Sequence record: OQ174501.1 | Reading direction: 5' to 3' (one strand) | DNA: 64,000 nucleotides | Source: Escherichia phage REP2 | Shown here: positions 1-64,000 of the stretch, piece by piece | Numbering within the stretch: position 1 is the stretch's first letter | Layout: the number at the start of each line of letters is the position of its first letter | Program-made: the position numbers and the translations under genes | The notes under the pieces: generated by a model | Told to the model about the DNA's origin: nothing | The model's database searches: none | The model's input: the letters and a program-made list of their open reading frames with translations, nothing else

Positions 1-41
1 TTCTCGAGAACTAATTCATGAGTTTCAGGGATCAGAAGCAT
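1..41 (-). CDS. 68: prohead core protein gp68, N-terminal fragment (gene runs off the window edge)
   Basis: ATG overlapping the gp67 stop (TAATG); lies downstream of gene 67 as in T4; only about 13 codons visible. Confidence 0.3.
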   Translation of the reverse strand, partial: MLLIPETHELVLE

Positions 42-288
42 TATTCATCATCCTCGTCTTCGTCATCTTCATCAGAGTCTTTGTCTTTTTTGTCGTCTTT
101 ATCATCACTATCTTCGTCATCATCTTCATCCTCGTCTTCAGGTTCTTCACCTTCGATTAAGAAATTACGAGCGATAGCGATTTTTTCTTCTTTAATTAAA
201 TCAATCGTTCTTGCAGCCATGGCTTCAGCAAATAATTTACGAGCGGCTACGAGGTCGTTTGATTTAATAGCTTCAATTAAACCTTCCA

Positions 289-289
<1 letters not shown>
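41..289 (-). CDS. 67: prohead core protein gp67
   Basis: 82 aa with poly-acidic D/E tail, immediately downstream of gene 20 as in T4. Confidence 0.8.
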
Positions 290-1914
<1,625 letters not shown>

Positions 1915-1923
1915 TTAAGCAGG

Positions 1924-1941
1924 ATGGGGATTTCTCCCCAT
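1924..1941 (-). other. intergenic stem-loop between genes 19 and 20
   Basis: 7-bp perfect stem ATGGGGA/TCCCCAT with 4-nt loop; no clear U-tract on the transcribed strand. Confidence 0.4.
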
Positions 1942-1946
1942 TCATT

Positions 1947-2438
1947 TTATTCCCAATAATCGAGAGCAAGAGTTACTTCAAATGTTTGGATTTCATTGTT
2001 TGAATCCCAATCTAACTGAAGTTCACCCACGTTAGTAGGCCACAGACCTTTAATTTCAATTTCTTTTGTTACTGTTTTAGCGTCACGAGCATATTGACGA
2101 ACGATAGCGCTCTTTTTATACTCTGCTGGTTTTCCACCAGTAATTTCGTTCCCTTGCCCAGCAGCAATGCTTTGCCAATCAACAAACTTCTGACGAGCAT
2201 CATGTGCCTCATCGTTCATTACTGTAACAGTCCAGTCATCGAATGTACGATCGCCTGCTACGTTAATTTTACGGTTCATAAAACCGACTGGAATTTTTTC
2301 TACAATACCAGCTGGTAAAGCAGTGGCTTTACATTGAAACGTAAAATTTTGTCCAAGATAAGAAATTTCTACTTGGAATAAGTTAGGTCGAGCAAAATCA
2401 CCAGATTCAAACGCTCGTGTTACATCATCTACAAACAT
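1947..2438 (-). CDS. 19: tail tube protein gp19
   Basis: 163 aa, size and sequence as T4 gp19. Confidence 0.95.
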   Translation of the reverse strand: MFVDDVTRAFESGDFARPNLFQVEISYLGQNFTFQCKATALPAGIVEKIPVGFMNRKINVAGDRTFDDWTVTVMNDEAHDARQKFVDWQSIAAGQGNEITGGKPAEYKKSAIVRQYARDAKTVTKEIEIKGLWPTNVGELQLDWDSNNEIQTFEVTLALDYWE

Positions 2439-2452
2439 ATTAGCCTCTGTAG

Positions 2453-2460
2453 TATTTATA
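2453..2460 (-). promoter_or_regulatory. T4 late promoter TATAAATA (gene 19, proximal)
   Basis: TATTTATA on plus strand about 15 nt upstream of gp19 ATG. Confidence 0.45.
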
Positions 2461-2511
2461 TCCCTATGTTTAACCTAGGGCATATAGAATTAAAGAATTA
2501 AGGATATAGTG

Positions 2512-2519
2512 TATTTATA
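2512..2519 (-). promoter_or_regulatory. T4 late promoter TATAAATA (gene 19, distal)
   Basis: TATTTATA on plus strand, immediately downstream of the gene 18 stem-loop. Confidence 0.5.
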
Positions 2520-2520
2520 T

Positions 2521-2540
2521 GGCCTGCCGAAACAGGCCTT
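2521..2540 (-). other. intergenic stem-loop after gene 18
   Basis: GGCCTG-ccgaaa-CAGGCC perfect 6-bp stem. Confidence 0.4.
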
Positions 2541-2554
2541 TAGAATGCACCGTA

Positions 2555-4534
2555 TTAACCTGCAAGACCAGTTAACTCATCGAAATCTGCACCAGTAGCA
2601 GTTGCTACGAAGTTCAAGGTAATGTAGTTAATGCTTCTAGCCGGTTGAATGTAGAATGTTGCAACAAACTCATTTCTATCAATTACTGACGGAGTGTTAT
2701 TTGTTGTATCGCAAACTACACGATATTCATAAATTCCACCGAGAGCTTTAATTCCCTGTAAGTATTGGGCAGTTTCTGTGCGGAATGATGAACGAGTAAA
2801 CGCGTTGTTTAATTCGAACAAACGATATTTTGAACTACGTCCGATATTCGTTTTCAACATATTAAACAGACGACGAACGTTAATACGATCAAATGGAGAA
2901 GGAACAGAAGTAGCTGTTTTATCACCATACAATACGTAACCATCACCACCTGTACCAGTTACTGGGTTGATAGCTTCTTGATATAAACGGTCGCGCTGAG
3001 CTTGGCGAGTTTCAATAGCAAGTTTAATAACGTTAAGAATCTGACCACGATTATAACCAGCTGGAGACATCCAAGTCTGAGAAACGTTATCAGTTCTCGC
3101 GCATAAACCAGCAATGTCAGCTGCTAATGGAACCCAACGATTTACATCATTATATTTGTCATACTGATACTTGTAGTTACCATCAATTGCTGCATAGGTT
3201 GAACTGATATTAAAGTTATTATCAGTGTATGAACCTGCCGCAGTTCTCCAGTTAACTAAATTATCTACTGCACGAGTTACAGGAATTCCAACAACAGTTT
3301 CACGCGGCGGTGAGCACAATACTAAGCAATCTTGGCGAGCATCTCCAATTGAAACGACGTGTTTTTGGACAGTAGATGCTGTTTCTAAAGATTCACCGGC
3401 ACAAGAACCCGCAATAAACAACTGAACGTCAACAGATTCGCGGTCAGCAAAGAAGTCCCAAGCTTCCATCAAATCTCCTGCTGTTACTTCAGCATTTGAT
3501 GATAATCCACCAGACAGAGTTAAAATTCCAGAGAAGCCTTCTGGCCAGTTTTGCGCAGTTGCGAAAATATATTCTGAACCACCTTTTGCGAAAAAGTCAT
3601 CAATATAGATGTTACTATCGTAAATATCTTTTTCACCTCGCTTTGTCGAAAGAACAACGCTTTGAACAATAGCATCATTGCGACGAACTATAATAGCGTA
3701 TTGTGAATCAGTTTGTGGTCCATATCCAAACACTGCTTTGGCAGTAGATGCACGAGTACCACCACCTGGATAAATTGGGAGTAATGCAGAAGCTCCTTTT
3801 GCATAGTCAGCTTTAGATACGATTTCAATTTCAATTTTATCGCCCAACTCGCCTGGATAAAGCGCTACTACTCCTGGAATTCCGTATTTTTCGAGATTTG
3901 CTTGAAAGTCAACCGCTGTCATAGCAGCTTCAGCATTTTCAATTTCAGCTAATAAAATACCAGAATCAGTAATAATTTTTCCAAGAGTTATTACTGCAGC
4001 TAAACCAGAGGAAGACGAAGAAATTTCGGCAGTCCAGTTAGAACCTAGTGCTGGATACTCACCGACTTCTTTCGCTTTAGCGATAATTTTTGCAGTAGGA
4101 ATATTAATTTTCTTAATTTTTCCATCAGCATCTACTTCGGTAACTTTACCTTCTGTTTCAACATCTTCTGAAACATACTTAACCGTGATTTTATCTCCAA
4201 CCGCGTAGTTACTACCTGGGGTAGAAATAGTGTATTCAATATTACCGGTAATCGGAGATGAGTTTTTAGCGGTATCTCTATCGACAGCACGAACTACTCG
4301 TAAGTCATTTCCGTACTGCAAGAAATTCATCGCAGACATAAAATAGTCAGCAGTTTCAGCCGTAGGTTGACCAAAAGTATTAACTAAATCTACTTCATTT
4401 GTAACCTGTTTAATTTGAAAAGCAGGACCCCACTGGAATTTACCGGCCAAAGCTGCTGTACCAGTAGAGTTATTAACTACGGTGCTTTGAACCGTAGTTT
4501 CTTTGAGCTCAATGCCCGGAGATAATAAAGTCAT
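2555..4534 (-). CDS. 18: tail sheath protein gp18
   Basis: 659 aa, identical length to T4 gp18, synteny. Confidence 0.95.
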   Translation of the reverse strand: MTLLSPGIELKETTVQSTVVNNSTGTAALAGKFQWGPAFQIKQVTNEVDLVNTFGQPTAETADYFMSAMNFLQYGNDLRVVRAVDRDTAKNSSPITGNIEYTISTPGSNYAVGDKITVKYVSEDVETEGKVTEVDADGKIKKINIPTAKIIAKAKEVGEYPALGSNWTAEISSSSSGLAAVITLGKIITDSGILLAEIENAEAAMTAVDFQANLEKYGIPGVVALYPGELGDKIEIEIVSKADYAKGASALLPIYPGGGTRASTAKAVFGYGPQTDSQYAIIVRRNDAIVQSVVLSTKRGEKDIYDSNIYIDDFFAKGGSEYIFATAQNWPEGFSGILTLSGGLSSNAEVTAGDLMEAWDFFADRESVDVQLFIAGSCAGESLETASTVQKHVVSIGDARQDCLVLCSPPRETVVGIPVTRAVDNLVNWRTAAGSYTDNNFNISSTYAAIDGNYKYQYDKYNDVNRWVPLAADIAGLCARTDNVSQTWMSPAGYNRGQILNVIKLAIETRQAQRDRLYQEAINPVTGTGGDGYVLYGDKTATSVPSPFDRINVRRLFNMLKTNIGRSSKYRLFELNNAFTRSSFRTETAQYLQGIKALGGIYEYRVVCDTTNNTPSVIDRNEFVATFYIQPARSINYITLNFVATATGADFDELTGLAG

Positions 4535-4562
4535 TTTTAATCCTCTTTAATATGCTTTAATA

Positions 4563-7703
<3,141 letters not shown>

Positions 7704-7744
7704 GATTTCTCCTAATCTGGGCTTTAATTAGTTTATAATATTTA

Positions 7745-9446
<1,702 letters not shown>

Positions 9447-9458
9447 TTAAAATCCTTT

Positions 9459-9474
9459 GGGGCCTTGCGGCCCC
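9459..9474 (-). other. intergenic stem-loop between wac and gene 13
   Basis: GGGGCC-ttgc-GGCCCC perfect 6-bp stem. Confidence 0.4.
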
Positions 9475-9478
9475 CATG

Positions 9479-10936
9479 TTATGCTGGTGATAAAAAGGTA
9501 GAAAGTAGTACCCATTCGCCGTCTTTACGAACGTAAGCTTGGCCATCTTTTGGAGCTTCAGGAATATAACCTGCTTCTTGTAGAGCTTGAACGCTGCTCT
9601 GTAAAGAGGATATATTGTCTTTAGCTGTATTTACTTCATGTGTGACTGCCGCAATGTTGGTTTCATTCGTTTTTACAGAATTAGTTAATCCTCGTTCTTC
9701 AACAGTTGATCCGTCAGGATTATTTCCATTTATAAGTGAAGTAAGTTCAATAACTTGACCTTTAATTCCTGTTCTATTATTTCCTATTTCAACTTGTATA
9801 TTTTGAACATTATTGTTTAAAACTGAAACTTCTCCTTCAAGCACTGAAACTTTATTTAATAGAGATCCAGAAGGAGACGGTTGTCCTCCGCTGGAGTCAG
9901 TTCCAACAATTTGATTTAACCACGAAACATTCGCTCTTAAACCAGACGAAGTGTTTTCACCAACAATTCCGTTTAAAGACTCAATAGAAGTTGTGTGATT
10001 TTTAATTTTTCCTTTAATGCTAGAAGGAATATCATCTGAACCTATAGAAGTTTCAATAGCCGTTAAGCGTTGTTTAACACCTTCACTCTGATTTAATTCA
10101 TTATTAATAGCTTCAATGCTACTTTTGTTATTATTAATTTCTGTTATTATAGAAACATTTTCTGGGTATCCAATAGAAGATTTAATTTCTGCTATATCAG
10201 AATTTATTAAAGTTTGTTTATCATCTATAGTGTTTAATCTATTATAAATATTTGGTCCAAAATCTACCGGTTTATTACCAAGTTCATCACGTAATTTACC
10301 AACTTCAACAGTTAATGATCCTACGTCAGATTCAGTAAATTTATTTTCTAATTCGCTTAAACGAATGCCCTGTGAAGATAATAATGTACTATTTGTTATT
10401 ATTCTGTGTTTCATTCCTGTGCTAGCATTACCAACAACAGGAAGACCGTTAATGTCTTGGCCAGAATATTGTCCTAATTCCTGTTTAATCCACAATAAAT
10501 CATTTCTAATTGTTCTATAAACAGAGTTTTCTTCATCATTAAATGGACCTATATCAGCAATAATTTTGTCAACTGTATTATTGGTTCCAGTTAATATATC
10601 AGTGTGTTCACTGGTAAGTGTCTTTAAATTCGATATGTCATTTTTATTAACACTGATCTGCGATAGTGCTTCTATATCTCCTGATACATCTAAAACTCCT
10701 TGAATTGTTTTAATATCTTTCTGTGATGTTTCAATGGCAGTTTTAAGAATTCCCACATTTTCATCAAGAACTTCGACGTTTTTAAACACGGAAACAATTG
10801 GTCTATTCATTGATCCATCATTTCCATACTTAGTACTAGCTCCTAATATTTCTTCACCATTTTTAATCCATGAAATACGTTCCTGACCTTCGTCAGGAAC
10901 GCTATCAACAAAAGGTAACTCTTTTAATTCAATCAT
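9479..10936 (-). CDS. wac: fibritin (whisker) Wac
   Basis: 485 aa coiled-coil protein ending in the foldon [27 protein letters not shown]. Confidence 0.95.
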
Positions 10937-10945
10937 TTGTAATCC

Positions 10946-12496
10946 TTAGTAATGAACTTTAATAATATAGTTTAATGATATATTCCATGGTCTAGTTTCA
11001 TAACCAATTAATCCTTCACGATTAAGTGTACCATGAGCATCTCTCGGTCCACCTAATTCAAATCCATCATTAGTGAAGTATGAAGCATTATCCCAGTCGG
11101 AATATTTTCTAGTTCCAAGATATCCTTGATAAACTGACGCGCCAAATGGGCCTTCACTTCTGTTATATTCACCCCAACCACCAGCATGTTTATGGTATGA
11201 CATTTGTTGTGCCTGAACACCACCAACATGCATTCCGTCACATCCTACGCCCAGTCTATCCTTTCCATAGCCATCTTGTCCACGTTGATTTAAAATATGA
11301 CCGCCTGTGCCGGCTCCTCTGACGAAAAGACCTCGCATATCAGGAATCCCTGGATTATTCCAATCCCCACCAAATCTTGTTCCAACTACGTTTCTATAAT
11401 CAGGAAATTGGTCACCTGACACGGTTCCACCATGACACATAATCCAACCTGGAGGTGCTGAATCACCTGCAAACATCATAATAGTCCCAACTGGAATTCT
11501 TTCGGACGCATATCTTTCAGTGGCAACAGGTTGATCGCCATTTTTCCACATTCCGCCGCGCGACCAAATTCCGTTTGCTGTAAGATGGTCTAAATTTAAA
11601 GAACCATTAATAGTTTGTCCACCACGAGTATTAATTACATCTGCGTTCCATGCTAATGCTCCAGAACTATCACCTTCAGGGGCAATACCGGCTTGCGTCG
11701 TTAATTTAACTACTCCGCGCATAGAACCAGTAGCTCCTCGACCATTTAGTGTTTCACCTGTTACTGCAACATCTCCCAAATTACTGTTAATTTCCGATTG
11801 TGTTCCTAGGCGTATAACACCCTTATATTCTTGTGTTGCAACAGAATTCATAAAGGTATACGGGGAAATTGCATATCCTTCGCGGAGAGTTCCTTGACGA
11901 GTTTGCGCAACAGTAGATAATTGAACTACTCCTCTCACCGATTCTGTTGCAGTGTCTTCTGAAGGAGCTATTTGTGAAATTAATTTTATTGCAAGTTTTT
12001 GGGTTTTTAATGGAGTCATTGCCGTAGTATCATCTACGCCGGCCAAAGCTGCAGGTGTAGATGATATTTTAATAACCCCGTTTGATGACTCAGACGAATA
12101 TCTATTTTGGAACACATCGTCAGTATGGTATTTCAGTTTTTGTGGCGTTATTGATGAATTATTATCTGATCCTTCTAATGTTTCTTCATTTGTTGAATAG
12201 CGCGTTAAACCATACTTAGTTTCAGTAGCATTTGGATACAATAATCTTGTTGCTAATGTAGCTGGTGTAACGATTTTAGAATTATTAGTTCCATCTAAAA
12301 CCTCTTGCTCTGACGCAATCATTGCTATTCCTTTAACTTCCATAGTTGCATCAGGAATACCATTTACGCCGATATTACTTATTTTTGATAATGCAGACTG
12401 TACTGTCGTAACAGTGCCAGGAAAATTCGATCCAGTAGGATCGAATTTAACATATTTTGATTCATTTGATACGTGCTGATATGTATTGTTACTCAT
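10946..12496 (-). CDS. 12: short tail fibre gp12
   Basis: 516 aa (T4 is 527 from memory), Gly-rich C-terminal domain with HxH, synteny. Confidence 0.9.
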
Positions 12497-13152
12497 GCTA
12501 CTCTCTCAAAATAATAAAATACTGTAGGTTGTGTGTGACTATCTAGCGTAACAGTTTGCGCACCTAATAATTGCCAAGTTCCATACCCAGGTTTAGAAGG
12601 AGAAATTATTTCCTGTTTGAAAGTAATTCCTTTATCAGAGTATTGTTCTAAGATATGTTCTTGGTTATCTAAATACTTAACTTGTATTTTATTTCCTATG
12701 GTAGGATGGTCTTCAAATGAATCAATTGCAATAAATTTTACAACCATTTCCTGTAGAGCTATTCTAACGGCACTAGTAAATTCAATTGAAGTCATTCCAT
12801 TAGTAGCTTTAACTGGAATACCAAACATGTTAACAATAACTGGGTCACCTGATTTGACTGAAGTATCAGTAACAGTTCCTTCAAATGACCAATAGTCGGT
12901 TTGTTGCACGCCAGTAGGAGATACGCCGCTTATATTAACTAATACAGCTCCAACCGGTTGCTCTGCCATATTTCTAACGTCATTGATAGCAGATTCTACA
13001 TTTGAATCATAAAAACCTTTTGATATTTGTGAAATTGTTACAGCGCCTACTGGCTGATTATTCATAATCGAAATATCATTTTTCTTAGTTCTAAAACCAA
13101 GAAAATCCGCTAAGCGGGAAATAACTCCCGCTTTATTATTAAGTAAACTCAT
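12493..13152 (-). CDS. 11: baseplate wedge protein gp11
   Basis: 219 aa from [14 protein letters not shown]; start overlaps gp10 stop (TAATG). Confidence 0.9.
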
Positions 13153-14957
13153 TATGCAATCCTTATCCAACGGTATACAGTAATAGACGGTTGAATATTA
13201 CTAATATTAGTAGGAGGAGTATGTGAAGAGTTTGTTGTTGCATAGTCTTCACGATATTTTGTATATATAGGACCAGTTTCATCTGGGTCATATTGACAAC
13301 CTCCAATAATAACTGATCCATTTTCATCTTCAATTAAAACTCTTTCGTCAGTTTTAGTCGCAGGAAGATTTGCATTTTCAAGCGTTACTGACGTTGTTCC
13401 AACTGTTCCACCGGCAGTGTGTGAAGGATTTCCGCTAGAATCTAAATCATTATTGTTTAATGCAAAGTTTGGATCTGTAACATCATCATTCCATCCTACT
13501 AAAACTTGTCCTTTACCAAATAATTTCCACGAACCAAACCCCATATAAGTCACCGGATTATTTGGGTTTATAGCATTTTCATAAATTGAACCTACAGGAT
13601 AAATGCTATCGAAAATAGATGATATTGAATTATACGTTCTAGTATAAGAATCAACTTTTTCAACATTTGGCCAGCCAATTTTATCAAAATCTGTTAAGGC
13701 TACATCGCCAGTAACTTCAGTAGACGATCCTTTGCTAACATAACGGTCATCAGTCAATTCAATGATGTCATCTTTTTCTAAAAGAGTTCCTAAATCATTA
13801 TTGAACCACGTTATAACGATTATATCGCCTGATTCAAATTTTCTATCAAATAAAAGACTGGTAGGTTTTCCATCTTCATATTCTATAGAATAATCTGTGT
13901 TTGATTCTTTCCATTCGCCACCAAGAGATATACATCCTTCTTGCGTATCTGAATTAGCGCCTTCGCACAAAAACAGAGGATACCCAGCTGTTCCAGCCTG
14001 TTGCTGTAAAATTCCATTAAAACGAACCTCAAGAGAATTAGGATTAATGGGTTCGCCAGGAATTAATCCAAAAGCTGAAAATGGAATTGATTTCATCGCC
14101 GATAAATCAGTAACATAAATGCTTCCTTCTAAAGAAGTCTTTGATGTTAGTTTTGAATCTAGCACTTTTATTTGGCGTCTTGTATATGAACTTCTCCATT
14201 GTGATACACCATCCATAAACGTTTCAATTTGAACAGTGTCGCCAATATTACAAGGCTGTCTTAACCTAATATTAAATCCATCAAGAGGAATTAATTCTCC
14301 TTCATTTTCCCCAGGAGAGCCAAAGTCACTGTTTTCACTAAATACATCGCCGTAATATAATTCGTTACCGCGGTGTTTTACTCTGATGTTATTGACATTA
14401 TAACTAGTTCCATGGAAAACATCTAAAAAGTCAGTTTGTCCTTGAACTTCTACTAAAAATTCTTTGCGAGCTACATTACTAATATCTGAACTAATAATTT
14501 TATCAATTTGTTTGTTTTTGACATACTCCCAACGTCCTGGAGCGCAATAAACGAGCTCTAAATCACTAAATTGAATATTAATTTCAACTGACGATGACGA
14601 CCCTTTAATTGTATCCCCAGAAGCAGCTACTAAAGTAACTGGATTAATGTTCCATGTTGCAAATACATCCCTAGCTCTAATTACTTTATTATAATCATTA
14701 ACAGTTCCTTTAGGAAGTTGTAAAGTTACTCTTCCAGAAGAGGTATTAATAGCGTATGATTTTCCCCACTTAGCTTTTAATGTTTGACCGGATGAAGCAT
14801 TATAAGTTTTCCAGGCACCGGCTGAATATGGAACATCTCCATCGCCAAGTTCATAATAAAGTTCATCAAAGTTTTCATTTATTTTTATACCACCTTTACG
14901 CAGGTAGTCACCGGTACCATCATCAACAACATTACCGATATTAATATTTTGTTTCAT
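13152..14957 (-). CDS. 10: baseplate wedge protein gp10
   Basis: 601 aa, synteny. Confidence 0.9.
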
Positions 14958-15823
14958 TATTGAGCCACCCCGATTTTCTGCGTAGCGATAACTTTAACTG
15001 CTGCTCTCATACCGACAGTTGAAGAACTTATAGTCGCTGTTACATAATTTGTTTTAATACTAAATGCAATATTAGCGATTTCGTCTTCTTCAGTTTCATT
15101 CCCAACTCGCATGACAGCATATTCAGAAGAAATGACCGCTGAATTAACAGTATCTACAAGAATATTTATTTCTGCCGTTTTAATTTTTCTTCCATCTACT
15201 GATTGGCATGTAACTAACAATTTAGCCATGTTATATTCAGTACGATGAAACAATGGAATGTCAACTGACCCAGATGTAGAAATATTCCATGTACCTTCGG
15301 CCGGTGATTCCTTTTGGCCAAACATACTTTCAATAGAATAATTCCAAACTGACGTAGAATTATCAGATGAAATACAACGTAAAGTAACTTTACTATATGG
15401 GCTAGTTACTACCAAATTACCCGAAACACCTTTAATTGAATCAATAGCCTGAATCGTTAAAGGATTAGTAACTGATATTGATCCATTAGAGTTAATGAAT
15501 TCAACACAATCGCCAAGTTCTCCTCTTTCAATAATAACTTTAACACCTACAGTAGAGGTATCAATATCATGTCTAGTGCCAACTTTCACTGGAGTTGCGT
15601 ACTCCGCGATAGAGTGCTTTTGATAATATCCAGTAGCATGGATAATTTGACCATCTGCTCCAGTGCCATTTGCTACTGCCATTTTACGCTGATCGCCAAA
15701 CGCATTATAAATTGCGTTAAAATCACTATTAATTTTATTACCACCGTCGAATAAGATATCACCAGTAGAAGCGTTACCAATTTCGCCGGTATCAATCAAT
15801 TTCTTTGGTTCTTGAATGAACAT
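14957..15823 (-). CDS. 9: baseplate wedge / long-tail-fibre socket gp9
   Basis: 288 aa, synteny. Confidence 0.9.
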   Translation of the reverse strand: MFIQEPKKLIDTGEIGNASTGDILFDGGNKINSDFNAIYNAFGDQRKMAVANGTGADGQIIHATGYYQKHSIAEYATPVKVGTRHDIDTSTVGVKVIIERGELGDCVEFINSNGSISVTNPLTIQAIDSIKGVSGNLVVTSPYSKVTLRCISSDNSTSVWNYSIESMFGQKESPAEGTWNISTSGSVDIPLFHRTEYNMAKLLVTCQSVDGRKIKTAEINILVDTVNSAVISSEYAVMRVGNETEEDEIANIAFSIKTNYVTATISSSTVGMRAAVKVIATQKIGVAQ

Positions 15824-15847
15824 AGCGGTTTCCTTATGAGTTTATAG

Positions 15848-15855
15848 TATTTATA
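15848..15855 (-). promoter_or_regulatory. T4 late promoter TATAAATA (gene 9)
   Basis: TATTTATA on plus strand about 25 nt upstream of gp9 ATG. Confidence 0.6.
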
Positions 15856-15884
15856 AAGAAAAAGGGAGCCCATGGGCTCCCTTA
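15856..15884 (-). terminator. rho-independent terminator after gene 8
   Basis: AGGGAGCC-catg-GGCTCCCT stem followed by U-run on the minus strand. Confidence 0.55.
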
Positions 15885-15886
15885 AT

Positions 15887-16891
15887 TTAAAATGTAAACA
15901 GAATATTGATTTCTTCTGTTTGATCCATTGCCATGATAATAGGTGGCCTATTTTCCATATAAATCATTTCGCCCGAATGCCTCATTAAATCTTCCGGATC
16001 ATAATAATCCTTTTCAGCTTTAACGTTTGGGTCATTTGGATGAGCTTTAGCTTCAAGAGGATTCGTGATTATTGATATTTGTCTAAATCCTTTATTTCCC
16101 GGCAATGCAGCTTCTGGAAAATAAACTGAATCTAAATATGCTTTAAAACGGATAGTATTTGCCTTAACACGGTAAATTAATCCAAAATCATCTTGTTGCC
16201 AAGTGAGATTATCTTCATACCCCCATCTAGTTGGGTCTTCTTTTAATTCCTCAGGCCAAGGAACTACGATATATTCATTTGTGCATCTATTTATAGATAC
16301 ATCAGGCGGAATCTCAAAAAGATATTCCCAAACATATCCGTCTCCAGGTTCGATTGTTCCTTCCGCGTCTCCTCGACCTTCAGGAGGAGTCATTGACCTA
16401 ACAGAAGGTGTCCATTTTCCGCCTAATTTAAGGCATTCATCCTTATCAGTTAAAGATGCGATTGAACACATTCCAGTATCAGGAACATCTAAACAACGAT
16501 ATACTAGCCATCCTGCGCCTGATTCAGTAGCATTGTAAGGAGCTGAGTTACATACTACAATATCGTTAATTCTAAATGTGTATGGATCCGGATATCTAGT
16601 ATCTCCCCAATCTCTACGAGGAATAACCGCATCAAGCATTGATGGAAGAACCTTTACTGTTCCCATCATATGCGTCCACATGTCAGTTACGCCTAATACA
16701 GAATCGGTTGGATAAGGTGGGGCAAAGCCCACCTCATTTTCATTTGATGACCACGGTTCTGATCTTCCAAATGTGATAAAGATAGTGTTTTTATCCGGAC
16801 CACTTCCAATTGAATTATAAAAATTCAACATTTTTTCTGTTCTAAATTTTGAAGTAACTATCGCACGATAGATAACACTTGAATCATTCAT
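15887..16891 (-). CDS. 8: baseplate wedge protein gp8
   Basis: 334 aa, synteny. Confidence 0.9.
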   Translation of the reverse strand: MNDSSVIYRAIVTSKFRTEKMLNFYNSIGSGPDKNTIFITFGRSEPWSSNENEVGFAPPYPTDSVLGVTDMWTHMMGTVKVLPSMLDAVIPRRDWGDTRYPDPYTFRINDIVVCNSAPYNATESGAGWLVYRCLDVPDTGMCSIASLTDKDECLKLGGKWTPSVRSMTPPEGRGDAEGTIEPGDGYVWEYLFEIPPDVSINRCTNEYIVVPWPEELKEDPTRWGYEDNLTWQQDDFGLIYRVKANTIRFKAYLDSVYFPEAALPGNKGFRQISIITNPLEAKAHPNDPNVKAEKDYYDPEDLMRHSGEMIYMENRPPIIMAMDQTEEINILFTF

Positions 16892-19800
16892 CTATTTTAA
16901 CCTGTGTTGGATTTTCAGGGTCTCTTGGATTTCCTATATTATCTTTTAGACGTTTATTAACTAAATCCCTAAATTGCGCAAATGTTGTTCCAGAAGCATC
17001 AAATAGGGGACTCATTAACTTGCGTCGTTCAGAAGGCAATTGACCTTGAAATATTGAATTATTATTTTCAGCATTATAGTCATTAGGAAGAGGATATTTT
17101 ACACCAGCCATTGGGCCAGGTTCATAAATTGCTTCTCCTGTTACTGAATCATGTTCAATTTCACCAGTTGGAGTTAATTTAGCTACTCTATCAGCATATT
17201 CAGTAGGCAATCCAGAATCCCATTTATAGTTTTTGTATTTATTAATTATAGTCTCTGTATGTTTAAGAGTTAAACCAACATTAATAAACATCGTTAAAAG
17301 GGTAATTGCTATAAATCCAAATCCTACTGGATGAACAAAACGAATAACGTCAGATTTCCAGCGGGAAGAAGGTAAATTGGATTTAATTTTCATTACATAG
17401 TATGATCTACTTCTATTAATATAGTCTATATTGTTTTGAAGCAAATCCTTTCCTTTAACTCCACGAATAATTTCGCCTTCAAAACTAGGGAGTCTTTCTG
17501 CTTTAACTTCTTGACCAGCAATTAATCTTCCCAAAAGATTATGAATAGTTACGGTCCATTGCAATTTACCATTAGAATAACTTCTTTCTATATAAGTAAC
17601 ATTACATCTTCCTGTGGCTGTATAAATCGTTTGTCCTACTAAATCTTCAGTCAAAGAATCAGATTGAACGATTATGTCATATTCAGTACCAGCCCCAGAT
17701 TCAATTTCAATTTCAACTTCTTCATTATAAAGAACTTTAAAAAGAAACTTGTATGATGCTTCAATTCCTTTAGTAGAATAAAAATCATAGCTACGTGATT
17801 CAAAAAATCTTGCAACAGCATCTCGCTTATCCGCGTTCAAATAAATGTTTCTTTTATATATCTCTGACCACAAATATTCCCATGCATGCTCTTCTCGTGG
17901 ATACTGATTACGAATTAAATTTCGTAAATTGTTATACTGAGTTCCATATCCATCAGAAAGATACTGAATATATGCTTCGCAAAATGCCTCAAAATTCGAA
18001 TCCTGCAACAAATAAGAATCAGGCATCATTGTGCCAATTAATGGTCTTAAATCAGGGTCAGCTAATCCATGCTCTTCTTCTGGTGACCAAGGAGTCTCAT
18101 GCTCTTGGTTTTGTAAAAATGCTTTTAAAAATACTCCAGTCGGCTTCCAAATAATTTCTACTGTATCTCTCACACGATAGTTAAAATCATAATAAGAAAT
18201 TATTTCACCAGAAGATTTATAAAAAAGCATCCCAGACGCATATTTTTTAAATCCCGTGAATTTAACATTTGGCATTACTATCGTACAATCACCATCATCC
18301 CAGTATTCATGAACTAATCTATCTGGTGATGTTTCCGGAATATTTTCTATAACTTTAGTGTATTTTAAATCAGCATAAACTACTACAGCTCTATTAGAGT
18401 TGTTTATCCAGCACCGTGTATTAGACTTTTTAGACCAGTTAAAGAATGGTTCTGCATAGTATTTCATTGGCTGAGGCGTAAAAGTTTCCCAATCAGACTT
18501 TTCATCTGCTATAAATGCCATCATATGATAATGCTTATCAGCTAACCATTCACGAGGAAATTCATATTTAACGGCACCGATTAACTGATATTTTGCTACA
18601 GTTTCAGGGTCATTAACAACGTTATCATTTAAAAATTTAAAATTACTCGAAGATAGAGAAACTAATTTACCATCAGTTGACATATTCGCATACCCAGGTT
18701 GAATACGTCTTCTTTCTTCTTCAGTGTTGCCAAAAACTCTTTTCCACGTTTTTGTGTCATGATTTAAAACATATATTCCTTTATCAGTAGAATCAATTAT
18801 TTTTGACGTTCTAGGATTAGCATTTAATGTTTCAACTTCACCGATAATAAGAGCAAAAACTTTATCACCAATAGAATCCATTTTATAGCATACTGCTTTA
18901 GGATTTCCAGTTATAGTCATTGTATCAGGTTCAAATAGCCTTTCCGAATATGTTGGAGATAATGGATCAGAATCTATAGGTGCATTGCTCGTTTTTATAT
19001 ATCTAACTTTATCTCTGGCAACAACATAGATATAATCATCCGTACAAGTAATGGCTTCAGCTATACGATATACATTCGCTGGTAAAGTCGCATAAGTACC
19101 AAAGATTTCTACATCAAATCCTAAATGTAACTGGTCGCCAAGTTTAGCAAATGTTATATCCTGCGAACTGAATCTGACATCATCTGCTGACCATCTAACG
19201 TCAGTCGATTTACGGCCATAGAAAATCTTGTCGTATCCTAGAACGTATGTTGTGTTCGCAGATTGGTAATATACTGTCTTAGATAAAGGATATCCTACAC
19301 GGTCATTGAAGAGCTTTACGGCTTTCCAGGTTTGTCCTTTATCATTGGATACTTTAACTACAGGTTGATAGCGCTCAAAAAGATATAGAATTCCTTCTGA
19401 TTCCATCAAATAAACTCGGTTAATATCCTTACATACTTGCTGAATAGAACCTTGTATTTCATGATACTCATTTTCACCAATAATAAAATTACTTATTGAT
19501 GAAACATCAACATACGATGGGCTGAATTGAAATGATTCATTCATCAATGCAGCCATTATAGTGTCATTGTTAAAATTAACATAATCAGAATTATTAAGAG
19601 TAAATTTTTCCTGAATGAATTTATTGGCTAATTGCATTTCAATCATGTTTTGAAATGTATAAGCATTTGTAGCAAAAGTTTCAAACTCTTCGGTATAAAT
19701 CCAATCAGACTGCTCAAAATCTTGTGCAGCTGTAGCTACTCTAATAATGTATGATGTCAATGGGTCAGCATCGTCAAAAAAGAAGCTGTTATTTGCAGTA

Positions 19801-19982
19801 TATCCTAAGTTAATCCATCTATATTGATTACTCGGGAGATTTTCCCCCGAGTCTGTCTTTGTCTCAGCGATTTCTACAAAATAGTAGAAATTAGCACCAA
19901 CGTCATCCCAGCGTACTTGCACCTGATTTGCGGATAACTTGGAAATTCTGAGACTAGTGACTGAAGGTGCTTTTACTGTCAT
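16884..19982 (-). CDS. 7: baseplate wedge protein gp7
   Basis: 1032 aa, synteny. Confidence 0.9.
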   Translation of the reverse strand: MTVKAPSVTSLRISKLSANQVQVRWDDVGANFYYFVEIAETKTDSGENLPSNQYRWINLGYTANNSFFFDDADPLTSYIIRVATAAQDFEQSDWIYTEEFETFATNAYTFQNMIEMQLANKFIQEKFTLNNSDYVNFNNDTIMAALMNESFQFSPSYVDVSSISNFIIGENEYHEIQGSIQQVCKDINRVYLMESEGILYLFERYQPVVKVSNDKGQTWKAVKLFNDRVGYPLSKTVYYQSANTTYVLGYDKIFYGRKSTDVRWSADDVRFSSQDITFAKLGDQLHLGFDVEIFGTYATLPANVYRIAEAITCTDDYIYVVARDKVRYIKTSNAPIDSDPLSPTYSERLFEPDTMTITGNPKAVCYKMDSIGDKVFALIIGEVETLNANPRTSKIIDSTDKGIYVLNHDTKTWKRVFGNTEEERRRIQPGYANMSTDGKLVSLSSSNFKFLNDNVVNDPETVAKYQLIGAVKYEFPREWLADKHYHMMAFIADEKSDWETFTPQPMKYYAEPFFNWSKKSNTRCWINNSNRAVVVYADLKYTKVIENIPETSPDRLVHEYWDDGDCTIVMPNVKFTGFKKYASGMLFYKSSGEIISYYDFNYRVRDTVEIIWKPTGVFLKAFLQNQEHETPWSPEEEHGLADPDLRPLIGTMMPDSYLLQDSNFEAFCEAYIQYLSDGYGTQYNNLRNLIRNQYPREEHAWEYLWSEIYKRNIYLNADKRDAVARFFESRSYDFYSTKGIEASYKFLFKVLYNEEVEIEIESGAGTEYDIIVQSDSLTEDLVGQTIYTATGRCNVTYIERSYSNGKLQWTVTIHNLLGRLIAGQEVKAERLPSFEGEIIRGVKGKDLLQNNIDYINRSRSYYVMKIKSNLPSSRWKSDVIRFVHPVGFGFIAITLLTMFINVGLTLKHTETIINKYKNYKWDSGLPTEYADRVAKLTPTGEIEHDSVTGEAIYEPGPMAGVKYPLPNDYNAENNNSIFQGQLPSERRKLMSPLFDASGTTFAQFRDLVNKRLKDNIGNPRDPENPTQVKIDE

Positions 19983-21961
19983 TGTGATATAGGCTCCAAA
20001 TCGATAGTTAAGTATTGTGGACGTAAGTCATTTTCAAATACAATCAGTGAACCATCGCGAGTAAAGATAACATCATCGGTTGGGTCAGAATATAATTCAA
20101 TGGTCTGAACTTCAAATTTTTCAGATGTTAAATTAATTTTAGCGATATTCCAATAAATCACATCAGCTGGATAATTTATTTCACCGATAACATAGTATTT
20201 GTCGCGTCCATCAGAATTTGCTAATTTGTTAAAATCGTTTCCTGTATATGGACGAATGTTTTTATTTTCTGTAACATCGCCAGAAGCAAATGGACCAATA
20301 ATAACTTTACCAATTCCTTTAGAATTTCGGTCTGTTGATACTATGCGAACGTCATATAATACATCTTCTTCTAAACCAGTATCAGGATTTACAACCTTTC
20401 GTCCAGAATTAAATGAAAACGTATTAGATTCCATAGAACGGTCTTTTATTTGATTATTGTATTTAATACCTGCTTCAGGCGTTTTATAGAAGTTTTGTAC
20501 TTCACGAACAATTTGAATTGTCGCGGATGAGCCAATGATAGAATGATCTGCATCATCTACATATGTCAACATCTTAGATTTAGCGAAAGATGAGTTAAAA
20601 ATTTCTACATCTTCGGTATAATAACGATCAATTTTATCAATTATTTGACCTTCGAGCCACTGTTCGGATTCTTGCAGCTTATTTAAAGCATATGTGACTT
20701 TTAAATTAGTCTTAATAAAAAGGTAATTAGGAGAAATAATTGATGGCGTAATAGGAGCTAAATTATAGTCTTTGAGATAATTTTTAATATCTTCGCGCTG
20801 TACAGTAGTTAAATATAGTCCTGATTTAGGTTTAGCAGCAATAAATGCATAACCAGGTTTAGTAGAATCAGTGAACGTCTGAACTGCTTGAATAATAGAA
20901 CCAAATCTCTCTGAAACGAATGTATCATAGTCAGTCGCAGTTACGCAGCGTTGCTGGGTTTCGCGTTTAATAGTACCCAATTCGCGAATACGTTCAATAT
21001 CTTCTGGATCGCCGCCGCCATCTGCCCCAACAAAATCTGGGTCATCGTTTGGATTTTCATTAATGTTGATGACAGTTATATTTGTTAATGTATCTGCATA
21101 TGAAAATCCGACTGCGCCGTTCGCATCTGCACCGTTAGTACTGATGTATTCAATAACAATCGTAGAGTTCTGAGTAGGTTTAAGACCTCCAATATAATTA
21201 GCGGTCAATGCTCCTTCTGCCGCATTAACAGAAATCTCACCTTCACCAAAATAAAACTCGGTATTTCCATCAATAGTTTCACGCATGTAGTAAATTGTCG
21301 ATGTAGAACCAGCATGAACCATTGACTTTCTTGTCCAGTTAATCCATTCTGCTCCATCAACGTATAATTTAACCTGGTTTCTATCAATATTTTTATCATA
21401 AATGATAATAGGTGTTAATTTATCATAAATGATTTCAGTTCTTACTATACGTCCCTGGGCCAATTTTAAACGCGGAAAATATTGGTTATTTTTATCACGA
21501 ATAGCAATAACGTCTTCGGTAGAAACGAAGTTATATGGATTAACAGAAGTATCTTTTGCATATGCTAAAAAGCGAGTTCCGCGAGGAATAGTAATGTAAT
21601 TCCTATTCAATGCGTCGGTGCATGTTAACATAATTTCGGTCTGCGCAGCGGATTTTGAAGTAGGTAAATATCCGTTATCTTGTGCAGCTTGAACAACTGA
21701 ACTTCGTAAGTTAGCAGTACGCATAAAGCTTTCATACACAGCAGCATTACCAAACTGTTGAATGTACAGCGTATTATAAGCCAAAAGGTCGCACAGAACG
21801 TTTAATCTTGAGCCTTCAAAATCATAATCCAAAAATTCATTTTGGCCATTAAGCCATTCAATGAGGTTTTGTTTTATTTCAGCAAATGTACCCCCGACGA
21901 ATATCTCGGGAATAGCATTTGCTGTTCTTGTTAATTGATAATTTACAGGGGTATTTGCCAT
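19979..21961 (-). CDS. 6: baseplate wedge protein gp6
   Basis: 660 aa, synteny. Confidence 0.9.
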   Translation of the reverse strand: MANTPVNYQLTRTANAIPEIFVGGTFAEIKQNLIEWLNGQNEFLDYDFEGSRLNVLCDLLAYNTLYIQQFGNAAVYESFMRTANLRSSVVQAAQDNGYLPTSKSAAQTEIMLTCTDALNRNYITIPRGTRFLAYAKDTSVNPYNFVSTEDVIAIRDKNNQYFPRLKLAQGRIVRTEIIYDKLTPIIIYDKNIDRNQVKLYVDGAEWINWTRKSMVHAGSTSTIYYMRETIDGNTEFYFGEGEISVNAAEGALTANYIGGLKPTQNSTIVIEYISTNGADANGAVGFSYADTLTNITVININENPNDDPDFVGADGGGDPEDIERIRELGTIKRETQQRCVTATDYDTFVSERFGSIIQAVQTFTDSTKPGYAFIAAKPKSGLYLTTVQREDIKNYLKDYNLAPITPSIISPNYLFIKTNLKVTYALNKLQESEQWLEGQIIDKIDRYYTEDVEIFNSSFAKSKMLTYVDDADHSIIGSSATIQIVREVQNFYKTPEAGIKYNNQIKDRSMESNTFSFNSGRKVVNPDTGLEEDVLYDVRIVSTDRNSKGIGKVIIGPFASGDVTENKNIRPYTGNDFNKLANSDGRDKYYVIGEINYPADVIYWNIAKINLTSEKFEVQTIELYSDPTDDVIFTRDGSLIVFENDLRPQYLTIDLEPISQ

Positions 21962-21969
21962 TTTAAATC

Positions 21970-22263
21970 CTATTTAATGAATACTTTAGATGATGCCTGA
22001 GACACAGTATCACCGCATGATATTGGATCAGCCATTTGAACCGCTTTCTTTCCAGTGACATATACCTTAGAAGTTCTAGGTTGTGTCACTCCGCCATGTG
22101 TTTCATATGGCTTTTTAATTTCTGTATGTTCTGTAATTGGATCACCTGCTACGAGAACAGCAATTCCTCCAGTGAATACTTTACTTTGTGTAGCATTCAC
22201 AACTGTTGGAGGCCATGCTTCATGGCCGGCAGTAACACACTTATCATAACTTAATCCTGACAT
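21970..22263 (-). CDS. 5.4: PAAR-repeat spike-tip protein gp5.4
   Basis: 97 aa between genes 5 and 6, as T4 gp5.4. Confidence 0.8.
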
Positions 22264-22821
22264 CTATGACCTCTCATACACATAGCTTCTTAATTTATTA
22301 GCCCAACGACTCCAATTTCCAACTATAGTTTTAGTATAATTTTTAACGAGAGTTTTTCTTACTGGAGCAGGAGGATCTGTCGGTTCAGTAGTATCAGAAG
22401 ATGACCTAGAATTACTGCCAGAACCTCCAGATTCACTTTGTTCTTGGTAGTCATATATTAATGTTACTTCGTAAGTGAATGTCTTCTGGAGGTTTTGAGG
22501 AGCTTTCCATAAATACAACTGAGTATCAGAATCAGTAGGAAGTTCTTCCCATGAAGCAGCAGTTTTAAATTCATCGCCTAAACGATATTTCAACGCGTCA
22601 TTTCCAAATCCAAACACAGATTCATATGTTCCGTATAAGCGATTTTCTTCTACTAAAACCCCAGGAGTTTCTTCGTAACTAGTTATATTTATAGATACTA
22701 ACGTTTCACCTGTTTCTAATTGAGCGGTAAAGGTGACGTCGATAGAAGAACCTTCCATGGATTCTCCTAAATCAGCGCTCATTGGAAGTATATTAGCCAA
22801 TGTCAATCCTCGATCCATCAA
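22264..22821 (-). CDS. conserved hypothetical protein (gene 5.1 position)
   Basis: 185-aa ORF between gp5 and gp5.4; true start may be the internal Met 13 codons in. Confidence 0.5.
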   Translation of the reverse strand: MMDRGLTLANILPMSADLGESMEGSSIDVTFTAQLETGETLVSINITSYEETPGVLVEENRLYGTYESVFGFGNDALKYRLGDEFKTAASWEELPTDSDTQLYLWKAPQNLQKTFTYEVTLIYDYQEQSESGGSGSNSRSSSDTTEPTDPPAPVRKTLVKNYTKTIVGNWSRWANKLRSYVYERS

Positions 22822-24520
22822 TTGTGTATTGACCAGATGAAATAGAACTCATAGATGCCATTTTTTCTGTCCAATCACCACCAACGTCCCAATCAACTGT
22901 CCCAGCAACTTTCCAAGAAAGATTTCCATTTACTGTGTTAGTTTGATTTCCTTCAACTAAAGTGGTAGCATCTCCTTTAACTGTAATGTCAGCATTACCT
23001 TCAACTACAATAGTAACATTACCTTTAACTAGGATAGTTCCATTGCCTTCAACTGTCTTAGTTTCATCGCCACGTACAAATATTGTATTGCTTCCATCTA
23101 TTTGGTGAAGACGATTATCCATGTTGTAATAAATTTCTGATCCACCGACGTTAGTCTTTTTATCACCGGCTACCAAAAAATTACCATCAGCGTTGGTTAT
23201 ATCATACAAATTATCGACAGTTTTTCTTGTTCTTCTTCCTGACGGTGATACTTCTTCATAAGTTCCAGTCGGATGAACTAATCTGTATCGTTCTTGCCCA
23301 GGAGTATCATCAAATTCCTGAATATGTCCGCTTTCAGTTTCCATTGTATGCACATAAGGATATTCACCTTTATATGAAGAAACTGGTTCTTTGAATAAAA
23401 TTCTCGAGTCATTTGGAATAGGAGGGTCAGCCGGGTCAGAAGATTTAGCTACAGTAGCAGCCATTGCTGATAGAGACCTAGCTGGGGTTTTCACTTCAAC
23501 ACCATATGATTCCAAATTCCCCGTAAGAATAATCATGGTAACACGGGATGCACGGCCTTTTGTTTGTTGATACCACAATGAATCACGACCGGCTTTATAT
23601 GCTTTTTCCCAATCTCCGGCTAACATAGCAGTTAACATTGTGTTAAATTTAGCTACACCGCCAACACCCATTTGAAATGCCATATTTTCTAACGCCATTT
23701 GACGAGAACGGTTGACAGCTTTCCAGACTGGTCCTACTTTAGAATGTGATTTAATGTCCCGTTGCATATCAGCCAAATCACGTTCAAATAAAGTTACCGC
23801 CTCTTCCATCGTAATAGAACCTGGGTTTCCAGTAATTTCACGACCAACTTGTTTCGATAAAACTTTATTAATTTGAGCCATATCACGAACTGGCTGCTTC
23901 ATGATAAGATGACCAATACCAATTGTCGGATATCCTTCTGTATCCCAATAGACTTTTAGTCTTAATCCTTCATCACGGCGAAGCATTTCAGCCATTGACA
24001 TATTTGGATTATCATCAGTTGGAATCTCTGATAGCGGTCTATCATCAGGATTTATCGCAGTGTCTAGATTGCTATCTTGGATAATATTAGAAGACGAATC
24101 ATATCCTACTTCTCCGCCTTGGTTTAATACGTTAGTATCATTTCCTAGACGTCTAGGATACTGTCCAGTCGGATCAGAAAATCCTTCAAGTCTATTAGGT
24201 TTTTCGCGAACTATTCCACCATACGTGCCAAGGACAATTCCGTTAGTTTTCCATTTGTCTAAAAAATGACCATAGACTCTAGTTCCTTCTACCGGACCAG
24301 TAACGGAGCCTCCAATTCCAGACATTGCTGCGGAAGTTATGGGTTGAATAACTGACATCCACGGTAATTTATCAGTTGGAATACCCATTACATCGCCTTG
24401 TGCTCTTTGAGGTGGATGCAGACCAACTACACGAACACGAACACGACCTAATTTTAATGGGTCCATTCTATCTTCAACAACACCAACAAACCAATTAAGG
24501 TTATTACTTATCATTTCCAT
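22793..24520 (-). CDS. 5: baseplate hub / tail-associated lysozyme gp5
   Basis: 575 aa; internal lysozyme domain (MAEMLRRDEGLRLKVYWDTEGYPTIGIGHL) and C-terminal beta-helix repeats. Confidence 0.95.
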   Translation of the reverse strand: MEMISNNLNWFVGVVEDRMDPLKLGRVRVRVVGLHPPQRAQGDVMGIPTDKLPWMSVIQPITSAAMSGIGGSVTGPVEGTRVYGHFLDKWKTNGIVLGTYGGIVREKPNRLEGFSDPTGQYPRRLGNDTNVLNQGGEVGYDSSSNIIQDSNLDTAINPDDRPLSEIPTDDNPNMSMAEMLRRDEGLRLKVYWDTEGYPTIGIGHLIMKQPVRDMAQINKVLSKQVGREITGNPGSITMEEAVTLFERDLADMQRDIKSHSKVGPVWKAVNRSRQMALENMAFQMGVGGVAKFNTMLTAMLAGDWEKAYKAGRDSLWYQQTKGRASRVTMIILTGNLESYGVEVKTPARSLSAMAATVAKSSDPADPPIPNDSRILFKEPVSSYKGEYPYVHTMETESGHIQEFDDTPGQERYRLVHPTGTYEEVSPSGRRTRKTVDNLYDITNADGNFLVAGDKKTNVGGSEIYYNMDNRLHQIDGSNTIFVRGDETKTVEGNGTILVKGNVTIVVEGNADITVKGDATTLVEGNQTNTVNGNLSWKVAGTVDWDVGGDWTEKMASMSSISSGQYTIDGSRIDIG

Positions 24521-25094
24521 AAGATTTCTCCATTATACGTATAAGGTCGTTCATAAATGAATTGATGTCTGATTTTGCTATTATTTTTATTTGACGAAGT
24601 TTTTCATTTTCAAGAACAGCATCTTCATACGTATTAACAGCAGCAAGTGCTCCTTCATATTGAGGATATTTTCTAGCTTTATCACCTTTATCATACCAAA
24701 CATATGGATTATCATCGTATGATATTAAATTATAAAATTTTTCACCATTCTCATTCACATGATATACTATTTGGTCTCCACCTACATTTTTGTATTTTTG
24801 TATAGATGCTTGATAAGCAGCTTCTTGTGAAGTAATCCATCCATAATACGGATCATAATTATCATTACACATCAATAAAACCCAATATAGCTGTGGATTT
24901 CCATATATAGTATTTGCTAATTCTTCCGGGCGTGGTGAACCTTTGATATAATAAGTACGTAAGCGGTATCCCGCAAGAGCGCGTTTAAAATAGTCTTTAT
25001 AGTTTCTAAAAATATCTGTCATAGGAATAGTCGGCGCGTTTTTATTCACCGTTTTGGCCGCATATTCAATCGGATCAAAAAATGTAAAGAGCAT
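24504..25094 (-). CDS. 53: baseplate wedge protein gp53
   Basis: 196 aa, overlaps gp5 start, synteny. Confidence 0.9.
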   Translation of the reverse strand: MLFTFFDPIEYAAKTVNKNAPTIPMTDIFRNYKDYFKRALAGYRLRTYYIKGSPRPEELANTIYGNPQLYWVLLMCNDNYDPYYGWITSQEAAYQASIQKYKNVGGDQIVYHVNENGEKFYNLISYDDNPYVWYDKGDKARKYPQYEGALAAVNTYEDAVLENEKLRQIKIIAKSDINSFMNDLIRIMEKSYGNDK

Positions 25095-25107
25095 GGGCCC
25101 TCCTGTT

Positions 25108-25115
25108 TATAAATA
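25108..25115 (+). promoter_or_regulatory. T4 late promoter TATAAATA (gene 4)
   Basis: TATAAATA 27 nt upstream of gp4 ATG. Confidence 0.6.
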
Positions 25116-25122
25116 TATTATC

Positions 25123-25130
25123 TATTTATA
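25123..25130 (-). promoter_or_regulatory. T4 late promoter TATAAATA (gene 53)
   Basis: TATTTATA on plus strand about 29 nt upstream of gp53 ATG; divergent with the gene 4 promoter. Confidence 0.6.
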
Positions 25131-25141
25131 AGGAGAATCCA

Positions 25142-25594
25142 ATGGCATATTCTGGAAAATGGGTTCCTAAAAATATATCAAAGTATAGAGGTAACCCTAA
25201 AAAAATTACGTATAGATCAAATTGGGAAAAATTCTTTTTTGAATGGTTAGATAAAAATCCAGAAATTATTGCATGGGGTAGTGAAACAGCAGTAATTCCT
25301 TATTTTTGTAATGCAGAAGGGAAAAAACGTAGATACTTCATGGATATTTGGATGAAAGATTCTTCTGGACAAGAATTTTTTATTGAAATAAAACCTAAAA
25401 AAGAAACACAACCACCAGTTAAACCAGCACATCTAACAACCGCAGCGAAGAAAAGATTTATGAATGAAATTTATACATATTCTGTTAATACCGACAAATG
25501 GAAAGCAGCACAATCTTTAGCTGAAAAGCGTGGAATAAAATTTAGAATTCTAACAGAAGATGGATTACGAGCTCTTGGCTTTAAGGGGGCATAA
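25142..25594 (+). CDS. 4: head completion protein gp4
   Basis: 150 aa, synteny. Confidence 0.9.
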
Positions 25595-26418
25595 TGGCTA
25601 TTTTTCAAATAATTAATGAAAGCACTCCCCAAGTTCCAAAGGTTAAGCAATCATTAAACGAAAAGAAATGGATTCAGATAGGTCTTGAATACAGAAAGGC
25701 AAAAGCAAAAGGAATGACAGGAAAGCAATTTGCTGAAGAAAGAGGAATCAAATACTCTACGTTTACTTCGGCAATGTCAAAATATGCTTCAGGAATTAAA
25801 ACAGCTGAAAAGATTCAAAAGCTTGAATCAAAACCAATGAATAAACTCAATAAGCAAGAAAGACAACTGCTTATGATAAATTCATTCAGACAAACATTGC
25901 GCGATAAAATTCGTAATGAAGGCGCAGCAATTAATAATAAAACCAGAAAGTGGTTTGCTGAAACTATTAAGCAAGTAAAAGGACATAAAGTTGTTCGCCC
26001 GCAGCCGGGACGAATATATGCTTTTGCTTATGATGCTAAACACAAGGAAACTCTTCCTTACTGGGATAAATTTCCTTTGATAATTTACCTTGGTTTAGGT
26101 AAGCATAATTTAATGTACGGATTGAACTTGCACTATATTCCACCTAAAGCTCGCCAGCAATTCCTAGAAGAGCTTTTAAAGCAATATTCAAATACACCTA
26201 CTATTACTAATAAAACGAAATTAAAAATTGATTGGAGTCAAGTGAAAGGATTTAGGGGTGCAGACCAAATGATTAAAGCATATATACCTGGTAATATTAT
26301 GGGTAGCCTTGTTGAAATCGCCCCGAAAGACTGGGCGAACGTTGTATTGATGCCACTTCAGCAGTTCGTTTCAAAAGGAAAACGTTTCTCTGCAAACAAA
26401 GTCTGGTCAAATATTTAA
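25594..26418 (+). CDS. 2: DNA end-protector protein gp2
   Basis: 274 aa, synteny. Confidence 0.9.
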
Positions 26419-26524
26419 TTCTATTATCTTCCATTCTTTTCTGTTGTTTGTTCTAAATGGAATTGAATGGAAGGGACTTAGACCCATTATACCACCAACA
26501 TTTATAAAGCATTATGAGGAATAT

Positions 26525-27055
26525 ATGTCGCAAGCACTGCAACAAATTTTTAACCAAGCAAATACAACTAACTTTGTAGTATCAATACCACATAGTAATA
26601 CTACATCTGCTTTTACTTTAAATGCTCAGTCAGTTCCTATTCCAGGAATTAGAATACCTGTTACTGATACCGTGACTGGGCCGTTTGGACTTGGTCGAGC
26701 ACAACGTCCAGGTGTTACATTTGAGTACGATCCACTCATCGTGAGATTTATAGTTGACGAAGAGCTTAAGTCGTGGATAGGAATGTATGAATGGATGCTA
26801 GGAACTAGTAACTATCTTACAGGCGAAAATACTGCCCAAAAAACAGGTCCTGAATACATTACGCTTTACATTTTAGATAATAGTAAAACTGAAATCGTGA
26901 TGTCAATAAATTTTTATAAGCCTTGGGTTTCTGACCTATCTGAAGTAGAATTTAGCTACACGGAAGATTCAGACCCGGCTTTAGTATGTACAGCAACGAT
27001 TCCTTACACCTATTTTCAAGTAGAAAAAGATGGTAAAATTATAGCAGAAGTTTAA
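26525..27055 (+). CDS. 3: tail completion / sheath stabiliser gp3
   Basis: 176 aa from internal ATG preceded by GAGGA; ORF-track start trimmed. Confidence 0.85.
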   Translation: MSQALQQIFNQANTTNFVVSIPHSNTTSAFTLNAQSVPIPGIRIPVTDTVTGPFGLGRAQRPGVTFEYDPLIVRFIVDEELKSWIGMYEWMLGTSNYLTGENTAQKTGPEYITLYILDNSKTEIVMSINFYKPWVSDLSEVEFSYTEDSDPALVCTATIPYTYFQVEKDGKIIAEV

Positions 27056-27104
27056 TGCTTCAGCTTTGTGTGTTATAATCTTAATTAAATTTGAGGAGAA
27101 ACAC

Positions 27105-27829
27105 ATGAAACTAATCTTTTTAAGCGGTGTAAAGCGTAGTGGAAAAGATACTACTGCTGATTTTATCATGAGTAATTATTCTGCAGTTAAATACCAACTT
27201 GCTGGTCCTATTAAGGATGCATTGGCTTATGCATGGGGAGTATTTGCAGCAAACACCGACTATCCTTGCTTAACTCGTAAAGAGTTTGAAGGAATTGACT
27301 ATGATCGTGAGACTAATTTAAATCTGACTAAATTAGAAGTAATCACGATTATGGAACAAGCATTTTGCTATCTTAATGGTAAAAGCCCAATTAAAGGTGT
27401 GTTTGTTTTTGATGACGAAGGAAAAGAATCAGTTAATTTCGTAGCATTTAACAAAATTACTGACGTTATAAATAATATTGAAGATCAATGGTCAGTCCGT
27501 CGTCTGATGCAAGCCCTAGGTACGGATTTGATTGTTAATAACTTCGACCGCATGTACTGGGTAAAATTATTTGCTTTAGATTATCTTGATAAATTTAACT
27601 CAGGTTATGATTATTATATCGTTCCTGATACCCGTCAAGATCATGAAATGGATGCGGCTAGGGCGATGGGTGCTACAGTAATTCATGTAGTTCGTCCTGG
27701 TCAAAAATCCAATGATACACATATTACAGAAGCTGGATTGCCAATTCGTGATGGCGATTTAGTAATTACAAACGATGGTTCTCTTGAAGAACTTTTTTCT
27801 AAAATTAAAAATACACTAAAGGTACTATA

Positions 27830-27830
<1 letters not shown>
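27105..27830 (+). CDS. 1: dNMP kinase gp1
   Basis: 241 aa from MKLIFLSGVKRSGKDTT (P-loop), RBS GAGGAG upstream. Confidence 0.9.
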
Positions 27831-28527
<697 letters not shown>

Positions 28528-28535
<8 letters not shown>

Positions 28536-28557
28536 GCTGATGAGGTAGTGATACTAT
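28528..28557 (+). promoter_or_regulatory. T4-type early promoter
   Basis: GTTTAC-N18-TGATACTAT. Confidence 0.7.
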
Positions 28558-28587
28558 TATCTCATCAAAATTAATTAGGAAAATAAA

Positions 28588-28845
28588 ATGAAAACTTTCA
28601 AAGAGTTTACTACAAAAACTACTATCACTGAATCTTCCCACGGTATGGAAGTAAAGCTTGGAATGGCTTTAGCTGAAGCTGAGCGTCTTTTCTCTCGTAT
28701 TAAAGAACTTGCTGCTGCAGTAGATCCTTCATCTTTTAAAGGAGACCAAACGAAAGTTAAAGCACTTTTAGCATTATGCTCCGATGCAGGAGAAATTGCT
28801 AAAAATGGTTCTAAGATGAAAAAACGATTAGAAGATTTAAAATAA
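28588..28845 (+). CDS. internal-protein-like protein with CTS-like N-terminus
   Basis: 85 aa starting MKTFKEFTTK, resembling the T4 capsid-targeting sequence MKTYQEFIAE; own early promoter. Confidence 0.6.
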   Translation: MKTFKEFTTKTTITESSHGMEVKLGMALAEAERLFSRIKELAAAVDPSSFKGDQTKVKALLALCSDAGEIAKNGSKMKKRLEDLK

Positions 28846-28865
28846 TTTCACAAAGTTGTTTACAT
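28831..28865 (+). repeat. direct repeat, copy 2
   Basis: same 31-nt sequence as 28501-28535. Confidence 0.7.
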
Positions 28866-28887
28866 AGGGTTTTAGTTGTGATACTAT
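28858..28887 (+). promoter_or_regulatory. T4-type early promoter
   Basis: GTTTAC-N18-TGATACTAT. Confidence 0.7.
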
Positions 28888-28921
28888 TACCCTATCAAAA
28901 CAAAACCAAATGGAAATCAAA

Positions 28922-29155
28922 ATGAAAACTTACCAAGAATTTATTGCTGAAACTGCTGATGTAAAAGTTGAGTTTATTTACACTGGCAAGAAAGATAAAA
29001 TGGGTGAAATGCCTCATGGAGTTCTTCGTGATGCATTAGATAATTTCGGTCAACTCGCCGCAGAAGATTACGGTGATAAAATTGTTGTTACTGGTCCTGC
29101 TGCAGTTATTGAAAAATGGGCAGCAGAAAATAAATCAATTTTTCGTAAAAAATAA
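28922..29155 (+). CDS. internal protein with canonical CTS
   Basis: 77 aa starting exactly MKTYQEFIAE; own early promoter. Confidence 0.7.
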   Translation: MKTYQEFIAETADVKVEFIYTGKKDKMGEMPHGVLRDALDNFGQLAAEDYGDKIVVTGPAAVIEKWAAENKSIFRKK

Positions 29156-29185
29156 GTTTACTTTTAGATGGGGTAGTGATACTAT
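29156..29185 (+). promoter_or_regulatory. T4-type early promoter
   Basis: GTTTAC-N18-TGATACTAT, then leader CCCTATCAACTACTGAGGAG. Confidence 0.65.
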
Positions 29186-29213
29186 TACCCTATCAACTAC
29201 TGAGGAGAATAAA

Positions 29214-29399
29214 ATGAAACGTTGTGAATTAATTCGAAATGTTGCTATTGCAATTTCTGCTTCCGCTTTCAGTTTTTCAATGTTTGTTGGATTTATATGC
29301 GGATTATTGACTACGGCAGAAAATGTTTTTTCACTTGTAGTAGCATTTTTAATTGGTTTAATTGCTATTGTTATGGATAAAATTTCTAAAGGTGAATAA
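29214..29399 (+). CDS. small hydrophobic membrane protein
   Basis: 61 aa from ATG after RBS GAGGAG; two predicted TM segments. Confidence 0.5.
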   Translation: MKRCELIRNVAIAISASAFSFSMFVGFICGLLTTAENVFSLVVAFLIGLIAIVMDKISKGE

Positions 29400-29547
29400 T
29401 GAACGTTGAATATTATGTGTATATGCGGATTACGAAAATAATCCGTCTAAAGATGAAGATAATCGTTTAGGTGTAGATGCTTTCGATTCCCCTGCAGCGG
29501 CATGGCAATGGGTTGAAAGAACCGATATTCCTTACCGTTATATTGAA

Positions 29548-29802
29548 GTGGTTGACCACGCAGGAAACAAGTATCCTAAGGAAGCGTATGTTCCTTCCGG
29601 GAAGGTAAATTTCCTTTTGTTTGCAGGTGATAATTATTATCCCCGTGGTGGGTATACCGATTTAATTGCTAAAGCATTCTCTGAAGATGAACTCCGTGAT
29701 ATTATCAAAGAAAATGAAAACAAACCGATGTATGGTTCTAATCGCTTTGATTGGTGGCAAATTGTAAATGCCCACAATCATACTATTGTTGATGAAGGCT
29801 GA
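29548..29802 (+). CDS. hypothetical protein (start uncertain)
   Basis: 84-aa ORF from GTG; upstream in-frame sequence looks coding but has no ATG. Confidence 0.4.
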   Translation: MVDHAGNKYPKEAYVPSGKVNFLLFAGDNYYPRGGYTDLIAKAFSEDELRDIIKENENKPMYGSNRFDWWQIVNAHNHTIVDEG

Positions 29803-29804
29803 TA

Positions 29805-30092
29805 ATGATTCTTTATGCTAAAGTATCATCCATTGAAAATGGATATAAATATGATCAAGACGCGGCTAAAGCCTTGATTGATGATTATGGCGTTTTAACA
29901 TGTTTTGAAGTTGAAAAGGTTTATGTTGACCGTTCATCTTCTCAAGTTAAATTAGTGAAGGAAGACCGTAAATTTAATACAGTAAATTTTGATTTCTTTA
30001 TTGAAACAGAAAAAGGTCCTCTTGAATATGATATTTTCAAGAATCCTTTGGGTCTTGAATGCATTGTAAATATGTATTATCATAAATGGTAA
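29805..30092 (+). CDS. hypothetical protein
   Basis: 95-aa ORF tightly packed after the previous ORF. Confidence 0.5.
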   Translation: MILYAKVSSIENGYKYDQDAAKALIDDYGVLTCFEVEKVYVDRSSSQVKLVKEDRKFNTVNFDFFIETEKGPLEYDIFKNPLGLECIVNMYYHKW

Positions 30093-30189
30093 ATATGCTT
30101 TAAGAATTATTTGTTATTATTAACTCATACCGCACTGATTAATACCCTCTATCATCAAGGGTTCTTGTTTGAGAGCCTTTGTTAATAAT

Positions 30190-30262
30190 TGGGAATTAGC
30201 CAAGTTGGTAAGGCATAGCACTTTGACTGCTAGATGCAAAGGTTCGAGTCCTTTATTCCCAG
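30190..30262 (+). tRNA. tRNA-Gln (UUG)
   Basis: cloverleaf by eye; anticodon loop CUUUGAC; T-arm GGTTCGAGTCC. Confidence 0.8.
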
Positions 30263-30263
30263 C

Positions 30264-30350
30264 GCGAGAATGGTCAAATTGGTAAAGGCACAGCACTTAA
30301 AATGCTGCGGAATGATTTCCTTGTGGGTTCGAGTCCCACTTCTCGCACCA
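30264..30350 (+). tRNA. tRNA-Leu (UAA)
   Basis: 87 nt with long variable arm; anticodon loop CUUAAAA; CCA encoded. Confidence 0.8.
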
Positions 30351-30355
30351 AATTT

Positions 30356-30429
<74 letters not shown>

Positions 30430-30439
30430 ATTTAATTTA

Positions 30440-30513
30440 CTCCGTGTAGCTCAGTTTGGTAGAGCGCCTGATTTGGGATCAGGAGGTCCAAGGTTCAAAT
30501 CCTTGTATGGAGA
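30440..30513 (+). tRNA. tRNA-Pro (UGG)
   Basis: anticodon loop UUUGGGA; T-arm GGTTCAAATCC. Confidence 0.75.
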
Positions 30514-30515
30514 CT

Positions 30516-30605
30516 GGAGGCGTGGCAGAGTGGTTTAATGCACCGGTCTTGAAAACCGGCAGTCGCTCCGGCGACTCATAGGTTCAAATCCTATCGCCTC
30601 CGCCA
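30516..30605 (+). tRNA. tRNA-Ser (UGA)
   Basis: 90 nt with long variable arm; anticodon loop CUUGAAA; CCA encoded. Confidence 0.8.
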
Positions 30606-30610
30606 GTTTT

Positions 30611-30686
30611 GCTGATTTAGCTCAGTAGGTAGAGCACCTCACTTGTAATGAGGATGTCGGCGGTTCGATTCCGTCAATCAGCACCA
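30611..30686 (+). tRNA. tRNA-Thr (UGU)
   Basis: anticodon loop CUUGUAA; CCA encoded. Confidence 0.8.
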
Positions 30687-30687
30687 A

Positions 30688-30762
30688 GGCCCTGTAGCTG
30701 GAAGGTTCAAGCAAGCGACTCATAATCGCCAGATGGTGGTTCAATTCCACCCAGGGCCACCA
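30688..30762 (+). tRNA. tRNA-Ile/Met (CAU)
   Basis: anticodon loop CUCAUAA; by position the homologue of T4 tRNA-Ile. Confidence 0.65.
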
Positions 30763-30768
30763 AATTAA

Positions 30769-30855
30769 GGGGAGTTATCCCGTAGAGGTAGCGGTGTGGA
30801 CTGTAAATTCATTGTCATTGCGACTCGGGTGGTTCGACTCCACCACTCCCCACCA
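30769..30855 (+). tRNA. tRNA-Tyr (GUA)
   Basis: 87 nt class-II fold with long variable arm; anticodon loop CUGUAAA; T-arm GGTTCGACTCC. Confidence 0.6.
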
Positions 30856-30859
30856 ATTT

Positions 30860-30934
30860 GGATGTGTAGCTCAGTGGTAGAGCAGTTGACTGTTAATCAA
30901 TTGGTCCATGGTTCGAATCCATGCATGTCCGCCA
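30860..30934 (+). tRNA. tRNA-Asn (GUU)
   Basis: anticodon loop CUGUUAA; T-arm GGTTCGAATCC; CCA encoded. Confidence 0.65.
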
Positions 30935-31060
30935 AACTTGTGACAGTTGTCACATTAATATCTACTTGACGCGATTATAGGGGTTGAACTGATCACACTT
31001 CTCTTAATTTCGTGTGAAGACATCTTGATTGTTGGAGTAGGTATTGCTGTGAACTAATTA

Positions 31061-31137
31061 CGGGGTGTAACTCAATTGTATAGAGTAGCGGTCCTCTAAA
31101 CCGCAGGTTAAAGGTTAGAATCCTTTCACCCTGACCA
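31061..31137 (+). tRNA. tRNA-Arg (UCU)
   Basis: anticodon loop CCUCUAA; CCA encoded; last tRNA of the cluster. Confidence 0.65.
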
Positions 31138-31158
31138 AATTATTGAGAGAATAATATT

Positions 31159-31713
31159 ATGAGAAGTGATGTAGACTGGGACCAAATTAATTTGGCTATA
31201 AAAGCTGGATTAATATACCATGGTAATTTTGAAATAACACAAGAACTAATTGAAAATGTTGCTTTTCTTAAAATAACAGATAAGAAAAAATTCTTTTCTA
31301 TGACTGAATCCAAACGCTTGTCAAAATGGAAAGTATTTTGTAGGACTGCCGCCCTAAATCTTTTGAAATTTAAAGATGAATTTGATATAGAAAAAAGCTA
31401 TCGACAGGCTTTCGTATACATAATGGTAGATACTACAAATCCTAATTATTATAAAATAGGAAGAAGTATAGAACCTGATGTTAGAGTTATAACAGCAAAT
31501 ACATTTTCACCGTTTAAAAGTTTTAAAATAGTATCATTTAGATATTCCCAGGATGCAGTAGAACTTGAAAAATATATGCACAGCATTTATAATCAGGACC
31601 ATATAAATGGTGAATGGTTTTTCTTTCATGACATAAGTTCCATAGTTAAAAAATTAGATACTAAATCTACACAATTTGAAATACCAAATGAGAAACCGGG
31701 TCGCTACCGGTAA
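31159..31713 (+). CDS. GIY-YIG / T5orf172-like domain protein (possible free-standing endonuclease-like gene)
   Basis: 184 aa; C-terminal motif FVYIMVD...YYKIGRS...R...E...GEWFF resembles GIY-YIG/T5orf172 core; directly follows tRNA-Arg. Confidence 0.55.
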   Translation: MRSDVDWDQINLAIKAGLIYHGNFEITQELIENVAFLKITDKKKFFSMTESKRLSKWKVFCRTAALNLLKFKDEFDIEKSYRQAFVYIMVDTTNPNYYKIGRSIEPDVRVITANTFSPFKSFKIVSFRYSQDAVELEKYMHSIYNQDHINGEWFFFHDISSIVKKLDTKSTQFEIPNEKPGRYR

Positions 31714-31857
31714 GTCGTCGGACTGATGTTCCCTGAGTAAGGAATTGCGTTAATAATCTTTGCGTTTATTGATGCCCTCTTACATCACAGCAGAAACGGC
31801 GCACCGAATTATCGATTCGAGGAAATATCTTTGCCGTAAGCCGAGTAGCGTTTTTGA

Positions 31858-31950
31858 CGGAACGTTCGGATATGGTCGAGATATGGCCTTTTAAAAATAT
31901 TGAGTAGCGTCAACTGCTTAATAACCGGGTTCGAATCCCGGCGTTTCGTA
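31858..31950 (+). ncRNA. tRNA-like stable RNA (candidate homologue of T4 species 1/2 RNA)
   Basis: acceptor-like stem CGGAACG/CGTTTCG closing a perfect T-arm CCGGGTTCGAATCCCGG; no complete cloverleaf. Confidence 0.3.
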
Positions 31951-32000
31951 CAAACACTTGCCTTAGCAGGTGGAACCCCGACAAGGTTGCCGCAAGGCTT

Positions 32001-32028
32001 AGCCCCGACCGAAAGGTTGGGGCTTTTT
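32001..32028 (+). terminator. rho-independent terminator (GAAA tetraloop)
   Basis: AGCCCCGACC-GAAA-GGTTGGGGCT 10-bp stem followed by TTTTT. Confidence 0.75.
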
Positions 32029-32030
32029 AG

Positions 32031-32038
32031 TATAAATA
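32031..32038 (+). promoter_or_regulatory. T4 late promoter TATAAATA
   Basis: exact TATAAATA about 37 nt upstream of the ORF at 32075. Confidence 0.5.
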
Positions 32039-32074
32039 AGTATATTAAAACCACGAATTAAAACAGGAAATAAG

Positions 32075-32548
32075 ATGAAATCATATGCTCAATTTTTAAA
32101 TGAAGCGGTGTTAAATGAAGCATCTAGCACTGAAATTCAAGCTGTTGCAAAAGCTGCCATTGCCGCGGGTAAATATTCCTATAAAGATGCTTCCGATGAA
32201 TCACGATTCCAATTTGCTCGTGATATGAAAGCCGAAGGATTTACAGGGAATGCAGTTAGTATGGCTTGGAAAAGTTTAGTTGCTACTGGAGCTGCTTTTG
32301 CAAAGGCTTCGGGTAAACCTGCTCCTAAAGCAGATCCTAAAGCTGCACAAGAAAAAAATATTGTTAAAGGAATTATCTCCAAATATGAAGCTATCCTTAA
32401 AGAGCTTTTAGTAATCAAAACTGAAGGCCAAAAGCTAGCTCGTGCTTATAGTTTCAAAGATAACCCACATGCTCACTCTCTTGAGTATGTTGAAGACATC
32501 CAAAAAATTATTAAAGACCGCATTTGGTCTGCTAAACAAATCAAATAA
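32075..32548 (+). CDS. internal-protein-like protein with CTS-like N-terminus
   Basis: 157 aa starting MKSYAQFLNEA; Ala/Lys-rich; late promoter upstream and terminator downstream. Confidence 0.55.
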   Translation: MKSYAQFLNEAVLNEASSTEIQAVAKAAIAAGKYSYKDASDESRFQFARDMKAEGFTGNAVSMAWKSLVATGAAFAKASGKPAPKADPKAAQEKNIVKGIISKYEAILKELLVIKTEGQKLARAYSFKDNPHAHSLEYVEDIQKIIKDRIWSAKQIK

Positions 32549-32555
32549 CATTCTT

Positions 32556-32583
32556 AGCCCTAGCCGAAAGGTTGGGGCTTTTT
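32556..32583 (+). terminator. rho-independent terminator (GAAA tetraloop)
   Basis: AGCCCTAGCC-GAAA-GGTTGGGGCT followed by TTTTT; near copy of the 32001 terminator. Confidence 0.75.
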
Positions 32584-32714
32584 GGTATCTAGGCCTTTCC
32601 AGGCCTCTCTAGACATCATTTAGTTTCTACCCTTTATAATATATTATCCTATCCTTTAATTGCCCCTCCCTGCCCTAGAATTCCCCAAAACTTTTTAAAT
32701 TTTTTTCACAAAAC

Positions 32715-32744
32715 TGTTTACATCCCTGTTCTTCCATGGTACTA
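32715..32744 (+). promoter_or_regulatory. T4-type early promoter
   Basis: GTTTAC-N18-TGGTACTAT, then conserved leader ACAACTATCAACTAC. Confidence 0.7.
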
Positions 32745-32788
32745 TACAACTATCAACTACTGATACAGAAAACAACTTGGAGAATGAA

Positions 32789-33052
32789 ATGGATAATTAC
32801 GGCGAACTGTTCAACTTCTTTATGAAATGTGTTTCAGAAGATTTTGGTCGTACAGTGAATGATATTAAAGTTATCGGTCCTGACCATCCGATGTTTGAAA
32901 CTTATGCAGTAATGGGTAATGAAGACGGTCAGTGGTATACTGTAAAGGTTGTGATTAACATGTTCACTGCTGAAGGTTATGTTAAACTGTCTTCTAAAGT
33001 TTACCATGATAACGATGAAATCGCAGAAGAATATTTCAATAATATGAAATAA
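32789..33052 (+). CDS. hypothetical protein
   Basis: 87 aa from ATG with RBS GGAGA; downstream of an early promoter. Confidence 0.55.
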   Translation: MDNYGELFNFFMKCVSEDFGRTVNDIKVIGPDHPMFETYAVMGNEDGQWYTVKVVINMFTAEGYVKLSSKVYHDNDEIAEEYFNNMK

Positions 33053-33341
33053 TTGTGTACAAACACCAAGGACGGTGTTATTATAGACTTATCAAAACAA
33101 ATACAGAAAACGGAGAAATAAATGACTACTTTAATTATTTGGTTTGACGAAAATGAAGAAACATACTGCGTGAACATTGGCGAAAGCCCAATGCCAGAAT
33201 TTGAATCTTCAGATAAAAACTCGGTTGTATCTTGGGCTGAAGGTTATAAAGCAGCAAAAGGCGATGTTGAAATAGTTTACAAACTATCCGGAGTATAATA
33301 CTCTCGTGGATTTTAAATCTTAATTAACCTAAGGAAATACT

Positions 33342-33935
33342 ATGAACACACTGAAGAAAATTGTTGAGTTTATTCGCACTAAACTTGGTTCTGCTATGGC
33401 TAAAAATCTATCTGTTGAAGAGCAGTATACCGCTGCGGCAGCAAAACTACTTGATAAGATTAAAGATCTAAAAACTGCTTCTGTTAAATCTATTAATGAA
33501 GAAAAGCGTATTCGTGAACTTATTGTCGAAAAGAATAAGCAGGCCGAATCAAAAGAGCGTGAAATTCGCAAGCTTCTTTCGGAAGGTCAAGATGTAACAA
33601 TGCATGCTAAACTTGGTTTACTATATCGTCGAACAGCTGAGCAGTTGACTACTAAAGCTGATGGTTATGCTGAAATGCGAATTGAAATCGCCAAGAAAGT
33701 AGTTGAGTTAGATGATGCTCGTCAAGAACTTGCGGTTAAATTGGAATATATCCGTGAAACTCGTGCAGCAAATGCCCTTGGAATTAGTACTGCCGATGAT
33801 GTAGTTGAAATTGCAGCACTGACTAAGGTTGATATTGAAGATACCCTTGCTCGAGTTGAAACCTTTAACGGCAATATTTCTGGGGTTGAAACTACCTCTG
33901 CCGATGTTCAGGAATACATTAATTCTCTGAAATAA
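33342..33935 (+). CDS. coiled-coil protein (possibly PspA/IM30-like)
   Basis: 197 aa, highly helical, charged heptad pattern; PspA similarity is by eye only. Confidence 0.5.
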
Positions 33936-33941
33936 TGATAA

Positions 33942-33960
33942 GGGGCTTCGGCCCCTATTA
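33942..33960 (+). terminator. stem-loop / weak terminator
   Basis: GGGGC-ttcg-GCCCC followed by TATTACTT. Confidence 0.4.
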
Positions 33961-33976
33961 CTTGGAGTAAGTAGGA

Positions 33977-34582
33977 ATGAAAATGCAAAGTGATTTCAAT
34001 TCAATGTTTGAAGAGTTCCAAAGACAGGTTGATGTTCCAGACCAATTATTAAATGCTCTTAAACGTATGGCAGAAGGACGTAATTACTATTGGGGTTCTT
34101 CATATGAAACTGATGAAAGTCTTTCTGGATTTTATAAAGGTAAAAAGTCTTTAATACGTCCTGGAATACTTATTAACAGTATTGAATCAATTCATTCATT
34201 AACATGTGATTTTGATGTTGAATTTACTGATTTCATTTCTCCTGAATGGACAGTATGTTATTTAAACGACGATTATGATTATCTTGGCGTTTATAGTTTA
34301 AGTGATGCATGGTTTAAACGTAATTTACAAAAGTCAAATTTATTTTATATTGATACTACGGTAAAATTTCAGGGAAAGAAATATTTCTTTACTCTTATAG
34401 TTGATTCTGAAACAAAGCATGAAAATAAACGTATTCTTAGTAAAAAGAATATCTTAACTATTGTTGATGATCTTTTTGATAAATTCGTAGAAAATCCTAA
34501 TTTTGAAAGCGATTTATTATTAGAAAAATTTGTTAAGGAATGTAGAGAATATGTCAAAGCCATCACTATACCTTCCAAGTAA
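33977..34582 (+). CDS. hypothetical protein
   Basis: 201-aa ORF; C-terminus FVKECREYVK resembles the motif of the next three ORFs. Confidence 0.55.
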   Translation: MKMQSDFNSMFEEFQRQVDVPDQLLNALKRMAEGRNYYWGSSYETDESLSGFYKGKKSLIRPGILINSIESIHSLTCDFDVEFTDFISPEWTVCYLNDDYDYLGVYSLSDAWFKRNLQKSNLFYIDTTVKFQGKKYFFTLIVDSETKHENKRILSKKNILTIVDDLFDKFVENPNFESDLLLEKFVKECREYVKAITIPSK

Positions 34583-34943
34583 ACCGTTGAAGTATGAATT
34601 AAAGCGTCAGATAATTTCTACTGATGTGTTAATAGGTCCTGTGGTAGCCGTATCATTTGTGATTCTGCTGATTGCTGGAATAGTTATAGACGTTATGACT
34701 GATATTGAATCTGGTGCAATATTTGGAGCAACACTAATTCTTCCATTGGTAGTTCCGCTTTTATTAGTACCTATAAATTGGATAGGATATTGGTATCAAG
34801 GAAGACACTATCGTAAACGTGTACGTGAATGGAAAGCTCAGTGTAAAAAGATTAAAAAGGAACACCAGCTTAAACTTGCTGCGCATGAATTTAATGAAAT
34901 TATGAAATTTGTTAAGGAATCACGATGCAAAAGCCAAAACTAA
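34551..34943 (+). CDS. small membrane protein, paralogue family member
   Basis: 130 aa, 2 predicted TM helices, C-terminal FVKESRCK. Confidence 0.55.
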   Translation: MSKPSLYLPSKPLKYELKRQIISTDVLIGPVVAVSFVILLIAGIVIDVMTDIESGAIFGATLILPLVVPLLLVPINWIGYWYQGRHYRKRVREWKAQCKKIKKEHQLKLAAHEFNEIMKFVKESRCKSQN

Positions 34944-35287
34944 ATAAAGTCAAATATTCTCTTCCTGAGTCATTTTTAATTTTTGCTGTAGCGTTGGCTA
35001 CAGCTCTTGCGGGTAGTCTTTTTGGATTGTTAATTGACTGTCTTATTTTAAACATTGACGGCACAGTAAATATAATAGAAGTTTGGAGTGAACTTCGTTA
35101 TACTATAGCGATTTCATTATTTTCATTCTTTGGTACCATGTTATATTTTCATTATGATAATTTTAAAATAAATTGGCAAAGAAAAAAGGATTACAAAATA
35201 CAATTAAATGAATATAATAACTACATGTCTTATATTGAAAAAGAATCAATGGAAGAGTTTGTGAGTGATTGTAGGAAAATTAAATGA
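34925..35287 (+). CDS. small membrane protein, paralogue family member
   Basis: 120 aa, 2 TM helices, C-terminal FVSDCRKIK. Confidence 0.55.
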   Translation: MQKPKLNKVKYSLPESFLIFAVALATALAGSLFGLLIDCLILNIDGTVNIIEVWSELRYTIAISLFSFFGTMLYFHYDNFKINWQRKKDYKIQLNEYNNYMSYIEKESMEEFVSDCRKIK

Positions 35288-35772
35288 TTTTAAAAACTCG
35301 CTGGTATGATTTAGATGATGGGGACGATGGCATTTCAGTTGATAGAGTTGACTGGAGTGGCTGTTCCGAAGATATGAAAAAATTGTTAATTAGGGAGTTT
35401 AGAATGGGATATCAAGCAGCTAAGCCATCTACTGTAACAGATGATAAATTCGTGTGTATTCAAAATGGTCGTGCTAAGTTAACGAACGCTGATTGGTTCA
35501 CAGATAAGAAGGTTATTCTGTGGTATATTATTAGTTTTCCTGTGACATCATTTGTATTTTGCTTCTTTGGAGAAAGTCCAGTAGGCAGAACGGAAGATTG
35601 GATTCTTTTAATTATACTTGTTAATATTTTTACAGCAGCAGTACTATCAGGAATATGGTGCGTGTTCATTGAAATGCCATGGCGGTTACGTAGGCAGCAA
35701 AAGATTTTTGATGAAAAGAAATATACTCAAAATTTAAATAATTTTATCACTGAATGCAGGAAATTAAAATGA
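35284..35772 (+). CDS. small membrane protein, paralogue family member
   Basis: 162 aa, 2 TM helices, C-terminal FITECRKLK. Confidence 0.55.
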   Translation: MILKTRWYDLDDGDDGISVDRVDWSGCSEDMKKLLIREFRMGYQAAKPSTVTDDKFVCIQNGRAKLTNADWFTDKKVILWYIISFPVTSFVFCFFGESPVGRTEDWILLIILVNIFTAAVLSGIWCVFIEMPWRLRRQQKIFDEKKYTQNLNNFITECRKLK

Positions 35773-36208
35773 AAACATTATCAGCTGGTATTATCTTTAT
35801 GACAGAAGATAAAGATTTATTTATGGGACGAGTTACTGGTTCTCGTAAGCCTGGAATGATGGCACATCGCTGGATATTCCAAAGGGGCGTGTAGAAAATT
35901 CTGATTTAAGCGCATTAGATGCAGCACGAAGAGAATGCTCAGAAGAGACTGGTTTTAACAATTATAATCCAGACCTTCTAGAAGACCTAGGTGTATTTAA
36001 ATATTCTAGTAATAAAGACTTACAGTTATTTTATTATACGATTCCAGTAGAGCATGAGATGTTCAGAAATTGCCGTTGTGAGTCTTATTTTGAAAATAAA
36101 GATGGCGTTATGATTCCAGAGATGGATGCTTTTGCTCTTATTCCTCGTACTCAGTGGCAATATGTGATGGGTCCTTCACTTTACCGAATAATGAACAGCC
36201 TCTTTTAA
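35769..36208 (+). pseudogene. nudE: Nudix hydrolase nudE (e.1), frame disrupted
   Basis: ATG frame reads MKTLSAGIIFMTEDKDLFMGRVTGSRKPGMMAHRW then stops at about 35892; the -1 frame continues DIPKGRVENSDLSALDAARRECSEETGF... (Nudix box) to a stop at about 36206; a single missing G in CTGG-GAT would join them. Confidence 0.6.
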
Positions 36209-36739
<531 letters not shown>

Positions 36740-36743
36740 AGTT

Positions 36744-36773
36744 GTTTACTTTCTTCTAGAATTGTGATAGTAT
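36744..36773 (+). promoter_or_regulatory. T4-type early promoter
   Basis: GTTTAC-N18-TGATAGTAT upstream of denV. Confidence 0.65.
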
Positions 36774-36798
36774 ATTCACAGTTACTTGGAGGGATAAA

Positions 36799-37215
36799 AT
36801 GACTCGTATTAATTTGACTTTAGTATCTGAACTTGCTGATCAACATTTAATCGCAGAATACCGTGAATTGCCACGCGTTTTTGGTATAATTCGTAAGCAT
36901 GTGGCAAACGGTAAGCGCGTTAAAGATTTTAAAATATCTTCCGAGTTTATTTTAGGTTCTGGTCATGTTACGTTCTTTTACGATAAGTTAGAATTTTTGC
37001 GAAAGCGTCAATTAGACATTATAACGGAATGCTTAAAACGCGGGTTCAGTATAAAAGATACTGAAGTTCCTGACATCAGCGATATTCCAATAGAATGGAA
37101 AAATGATTATAATCCATGCAAATCAGCTATTAAATTGAGTCAACAACGACTTGATGAAAAAATTTTAATGAAACCACACTGGTATAAGTATTACGGTAAA
37201 AATATTTACATTTAA
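36799..37215 (+). CDS. denV: endonuclease V (pyrimidine-dimer DNA glycosylase) DenV
   Basis: 138 aa [29 protein letters not shown]..., matches remembered T4 DenV. Confidence 0.95.
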
Positions 37216-37224
37216 AGGAAACAT

Positions 37225-37698
37225 ATGAAAACATATCAAGAATTTATCACTGAAGCAGCTATTAATTCTCAAATTATTGCTGAATCTTTTACCGATCTTT
37301 TGAAATTTAAAAAAGGTCAAAAAATCACTGCTGTATTGGATGATGGTACAGAAGTTGAGATGGATGTACAGGGATATAATTATGCAGTAGATGGAAAACT
37401 GTATAATAAATCTCATGCTAAATTTGATTCATTTGACGACTTTGTTAATACAGTTGAAGATGAAAAAACTCGTAGATCCATTGCAACTGGCGACGCTAAG
37501 GTTCTTATGGCACATGGCCATGAACGCATCCGCGCTAAACAGAATAAAATGGGCGAAGATAATTTTGCATTAGTTGGTTATCAATCTGGTAAACAAACTT
37601 ATGGCTATCAACGTACTGCTACCATGTATAATAAAAATGGTAAAATCGCTTTCGTGAATAGTAAAGGTTCTATTCAGTACGTTAAATCGTTCAAATAA
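37225..37698 (+). CDS. internal protein with CTS (ipII/ipIII-like position)
   Basis: 157 aa starting MKTYQEFITE; basic, Lys/Gly-rich body. Confidence 0.65.
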   Translation: MKTYQEFITEAAINSQIIAESFTDLLKFKKGQKITAVLDDGTEVEMDVQGYNYAVDGKLYNKSHAKFDSFDDFVNTVEDEKTRRSIATGDAKVLMAHGHERIRAKQNKMGEDNFALVGYQSGKQTYGYQRTATMYNKNGKIAFVNSKGSIQYVKSFK

Positions 37699-37839
37699 TA
37701 TGGGAACAACCTGGACCTCATGATTCTATGAGGGATTCCCGCCAACCTGTAATAAGGTCGAGCCTGAGTGCGGTAATGGGTAAATACAGAAATGGACAAT
37801 TCATGCGCCACGGAATGGCCCAAATTTAGAGAGAATAAA

Positions 37840-38379
37840 ATGAGAACATTTTTAACTGGTCCTTATCTATCCCTGATGAATGCTTTTACACACCATTCTG
37901 ACGCTAGAGTAGAAGAAATTTGTAAAAACGAATATATCCCGCCATTTGAAGAATTACTTAAACAGTACTGCACACTTCGACTAGATGGTGGACGTCAATC
38001 TGGTAAATCAACTGCAGTAACTAATTTTGCCGCTAATTGGTTGTATGACGGTGGAACAGTTATTGTTCTTTCTAATACTTCAGCTTACGCTAAAATTTCT
38101 GCAAATAACATTAAAAAGGAATTTTCGCGTTATTCTAATGATGATATACGTTTTCGTTTATTTACTGATTCTGTACGCAGTTTTATTGGTAATAAAGGAA
38201 GTAAGTTCAGAGGTTTATCGCTTTCGCGAATTTTGTATATAATTGACGAGCCTGTCAAATCTCCTGATATGGATAAGATTTATAGTGTCCATATTGACAC
38301 TGTACACTGCTGCTGTAATATTAAATGTTGTATTGGTGGTATTACTCGTCCACAGTTTTTCGTAATCGGAATGCAATGA
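37840..38379 (+). CDS. P-loop NTPase with C-terminal Cys cluster
   Basis: 179 aa; Walker A GGRQSGKST, Walker-B-like LYIIDE; HCCCNIKCC near C-terminus. Confidence 0.55.
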   Translation: MRTFLTGPYLSLMNAFTHHSDARVEEICKNEYIPPFEELLKQYCTLRLDGGRQSGKSTAVTNFAANWLYDGGTVIVLSNTSAYAKISANNIKKEFSRYSNDDIRFRLFTDSVRSFIGNKGSKFRGLSLSRILYIIDEPVKSPDMDKIYSVHIDTVHCCCNIKCCIGGITRPQFFVIGMQ

Positions 38380-38705
38380 TGACAGACACACAGCTTTTCG
38401 AATATCTCTATTTTTCGCCAAAAACTATTAAAAATAAATTGGTAAATCATTTTGAAATTTTGGCAAATAACAACATTTTAAGCGAATTTTATCCCAAGCA
38501 ATACAAATTACAAAAAGGCGTATTCAAAGGATGCAGAGTTTTGTGCACGGCTCCTAATGCACGGCTAATGAATAAAATTCCATATTTTACCATGGAATTT
38601 ATTGATGGGCCTTTTAAAGGACTAATCACACAGAGTTTAATGGCATATGATTCTGAGCCATTTTTAATTAAAGAACAATCTTGGATAAATTTATTTTCTA
38701 ATTGA
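38376..38705 (+). CDS. hypothetical protein
   Basis: 109 aa; start overlaps upstream stop (ATGATGA). Confidence 0.5.
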   Translation: MMTDTQLFEYLYFSPKTIKNKLVNHFEILANNNILSEFYPKQYKLQKGVFKGCRVLCTAPNARLMNKIPYFTMEFIDGPFKGLITQSLMAYDSEPFLIKEQSWINLFSN

Positions 38706-38711
38706 GGTTAT

Positions 38712-39074
38712 ATGAAAGCATATCAAATTCTTGAAGGCACACATAAAGGTACTATTTATTTTGAAGATGGTATTCAAGCACGAATTATTGTCTCTAAAAC
38801 CTTTAAAGAGGACTCTTTTGTAGACCCAGAAATTTTCTATGGTTTGCATGCCCGTGAAATTGAAATTGAGCAACAGCCTACAGTTAAAATTGAAGGTGGT
38901 CAACACCTGAACGTTAACGTTCTGCGTCGTGAAACTCTGGAAGATGCAGTTAAGCATCCGGAAAAATATCCGCAGCTGACCATCCGTGTATCCGGTTATG
39001 CAGTTCGCTTTAACTCTCTGACTCCGGAACAGCAGCGCGACGTTATCGCTCGTACCTTCACCGAGAGTTTGTAA
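38712..39074 (+). CDS. autonomous glycyl-radical cofactor (GrcA/YfiD-like)
   Basis: 120 aa; C-terminus [59 protein letters not shown] is a PFL-type glycyl-radical domain. Confidence 0.85.
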
Positions 39075-39295
39075 TGGCAAAGATAATTATTGAAGGTTCT
39101 GAAGATGTGCTAAATGCTTTCGCCGAGTGGTTTAGTAATTCAGGCGAACAGCAATTTAACGAAGCATGGAACATGGGTGATATTAATGGAATTTATCCTA
39201 CGACAGAAATTTCTGTTCAAGGATATGGCATTCATGAACCTATTCGTTTAGTTGAATATGATTTGGGAACAGGTGAGGAAGTAAAATATGATTGA
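39074..39295 (+). CDS. hypothetical protein
   Basis: 73-aa ORF, start overlaps upstream stop. Confidence 0.5.
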   Translation: MAKIIIEGSEDVLNAFAEWFSNSGEQQFNEAWNMGDINGIYPTTEISVQGYGIHEPIRLVEYDLGTGEEVKYD

Positions 39296-39554
39296 AGACA
39301 TTAAAGGTTATAAACCACATACTGACGATAAAATCAGTAAAGTGAATGCTATCAAAGATGCTGAAGTTCGTTTAGGGCTTATCTTTGATGCTTTATATGA
39401 TGAATTCTGGGAAGCATTTGATAGCTGTGAAGATGATGAACTCGCGAAGAATTACGCCGAAAGCCTCGATCAGTTAACTATTGCTAAAACGAAACTCAAA
39501 GAATCCAGTATGTGGGCTTGTCGTGCAGTGTTCCAACCAGAGGAAAAATACTAA
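39288..39554 (+). CDS. hypothetical protein
   Basis: 88-aa ORF, overlapping neighbours. Confidence 0.5.
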
Positions 39555-39832
39555 TGGCTCAATTAAGCGCAGGGTTTGGTTATGAGTATTATACTGCCCC
39601 TCGTCGTGTATCTGTTGCTCCTAAGAAAATTCAAAGTCTTGATGATTTCCAGGAAGTAGTTCGTAACGCTTTCCAGGACTATGCACGTTATCTTAAAGAA
39701 GATTCACAGGACTGTCTCGAAGAAGATGAAATTGCTTACTATGAGCAGCGTCTTGAACAGCTCAAAAATCTACATGAGGTTCGTGCAGAAGTTTCAAAGT
39801 CTATGAATAAATTGATTAGATTTAAAGAATAA
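39554..39832 (+). CDS. hypothetical protein
   Basis: 92 aa from the first ATG. Confidence 0.5.
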
Positions 39833-39834
39833 CT

Positions 39835-39864
39835 GTTTACTTTTCCTCTTGACTGTGGTATAAT
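39835..39864 (+). promoter_or_regulatory. T4-type early promoter
   Basis: GTTTAC-N18-TGGTATAAT upstream of regB. Confidence 0.75.
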
Positions 39865-39891
39865 TTTTCTATCAGTTAAGAGGAGAATAAC

Positions 39892-40353
39892 ATGACTATC
39901 AATACAGAAGTTTTTATCCGTCGAAATAAGCTTCGTCGTCACTTTGAGTCGGAGTTTCGTCAAATTAACAATGAGATTCGTGAGGCATCAAAAGCAGCAG
40001 GAGTCTCATCGTTTCATCTAAAATATTCTCAACATCTTCTTGATCGTGCAATTCAACGGGAGATTGATGAGACATATGTTTTTGAATTATTCCATAAAAT
40101 AAAAGACCATGTTTTAGAAGTTAATGAATTCCTGAGTATGCCTCCGCGTCCTGACATTGACGAGGATTTTATTGATGGGGTTGAATATCGTCCTGGACGT
40201 TTAGAAATCACAGATGGAAATCTTTGGCTTGGATTTACAGTTTGTAAACCTAACGCGAAGTTCAAAGACCCGTCACTTCAATGTAGGATGGCAATTATCA
40301 ACAGTCGTCGTTTACCAGGAAAGGCTTCTAAAGCAGTAATTAAAACTCAATGA
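39892..40353 (+). CDS. regB: site-specific endoribonuclease RegB
   Basis: 153 aa MTINTEVFIRRNKLRRHFESEFRQINNEIREASK..., matches remembered T4 RegB. Confidence 0.95.
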   Translation: MTINTEVFIRRNKLRRHFESEFRQINNEIREASKAAGVSSFHLKYSQHLLDRAIQREIDETYVFELFHKIKDHVLEVNEFLSMPPRPDIDEDFIDGVEYRPGRLEITDGNLWLGFTVCKPNAKFKDPSLQCRMAIINSRRLPGKASKAVIKTQ

Positions 40354-40360
40354 GGTAAGC

Positions 40361-40906
40361 ATGAGAAAAGCACTACTCGCTGGTCTATTGGCCATTTCAA
40401 TGATGGCACATAGCTCCGAGCATACTTTCAGTAATGTCCAACTCGATAACATGCGTTACGCGTATCAATTCGGGGAACAATTTTCTAAGGATGGAAAATA
40501 TAAAACACACAAAAATATCCACAAGAGCGGATTAGGTCATATAATGGCTGCTATTTTATGGCAAGAAAGCTCTGCCGGAGTTAATTTAAAATCTAAACCA
40601 AAGCATCATGCCTATGGAATGTTCCAAAATTATTTGCCTACTATGCGAGCAAGAGTTAAGGAACTTGGTTATAATATGACCGATGCTGAAATAAAAAGAA
40701 TGTTGAATAAACGGTCCAATTCAGCTTCCTGGGCGTACATTGAACTTTCTTATTGGTTAAATATACATAAGGGCGATATAAGAAAGGCGATATCCTCTTA
40801 TAATTCGGGATGGAATGTTAAAGCAGGTTCTAAATATGCTTCTGAAGTCCTAGAAAAGGCTAATTACCTTAAAAATAATAAACTTTTGGAAATAGTAAAT
40901 GACTAA
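40361..40906 (+). CDS. secreted lytic-transglycosylase-like protein (vs.1 position)
   Basis: 181 aa; signal peptide; SLT-like motifs LWQESS, AYGMFQ, SYNSG. Confidence 0.6.
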   Translation: MRKALLAGLLAISMMAHSSEHTFSNVQLDNMRYAYQFGEQFSKDGKYKTHKNIHKSGLGHIMAAILWQESSAGVNLKSKPKHHAYGMFQNYLPTMRARVKELGYNMTDAEIKRMLNKRSNSASWAYIELSYWLNIHKGDIRKAISSYNSGWNVKAGSKYASEVLEKANYLKNNKLLEIVND

Positions 40907-41240
40907 AATTTTGGTTTTATGTATAGGATTAATTTCATTTTCTGTGTTAGCAGATACATCATATACTGAAATTAGAGAGTATGTAAACCGTACTGCCGCG
41001 GATTATTGTGGGAAAAATAAAGCATGCCAAGCTGAATTTGCGCAGAAATTAATATATGCATATAAAGACGGAGAAAGAGATAAATCAAGCAGATATAAAA
41101 ATGATACATTGTTAAAACGATATGCTAAAAAGTGGAATACTTTAGAATGTTCAGTTGCGGAGGAGAAAGATAAAGCCGCTTGTCATTCAATGGTTGACCG
41201 TTTAGTAGATTCTTATAATCGAGGATTGAGTACTAGATGA
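40899..41240 (+). CDS. small secreted protein (vs position)
   Basis: 113 aa with signal peptide MTKILVLCIGLISFSVLA; vs identity is by synteny only. Confidence 0.4.
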   Translation: MTKILVLCIGLISFSVLADTSYTEIREYVNRTAADYCGKNKACQAEFAQKLIYAYKDGERDKSSRYKNDTLLKRYAKKWNTLECSVAEEKDKAACHSMVDRLVDSYNRGLSTR

Positions 41241-41716
41241 TTGTAAAATATATCAAGGGCGATATTGTCGCCCTATTTCTTCAAGGTAATATTATTGCGC
41301 ACGGGTGCAATTGCTTCCACACAATGGGCTCTGGCGTAGCGGGTCAATTAGCAAGAGCCTATCCCAAAATTTTAGAAATAGATAAAACCACTACCGAGTA
41401 CGGTTCTCGTGATAAATTAGGCGATATGTCTATTGTTTTTAAACATAGTCCTACGGGATTTGGTATATGCTATAACCTGTATACACAATACGAACCGGGT
41501 CCTAATCTTGATTATGGTGCTTTAGTAAACTGCATGATAGAATTAAATCTACAGGCAGAAACCCTTTTGTTTAAACCAGTAATTTACATTCCACGCATAG
41601 GTTGCGGTATTGCTGGCGGCGATTGGGATAAGGTTTCTAAATTAATCGACATGTTTACTCCTGATATTGATTTAATAGTGGTGGATTATGAAAGTACATT
41701 ACCCGCATCCGTTTGA
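41237..41716 (+). CDS. macro-domain protein (ADP-ribose binding/processing fold)
   Basis: 159 aa; GDIVALFLQGNIIAHGCNCFHTMGSGVAGQL and IPRIGCGIAGGDW resemble macro-domain signature motifs. Confidence 0.6.
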   Translation: MIVKYIKGDIVALFLQGNIIAHGCNCFHTMGSGVAGQLARAYPKILEIDKTTTEYGSRDKLGDMSIVFKHSPTGFGICYNLYTQYEPGPNLDYGALVNCMIELNLQAETLLFKPVIYIPRIGCGIAGGDWDKVSKLIDMFTPDIDLIVVDYESTLPASV

Positions 41717-41900
41717 TCCTAAAAACAAAGTGGAAATTATTCGTCAATGGGAACGCATTTGCCGTACTAAATGCCCAATTAATAGTCCACATGATGTAGA
41801 TAAAGACTATATTGGAACATTCGTTGAATATACCTTTATTGATAGGAAAGGTCGTAAACAACATGTAGAAGAATATTGTTTAAAGGTTACATGGTTATGA
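41688..41900 (+). CDS. hypothetical protein
   Basis: 70-aa ORF. Confidence 0.45.
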   Translation: MKVHYPHPFDPKNKVEIIRQWERICRTKCPINSPHDVDKDYIGTFVEYTFIDRKGRKQHVEEYCLKVTWL

Positions 41901-42103
41901 GCCAAACTAGTATTCTTAAAAATGCCCACTGCGAAAAGTGTGAATGGCCAGTTGTTTTTGCTTTATGTAATGATGAAATGGCTTGTGATTTCGATTATTG
42001 GTGCTATTGTTCTAATAAAGGATGCATCAATCATAAAGGTGAAGGATTTTATTCGGGATTTTATCCTTATCCAGATTTCGTTAAAGAAGGTAAACCGAAA
42101 TGA
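41876..42103 (+). CDS. Cys-rich hypothetical protein
   Basis: 75-aa ORF with CxxC...CxxxxC...CxC pattern; start uncertain. Confidence 0.45.
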   Translation: MFKGYMVMSQTSILKNAHCEKCEWPVVFALCNDEMACDFDYWCYCSNKGCINHKGEGFYSGFYPYPDFVKEGKPK

Positions 42104-42269
42104 ATAGTTCTGAGTTACAATATGAAGTGTTACGTGAACTTGATAATTTAATTGAACTCGCTGTTAATAAAGGTTTTGCCATTGGAATTGGTCAAAAAGA
42201 TACTGGTCATTTAACTATGGAAATATTTAAGCAAAAGCGAATTATTTTAAAACTCCTGGAAATTAATAT

Positions 42270-42455
42270 ATGAGTCTGAGTAAAGAACAAAAAGATAAAT
42301 TGTTTGAGCTTATCCATGAACTTCTAGATGAGCATACAGAAGCAAACACCTTTTATGATGAATACGGCCCGCTATCTCCCGAACAGCAAGAAGAATTTGC
42401 TGATCGGTTTGATAAGAAAGAAAACGAATTAATAGCTTATGTGAATATGCTTTAA
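42270..42455 (+). CDS. hypothetical protein
   Basis: 61-aa acidic ORF. Confidence 0.45.
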   Translation: MSLSKEQKDKLFELIHELLDEHTEANTFYDEYGPLSPEQQEEFADRFDKKENELIAYVNML

Positions 42456-42464
42456 GAAGGTGAT

Positions 42465-43046
42465 ATGGCGAGTTTAATTTTTACTTACGCAGCAATGAAT
42501 GCTGGAAAATCTGCTTCTCTTTTGACTGCTGCACATAATTATAAAGAACGCGGAATGGGTGTATTAGTTCTTAAGCCTGCTATTGATACTCGCGATTCTG
42601 TCTGTGAAGTCGTTTCTCGCATTGGAATTAAGCAGGAAGCGAATATTATTACGGATGATATGGATATTTTTGAGTTCTATAAATGGGCTGAAGCACAAAA
42701 AGATATTCATTGTGTATTTGTAGATGAAGCTCAGTTTTTAAAAACTGAACAGGTGCATCAATTAAGTCGAATTGTTGATACATATAATGTTCCTGTTATG
42801 GCTTATGGGCTAAGGACTGATTTCGCTGGAAAATTATTTGAAGGTTCTAAAGAACTTTTGGCGATTGCAGATAAACTTATTGAACTAAAGGCAGTTTGTC
42901 ATTGTGGTAAAAAAGCTATTATGACAGCTCGATTAATGGAAGATGGAACACCAGTTAAAGAAGGTAATCAAATCTGTATTGGTGATGAAATTTATGTTTC
43001 TTTGTGTAGAAAACATTGGAACGAATTAACTAAAAAGCTCGGTTAG
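42465..43046 (+). CDS. tk: thymidine kinase
   Basis: 193 aa; P-loop MNAGKS; C-terminal Zn-binding CHCGKK...C; matches remembered T4 Tk. Confidence 0.95.
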   Translation: MASLIFTYAAMNAGKSASLLTAAHNYKERGMGVLVLKPAIDTRDSVCEVVSRIGIKQEANIITDDMDIFEFYKWAEAQKDIHCVFVDEAQFLKTEQVHQLSRIVDTYNVPVMAYGLRTDFAGKLFEGSKELLAIADKLIELKAVCHCGKKAIMTARLMEDGTPVKEGNQICIGDEIYVSLCRKHWNELTKKLG

Positions 43047-43088
43047 TGCAAAAGTTATAAATAGGTTTATCTAACTAAAGGGGTATAT

Positions 43089-43301
43089 ATGCTACAATTA
43101 ACTGAAAAGCAACTTCGCAATCTTACTGTTCTTCAATTAGATGAAATTCGTAGGGAAGTTGGAAATATCATTTCAGCTTTGCGTCGAGAAGTATCACTCA
43201 ACCAATCTCCGGCAGACTATACTAGATTGCGAAATTTTGAAAAATACCTTGATAAAGTTAAGGCCGTGCATCGGCATAAAGTAAATACAGGACAAAAATG
43301 A
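43089..43301 (+). CDS. hypothetical protein (rI.1 position)
   Basis: 70-aa ORF with RBS. Confidence 0.5.
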
Positions 43302-43313
43302 TAGGAGGCCTTT

Positions 43314-43607
43314 ATGGCCTTAAAAGCAACGGCACTATTTGCCATGCTAGGATTAGCGTTTGCCTTATCTCCACCAATTGAAGCGAATGTCGATCCTCAT
43401 TTTGATAAATTTATGGAATCTGGTATTAGACACGTTTATATGCTTTTTGAAAATAAAAGCGTAGAATCATCTGAACAGTTCTATAGTTTTATGCGAACGA
43501 CTTATAAAAATGACCCGTGCTCTTCCGATTTTGAATGTATAGAGCGAGGCGCGGAGATGGCACAATCATACGCTAGAATTATGAACATTAAATTGGAGAC
43601 TGAATGA
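43314..43607 (+). CDS. rI: lysis-inhibition regulator (antiholin) RI
   Basis: 97 aa with N-terminal signal-anchor, adjacent to tk as in T4. Confidence 0.8.
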   Translation: MALKATALFAMLGLAFALSPPIEANVDPHFDKFMESGIRHVYMLFENKSVESSEQFYSFMRTTYKNDPCSSDFECIERGAEMAQSYARIMNIKLETE

Positions 43608-43990
43608 AATTCAGCGACTTTTCACAAAGTGGAAAACCTTCAAAGGCAGATGAATACTTAGGTTTATTAATGGCTGCACAAGCTTATTTTCATTCTGCGC
43701 ATTTTGAAACTAAAAGTTATGCTAGACACAAAGCATACGATTTTATTTTCTCTGAGTTGCCAGATTTGATTGATAAATTTGGTGAGCAATATTTGGGGTA
43801 TTCTGGTAGAAAATACACGCCTTCTATTCCAGATGCCAGTAAACTTCCTACCGACACAATTAAAATGATTGATCGCATACTAGACCAATCTAACAGCATT
43901 TATAAAGAAATGCCTCCAGCCATTCAAAGCACGATAGATGATATTACTGGGATGTTTTACCAGAGTAAATATCTTCTTTCCCTCGAATAA
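43604..43990 (+). CDS. hypothetical protein (rI.-1 position)
   Basis: 128-aa ORF. Confidence 0.55.
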
Positions 43991-43994
43991 CATT

Positions 43995-44017
43995 AGTCTC
44001 CTTCGGGAGACTTTTTT
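43995..44017 (+). terminator. rho-independent terminator
   Basis: AGTCTCC-ttcg-GGAGACT followed by TTTTTT. Confidence 0.75.
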
Positions 44018-44027
44018 CATTTTACCG

Positions 44028-44057
44028 GTTTACTTTCCATTTGAGCTGTGATACTAT
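44028..44057 (+). promoter_or_regulatory. T4-type early promoter
   Basis: GTTTAC-N18-TGATACTAT, then ACAACTATC leader. Confidence 0.7.
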
Positions 44058-44085
44058 ACAACTATCGGATAAAGAGGAGAACATC

Positions 44086-44274
44086 ATGAAAATTGAAGCA
44101 CTTAATCAAGAAGGAAATATCTACGTCATCATTAATGGTGATTTTTTCGTCGACATGGATGAAGTTACTAGTGAAGAACTTGTAGAACTTCTTAAGAAAC
44201 GTTATGATATGTGTGATGAAGCTGCAACTCATATGGCGTGTGCAATATTCTCTCTTTCATATGTGGTGGAATAA
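44086..44274 (+). CDS. hypothetical protein
   Basis: 62 aa from ATG after RBS GAGGAG. Confidence 0.5.
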
Positions 44275-44477
44275 TGACTAGAATTGAACAAGCAGATAAA
44301 ATCAAGGAATTAGTGGCTTCAATTCGTAAAGCAGATGAAGAGCTGATTGACTTTGCTTGGTATTCATCGGGTATTTCGAATAAAGGCATTAAAGACTTTG
44401 AAACTAAAGTGGATAATGCTATAGAAGCGTTAGATATGTTTCTTGATGAAATTATTGATCATAATACGAGAGTTTAA
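44274..44477 (+). CDS. hypothetical protein
   Basis: 67 aa. Confidence 0.5.
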   Translation: MTRIEQADKIKELVASIRKADEELIDFAWYSSGISNKGIKDFETKVDNAIEALDMFLDEIIDHNTRV

Positions 44478-44479
44478 GT

Positions 44480-44674
44480 ATGCTAACACGTGAACAGTTT
44501 GAAAAAATCATTAAATTAGCACGTGATATTGAAATAGATTCATATCAATTAGCAGTTGAGCATTGTGAAGGATACTCATACGATGGTATAGAAGCAGCTA
44601 AAAAGGATTTGGATAAATCCAAAGCTAAGTTAGTTCAATATCTTGAAATGATTAGGTGGAATAATGAAAACTGA
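44480..44674 (+). CDS. hypothetical protein
   Basis: 64 aa. Confidence 0.5.
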   Translation: MLTREQFEKIIKLARDIEIDSYQLAVEHCEGYSYDGIEAAKKDLDKSKAKLVQYLEMIRWNNEN

Positions 44675-44839
44675 AAAGCAGATGTTTTTAATGAAGCTAA
44701 TTGAAGAATATGCTAATGCAGTTTCTGACTATGAGTATTCTGCTAGGGAAAGAGGTACAGCTTTCGCAAAGGAAGAAATGAAAATCATGGTTGATGCTCA
44801 CACAAAGCTTCAGAATTTTATTGAAAACGTCATTTAATG

Positions 44840-44869
44840 GTTTACAAGTTGGCAAGGTTATGATATAGT
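44840..44869 (+). promoter_or_regulatory. T4-type early promoter
   Basis: GTTTAC-N18-TGATATAGT. Confidence 0.6.
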
Positions 44870-45028
44870 AATCTTGTCAACTGCCAAGGAGAAGAGAATG
44901 AAAGTTTTGTTTGTTGTGTATGTGATGATTCAATATAATTATCCAATGTTTACTTATAATCTGGTGAACAACATTATTGATATTATTCAAAGGAGTGTGT
45001 AATTGTGGGTGAGTCGAAGAGAATCAAT

Positions 45029-45562
45029 ATGAAACGATTAGTATTAGAAGTTAGTCCGCTTTTTGGTGAATTAGCTATAGAAAAAGTAAATAATATGTAT
45101 CGTTTGACACAAGAAGACGATATGCTATATTTTACGCCTAGTGAAATCATTCATTTAACCCAAATTGAATATCCTTATACTGATAAAATAGTAAGCATCA
45201 ATGATGAGCACAAAATTCATTTTTATTCTTCATGCCCAGGATTTAATATTAAAAGTGAGTCAATGTGTTTATCAGTTATCCATTGGGATAGTTTTATAGA
45301 TAAGATTAAATATTTTTATTATTCTAATGAAAGAAAACATAGTTTAAAATGGCTCAAAAATTGCAATGCTATTATTACTAACGCTTGCAATCAGAATGAT
45401 GAAACTGTTTTAAACGTATCAAAATGCTATGAAGATGGTGATGTCTTAACTATTCGTCAAATTGATGATTTTCGATCGTATATTGTCACATTTACCAAAG
45501 ACGAAGCTATTGCGCTAAAGACTTATCTCGATTCTGTCATTCCAACTATGATTTCAAAGTGA
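45029..45562 (+). CDS. hypothetical protein, paralogue A
   Basis: 177 aa; C-terminus KDEAIALKTYLDSVIPTMISK. Confidence 0.55.
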   Translation: MKRLVLEVSPLFGELAIEKVNNMYRLTQEDDMLYFTPSEIIHLTQIEYPYTDKIVSINDEHKIHFYSSCPGFNIKSESMCLSVIHWDSFIDKIKYFYYSNERKHSLKWLKNCNAIITNACNQNDETVLNVSKCYEDGDVLTIRQIDDFRSYIVTFTKDEAIALKTYLDSVIPTMISK

Positions 45563-45568
45563 GGAAAT

Positions 45569-46090
45569 ATGTTTATTTCAAGTGGAAGTGGTTTAATTCG
45601 TGTTGAATTTAAAAATGACATCTTCCTTATTCAAGGAGATGATATTATTAAAATGAGTTATGATGAAATTAAGAAAATTTGTAATGCTCTTGAAAGTCAT
45701 GGAAAAGTGAACGCTGTTATTGATATTGGTGATTTATGGGTGACACTTTATGAAGTATCCGAAGGATTTAATATTGAAGATGAAAACAACATCTTAGCTA
45801 TTGATAAAAGAAGCGATTTGTTTGATGTGTTAAAAGTTTATGAACAGTCAAACGGTGGAAGAAAAGCTGTATTGATTTATCAAAAACCACATTCATGTGG
45901 AACTGCTTCAATCATTTCAGATATTGAAGATGAAACTGATACTTATATGTGTGTTTTAAAAGCTGGTGGTGACCGTCATCCGGATTTTATTTCTATTCGT
46001 CAAAACAATGGAGAAATTTCATTATCAAAATCAGAAGCTGAAGCTATGATTAAGTATTTAACAACTGTTACACCTTCAATGAAAGGATAA
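45569..46090 (+). CDS. hypothetical protein, paralogue B
   Basis: 173 aa; C-terminus KSEAEAMIKYLTTVTPSMKG matches paralogue A. Confidence 0.55.
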   Translation: MFISSGSGLIRVEFKNDIFLIQGDDIIKMSYDEIKKICNALESHGKVNAVIDIGDLWVTLYEVSEGFNIEDENNILAIDKRSDLFDVLKVYEQSNGGRKAVLIYQKPHSCGTASIISDIEDETDTYMCVLKAGGDRHPDFISIRQNNGEISLSKSEAEAMIKYLTTVTPSMKG

Positions 46091-46092
46091 TT

Positions 46093-46554
46093 ATGATTAT
46101 TAATGAAAACTCTTGGCACTATAAATTATTCAAACTGTTTAACGACGAATGGAAACGACCTAAGACACTGTGTGCATACTTTTGGTCTATTGTTATCCCT
46201 ACATTTTTCGTTTCTTTTTTCGGATGTACTATACTCGCAGGTCTAACTATTATCTGTGCAGAAATCATACAGAAATGGCTTATTTTTGGTAGTTTATGGA
46301 CTCTTCTTCCATCGGCATTTATACTTGCACTTTTGGTTGTTTTACTTATTATCGGTTCATTTGTTATTCCTGCACATTTGCGTGAAAAATATAAAGATTA
46401 TAAATGGAAAAAGGATTATGCTTTACACGTAGAAAATATTGATAGGGCGTATAAAGGTTTACCTCCTATTCAACCAAAGAAATCGGTTATCGTTGAATTT
46501 TTAAAAGCTCGTAAAGCTAAAGTATGTCCTGTTATTGAATATAAGGCTGAATGA
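46093..46554 (+). CDS. membrane protein
   Basis: 153 aa with 2-3 hydrophobic helices. Confidence 0.55.
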   Translation: MIINENSWHYKLFKLFNDEWKRPKTLCAYFWSIVIPTFFVSFFGCTILAGLTIICAEIIQKWLIFGSLWTLLPSAFILALLVVLLIIGSFVIPAHLREKYKDYKWKKDYALHVENIDRAYKGLPPIQPKKSVIVEFLKARKAKVCPVIEYKAE

Positions 46555-47564
46555 TGAAAACAGTAATGAAAAGCTATTTTGGTAGTCATCTTTATGGAAC
46601 TTCTACCCCAGAATCTGATGTAGATTTTAAAGAAATCTTTGTTCCTCCTGCTCGCGATATTCTTATCGGAAATGTTAAAGAGCATATGAGTAAAAACACT
46701 AACAACACATCATCTAAAAACACTAAAGATGATATTGACCATGAACTATACAGTCTTAAATATTTCTTTAAATTAGCAGCAGATGGTGAAACTGTAGCGT
46801 TAGATATGCTTCACACTCCACCTGAACTAGTGGTTAAATCTGATTTGCCTGATGTGTGGAAGTTTATTCAAGACAACCGTTCTCGTTTTTATACGACTAA
46901 CATGAAATCCTATTTAGGATATGTTCGCAAGCAAGCTTCTAAATACGGTGTCAAGGGTTCTCGTTTGGCTGCATTACGCGATGTATTGAAAGTAGTTAAT
47001 CAAATCCCCGAGCAATGGGTTGATTACCAAGAAGACGGTTCCATTAAGCAGCGTCGTACTAAAGTTGAAGATATTAAGCATCGTCTTCCAGAAAACGAAT
47101 TCTGTGAATGGGTGTTCCATAATCATGAGAAAACAGGTCCACAAACGTTCTACACAGTGTTGGGTCGTAAATATCAGACAACGCTTTCTCTTATTGAGCT
47201 TAAGCAGTCACTGAACAAATTAGATGCTGAATATGGTGAACGTGCTCGTAAGGCCGAAGCCAATGAAGGTATTGACTGGAAAGCTCTGAGTCATGCTTGT
47301 CGTGGTGGACTTCAACTATTGGAAATTTACAAAACTGGTGACTTGGTTTATCCACTCCAAGATGCTCCATTTATTCTCGACGTGAAGTTGGGTAAACATC
47401 CATTTAAAACAGTTCAAGAGTTTTTGGAAGATGTGGTCGATCAAGTAGAAGCAGCATCTACTGAAGCTTCTAAGAATGGTATGCCTAAAACAGTAGATAT
47501 GAGCTTTTGGAATAATTTCCTCGAACAGGTTTATCTTGAAAACCACCGAAGTTATTATAAATGA
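46551..47564 (+). CDS. nucleotidyltransferase-fold protein (Pol-beta/CD-NTase-like motif)
   Basis: 337 aa; N-terminal GSHLYGTSTPESDVDF (GS-x10-DxD) with a downstream acidic residue (DDIDHE). Confidence 0.55.
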   Translation: MMKTVMKSYFGSHLYGTSTPESDVDFKEIFVPPARDILIGNVKEHMSKNTNNTSSKNTKDDIDHELYSLKYFFKLAADGETVALDMLHTPPELVVKSDLPDVWKFIQDNRSRFYTTNMKSYLGYVRKQASKYGVKGSRLAALRDVLKVVNQIPEQWVDYQEDGSIKQRRTKVEDIKHRLPENEFCEWVFHNHEKTGPQTFYTVLGRKYQTTLSLIELKQSLNKLDAEYGERARKAEANEGIDWKALSHACRGGLQLLEIYKTGDLVYPLQDAPFILDVKLGKHPFKTVQEFLEDVVDQVEAASTEASKNGMPKTVDMSFWNNFLEQVYLENHRSYYK

Positions 47565-47565
47565 T

Positions 47566-47592
47566 AGGGAGCCTTCGGGCTCCCTTTTTTTA
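47566..47592 (+). terminator. rho-independent terminator
   Basis: AGGGAGCC-ttcg-GGCTCCCT followed by TTTTTTT. Confidence 0.8.
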
Positions 47593-47616
47593 TTTCAAAA
47601 ATTTTTTCACAAAATT

Positions 47617-47646
47617 GTTTACAAGCATAAAGCTTTATGGTACTAT
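47617..47646 (+). promoter_or_regulatory. T4-type early promoter
   Basis: GTTTAC-N18-TGGTACTAT, then ACAACTATCAACTGA leader. Confidence 0.75.
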
Positions 47647-47680
47647 ACAACTATCAACTGATACGGATTTGGAGAATAAA

Positions 47681-48649
47681 ATGAAAACTGTAACTATCAA
47701 TAAGGGTATCTACTTCGGTAAAGAAATCTCTGGAACTTTTGAGCTCTTAGGCGAATGGTTCCCAGATAATGCTCCAGTAGATGCACAAGGAGATGGTAAA
47801 GTTTTTGTTGAAATTGACGGTAAACGTCGCGGTGTTTGGGTTTACAAATCAGACATTTCATATGATGGTGTAAAAGTTGAAGAAGTTAAAGAAACGTATG
47901 AAGATATGAAAACCCGCATTAATAAAAGATTTAATGTTATGGGAATGATGACGAATGGTATTATTAACGGAAACATTCGTTCATTAATTATCTCTGGTGC
48001 GGCAGGCATTGGTAAAACGTATTCTTTAGATAAAGCTTTAAATAAAGCAAATGATATTGGATACATTGAATATAAAAGCATTAATGGTAAAATCTCTGGT
48101 ATTGGTCTTTATGAACAGCTTTGGAATAATCGTGAAGAGAATTCTGTCCTTTTGATTGATGATGTGGATGTTTTCTCTGATATGGACATTCTTAATCTTC
48201 TGAAAGCTGCTCTGGACACCGGAGAGACCCGTAAAGTCTGCTGGAGCACTGCGTCTTCTTACTTAGAAGAAAAAGGCATTGAGCGTGAGTTTGAATTTAA
48301 AGGAACGATTGTTTTTATCACAAACGTTGACATTGACCGCGAATTAGACCGTGGTACTAAACTTGCTCCACATTTACAAGCATTAGTGTCCCGCTCGGTT
48401 TATTTGGATTTGGGTGTTCACACTAATGAAGAAATTATGGTCAGGGTTGAAGATGTTATTCTTTCAACTGACATGATGCAAAAGCGCGGTCTTTCTGATG
48501 AAGAAACTTATAAAGCATTATCATGGATGAAAGTTAATGTTAATCGTTTACGCAATGTTTCACTGCGTACTGCTCTTTATCTTGCTGACTTTATTATGAC
48601 CGACAAAAACGGTTGGGAAGAAATTGCTGAGGTTACTCTTCTGAAATAA
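47681..48649 (+). CDS. P-loop (AAA-like) ATPase
   Basis: 322 aa from ATG after promoter and RBS; Walker A GAAGIGKT, Walker B LLIDDVD. Confidence 0.6.
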   Translation: MKTVTINKGIYFGKEISGTFELLGEWFPDNAPVDAQGDGKVFVEIDGKRRGVWVYKSDISYDGVKVEEVKETYEDMKTRINKRFNVMGMMTNGIINGNIRSLIISGAAGIGKTYSLDKALNKANDIGYIEYKSINGKISGIGLYEQLWNNREENSVLLIDDVDVFSDMDILNLLKAALDTGETRKVCWSTASSYLEEKGIEREFEFKGTIVFITNVDIDRELDRGTKLAPHLQALVSRSVYLDLGVHTNEEIMVRVEDVILSTDMMQKRGLSDEETYKALSWMKVNVNRLRNVSLRTALYLADFIMTDKNGWEEIAEVTLLK

Positions 48650-48747
48650 TTCATAAGAGGACTTCTATGACAAAAAGGCAGTTCAGAAATAGATTATATG
48701 GACTGCCATTAAAAAGATGACTAGAATTAAACTGGTAAATGGAGGTA

Positions 48748-49053
48748 ATGATGTTATACTCAAAGGCTCGTGAAATTTACGAAACTAAAATTAAAGAAGC
48801 AGTATTTCAGTTCGCAACAACGATGCGATGGACAAATGATTGGGAGTATTCAAAAAATCATAAGAAGCCCATGGTGACAAGAAAGGCTCATATGTTAGTG
48901 TTAATAGACCGTGAGCAGATTAAAGCCCGAGAAGCCCTCCAGAATCATAAAAAGGCTGCCTTTGAATGGTTTATGGATAACACCGCTCCTGAGACTAAGA
49001 AAGCAGTGAGCGCGTGGTTCAGTGGAAAAAATTGTGAAAGAAGTTTCTTTTAG
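48748..49053 (+). CDS. hypothetical protein
   Basis: about 101 aa, RBS GGAGG. Confidence 0.5.
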   Translation: MMLYSKAREIYETKIKEAVFQFATTMRWTNDWEYSKNHKKPMVTRKAHMLVLIDREQIKAREALQNHKKAAFEWFMDNTAPETKKAVSAWFSGKNCERSFF

Positions 49054-49055
49054 TG

Positions 49056-49085
49056 GTTTACAAGACCGTTCCTCTGTGGTACTAT
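49056..49085 (+). promoter_or_regulatory. T4-type early promoter
   Basis: GTTTAC-N18-TGGTACTAT, then ACAACTATCAACTAC leader. Confidence 0.75.
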
Positions 49086-49113
49086 ACAACTATCAACTAC
49101 GGAGGAACAGAAA

Positions 49114-49641
49114 ATGAACGCTAAAGATATTTTCAACTTGGTAAATTACAACGATGGTAAATTTAAATCTGAAGCACAAAGCAAGTTCTTTAATGACATC
49201 TCAATCGGAGGTGAAATCACTGTTGATGGAGGACAAATTTACAAATCCCGTTGGAATTGGATCGTTATTATCGATGAGATTGGTATTGTAGAAATTTACA
49301 AGAATACGAATAAAAATCGTACATTACACTGGTCTCGTGATACTAACGAACAGTACAAAAAGGATAAAGCATCTAAATTATCTCGTGTAACTCAAGAAGA
49401 TATTGAGTTCATCAAGAAAGATATTTTGATGTATGATAACTTAATTGCTGAAGAGCAAGTTGTTATTGATAAATTTGACGAGATTAAAGCTTCTCGTGAA
49501 ATTCCTGATTTTATGAAAGAATCAGTAAATGAACGATATACTCTCATTTCAGAGCGTATTGAAACTTACAAAAAGCAAAGAGCTGAACGCCAAAATACTC
49601 TTCGGAAGTTTGAAGAACGGTTAAAGACGGTACTCGCATAA
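49114..49641 (+). CDS. hypothetical protein
   Basis: 175 aa, charged C-terminal helix. Confidence 0.55.
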   Translation: MNAKDIFNLVNYNDGKFKSEAQSKFFNDISIGGEITVDGGQIYKSRWNWIVIIDEIGIVEIYKNTNKNRTLHWSRDTNEQYKKDKASKLSRVTQEDIEFIKKDILMYDNLIAEEQVVIDKFDEIKASREIPDFMKESVNERYTLISERIETYKKQRAERQNTLRKFEERLKTVLA

Positions 49642-49696
49642 CCGCTTTATACCAAGGATGGTATAATGGTTCTAAGCCCTTTTAATTGAGATTATT

Positions 49697-50101
49697 ATGA
49701 AACAGTTGATAATTAAAAGATTGAATTTATTGATATGTTGTTTATGCGTAGTAATTGCATATGGTTATTACGCAATTAATGATTATATGCATTATAAAGA
49801 TTATGATGTTACTGTAGTTAATACCTTTACAGGAACTCAAGGAAAGGGGTCTAGTTTATCGTTTATTGCTGTATATGAACTTAAAGACGGTTATAGATTT
49901 AGCGAATATATTTCACCAGAGATGTATTCATCAATAGAAAAAGGCGATAATATTACTGTAAGTTTACGTCCTTTCGACGTAAAACAGACATGGTTTGATA
50001 ATATTGTTTGGTTCTTTGGAATGGTATTAGTTCAATCTGTATGCGGTGCTTATATAGTTTTTTCCATCATATTCTGCGTATTTAGTAAAATTGAAAATTG
50101 A
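49697..50101 (+). CDS. membrane protein
   Basis: 134 aa, N- and C-terminal TM helices. Confidence 0.55.
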   Translation: MKQLIIKRLNLLICCLCVVIAYGYYAINDYMHYKDYDVTVVNTFTGTQGKGSSLSFIAVYELKDGYRFSEYISPEMYSSIEKGDNITVSLRPFDVKQTWFDNIVWFFGMVLVQSVCGAYIVFSIIFCVFSKIEN

Positions 50102-50112
50102 GTGAGGAAAAT

Positions 50113-51000
50113 ATGTCAGTAGTAATTAATAATGTCAATGCAGTAATTAAATCTTTAGTTAATAAAAAATTGAATGAATGGACTGTACTTCGTCGTGGAG
50201 AGCCAGATAAATTTTTTCATAGATTTAACCCAACTTTAGATTTGAATGTTATTGACAGAGATGTTCATGCAGAAATTTTAGATAAGTTTAAAGTTGATAT
50301 TGGATTTGGATTAGAAAAACATTTACAGCGAACAAACGGGTCTGGAATGGGTTTATCTAATCGCATTATGAAAGCCCTTAATAAAATTGGAGCATTGTCT
50401 CGTATTAATGCAAGTGAAATTCTTCGCAATTATAATAAAGGCTATGATCTTTACGGTCGACTAATGCCGAAATTATCATTTGACCAAATGATCGCAGATT
50501 TGTGGGAAAATCAACGACGATTATTAGCATTAGGCGCTCGATTAGCTAAAGGTCTAGATAAACAAATGATTTTTAAGACCAATAATACAGAAGACCTTAA
50601 ATGCTTTAAATTTAGTATTCGCGGCGATGATTATTATATCAGAGCTCGCTCTACTGATTATGTTAATATGGGGCATCATCTCTGTTTAGCTTTTGAAGTT
50701 TTAAAAGAAGCCGGAACATTAGAATATGTGTCTGGTGCAAAATGCCCTATTGGTTCAAGTTGTATTTTAATTTATCGCCCGGATGAATCCAGTTCAACTA
50801 CATTGCCTACGAAACCTGTACCAGTTCGTAGTAACGAAAAACATTCTGAACAAATTGATTATTTTAATAAACAGATTGAAGAACTGAATATTTCTATTCA
50901 ACAATATGATGATGAAATTTTCAGACTATCTGGACTGAGTAGTAAAGCTAAATCTGAGCGTGAAAAGTTAATTAAAATTGTCGATTTACTTAAATCTTAA
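50113..51000 (+). CDS. paralogue family protein 1 (coiled-coil tail)
   Basis: 295 aa; WENQRRLLALGARLAKG motif; C-terminal heptad coiled coil. Confidence 0.55.
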   Translation: MSVVINNVNAVIKSLVNKKLNEWTVLRRGEPDKFFHRFNPTLDLNVIDRDVHAEILDKFKVDIGFGLEKHLQRTNGSGMGLSNRIMKALNKIGALSRINASEILRNYNKGYDLYGRLMPKLSFDQMIADLWENQRRLLALGARLAKGLDKQMIFKTNNTEDLKCFKFSIRGDDYYIRARSTDYVNMGHHLCLAFEVLKEAGTLEYVSGAKCPIGSSCILIYRPDESSSTTLPTKPVPVRSNEKHSEQIDYFNKQIEELNISIQQYDDEIFRLSGLSSKAKSEREKLIKIVDLLKS

Positions 51001-51008
51001 GGAACACC

Positions 51009-52028
51009 ATGAAAACTCGTTCTCAAATTGAAGATATGGTTCGTAATGCCAGCTATACTCGTGATGTTATGACATTTTTGTGCCAAAATAATTTAGACCC
51101 TGATAAAGTTAATCGTGATATTCACTTTAAGTATATGAATAGCAGTGAATGGTTACGTCATTTTAATGAAGCAGGGTATATTACTCAAATGACTGCTCGT
51201 GAGCAGCTCACCGATTTCTGTAAAACTATTGATTATAAAAATCCTCTATTTGTTCAAGGCGTTGGTCAAAGTAAGGTCGATTTATCATCTGGATTTTTCA
51301 ATCCAAATCATTATCGTATTGAATGGAGATTTATTGCTCTATTCCGTAGACAATTAAAGCAAATTTTGTCTACTGCTAGTCGATTAAAAGGTTCTGATAT
51401 TAACTTAAAGAATCTTAAATTTGATGGTTATACTCTTCAGATGGAAGTAAGACCATTAAAAGAAAATAATAGAACTGCACGAATTAGCTTTAAACCTAAT
51501 ACAAAAAATTCTCTTTCAATTTGTGAATGCCTTAAATCGCAGTTGACAGAAGCATTTAAGTATATGGATGTTGTTGCTGCTGTTCAGTCTAAGATTTCAC
51601 AGCATTTCGAACGATTTAAATTAGACACAACAGCGTATGAACTTGATATGATCGTTTCATTTAAATATGAATTTTTGAGAAAAGATGAAGTCCCGCAAGA
51701 GAAAAAGCAGGAAGTGCAAGATAACTTAAATTTATCCAATTACTTATCAAACGATCCTAAATTTTGGATGTATAGTTCAGGTAATAAAGATGCATGGAAA
51801 TTTAATAAAGTGAATTTTCTTCCTATTGAAAATCCGAGTCTTAAACCTGTTGAAAAATGGCATGCAGATGCGATTGAGAAGTCTATCAAGGCAGTAGATG
51901 ATGAACTCGTTAAAGCAACTAATGAAGTGCTAGAAGCTGAAAAGATGTTGGAAAAAGCTCAAGAAAAAGTCAAAAATCTTACGAAGCAACGTTCTAAACT
52001 GAACAATGCACTAAATGCACTGAACTAG
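51009..52028 (+). CDS. paralogue family protein 2 (coiled-coil tail)
   Basis: 339 aa; MKTRSQIED start; RFIALFRRQLKQILSTASRLKG; C-terminal coiled coil. Confidence 0.6.
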   Translation: MKTRSQIEDMVRNASYTRDVMTFLCQNNLDPDKVNRDIHFKYMNSSEWLRHFNEAGYITQMTAREQLTDFCKTIDYKNPLFVQGVGQSKVDLSSGFFNPNHYRIEWRFIALFRRQLKQILSTASRLKGSDINLKNLKFDGYTLQMEVRPLKENNRTARISFKPNTKNSLSICECLKSQLTEAFKYMDVVAAVQSKISQHFERFKLDTTAYELDMIVSFKYEFLRKDEVPQEKKQEVQDNLNLSNYLSNDPKFWMYSSGNKDAWKFNKVNFLPIENPSLKPVEKWHADAIEKSIKAVDDELVKATNEVLEAEKMLEKAQEKVKNLTKQRSKLNNALNALN

Positions 52029-52057
52029 TTTACATTGCCACAAGGATGTGGTATAAT
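52028..52057 (+). promoter_or_regulatory. T4-type early promoter
   Basis: GTTTAC-N18-TGGTATAAT. Confidence 0.75.
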
Positions 52058-52085
52058 GTTCTTACTTTCTACTGAGGAGATTATT

Positions 52086-53087
52086 ATGACTCGTAACGAA
52101 TATATCAAATCATTCAATAGCGTTATTGATGATAAAGCTATACCGATGTTTGGTCAAAATATCGTTCTTTCTATTATCAATCAATGGCTCAATAGTGTTG
52201 ATGCAAGTATTGTTTCTTCTACTAAATTTATTCATGAAATTCGTAAAATTTCTAGCCGTGTAGATAAAGATGTTATCAAGAAAACCTTTAAAGAGTCTCG
52301 TCTTCTTTCATATTTGGTTAATCGGGATATTCTTGGTAATTTTGGGAAAGAAATTAAACGAACCAAAGATGTAGTAGGATATAATTGGTTCGGTGATGTT
52401 AATTCTTATCATCTTAATAATAAAGAAGACCCTGAGAATATTTTTACTCGTCGTTGGATTAGTAATTTCAGACTTTTCAAAGGACAGATTCTAAAATCAG
52501 CTTCTAAATTATGTTATGGCGATTATCGTCAAATTCATCCTTTGGCTTCTGATATGATTATCATAAAAGAATATGAACTTGATAAAAATAAAGTATCTAT
52601 TTTTGTGAATTATGGATTTTTTACACCAAACGCTAACCAAAAGAACATTAATAAATTTTTCTCAATTGCTAGCACTATAACTCGTCAGTTAGAGACTGCA
52701 TTACTTTGTATGGAAACAGTAGAAAATATTCATACATATCCTTTTAAGAATATATGCGGATGGGAAGGATATAAAATTGTAATTAGTCTTCGTGAAGTGA
52801 AATGTGCTTATTCACCTACTGATAAAGAAATTTATCAACAAAAATGTGAGGAAATTGTGAATACTCCTAAAGAAGAAACTACCCTTGAGGAACTAATGGA
52901 TAATCTTGATGATTCGCCTGAACCGGCAGAAATTCGTCCAGAAGTTATTGCACTAGAAAAAGCTTATAAAGAAGTTCTAGAAATTTCTAATAAAGCGCAG
53001 AAAGAATATGAGCAGGCTAAAAGGATTTGGGAAGAATCTGTTAATCGTCTTGATCGTTTGGAACAAGCTTTACAGTTAATTAAGTAA
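52086..53087 (+). CDS. paralogue family protein 3 (coiled-coil tail)
   Basis: 333 aa; MTRNEYIKS start; RWISNFRLFKGQILKSASKL; C-terminal coiled coil. Confidence 0.6.
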   Translation: MTRNEYIKSFNSVIDDKAIPMFGQNIVLSIINQWLNSVDASIVSSTKFIHEIRKISSRVDKDVIKKTFKESRLLSYLVNRDILGNFGKEIKRTKDVVGYNWFGDVNSYHLNNKEDPENIFTRRWISNFRLFKGQILKSASKLCYGDYRQIHPLASDMIIIKEYELDKNKVSIFVNYGFFTPNANQKNINKFFSIASTITRQLETALLCMETVENIHTYPFKNICGWEGYKIVISLREVKCAYSPTDKEIYQQKCEEIVNTPKEETTLEELMDNLDDSPEPAEIRPEVIALEKAYKEVLEISNKAQKEYEQAKRIWEESVNRLDRLEQALQLIK

Positions 53088-53139
53088 TTTAAAGCCAAGG
53101 ATGGCTCGGAGTATAAACCATTAACCAAGTGAGAAGAAT

Positions 53140-54063
53140 ATGAAAACTCGTAAACATTATATTGATTATTTTGACAGTCTTATTACTAAACACCGTAATT
53201 ATCAGATCGGACACAGAGCAGTAATCAATAATATTCTTCGTGATTTTTTAGACTATATTGGATGGGAAAACCATATTTGTAAAGATACACAAAATGCGTA
53301 TTCACATTCTCTTGGTTCTTTGCTCGAGTGGTTCAAACGTTCCCGATTACTATCTTCTGTGATAGCTGTTAATAATGTTAAAAAATTTATGTATCCAAGC
53401 TACATTGAGACTAATGTATCAAATGCTAATGTTGTTACATTTAATATTATTAATGACGTGAAAAGAACTTATTTAGAAGAATGGTTTTCTAAAAATAGTA
53501 AAGAAAAATTTGCTAGTGAGTTTTCACACGAATTTAATAATAATGTGAATATGCTTTTTAAGCATTCTCGTAGACTGTTTTGTCATGGCGATGACCGTAC
53601 TATTAATGTAAATGTAAAAGATTGGGTTACGGCTAAATTCATTCCATCGCAGAATGGACCAGTTGAATTGTCAATTATTGTTTGTGCTCCACATGAAATA
53701 TATAAAAATCTTCCATATATGAAACCATGCGAAGCTAATAAACATAATAAAACGATTCGTTCTTTGACTTATAATCTTCGTACGTTATTGTCTAAAATGG
53801 ACGTAGTTGAATCCTTTGATGATAATACGAATTATGGTCTTTCACTGTTTGAAACTAAAATTGTTATTAAGTTAAAGGACCCTAGTAAATTTAAACCTAC
53901 ACCAAAGCCCAATCATGGGAATGATACTATGAAAGAAGAACGCGAATATCTCAGTGCTCGTTTGATTGAAGTTGAAAAACAGATTGAAGAGCATACTAAA
54001 GTTCTTAAGGCTTTAACAGCCAAAGCAAATGGTTTACGTGATGCTATTGAGGTACTGAAATGA
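53140..54063 (+). CDS. paralogue family protein 4 (coiled-coil tail)
   Basis: 307 aa; MKTRKHYIDY start; C-terminal coiled coil. Confidence 0.55.
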   Translation: MKTRKHYIDYFDSLITKHRNYQIGHRAVINNILRDFLDYIGWENHICKDTQNAYSHSLGSLLEWFKRSRLLSSVIAVNNVKKFMYPSYIETNVSNANVVTFNIINDVKRTYLEEWFSKNSKEKFASEFSHEFNNNVNMLFKHSRRLFCHGDDRTINVNVKDWVTAKFIPSQNGPVELSIIVCAPHEIYKNLPYMKPCEANKHNKTIRSLTYNLRTLLSKMDVVESFDDNTNYGLSLFETKIVIKLKDPSKFKPTPKPNHGNDTMKEEREYLSARLIEVEKQIEEHTKVLKALTAKANGLRDAIEVLK

Positions 54064-54377
54064 AAAAGCGTTTATTAGAAGATATTGCAGCTTCAAGTAA
54101 TTCCAGTCTAATTAAAATTATTATGGCTGGTGAGGAAGATGATATGGAAATGCGTGGAAAGATTCACGGCTGCGACGATTTAGATTTTAAACCTCCAGCA
54201 TGGGATGCTATTATGGCTATGGTTGAACGACGTGAAAGAGCTTCTAAAAACGTTCCTAATTGCCCTGAGTGTGGAACTGAACAGGTGCAATTGGTCCATT
54301 GGCAGACTAATAATCTTCGTTATAAATGTCGTCATTGTAAACGCCGATTTGACCGAGAAGAAAATGACAAAGCGTAA
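54060..54377 (+). CDS. zinc-ribbon protein
   Basis: 105 aa; CPECG...CRHC. Confidence 0.5.
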
Positions 54378-54606
54378 AGAATATATGGAGGCTGCTGAAA
54401 AGGCAGTCCGTGAATTAGCAATAGCTTATTATAATGAACATGGTAAATTTCCTGATAGATACAGCGTGCTTAAATCAGCTTTAACTCGTTCATATAAAAA
54501 TATGCTATCAGAAGTAAGTGATATTATATACAAACATAAAGAACAAACGGGCCAAAGTCTTGATTACGACGAGACTTTTAAACAAGTACTAGGAATTAAG
54601 GAATAA
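54364..54606 (+). CDS. hypothetical protein
   Basis: 80 aa from internal ATG of the track ORF. Confidence 0.5.
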
Positions 54607-54607
54607 T

Positions 54608-54871
54608 ATGTTTAAAGTATATGGTTATGATAGCAACATTCATAAATGTGTGTATTGCGATAATGCAAAACGTCTTTTGACCGTGAAGAAACAGCCGTTT
54701 GAATTTATCAACATTATGCCGGAAAAAGGTGTTTTTGATGATGAGAAAATCGCTGAGCTTCTGACTAAACTAGGTCGTGATACTCAAATCGGCTTGACAA
54801 TGCCCCAGGTATTTGCTCCTGATGGAAGTCATATTGGTGGATTTGACCAACTGCGAGAATATTTTAAATGA
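54608..54871 (+). CDS. nrdC: thioredoxin/glutaredoxin NrdC
   Basis: 87 aa MFKVYGYDSNIHKCVYCDNAKRLL... with CVYC redox motif; matches remembered T4 NrdC. Confidence 0.9.
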   Translation: MFKVYGYDSNIHKCVYCDNAKRLLTVKKQPFEFINIMPEKGVFDDEKIAELLTKLGRDTQIGLTMPQVFAPDGSHIGGFDQLREYFK

Positions 54872-55083
54872 TGCTCGAAGGAACTGACTATATTCACGAT
54901 TACCGCGGAAGCGCGGTATATGTAGGTGATGAAGTTGCAGTTTATTATGGGTATGGAACTTTGATGACAGCCAAGGTTATTCAAATTAAAAATAATCGTG
55001 CTAAACTCGAAGTTTATTATTCTAATGGCGAAAAGTCTATTTCTAAGTGGAAATACGGCGATTGCATGGTCAAACTGGGGTAA
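54868..55083 (+). CDS. hypothetical protein
   Basis: 71-aa ORF. Confidence 0.5.
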   Translation: MMLEGTDYIHDYRGSAVYVGDEVAVYYGYGTLMTAKVIQIKNNRAKLEVYYSNGEKSISKWKYGDCMVKLG

Positions 55084-55085
55084 AT

Positions 55086-55256
55086 ATGATTTACGATATT
55101 AATGTAGCAAGAGCTCCGTCAATGGTTACTATTCCTGCTGAAGAACTAGATCGTCTTCAGAAAATTGAAGAACTTCTTTGGGAAATTGAATGTGACCTGC
55201 CATCAGGACTAGAATCCTGGATTGATGATGAAGAACTTAATAAATTGCGAAATTAA
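55086..55256 (+). CDS. hypothetical protein
   Basis: 56 aa from first ATG. Confidence 0.4.
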   Translation: MIYDINVARAPSMVTIPAEELDRLQKIEELLWEIECDLPSGLESWIDDEELNKLRN

Positions 55257-55266
55257 TTGGTGAAAA

Positions 55267-55587
55267 ATGACTATTGAAAATAAATTAGATGTTGATGCAG
55301 TTCTGAGCGAAATCATTGAAGACCATGATGCATTTTCGGAAAACTATGATTTCGATTTTTCCGACTATCTTAAACCTATCGAAATAGAAGACTGGGTGCA
55401 AGATGGTAAATGCCAATATCGTCAGTGTGTTTACTTTAGTCCAAAACATAATGTACATGTAGCGGTAAATGAATCTCGGTCAGGTTCTTATCATTCTGAT
55501 TGGTATTATGCAGTTCCGACTGTTGAACTAGTCGAGCCCCATGAACGTGTAGTAACTCAGACAGTACGAGAATGGATTACGCTATAA
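55267..55587 (+). CDS. hypothetical protein
   Basis: 106-aa acidic ORF. Confidence 0.5.
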   Translation: MTIENKLDVDAVLSEIIEDHDAFSENYDFDFSDYLKPIEIEDWVQDGKCQYRQCVYFSPKHNVHVAVNESRSGSYHSDWYYAVPTVELVEPHERVVTQTVREWITL

Positions 55588-55710
55588 AACCTTGGTGGGC
55601 GGCTAGATGGGAAACTGTAGAGCCAGAGCCGGAAGAACCGGTTTACACTGATGAAGAAACAATATATAATGAACCAACGATAAATGACTTAATTGATATG
55701 GAGATGGGAC

Positions 55711-56196
55711 ATGATTACAGTAGATAAGTGGTTTAGAATTAATCGTGCTGATACAGGGCTGTGTAATTACTGGCCGGAACTTAGTGCAGGTACTGTCTTT
55801 AAAGTTCGTGAACTTGCAAAAGAATGTGAAGATGATATAGAGCCTGATACTGGAATTATTGAAATTGAACTTTCTGATGGAAAGATTATTAACATCTACG
55901 ATAAGCCAATTACGTATTGGTGCTTGTGGAATACTGAATCAGTAGAAAATGGCGAAATTGAAGAAGTTGTAGATAGAACTAATCAAGTTGTTCAGAAGCC
56001 TAAAGCTGATTTTCAAGGTGAACGTATTTCATACGCATTAGCTAAATTAGCTGCACAAGAAAATAACGATGGCTATGAAGGAAATTTGATGCAAGCTGCG
56101 GCAGAATATATTGAATGGCTTGAAACCCAAATTTCTTTTTCTGACCAAAAGATTCGGCAATATAAGCGATTGAATCAAATGTTTTTCAATACTTGA
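55711..56196 (+). CDS. protease inhibitor Pin-like protein
   Basis: 161 aa from ATG with RBS GGAG; adjacent to gene 49 where T4 pin lies; identity by size and synteny only. Confidence 0.5.
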   Translation: MITVDKWFRINRADTGLCNYWPELSAGTVFKVRELAKECEDDIEPDTGIIEIELSDGKIINIYDKPITYWCLWNTESVENGEIEEVVDRTNQVVQKPKADFQGERISYALAKLAAQENNDGYEGNLMQAAAEYIEWLETQISFSDQKIRQYKRLNQMFFNT

Positions 56197-56238
56197 AAAT
56201 AATAAATACCCTTATCTATTTAAGGTAAGGGTTTTATT

Positions 56239-56712
56239 ATGTTATTGACTGGCAAATTATACAAAGAAGAAAAACAAAAATTTTATAATGCACAAAACGG
56301 TAAATGCTTAATTTGCCAACGAGAACTAAATCCTGATGTTCAAGCTAATCATCTTGATCATGACCATGAATTAAATGGACCAAAAGCAGGAAAGGTACGT
56401 GGATTGCTTTGTAATCTCTGCAATGCCACAGAAGGTCAAATGAAACATAAATTTAATCGTTCTGGCTTAAAGGGGCAAGGTGTTGATTATCTTGAATGGT
56501 TAGAAAATTTACTTACTTATTTAAAATCCGATTACACCCAAAATAATATTCACCCTAACTTTGTTGGAGATAAATCAAAGGAATTTTCTCGTTTAGGAAA
56601 AGAGGAAATGATGGCTGAGATGCTTCAAAGAGGATTTGAATATAATGAATCTGACACTAAAACACAATTAATAGCTTCATTTAAGAAGCAGCTTAGAAAG
56701 AGTTTAAAATGA
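56239..56712 (+). CDS. 49: endonuclease VII (Holliday-junction resolvase) gp49
   Basis: 157 aa; Cys-cluster Zn site CLICQ...CNLCN and H-N-H-type residues. Confidence 0.9.
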   Translation: MLLTGKLYKEEKQKFYNAQNGKCLICQRELNPDVQANHLDHDHELNGPKAGKVRGLLCNLCNATEGQMKHKFNRSGLKGQGVDYLEWLENLLTYLKSDYTQNNIHPNFVGDKSKEFSRLGKEEMMAEMLQRGFEYNESDTKTQLIASFKKQLRKSLK

Positions 56713-58526
56713 CAATTGAAAAAGAAATTGAAGGATTGATTCATAAAACTAATAAAGACCTTTTAAACGAGAATGCTAATAAAGATTCTCGTGTTTTTCC
56801 AACTCAACGGGACCTTATGGCTGGTATTGTGTCTAAACACATTGCCAAAAATATGGTCCCGTCTTTTATTATGAAAGCGCATGAAAGCGGAATTATTCAT
56901 TTCCATGATATTGATTATTCCCCTGCTCTTCCATTTACTAATTGCTGTTTAGTAGATTTAAAAGGAATGCTTGAGAACGGATTTAAGCTTGGTAATGCAC
57001 AGATTGAAACTCCTAAATCAATTGGCGTTGCTACTGCAATTATGGCACAAATTACTGCGCAAGTTGCTTCCCATCAATATGGCGGAACGACTTTTGCTAA
57101 TGTAGATAAAGTACTTTCTCCTTATGTTAAACGCACCTATGCAAAACATATTGAGGATGCAGAAAAATGGCAAATCGCTGATGCGTTAAATTATGCTCAA
57201 TCTAAAACAGAAAAAGATGTATACGATGCATTCCAAGCTTATGAATATGAAGTAAATACTCTCTTTAGTTCAAACGGACAAACACCTTTTGTAACAATTA
57301 CATTTGGTACAGGAACTGACTGGACTGAACGAATGATTCAGAAAGCAATTCTGAAAAATCGTATTAAAGGTCTCGGTCGTGATGGGATAACTCCTATTTT
57401 CCCTAAGCTTGTTATGTTCGTTGAAGAAGGTGTTAATCTTTATAAAGACGATCCGAACTATGATATTAAACTGCTTGCTCTAGAGTGCGCAAGCAAAAGA
57501 ATGTATCCTGATATTATTTCAGCTAAGAACAATAAAGCTATCACTGGCTCATCTATTCCTGTTTCTCCAATGGGTTGTCGTAGTTTCTTGAGCGTATGGA
57601 AAGATTCGACTGGCAATGAAATTCTTGATGGACGTAATAATCTCGGTGTTGTAACACTGAATCTTCCTCGTATCGCATTAGATTCTTATATTGGAACACA
57701 GTTCAATGAACAGAAATTTATCGAATTGTTCAATGAACGAATGGATTTATGTTTTGAAGCTTTGATGTGTAGAATTAGTTCCTTAAAAGGAGTTAAAGCG
57801 ACTGTTGCTCCTATTCTTTACCAAGAAGGTGCATTCGGGGTTCGTCTTAAACCTGATGACGACATAATTGAGTTATTTAAAAACGGTAGAAGTTCAGTGT
57901 CTTTAGGATACATTGGTATTCATGAATTGAATATTCTTGTCGGTCGTGATATTGGACAAGAAATTTTAACTAAAATGAATGCTCGTCTTAAACAGTGGAC
58001 TGAAAGAACTGGGTTTGCTTTTAGTTTATATTCGACTCCTGCTGAAAACCTTTGTTATCGCTTCTGTAAACTCGATACAGAAAAATATGGAAGCGTAAAA
58101 GATGTTACTGATAAAGGCTGGTACACTAACAGTTTCCACGTTTCAGTAGAAGAAAATGTTACTCCGTTTGAAAAGATTTCTCGTGAAGCGCCATATCATT
58201 TCATTGCGACAGGTGGTCACATTTCTTATGTTGAACTTCCTGATATGAAAAATAACTTAAAAGGTCTTGAGGCTGTATGGGATTATGCCGCACAACATTT
58301 AGATTATTTTGGTGTTAATATGCCAGTAGATAAATGTTTTACATGTGGAAGTACCCATGAAATGACTCCTACTGAAAACGGATTTGTTTGTTCTATTTGT
58401 GGAGAAACTGATCCTAAAAAGATGAATACAATAAGAAGAACATGTGGTTATTTGGGAAATCCGAACGAGCGCGGATTTAATCTCGGTAAAAATAAAGAAA
58501 TCATGCATAGGGTTAAACACCAATGA
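56709..58526 (+). CDS. nrdD: anaerobic ribonucleotide reductase NrdD
   Basis: 605 aa; C-terminal glycyl-radical motif RRTCGYLG and Zn-ribbon CxxC; uninterrupted. Confidence 0.95.
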   Translation: MTIEKEIEGLIHKTNKDLLNENANKDSRVFPTQRDLMAGIVSKHIAKNMVPSFIMKAHESGIIHFHDIDYSPALPFTNCCLVDLKGMLENGFKLGNAQIETPKSIGVATAIMAQITAQVASHQYGGTTFANVDKVLSPYVKRTYAKHIEDAEKWQIADALNYAQSKTEKDVYDAFQAYEYEVNTLFSSNGQTPFVTITFGTGTDWTERMIQKAILKNRIKGLGRDGITPIFPKLVMFVEEGVNLYKDDPNYDIKLLALECASKRMYPDIISAKNNKAITGSSIPVSPMGCRSFLSVWKDSTGNEILDGRNNLGVVTLNLPRIALDSYIGTQFNEQKFIELFNERMDLCFEALMCRISSLKGVKATVAPILYQEGAFGVRLKPDDDIIELFKNGRSSVSLGYIGIHELNILVGRDIGQEILTKMNARLKQWTERTGFAFSLYSTPAENLCYRFCKLDTEKYGSVKDVTDKGWYTNSFHVSVEENVTPFEKISREAPYHFIATGGHISYVELPDMKNNLKGLEAVWDYAAQHLDYFGVNMPVDKCFTCGSTHEMTPTENGFVCSICGETDPKKMNTIRRTCGYLGNPNERGFNLGKNKEIMHRVKHQ

Positions 58527-58993
58527 ATTACGATAGATTTTATCCCTGTGATTTTGTGAATGGCCCTGGATGCAGGGTCGTTCTTTTCGTTACAGGTTGT
58601 TTGCATAAATGTGAAGGGTGTTATAATAAATCAACATGGAATGCTAGAAATGGTGTTCCATTCACTGGTGAAACACTAGAACAATTAATTGAATGTTTGA
58701 ATAATGATTATATAGAAGGATTGACTATAACCGGAGGTGACCCTCTCTATCCTGATAACAGAGACGTGATTCACTCTGTGGTTCAAACTATTAAAAATCT
58801 TTATCCCAATAAAAGCATTTGGTTGTGGACAGGATATAAGTTTGAAGATATTAAACAACTAGAAATGCTTAAATATGTTGATGTTATTATTGATGGGAAG
58901 TATGAGAAAAATCTTCCGACCAAAAAGCTGTGGCGAGGATCAGATAATCAGCGACTTTGGTCAAATACCGATGGGGTGTGGAAACATGATTAA
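58523..58993 (+). CDS. nrdG: anaerobic RNR activating protein NrdG
   Basis: 156 aa; radical-SAM CLHKCEGC. Confidence 0.9.
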   Translation: MNYDRFYPCDFVNGPGCRVVLFVTGCLHKCEGCYNKSTWNARNGVPFTGETLEQLIECLNNDYIEGLTITGGDPLYPDNRDVIHSVVQTIKNLYPNKSIWLWTGYKFEDIKQLEMLKYVDVIIDGKYEKNLPTKKLWRGSDNQRLWSNTDGVWKHD

Positions 58994-59107
58994 ATTGAAT
59001 TACATTATGGATACTATAAATGATATGATTTTCATTTTGGTCCAGAATTTTATTCGCAATATAGTTTAGTGCTTATCAATGCTTGGTTAATCAATTAAGG
59101 GTAAAAT

Positions 59108-59323
59108 ATGTATAAATTTCGTAAAGGTTTAGCTGATTTTCTTACAACTGTAACATTCTTTCTGTTTATGGCAGTTGGAGCTATTTTCCTTATTCCTTTT
59201 ATTGTTGTATTTTTCGTGATTAGCTTAATTTCTCCAGAAAAAGGCTTATCTTCTAGTGAGTTCAATGAGCGTCTGGATAAAATTACTAACAAGCTGAATG
59301 CTGTTCTTGATAAAAAGGCTTAA
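59108..59323 (+). CDS. small membrane protein
   Basis: 71 aa, one long TM helix. Confidence 0.5.
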   Translation: MYKFRKGLADFLTTVTFFLFMAVGAIFLIPFIVVFFVISLISPEKGLSSSEFNERLDKITNKLNAVLDKKA

Positions 59324-59325
59324 TT

Positions 59326-59637
59326 ATGATTAGTTTTGAGCGGTATGTAGTAGAGAGTTGGAATGGTTTTGATATGTTCGGTAATGACTATTATTTCTAT
59401 GAATGTAGTCTGAACCCAAGCTTCTGGGCTGGACGTGAACAAGACCTCGAAGAAATCAACGCTCGTGCTGATTTGTTAGGTGAACTGCCTACTACTTATT
59501 TCACCTTTGATGAATCCGGCTTCGTTATCCAGGTTTATTTTCCTGAAGAAAACTCTGGTGAGGATTCTGTTAACCCGCCATACTGGGCTTATCAAGGAAT
59601 TATTTCTCGTGGAACAAAACTCGAACTTAAAGAATAA
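59326..59637 (+). CDS. hypothetical protein
   Basis: 103-aa ORF. Confidence 0.5.
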   Translation: MISFERYVVESWNGFDMFGNDYYFYECSLNPSFWAGREQDLEEINARADLLGELPTTYFTFDESGFVIQVYFPEENSGEDSVNPPYWAYQGIISRGTKLELKE

Positions 59638-59932
59638 GATTGAAGTCTATGGAATTCCAGATGAAGTAGGTCGTTGTCCTGGATGTCAATCAGTTACAAA
59701 ACTTCTAAAGGAGCTCAATGCTCCTTTTACTTTCTATAAAGTTCTTACAAATAACGGTAAGATTGAGTATGATCGTCCGCTGATTGTATCTCTTGCTAAA
59801 CGCGCTGGATTCACATCTCTTAACATTCGTTATCCAGTCATTTTCATTAATGATTCTAGACAAAAGAACATTAAACACTTCAAAGAAACTCTCATTTCAC
59901 TTGGATATGATAGAGATATCATAGAAGACTAA
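59609..59932 (+). CDS. glutaredoxin-like protein (nrdH position); start uncertain
   Basis: body KIEVYGIPDEVGRCPGCQ with CPGC motif; no in-frame ATG, GTG at 59609 is the nearest start. Confidence 0.55.
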   Translation: MEQNSNLKNKIEVYGIPDEVGRCPGCQSVTKLLKELNAPFTFYKVLTNNGKIEYDRPLIVSLAKRAGFTSLNIRYPVIFINDSRQKNIKHFKETLISLGYDRDIIED

Positions 59933-59935
59933 GAC

Positions 59936-59956
59936 GGGCCCTCTGGGCCTTTCTTT
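59936..59956 (+). terminator. stem-loop / terminator
   Basis: GGGCC-ctct-GGGCC followed by T-rich run. Confidence 0.5.
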
Positions 59957-60030
59957 CTCACATTCTGTATATTACCATTCTAAGCTATCGTTCCCTTCTT
60001 ATCATTCCCTAAAATAATTTTCACAAAGTT

Positions 60031-60060
60031 GTTTACAAGAAGTTCAAACCGTGGTATTAT
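60031..60060 (+). promoter_or_regulatory. T4-type early promoter
   Basis: TTCACAAAGTTGTTTAC-N18-TGGTATTAT. Confidence 0.7.
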
Positions 60061-60259
60061 TAACATATGAATTACCTTTGAGGAATTGATATGGTTGATA
60101 AAGAGATTAAAATTGACCAGTACTATCGTGTTAACGGACATATCGTTATTGTTACAGCAGTCGATGATTTAGATGTTCATTATACTGTGATTAAATGGAA
60201 CAAACATATGATTTGTGATCGTGCTGTATTTAGTTCAGTTGCTAAGGAAATTAAACTCC

Positions 60260-60553
60260 ATGGGTAAAACGTATCGTCGTAAAGACTTAAAAGTGCGTGA
60301 TTATGACTATTTTGGAAAGCGTAAAGCTCCAGACGGTGTAAGTCATAAAGATATGGTTGAAAACATTTTTCGCTCAGATAAATGGCGTAGAATGAAAGGT
60401 ATTGATTCAGAAGTTAAAGATGAGCTAAATCGCCAATTACGTGGTGAAGTAAGAAAGTTGAAAAAATCAGTTTACATTGACGATGATTTTGATTATAATA
60501 CTTCTCAACTAGTTGCTAAGCGTAAATCAAACGAGTGCTATCGTTACAGCTGA
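60260..60553 (+). CDS. basic hypothetical protein
   Basis: 97 aa from internal ATG; Lys/Arg-rich. Confidence 0.45.
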   Translation: MGKTYRRKDLKVRDYDYFGKRKAPDGVSHKDMVENIFRSDKWRRMKGIDSEVKDELNRQLRGEVRKLKKSVYIDDDFDYNTSQLVAKRKSNECYRYS

Positions 60554-60691
60554 GGAAAATATGAATATCAAACGAATGCTTTTTAAGCAAGGGCTATATA
60601 CTTTAAATGTTACTCCAAAAGGCGATACAACTAAGTGGTCAGTAAATGACGGATTAAATTTATTGATGAAAACGGTAACTGGAAAATTTAA

Positions 60692-60892
60692 ATGAATCCT
60701 GAATCTATGTTATCGCAAAAGCTTCGTGAAGAACGCGCCAAATTTTTCCAGAACATGAAACACAATGGTATTGAGGATGAAGTTTTTCTAAATTGGTTCT
60801 GGAATAATAAGTACACAGCATGCGAAGGAGCTTTGTCATTGTCAGTCGCAATGATGTACGAAGGCTGGAAGGGTGCCAAACAGTTTAGCTAA
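60692..60892 (+). CDS. hypothetical protein
   Basis: 66-aa ORF followed by a terminator. Confidence 0.5.
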   Translation: MNPESMLSQKLREERAKFFQNMKHNGIEDEVFLNWFWNNKYTACEGALSLSVAMMYEGWKGAKQFS

Positions 60893-60910
60893 GGGCTTCG
60901 GCCCTTTTTT
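60893..60910 (+). terminator. rho-independent terminator
   Basis: GGGC-ttcg-GCCC followed by TTTTTT. Confidence 0.7.
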
Positions 60911-60945
60911 GGATAATAAAATTTTAATGCAATTGAGGATAATGT

Positions 60946-61272
60946 ATGACTATTCAAATTAAAAACGCCATCAATTCTTACGCATATGATAAAGTAGTTT
61001 CTTTGCTAGAAAAAGGCGATATTGTAACTCCTCAAATTTTGGATAAATGGGAAAAAGAGCTTCATCAAATGATGAAACAGAATGATCAGAAGATTGGACG
61101 CAATACTGTCCGTGAATTGTTGGTTCAATATATCTTGTCGGAATTTGATGTTAAAGCTTTTGGTGTAGAATCTAAAGCTTATCAAAAGCATGAAATTTCC
61201 GATAAAACTATTCGTCGCATGAAAAATCAACGCAAGAAAAAATTTGCAGACCTGAAAATTACTAAGGTATAA
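60946..61272 (+). CDS. hypothetical protein
   Basis: 108-aa ORF. Confidence 0.5.
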   Translation: MTIQIKNAINSYAYDKVVSLLEKGDIVTPQILDKWEKELHQMMKQNDQKIGRNTVRELLVQYILSEFDVKAFGVESKAYQKHEISDKTIRRMKNQRKKKFADLKITKV

Positions 61273-61274
61273 TT

Positions 61275-61490
61275 ATGAACGAAGCTCTTATTAACGATTT
61301 ACGTCTTGCCGGATATGAAGTAAATACAAATGGCATTGGTTTAACTCAAATTGAAGGAAACGGATTCATCCTTGAGTATGAATTTAGCCAATGGTGGTTA
61401 TACGCTAATTACGGCGAATTGATTGAATACGTTGACCAATTTGATTCACTAGATGCAGCTCTTGAAGCGGCTAAGTTGATGAATGTATGA
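61275..61490 (+). CDS. hypothetical protein
   Basis: 71-aa ORF. Confidence 0.5.
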   Translation: MNEALINDLRLAGYEVNTNGIGLTQIEGNGFILEYEFSQWWLYANYGELIEYVDQFDSLDAALEAAKLMNV

Positions 61491-61756
61491 AATTTAGTAA
61501 TATTTCTATTACTATTGAAAATTATGGCATTTTCTATGTTGACCAATACATGAAAATTTCATTTTTCCCAAATAAGACTGGTGTTGGATATTGGGAAAGC
61601 CATGTTTCTGAATTAAATGAAAGTGAATATGTTAGTACACATGAAAAGTTTTTAGACTTTTTATATCATGCTGATCTAACTAGTCATTATATAGATATTC
61701 ATGAATTTAAAAAGATGATGGAAAAAGTATTCCAAGCATACTGTTTACTTAGATAA
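61487..61756 (+). CDS. hypothetical protein
   Basis: 89-aa ORF. Confidence 0.5.
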   Translation: MKFSNISITIENYGIFYVDQYMKISFFPNKTGVGYWESHVSELNESEYVSTHEKFLDFLYHADLTSHYIDIHEFKKMMEKVFQAYCLLR

Positions 61757-61834
61757 CTGATATCCTCTATGCTTTAAGATAGATCTTCAAATATTATGAT
61801 ATAATAGATCTATGAATTGAGCTAAGAGGTGAAA

Positions 61835-62392
61835 ATGTCAGAAACTAAGCCTAAATATAATTACGTAAACAATAAAGAGCTTTTACAAGCTATTATTGAT
61901 TGGAAAACAGAATTAGCAAATAATAAAGACCCAAATAAAGTAGTTCGTCAGAATGATACTATCGGATTAGCCATTATGCTTATTGCAGAAGGCTTATCTA
62001 AACGTTTCAACTTTTCAGGATACACCCAGTCTTGGAAACAAGAAATGATTGCAGATGGTATAGAAGCTTCTATTAAGGGGCTTCACAATTTTGATGAAAC
62101 GAAATATAAAAACCCACATGCATATATAACTCAAGCTTGTTTTAATGCATTCGTCCAACGTATTAAAAAAGAACGTAAGGAAGTTGCAAAGAAATATAGT
62201 TACTTCGTTCACAATGTCTATGACAGCCGTGACGACGATATGGTTGCGTTAGTAGATGAAACTTTTATTCAAGACATCTATGATAAAATGACGCATTACG
62301 AAGAATCAACTTATAGAACACCGGGGGCTGAAAAGAAAAGTGTTGTAGACGATTCTCCTAGTTTGGATTTTTTATATGAGGCTAACGATTAA
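61835..62392 (+). CDS. 55: late-transcription sigma factor gp55
   Basis: 185 aa from [24 protein letters not shown], matches remembered T4 gp55. Confidence 0.95.
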
Positions 62393-62594
62393 CCTCTCCG
62401 GATTCTTGGAAGAAATACCTGAAGTTGAAGCTATTCCCTATTTACTTAAAATGTATCTCAGGGAAGTTTTAGCTCTTGACATTGATATTGATCCAGAAAA
62501 TCCGTATGATACCGCTTTTAAATCTAATGGTGTAGAATTAAACTATCGGTATCATTTAACAGATGATGATTTTTATTTTATATTAGAGAAATAA
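62376..62594 (+). CDS. hypothetical protein
   Basis: 72-aa ORF overlapping gp55 end. Confidence 0.45.
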
Positions 62595-62595
62595 T

Positions 62596-62913
62596 ATGAC
62601 TGATAAACCCGAAATTAATGATGAAGTGGAAAAGCTTATTTCTTCTATTGAAGAAAAGAACCGTCTTGAAGCAGAAAGAAAAGCAAATAAGTTATTGTCT
62701 AAAAACAAACGCGAACTGAATCGTCTTTATAAGCACGCTCAGATCGCAGCTGAAAATAATAATTTTGCTCAATACGAATATGCTATCAAGAAAAGTCGGG
62801 ATATTCTAAAACAGCCATATAACGATGAACTCATCAGTATTCTTTGGAAGACTACTAGATCGCAAATTGAGGATATGATTGATGCTTACACACGTAAAAT
62901 TCAAGCGTCTTAA
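62596..62913 (+). CDS. hypothetical protein
   Basis: 105-aa ORF. Confidence 0.5.
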   Translation: MTDKPEINDEVEKLISSIEEKNRLEAERKANKLLSKNKRELNRLYKHAQIAAENNNFAQYEYAIKKSRDILKQPYNDELISILWKTTRSQIEDMIDAYTRKIQAS

Positions 62914-63328
62914 AATTAATGCAGGATTTACTGAATCTTTGAATGGTCATCTTTGTGTGAAAATTTCTGAAAAAGAATACCATGATAGTTCAATTAAAGA
63001 AGTTAATCCTCCTATTGTAAGAGCAGACCCTAATATGAAAGTGTGGGTTGATTCTTATCAAGTCAAAAAATGGTGGCAGTTATGAAAGATGAACACCCAG
63101 ACTTCTGAAATAGATTATAATAAAATTCGTTCCTCTAAAGAGGAAATGATGAGACTCTTTAAAGCGTCTCATGATAAAGCTAAAGCAGAAGGAACTATAA
63201 AATATAAGCGCATAAAATTTAAAAGTTCTAATGAGCCTCTGTATGGCGTATTATGTGGATAGGAGCTTCGGCTCCTATATTGCTTTATAAATTTTTGGTA
63301 AAATAAACCAAAACAAAGAGGATATTAA

Positions 63329-64000
63329 ATGAAAGTATGTATTTTTATGGCTCGAGGTCTTGAAGGTTGTGGTGTAACTAAATTTTCTCTTGAGCAACGT
63401 GATTGGTTTATTAAGAATGGTCATGAAGTAACTTTGGTTTATGCTAAAGATAAATCATTTACTCGTAATTGCGCGCATGATTATAAATCATTTTCAATTC
63501 CGGTTTTATTGGCAAAAGAATATGATAAAACACTTAAGCTGGTAAATGATTGTGATATTCTAATTATCAATTCAGTTCCTGCTACTTCGGTTGAAGAAGA
63601 CACTATTAATAACTATAAAAAAATTATTGATAACATTAAACCTTCTGTTCGTGTTGTAGTTTATCAACATGACCATTCTTCTCTTTCTTTGCGCCGAAAT
63701 TTGGGATTAGAAGAAACTGTTCGTCGAGCTGATGTTATTTTTAGCCATTCTGATAATGGTGATTTTAATAAAGTTCTGATGAAAGAATGGTATCCAGAAA
63801 CAGTTTCTCTGTTTGATGATATTGAAGAAGCACCGACCGTATATAACTTTCAGCCTCCGATGGATATTGCGAAGGTTCGATCAACCTACTGGAAAGATGT
63901 TTCTGAAATTAACATGAATATCAACCGTTGGATTGGTCGTACGACTACATGGAAAGGTTTTTATCAGATGTTTGATTTCCATGAAAAACATCTTAAACCT
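63329..64000 (+). CDS. agt: DNA alpha-glucosyltransferase, N-terminal part (runs off window)
   Basis: MKVCIFMARGLEGCGVTKFSLEQRDWFIKNGHEVTLVYAKDK..., matches remembered T4 alpha-gt N-terminus. Confidence 0.9.
   Translation, partial: MKVCIFMARGLEGCGVTKFSLEQRDWFIKNGHEVTLVYAKDKSFTRNCAHDYKSFSIPVLLAKEYDKTLKLVNDCDILIINSVPATSVEEDTINNYKKIIDNIKPSVRVVVYQHDHSSLSLRRNLGLEETVRRADVIFSHSDNGDFNKVLMKEWYPETVSLFDDIEEAPTVYNFQPPMDIAKVRSTYWKDVSEINMNINRWIGRTTTWKGFYQMFDFHEKHLKP

Follow-up and report, generated by a model that had tools for sequence, protein, structure and literature searches.

Two open reading frames (ORFs) of similar size lie side by side in the genome of Escherichia phage REP2 (record OQ174501.1), and the question raised by this locus is whether they are true paralogues and, if so, whether they arose by local duplication. 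The stretch of DNA analysed here (hereafter the window) comprises 64,000 nucleotides of this Tequatrovirus. Over positions 44000-48700 it shows 100% identity to Escherichia phage REP3, and hundreds of other Tequatrovirus genomes are 97-99% identical here. Its + strand is the coding one and follows the T4 order regB - vs - tk - rI - mobD.5...mobD.1 - (mobD) - nrdC.11 - nrdC.10. The pair and its surroundings comprise the following features:

43995-44012, + strand: terminator-like hairpin after rI.-1 (consensus scan)
44841..44869, + strand: promoter-like site GTTTACA-17 nt-TATAGT, the second hexamer being preceded by TG, just 5' of the mobD.2 homologue and ORF A (consensus match only)
44898..45002, + strand: mobD.2 homologue (34 aa), directly 5' of ORF A and annotated at the equivalent position in phages HP3 and T4
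45029..45562, + strand: ORF A, 177 aa from ATG, orthologue of T4 MobD.1 (y05I) by T4 identity, Pfam, PHROG 1502, and AF2 model
45569..46090, + strand: ORF B, 173 aa, deeply diverged MobD.1 paralogue by Pfam, PHROG 1502, and AF2 model
46093..46554, + strand: ORF C, 153-aa membrane protein by hydrophobicity, PHROG 944, and synteny
46551..47564, + strand: nrdC.11 homologue, RlaP-type (DNA polymerase beta family) nucleotidyltransferase by Pfam and PHROG
47566..47585, + strand: terminator-like hairpin AGGGAGCC-TTCG-GGCTCCCT followed by a T run, directly 3' of nrdC.11 (consensus scan)
47681..48649, + strand: nrdC.10 homologue, P-loop ATPase (AAA/STAND type), belonging to the next unit

The initial annotation had reported the two ORFs (177 aa and 173 aa), a 153-aa membrane protein after them, and then an NTase-like gene, and all four are present on the + strand as described. 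In ORF C, aa 25-98 are strongly hydrophobic and the protein matches the PHROG 944 ‘membrane protein’ profile (E 1.5e-49), and the gene after it is an RlaP-type nucleotidyltransferase according to both Pfam (RlaP, PF10127, E 3e-11) and PHROG 388 (E 3e-138). From the mobD.2 homologue to nrdC.11, the genes are close-packed, being separated by 2-6 nt or overlapping by 4 nt, and the start of the nrdC.11 homologue overlaps the stop of C (ATGA). ORF A may be 185 aa long if its start is the GTG at 45005, which is preceded by AAGGAG and sits where T4 has an ATG start. The promoter-like site at 44841..44869 is one that we take to resemble T4 early promoters, and phage e11/2 has a terminator annotated at the position equivalent to 47566-47585. 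As far as consensus scans only can indicate, the mobD.2 homologue, A, B, C, and nrdC.11 likely form one transcription unit that starts at the 44841 site and ends at the 47566-47585 hairpin.

The first point to settle is whether the likeness of A and B is real. Both ORFs end in a shared C-terminal motif, which was read in each sequence as it had been described:

45497..45550, + strand: C-terminal family motif of A, KDEAIALKTYLDSVIPTM (aa 157-174; sequence read)
46028..46081, + strand: C-terminal family motif of B, KSEAEAMIKYLTTVTPSM (aa 154-171; sequence read)

The similarity is not limited to this motif. In the BLASTP alignment (E 2e-9), which pairs A 8-174 with B 3-171, 27% of positions are identical and 49% are positives, and the local alignment score of 101 compares with 30.7 ± 5.2 in 2000 shuffles of B (z 13.7), none of which reached 101. 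When the last ~25 residues were cut, the score was 75 against 29.5 ± 4.9 in shuffles (z 9.2). The low identity of 27%, taken alone, could hint that the resemblance is due to chance or to a short shared C-terminal peptide; testing left nothing else in favor of this explanation, and the z-score of 9.2 obtained without the motif, together with matches to both Pfam domains at E 1e-20 to 1e-39, makes it practically untenable. Because the similarity runs the full length of both proteins, the likeness is more than a short C-terminal stretch, and the paralogy claimed in the initial annotation holds by BLASTP, shuffling, Pfam, and PHROG. An origin of B through insertion of unrelated DNA is irreconcilable with the Pfam matches and the shuffling result and is regarded as excluded. 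The finding is real, if fairly ordinary, and matters little on its own.

The DNA of the two genes is 53% identical. Within the motif, 29 of 54 nt are identical (~54%, counted by eye), and synonymous codons differ. Gene conversion was rejected as the source of the shared motif, as the motif DNA is no closer than the gene-wide 53% and the synonymous codons differ. Since the DNA likeness of the motif is at the gene-wide level, it is selection on the protein that has kept the motif.

Profile searches confirmed both ORFs as complete two-domain members of the Pfam families T4_y05I_N and T4_y05I_C and of PHROG 1502. The N-terminal domain (PF24449; gathering score 24.9 bits) scored 134.1 bits in A (aa 4-100) and 119.6 bits in B (aa 2-95), and the C-terminal domain that follows it (PF24448; gathering score 27 bits) scored 74 bits in A (aa 105-174) and 82.7 bits in B (aa 102-171). 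The PHROG 1502 profile was covered whole (positions 1-178) by both A (E 6.4e-81) and B (E 6.5e-67). The MobD.1 family (T4 y05I) is small, restricted to T4-like phages, and already catalogued in Pfam and PHROGs. A word-index protein search reached few of its distant relatives and an exhaustive profile search was needed, which found 28 clusters in 1.84 billion representative proteins; several of these clusters are full-length two-domain proteins and many are the ~70-aa C-terminal domain alone. The family signature, (F/L)(T/S)KxEAxAL..YLxxVIP(T/S)M, is located at the extreme C-terminus of all members, the ~70-aa proteins that stand alone among them. The rest of the 64-kb window contained no further family copy and no DUF7189 gene. 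A, B, and C had no match in NCBIfam or PADLOC, and none to an HNH domain in Pfam.

This assignment places two ‘hypothetical protein’ genes in a known family and puts right a misannotation that is widespread, as the RefSeq name ‘molybdopterin-guanine dinucleotide biosynthesis protein MobD’ of A-type genes is a name-propagation error. In the literature searched, MobD.1 was named only in a review table, and nothing relevant was found on y05I or the Pfam accessions. Both A and B are annotated uninformatively or wrongly in hundreds of records.

The two ORFs differ in their relation to T4. ORF A is 86% identical to T4 MobD.1 over 99% of its length, with flanking genes colinear with those of T4, and together with its place between mobD.2 and the nrdC.11 side, as in T4, this identity marks A as the T4 mobD.1 orthologue. 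A-type genes occur in 726 phage records, and A is broken into fragments in T2 and fPS-90. ORF B shares with T4 MobD.1 both domains and their order, its length, and the C-terminal motif, but it is just 28% identical to T4 MobD.1 and 27-30% identical to any of the MobD.1 orthologues. In a neighbour-joining tree, the B sequences (the window, e11/2, and T2-like alleles) form a clade of their own with 100% bootstrap support, and T4 MobD.1 is not the closest relative of B. We regard B as a new (sub)member of the MobD.1 family. It occurs in 448 phage records, at ≥90% identity in 433 of them. As judged from these comparisons, most Tequatrovirus genomes carry B as an old second copy, T4 being without it.

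What stands in the place of B in T4 is apparent from a DNA alignment. The window and T4 are nearly identical through the end of mobD.1, its stop, a GAGG ribosome-binding site, and then a short piece of B:

45569..45587, + strand: first 19 nt of B, ATGTTTATTTCAAGTGGAA, kept in T4 just 5' of the mobD cassette (DNA alignment)

The likeness is absent after nt 19 of B and is back at the nrdC.11 start codon. The T4 interval from mobD.1 to nrdC.11 holds mobD, which encodes a free-standing HNH homing endonuclease, and T4 MobD resembles this part of the window only in the shared flanks. MobD thus fills exactly the place of B and C between mobD.1 and nrdC.11, and is unrelated in sequence to A and B, i.e., a replacing element and not a homologue. 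As T4 keeps the ribosome-binding site and the first six codons of B, it must once have had B, and the mobD cassette replaced B from codon 7 on, together with the membrane-protein gene C. MobD was found at ≥95% identity in only 47 phage records, whereas A-type genes occur in 726, B in 448, and C-type genes in 860, which indicates that the A-B-C arrangement is the common state and T4 the exception. Taken together, it is highly probable on these alignments that A is the mobD.1 orthologue, that B is an old second copy, and that mobD replaced B and C in T4.

The mobD gene of T4 represents a clear case of a free-standing homing endonuclease replacing two resident genes, as opposed to a simple insertion. 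A review gives the insertion site of mobD as nrdC.11/mobD.1 and lists its target as unknown (PMC2988022). The replacement junctions are mapped here to the nucleotide, which narrows the MobD target to near the mobD.1 end and B start, or near the nrdC.11 start.

The initial annotation also proposed that the pair arose by local duplication followed by divergence. A and B are true full-length paralogues, as this proposal requires, but the local duplication itself is possible and not demonstrated, because B is equally far from the single copies of other genera. Across T4-like phages the pair is not universal: A and B occur together in most Tequatrovirus genomes, a single copy is found in Mosigvirus, Dhakavirus, and Gaprivervirus, and T4 is without B. 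In RB69 (Mosigvirus), SP18 (Gaprivervirus), and dhaeg (Dhakavirus), the single MobD.1 gene is followed by the membrane ORF and nrdC.11. B is 27-30% identical to both the clade of A and RB69 and the JS98-type clade. Since B is as far from A as from the MobD.1 proteins of other genera, the split would go back at least to the time when these genera diverged, or B evolved fast, or B arrived laterally.

If B is a tandem duplicate of mobD.1 that arose inside the Tequatrovirus lineage and underwent rapid divergence, the adjacency, same orientation, and common length and domain order of A and B would be readily explained, as would the finding of B-type sequences in Tequatrovirus only; with other genera being single-copy, a gain in one lineage is also the most parsimonious. 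The two proteins, however, are just 27% identical and the DNA of their genes 53%, the distance of B from A is no smaller than that from the JS98-type proteins, and bootstrap support for the node that unites the non-B sequences is only 44.5% (neighbour-joining). Moreover, B is slow-evolving within Tequatrovirus (433/448 records at ≥90% identity), which argues against continuing fast divergence. Recent tandem duplication is a genuine possibility that we would hold only tentatively.

Another explanation is that B is a xenologue that came from an unsampled T4-like lineage via recombination, or that the duplication is older than the genera and B was later lost from some of them. The B clade is deep, T2 carries a divergent B allele (57% identical), and alleles are exchanged between genera: e11/2 has an A with 69% identity to RB69 MobD.1 and only 49% to the A of the window, and a B with 94% identity to the B of the window. 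Judging from these identities, the mobD.1 locus swaps alleles across genera, e11/2 having an RB69-like A and a window-like B. On the other hand, no B-type single-copy donor was found among the 1.84 billion representatives or in 50,697 phage records, and an ancient duplication requires several independent losses. An ancient duplication with losses or a lateral arrival of B fits the data at least as well as a local duplication, and we regard this pair of explanations as having a nearly even chance of being correct.

Natural gene fusions are also documented at the mobD.1 locus. A viable-looking natural A::B fusion gene (P0011) is joined at a 10-nt microhomology that is present in both ORFs:

45398..45407, + strand: GATGAAACTG in A, left copy of the 10-nt microhomology at the joint of P0011
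45929..45938, + strand: GATGAAACTG in B, right copy of the 10-nt microhomology at the joint of P0011

Such fusions show that the domains are interchangeable.

Structure prediction gave the same three-unit layout for A and B. In the AF2 model of A, pLDDT is >90 in the N-domain and 53-63 in the C-domain (low confidence), and the models of B have a mean pLDDT of 85.6, with all five in agreement. According to the secondary-structure strings, both proteins are predicted to consist of three units in a row, each of 3-5 strands and then a helix; the strings of both models would be compatible with four antiparallel strands followed by a helix, although unit 1 of B has just three strands. With hhalign, unit 1 (aa 1-50) matched the C-domain profile at a probability of 90% (E 1.4e-6, 28 columns), and the alignment centers on h-h-x-Q-(E/D)-D-D ... 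(T/S)-x-x-E-helix. The unit-1 profile also matched the stand-alone C-domain protein of Yersinia phage TG1 (E 1.5e-3), which was not part of the unit-1 alignment. Unit 2, which serves as a negative control, had no detectable homology to units 1 and 3. The internal-repeat signal is short (27-38 aligned columns) and, with plain HMMER, marginal (independent E-values of 0.09-2.8), and for this reason the homology of units 1 and 3 is graded as likely, and not as proven.

Units 1 and 3 are likely also related to two groups of small phage proteins. One group consists of the stand-alone T4_y05I_C proteins (PHROG 7763 and 10804; Tegunavirus, Winklervirus, and others), and the other of the DUF7189 (PF23819) proteins of RB69-, JS98-, and SP18-type phages, which share the ~70-aa unit with A and B at the profile level only. 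The ~68-aa DUF7189 proteins, which are encoded just 5' of MobD.1 in RB69, SP18, and dhaeg, matched unit 1 at E 3e-5 and the C-domain at E 5e-5 (profile level), and Pfam DUF7189 matched unit 1 of B below threshold (E 1.5e-4). Both groups have the Q-(D/E)-D ... (T/S)xxE helix signature in common with A and B and are found in the same locus, directly 5' of the membrane ORF or of MobD.1, but are single units, whereas A and B have three units per chain. Profile-level evidence thus points to one ancestral unit shared by the MobD.1 family and these two families of ~70-aa phage proteins. If units 1 and 3 are homologous, the family probably grew via duplication and fusion of one small unit.

The predicted units bear on what A and B may do. 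PUR-alpha contains three beta4-alpha repeats, two of which are paired within the chain while the third is free to pair between chains. The units of A and B, with likewise about four strands and then a helix, resemble those of PC4, Whirly, and PUR-alpha proteins, which is a resemblance and not membership. A and B could accordingly be transcription factors that bind DNA or RNA and have a Whirly/PC4/PUR-like fold of beta4-alpha units, as the Pfam descriptions and the three predicted beta4-alpha-like units would suggest. The best compact Foldseek matches of B, i.e., 2nvn (probability 0.94, E 0.07, TM 0.39), 2it9 (0.84, E 0.1), and SsgB 6slc (0.63, E 0.28), point in the same direction; 2nvn and 2it9 are presumably filed with PC4 and Whirly in SCOP.

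Several results speak against such a role. Foldseek searches of the PDB with both models gave no match at E < 0.01 and TM-scores of ≤ 0.39, the top 50 matches included no PC4, Whirly, or PUR-alpha entry, and searches of BFVD returned family members only. Profile searches against PDB sequences found no solved-structure relative of A or B, Pfam gave no match to PC4, Whirly, or PurA at E ≤ 1, and neither a helix-turn-helix nor another DNA-binding domain was found by Pfam. Literature searches on 2IT9, 2NVN, and DUF1818 returned nothing usable. Furthermore, all full-length members of the family are acidic (pI 4.1-5.8, net charge -3 to -27, calculated for the whole protein), unlike PC4- or Whirly-type nucleic-acid binders, which argues for protein binding rather than direct nucleic-acid binding. 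A transcription-factor role is therefore unlikely. The SsgB trimer has been described as ‘whirly’-shaped (PMC8061694), and this Whirly-like protein shows that such folds can serve protein-protein roles. The Pfam label ‘putative transcription factor’, which may be based on a Whirly/PC4-like resemblance, is at odds with a protein-binding role.

The locus belongs to a non-essential accessory region of T4-like phages, in agreement with the initial annotation of an accessory locus, as T4 tolerates a deletion from nrdC.11 to mobD.3 (PMC9825161). This deletion, the split A of T2 and fPS-90, and the A::B fusion indicate that the genes of the locus are dispensable in the laboratory. As a tentative proposal, for which our confidence is low, A and B may be acidic, dispensable early accessory proteins that work through protein, not DNA, binding. 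With similarly low confidence, the motif-bearing C-terminal unit might be a pairing module, with A and B forming homo- or hetero-oligomers or docking on a shared partner. The high confidence given above to the identity and history of the genes does not extend to this protein-binding mechanism, which is considerably more doubtful.

A wider model joins these elements: a single phage-specific ~70-aa beta-sheet-plus-helix unit with PC4/PUR-like pairing would build the MobD.1 family, the T4_y05I_C proteins, and DUF7189, and an A/B hetero-oligomer formed via the C-terminal units would act with the membrane protein and the RlaP-type nucleotidyltransferase in an early function such as RNA repair or counter-defence, partly lost in T4 to mobD. 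We consider this model quite improbable as a whole.

The gene order of the locus bears on the last part of that model, namely that A, B, C, and the NrdC.11 nucleotidyltransferase form an obligate functional system, e.g., for RNA repair or counter-defence. Four genera retain the order of MobD.1-family gene, membrane ORF, and nucleotidyltransferase, neighbouring genes abut or overlap, and one promoter-like site and one terminator bracket them. Against this, T4 is without B and C and yet keeps A and the nucleotidyltransferase, and A, B, and C matched nothing in PADLOC or NCBIfam. The ORF C family occurs in 860 phage records, 132 of them from Klebsiella phages, whereas none of the organism groups listed for the MobD.1 search are Klebsiella phages. 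The loss of B and C in T4 and the presence of the C family in Klebsiella phages make an obligate system unlikely, and since the type phage T4 is without B and C, work on T4 alone cannot reveal the role of the complete gene set. Phage CHI14 (Winklervirus) shows both sides of this arrangement, as three other ORFs separate its membrane gene from the nucleotidyltransferase, while a C-domain-only ORF still abuts the membrane ORF directly on its 5' side.

Counterparts of the two adjoining genes A (45029-45562, the orthologue of T4 mobD.1) and B (45569-46090, its deeply diverged paralogue) are joined in a natural A::B fusion gene, which encodes the 179-aa protein P0011 (L008:4001-4540, and also L009, L010, and L011) and is present in four assemblies, each from different sequencing runs. 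The fusion gene is single-copy, and directly 3' of it lie the membrane ORF and then the RlaP nucleotidyltransferase. Approximately the first 125 codons come from an A-type gene and approximately the last 55 from a B-type gene, and the junction is exactly a 10-nt microhomology, GATGAAACTG, common to A and B:

Window 45398-45407, + strand: copy of the microhomology within A
Window 45929-45938, + strand: copy of the microhomology within B

Another kind of fusion is represented by the metagenomic protein P0067 (120 aa), which combines a DUF7189 part with a JS98-type MobD.1 part. Its N-terminal part, MSLYDPSGCSEDGVIALVPETLAGSD, corresponds to approximately residues 1-26 of a DUF7189 protein, and the remainder comprises the end of unit 2 and the C-domain of the MobD.1 layout.

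Upstream of the homing-endonuclease gene mobD, T4 retains the ribosome-binding site and the first six codons of B (window 45560-45587 versus about 5529-5560 of the T4 locus, L002). Based on a reading of the T4 sequence aligned with the window, a short ORF of approximately 23 codons appears to begin with this remnant and to stop near the mobD start.

Two strongly differing A alleles, about 49% identical, occur among Tequatrovirus genomes (L003:3498-4040 in phage e11/2 versus window 45029-45562), whereas B remains 94% identical between the same two phages. With its 69% identity to RB69 MobD.1, the e11/2-type allele suggests that alleles are exchanged between genera at this locus while B stays conserved. 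T2 (LC348380/MH751506) and Yersinia phage fPS-90 (NC_055723) carry gene A as two or three separate fragments, and the B of T2 is divergent (57% identical); these observations fit with dispensability of the two genes.

The A protein may in fact be 185 aa instead of 177 aa, as a GTG at window 45005 (stretch 45005-45028) is preceded by AAGGAG at 9-nt spacing and matches the position of the T4 ATG start; the 185-aa form is called in many database entries. For nrdC.10, the mechanical 362-aa ORF from window 47561 reads through a terminator-like hairpin at 47566-47585 (region 47561-47680), and the ATG at window 47681 (322 aa) is the counterpart of the annotated start in related phages.

The small genes around tk and rI (57-67 aa), including tk.1, tk.2, mobD.4, mobD.3, mobD.2a, and others, nearly all match one Pfam family, DUF7438, and are a further, larger array of adjoining paralogues in the A/B region:

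Window 42100-42455: DUF7438 small genes
Window 44087-44837: DUF7438 small genes
L008:637-1007: DUF7438 small genes, fusion-bearing assembly
L008:2818-3731: DUF7438 small genes, same assembly

RefSeq records (e.g., NC_041919 [HP3], NC_030953, and NC_054922) give the label [quoted passage not shown] to A-type genes and to several of the small mobD.x genes, and the label "thioredoxin" to nrdC.x genes. Both labels look like name-propagation errors originating from T4 gene symbols.

Follow-up and report, generated by a model that had tools for sequence, protein, structure and literature searches.

The cassette between nrdC.11 and nrdC.10

The stretch of DNA analysed here, hereafter the window, covers 64,000 nucleotides of Escherichia phage REP2 (OQ174501.1) and is that of a Tequatrovirus, i.e., a T4-like phage. 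Its bases 26000-50000 show 100% identity with Escherichia phage REP3 (OQ174502.1) in the database, where hundreds of further Tequatrovirus matches reach 95-97%. The window runs opposite to the T4 map and the early genes are therefore found on the + strand; gene names were transferred from the REP3 and T4 annotations. The site of interest separates nrdC.11 from nrdC.10, whose product shows at residues ~86-203 weak, sub-cut-off Pfam matches to P-loop AAA and STAND NTPases (AAA_14, E=5.8e-5; nSTAND3, E=4.9e-4). The anatomy of this boundary, as directly observed here, is the following:

46554-47564, nrdC.11 (REP3 annotation), 5' neighbour of the 47617 site
47566-47592, + strand, predicted intrinsic terminator of nrdC.11, stem-loop AGGGAGCC-ttcg-GGCTCCCT with a T7 run (seven T)
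47593-47616, + strand, A/T-rich UP-like block upstream of the -35, ending with TTCACAAAATT (47606-47616)
47617-47646, + strand, core early promoter: -35 GTTTAC (47617-47622), 18-nt spacer, -10 TACTAT (47641-47646)
47647-47661, + strand, ACAACTATCAACTGA, named 'leader' in the initial annotation: discriminator ACAACT (47647-47652), then ATCAACTGA
47662-47683, + strand, remaining 5' UTR with Shine-Dalgarno GGAG (47671-47674) and the nrdC.10 ATG (47681-47683)
47681-48649, nrdC.10 (322 aa), 3' neighbour of the 47617 site

The terminator call (8 pairs of which 6 are GC, a loop of 4 and the T-run) concerns the stem-loop part of a composite cassette; the orthologues of this stem-loop carry the annotation 'terminator' in phages Lutter and fPS-90, and in these phages orthologous sites bear the labels early promoter and terminator. 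The spacer ends with the TGG of an extended -10 (47638-47640), and the 5' UTR contains TTGGAGAATAAAATGAAAACT, a tract that is repeated elsewhere (repeat families D5 and D19). From established T4 knowledge we infer promoter activity and the position of +1, and on this footing 47617-47680 is best described as the early promoter of nrdC.10. Canonical sigma-70 spacing predicts the A at 47653 as +1, while a literature search on the mapping of T4 transcription start sites yielded nothing usable. With this +1, the description of the downstream motif as a transcribed leader would hold for ATCAACTAC (+1 to +9) and not for ACAACT, which would be an untranscribed discriminator. Likewise, the formula GTTTAC-N18-TGnTAyTAT proposed in the initial annotation does designate a promoter but is loosely written, as the 18 nt run from GTTTAC to the -10 hexamer and include the TGn. 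A perfect 12-nt palindrome, ATAAAGCTTTAT, occupies 47628-47639 within the spacer and is kept in those relatives that have the same cassette.

Fourteen predicted early promoters of one design

Allowing at most one mismatch, GTTTAC-N18-TAnnAT has 31 matches in the window against 8.7 expected, a number that no shuffle reached, and the exact pattern with TGn is found at 12 sites, none of them on the - strand or outside 28.5-60 kb. A generic sigma-70 scan gave no excess (73 sites vs 73.1 expected; 86 vs 79.9): the T4-specific consensus alone stands out and the generic pattern is uninformative. The 12 exact sites and 2 near-exact ones make up the set of 14 promoters considered hereafter. Every member reads on the + strand and lies at 27-60 kb; positions 1-26 kb, occupied by late genes, have no cassette. 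They stand in the orientation of early transcription upstream of the internal-protein (ip) genes, e.8, denV, regB, mobD.5, nrdC.10, nrdC.8 and nrdC.4, among others. Besides the promoter at 47617, the set comprises:

27005-27107, + strand, weaker cassette before gene 1, GTTTAA at 27050, TGTTATAAT
28483-28623, + strand, cassette before the first internal-protein gene, GTTTAC at 28528, UP-like block, hairpin around the -10, Shine-Dalgarno, ATG at 28588
28813-28957, + strand, cassette before the second internal-protein gene, GTTTAC at 28858, start at 28922, MKTYQEF N-terminal codons
29111-29216, + strand, cassette before the trna.4 homologue, GTTTAC at 29156, ATG at 29214
32671-32791, + strand, cassette before e.8, GTTTAC at 32716, exact ACAACTATCAACTAC at 32746, ATG at 32789 (family D2)
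33010-33124, + strand, cassette before a 58-aa ORF, GTGTAC at 33055
36699-36801, + strand, cassette before denV, GTTTAC at 36744, ATG at 36799
39790-39894, + strand, regB promoter cassette, GTTTAC at 39835, spacer pairing with leader and Shine-Dalgarno (-23.6 kcal/mol)
43995-44088, + strand, terminator (43995-44012 and T-run) and promoter before the mobD.5 homologue, GTTTAC at 44028, of the leader ACAACTATC only
44795-44900, + strand, cassette with GTTTAC at 44840, -10 TATAGT, hairpin around the -10 (-22.6 kcal/mol)
49011-49116, + strand, cassette before nrdC.8, GTTTAC at 49056, exact ACAACTATCAACTAC at 49086, ATG at 49114, spacer-Shine-Dalgarno pairing (-22.0 kcal/mol)
51983-52058, + strand, cassette before nrdC.4, GTTTAC at 52028, -10 TATAAT
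59986-60093, + strand, cassette before the 55.6 homologue, TTCACAAAGTT and GTTTAC at 60031 (family D1)

The 14 promoters align in one fixed register, in which columns 20-22 (GTG/TGn) and the A at -4 exceed 99.9% of the null, and the A at -40 together with columns of the CTATCAAC..T region around +1 exceed 99.9% of the small-sample null; upstream, their consensus reads aaa.aaatttca.aaA.tt. The cassettes have the A/T-rich block upstream and the Shine-Dalgarno and start codon at their 3' end (family D5). An independent, unbiased repeat search puts them at the top of the dispersed direct repeats by size (D1, 71 nt in four copies; D2, 77 nt in three), followed in rank by the RBS/start motif D5, the internal-protein N-terminal codons D7 and the terminator repeat D8. 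Pairs of cassettes are 62-83% identical over about 70-77 nt, with exact common tracts of 21-32 nt. The two internal-protein genes have in common, besides the promoter, their first ~12 codons (MKT.., 28578-28623 and 28912-28957), which are probably the capsid-targeting sequence and which would carry recombination homology into the coding region.

Two further motifs had been singled out in the initial annotation and both proved real, lying 0-3 nt from where it had put them and far above chance. The block preceding the -35, TTCACAAARTT followed by GTTTAC, has five matches against 0.00 expected, at 28517, 28847, 32705 (one mismatch), 47606 and 60020; the positions previously given were 2-3 nt too high. 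The leader does recur downstream of 32715, 44028, 47617 and 49056, to a varying extent: exact copies of ACAACTATCAACTAC lie at 32746 and 49086, 13/15 positions agree at 47647, and at 44058 the likeness is limited to the first 9 nt; three matches with 3 mismatches elsewhere are at chance level. CTATCAA is no special mark of these four promoters. TAYTAT-N4-CTATCAA has 6 matches vs 0.6 expected, and since the columns of the +1 region exceed the null across all 14 promoters, CTATCAA is general to the early promoters of this phage and common to most of the set. Sub-types are ACAACT.. at 32716, 44028, 47617 and 49056 and TACCCT.. at 28858 and 29156, and TTCACAAARTT marks a sub-type of five promoters. 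Both TTCACAAARTT and ACAACTATCAACTAC are variants inside the T4 early consensus.

We aligned the window with nine relatives (T4, T2, RB51, RB10, fPS-90, VIPECOOM01, ECO07P5, KIT06 and IME537). The conservation pattern directly observed in this alignment ranks the -35 first (99.7% identity), followed by the -10 (99.0%), the TTCACAAARTT zone (98.2%) and +1..+9 (98.0%), while the discriminator (94.9%) and spacer (92.9%) stay close to or below the background of 95.2%. Such a profile is what would be expected with selection on RNA polymerase contacts and on the start region.

Complementarity between the promoter spacer and the discriminator or leader of the same cassette was seen in about 8-9 of the 14 (pairing windows 27050-27110, 28528-28600, 28858-28900, 29156-29200, 36744-36800, 39835-39890, 44840-44885 and 49056-49110), and an RNA reading through from upstream would therefore hold the -10 box in a hairpin loop. 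Own spacers and leaders fold to a sum of -210 kcal/mol, compared with -152 +/- 11 for chimeras (p<=5e-5) and -141.5 for the antisense strand, with G-U pairs in the stems. The stems differ between cassettes, spacer and leader co-vary among the paralogous cassettes, and the effect was weakly replicated on 8 other cassettes of relatives (p=0.016). At 36744, 39835 and 49056 the 3' arm covers Shine-Dalgarno bases. The cassette at 47617 is devoid of a spacer-leader stem and has the canonical terminator upstream instead; upstream terminator hairpins are found at both 47617 and 44028. A structured leader element at 47617 was considered and rejected (-6.3 kcal/mol, worse than chimeras).

Gene differences among relatives

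The structural comparison with the nine relatives gave 56 unique differences, i.e., 112 endpoints. Two of them left hybrid cassettes, which are direct observations. T4 and RB51 miss the gene at 28922-29155 and retain one cassette, the upstream part of which is that of 28858 and the downstream part that of 29156, the switch lying within the common 21 nt GTGATACTATTACCCTATCAA. In ECO07P5, where the gene at 28588-28845 is missing, the cassette is a 28528x28858 hybrid with the switch within the common 32 nt GATTTAAAATAATTTCACAAAGTTGTTTACAT. In both hybrids the crossover falls exactly in the longest common exact tract. Further cassettes recur as breakpoints: three different replacements have their left breakpoint in the one at 33055, the denV cassette at 36744 is an end point of five different events, and one swap relative to T4 and KIT06 ends at 28621, within the internal-protein N-terminal codons. 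Two regions deserve a separate description:

47566-47690, nrdC.11/nrdC.10 junction (loci L003, L004, L005, L007, L010, L012-L014)
31998-32588, + strand, ORF module: ORF 32075-32548 between two 36-nt terminator repeats, CTTAGCCC..CCGAAAGGTTGGGGCTTTTT (family D8)

At least four alleles of the nrdC.11/nrdC.10 junction occur among Tequatroviruses, bounded by parts of the cassette: no insert; ORFs of 49 aa and 87 aa, the latter a DUF4031 ORF; an ORF of 66 aa; and one of 161 aa with its own promoter and terminator. A Pfam search of the inserted ORFs found DUF4031 for one and nothing else, and in T2 a 68-bp stretch comprising terminator, UP-like block and -35 is duplicated on the two sides of the insert. 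A synthetic 47617x49056 hybrid, which would delete nrdC.10 and nrdC.9, was searched in 50,697 phage records and was covered to >=80% in 0 of the 614 matching records.

Other repeats than cassettes are involved as well. The 520-bp module 32033-32554 is missing in T4, T2, RB10 and KIT06 with the junction inside the terminator repeat, and its ORF 32075-32548 (157 aa) has no Pfam match; three other phages have a 667-bp insertion at the second copy of this terminator repeat. T2 and ECO07P5 have lost the e.2 homologue (35284-35772) by a deletion between two ~30-nt copies of an RBS/stop-start motif, tgNAGGAAAtTAAAaTGA (positions 35257-35287 and 35743-35780), so that translational coupling signals, too, act as short homologies for recombination. 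About 10 of the 56 differences are insertions of homing endonucleases or introns, and the window is free of the homing endonuclease genes and the intron that T4 and other relatives have at 30707, 45587-46550, 48630, 56712, 57244, 58501-58543 and 63313; segB, mobD, a seg-like gene after nrdC.10, I-TevII in nrdD, mobC/segD and mobB are present in T4 or other relatives and missing here. The cassettes are one of several drivers of gene-content change, beside homing endonucleases, terminator repeats and RBS/start repeats.

Recombination between cassettes, alternative readings and known elements

We consider it very probable that 47566-47683 is the boundary of a T4-type early transcription unit and one of 14 direct-repeat cassettes that occasionally recombine. 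The nrdC.11 transcript would be ended by the intrinsic terminator at 47566-47592, after which a very strong promoter for host sigma-70 of the T4 early class, with its UP-like block, GTTTAC, extended -10 TGnTAyTAT and conserved +1 region, would start nrdC.10 from a short unstructured leader with GGAG. The thirteen further copies of this design would serve the other early genes that they precede in the window, and their similarity may come mainly from common contacts with host RNA polymerase and ribosome; in addition, the ACAACT.. and TACCCT.. sub-families look copied from one another. Because the cassettes are direct repeats with exact tracts of 21-32 nt, the recombination machinery of the phage, as known from T4, would occasionally cross over between them; such a crossover would delete, insert or swap the intervening genes and leave every gene with a working promoter. 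In T4 experimental evolution, deletions and amplifications arise readily through short homologies. The hybrid cassettes and junction alleles directly support the idea of the initial annotation that these repeats provide homology for gene shuffling, and the sequences indicate that cassette-mediated exchange certainly happens; the word 'illegitimate', used there for the recombination, is less apt, as the exchange appears to depend on short homology. The small genes adjoining the cassettes are indeed of unknown or accessory function, as had been remarked, and counter-defence roles have been reported for ipIII and nrdC.5.

How far the cassettes promote recombination is a more delicate matter, as selection for viable junctions alone could place surviving breakpoints at gene boundaries. 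In that case the cassettes would be promoters only, alike by functional constraint, associated with breakpoints by survivorship and with no raised rate of recombination. A cassette is touched by 18 of the 56 differences, compared with 4.2 expected at random placement (0 of 5000 simulations reached 18), and the expectation that breakpoints fall in cassettes is upheld to this extent and by the two hybrid cassettes. Yet 102 of the 112 endpoints lie at gene junctions with or without a cassette, the junctions carrying an event are 7 of 14 with a cassette and 35 of 78 without (Fisher p=0.47), and half of the cassettes (7/14) are invariant among the nine relatives; the 47617x49056 recombinant that exchange would predict was, as mentioned above, not found among the matching records. 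Counted as distinct events, 25 fall in the 14 cassette junctions and 59 in the 78 others, a 2.3-fold difference (label permutation p=0.014 vs all junctions), but this excess vanishes once the comparison is confined to the 32 junctions whose intergenic spacer measures >=40 nt (p=0.25). What speaks against pure survivorship is the position of both hybrid crossovers in the longest exact tracts, the use of cassette repeats as flanking homology by 6 of the 12 indels flanked by direct repeats, the 2.3-fold difference itself and the experimental finding of mini-circles between such cassettes in RB49/phi1 (PMC2839356). Survivorship of viable junctions is accordingly a partial alternative, which as a full account we hold to be possible but doubtful, and in the nine-genome sample it is not demonstrated that cassettes are hotter than other intergenic spacers.

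A dedicated machinery might also be imagined, the cassette being the target of a site-specific recombinase or DNA-binding protein, for example one recognising the stem-loop, and as such a genuine mobile element comparable to integron attC sites, a speculation raised by Arbiol et al. 2010 (PMC2839356) and to which the location of some junctions at terminator stem-loops (32028/32553, 47633/47566) lends some colour. No recombinase gene is associated with the cassettes, however, and the crossovers are scattered over the UP/-35 tract, the -10/+1 tract, the leader, the SD/ATG and the T-run of the terminator, and this scatter fits homology-guided exchange and not a fixed cut site, which makes the idea highly improbable in our eyes. 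Somewhat less remote, but still improbable, is the proposal that ACAACTATCAACTAC is a cis-acting RNA leader element acting on stability, translation or 5'-end chemistry separately from promoter function. The conservation of +1..+9 above background and the identity of the motif within a sub-family whose spacers differ would suit it. Its first six bases, however, lie upstream of the predicted start, the leaders of 47617, 32716 and 44028 form no stable structure on folding, and an Rfam search found tRNAs only and nothing at the cassettes. Moreover, CTATCAA occurs with varied flanks in most early promoters, as expected of a start-site or discriminator preference, and the consensus as published already includes a C preference at -3..-1 (PMC1524935). 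An early promoter cassette that occasionally recombines through short homology is therefore the reading that we retain.

All elements of this reading have precedents. The T4 early consensus of Nolan et al. 2006 (PMC1524935) has GTTTAC at -36..-31, an A-rich stretch at -40..-44 and GT-rich sequence before -12 in addition to the C at -3..-1, and according to Hinton 2010 (PMC2988021) T4 early promoters are of the UP/-35/TGn/-10 kind and have 'additional regions of consensus'; in the account of that review, they were also treated by Liebig & Rueger 1989, Wilkens & Rueger 1996 and Miller et al. 2003. The window promoters share with T4 early promoters GTTTAC, the UP-like region, the extended -10, TAnnAT and the C before +1, are orthologous to them in position at the ip genes, e.8, denV, regB, mobD.5, nrdC.10, nrdC.8 and nrdC.4, and differ from them in nothing substantive.

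As for the composite, Arbiol et al. 2010 (PMC2839356) described the PeSL (promoter-early stem-loop), which consists of a terminator or stem-loop, an A/T-rich block, an early promoter, a Shine-Dalgarno and a start, recurs many times ahead of small accessory ORFs in variable regions, and occurs in chimeric copies at indel junctions. The cassettes of the window are the same intergenic composite, likewise in many copies before small ORFs of hyperplastic early regions and likewise chimeric at the junctions of indels that distinguish close relatives. Comeau et al. 2014 (PMC4122927) extended PeSLs to the T4/PST pair with the consensus TTTACW-N17-TAYWAT, which is the consensus of the window. PeSLs of RB49/phi1 use near-perfect TTGACA/TATAAT and polyG/polyC stems, and Arbiol et al. 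therefore call the T-even elements analogues, not homologues; the detection of mini-circles concerns RB49/phi1 only, and for the window the enrichment over other intergenic DNA is not significant. Repoila et al. 1994 are credited by both papers with the same observation at T-even internal-protein loci and, as far as these citations describe their work, it covers the IP loci only. There the likeness is close: the cassettes at 28528, 28858 and 29156 flank swapped IP genes, different phages having different IP genes between the same flanks, and the homology runs into the MKT.. codons. The window pattern adds nrdC.10, e.8, denV and others, as Comeau et al. 2014 did for T4/PST. The pattern thus matches the T4 early consensus and the PeSL model and is already known; for a T4-type genome such a feature is commonplace and well understood.

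The hairpins were at one time regarded by us as a new observation; this was abandoned, as stems between the -35 and -10 or over the -10, with G-T pairs, belong to the PeSL description, where they are read as attenuators (Arbiol et al. 2010, PMC2839356), and those of the window similarly lie upstream of or overlap the -10, with G-T pairs. It is tempting to hypothesize, even if we judge it unlikely, that the hairpins enclosing the -10 serve as read-through insulators: an RNA started upstream would hide the RBS or be attenuated, and an RNA started at the promoter would be translated. Translation control by a promoter inside a hairpin is known in T4 for e, soc, 49 and I-TevI (Uzan & Miller 2010, PMC3014915). 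At 36744, 39835 and 49056, as in those genes, the 5' arm precedes the start site and the Shine-Dalgarno is overlain by the 3' arm, and for this reason read-through RNA would hide the RBS and promoter-started RNA would not. The promoters embedded in the T4 hairpins are late or middle ones, in contrast to the early promoters of the window, for which the effect on translation is a prediction. Only this translational role for early promoters would be new. If the insulator reading were true, each cassette would be an autonomous, portable expression unit, the co-variation of spacer and leader between paralogous cassettes would be explained, and early promoters would follow the logic known from the late promoters that lie within hairpins at T4 e, soc and 49.

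Our analysis brings no new principle beyond the published PeSL model and adds a caution, namely that in nine genomes cassettes are not demonstrably hotter than intergenic spacers. For this window the cassettes are mainly an aid to annotation, marking 14 early transcription units and the variable gene junctions. For T4-like phages in general, repeated promoter-terminator cassettes help to explain how accessory genes are gained, lost and swapped without breaking the expression of their neighbours.
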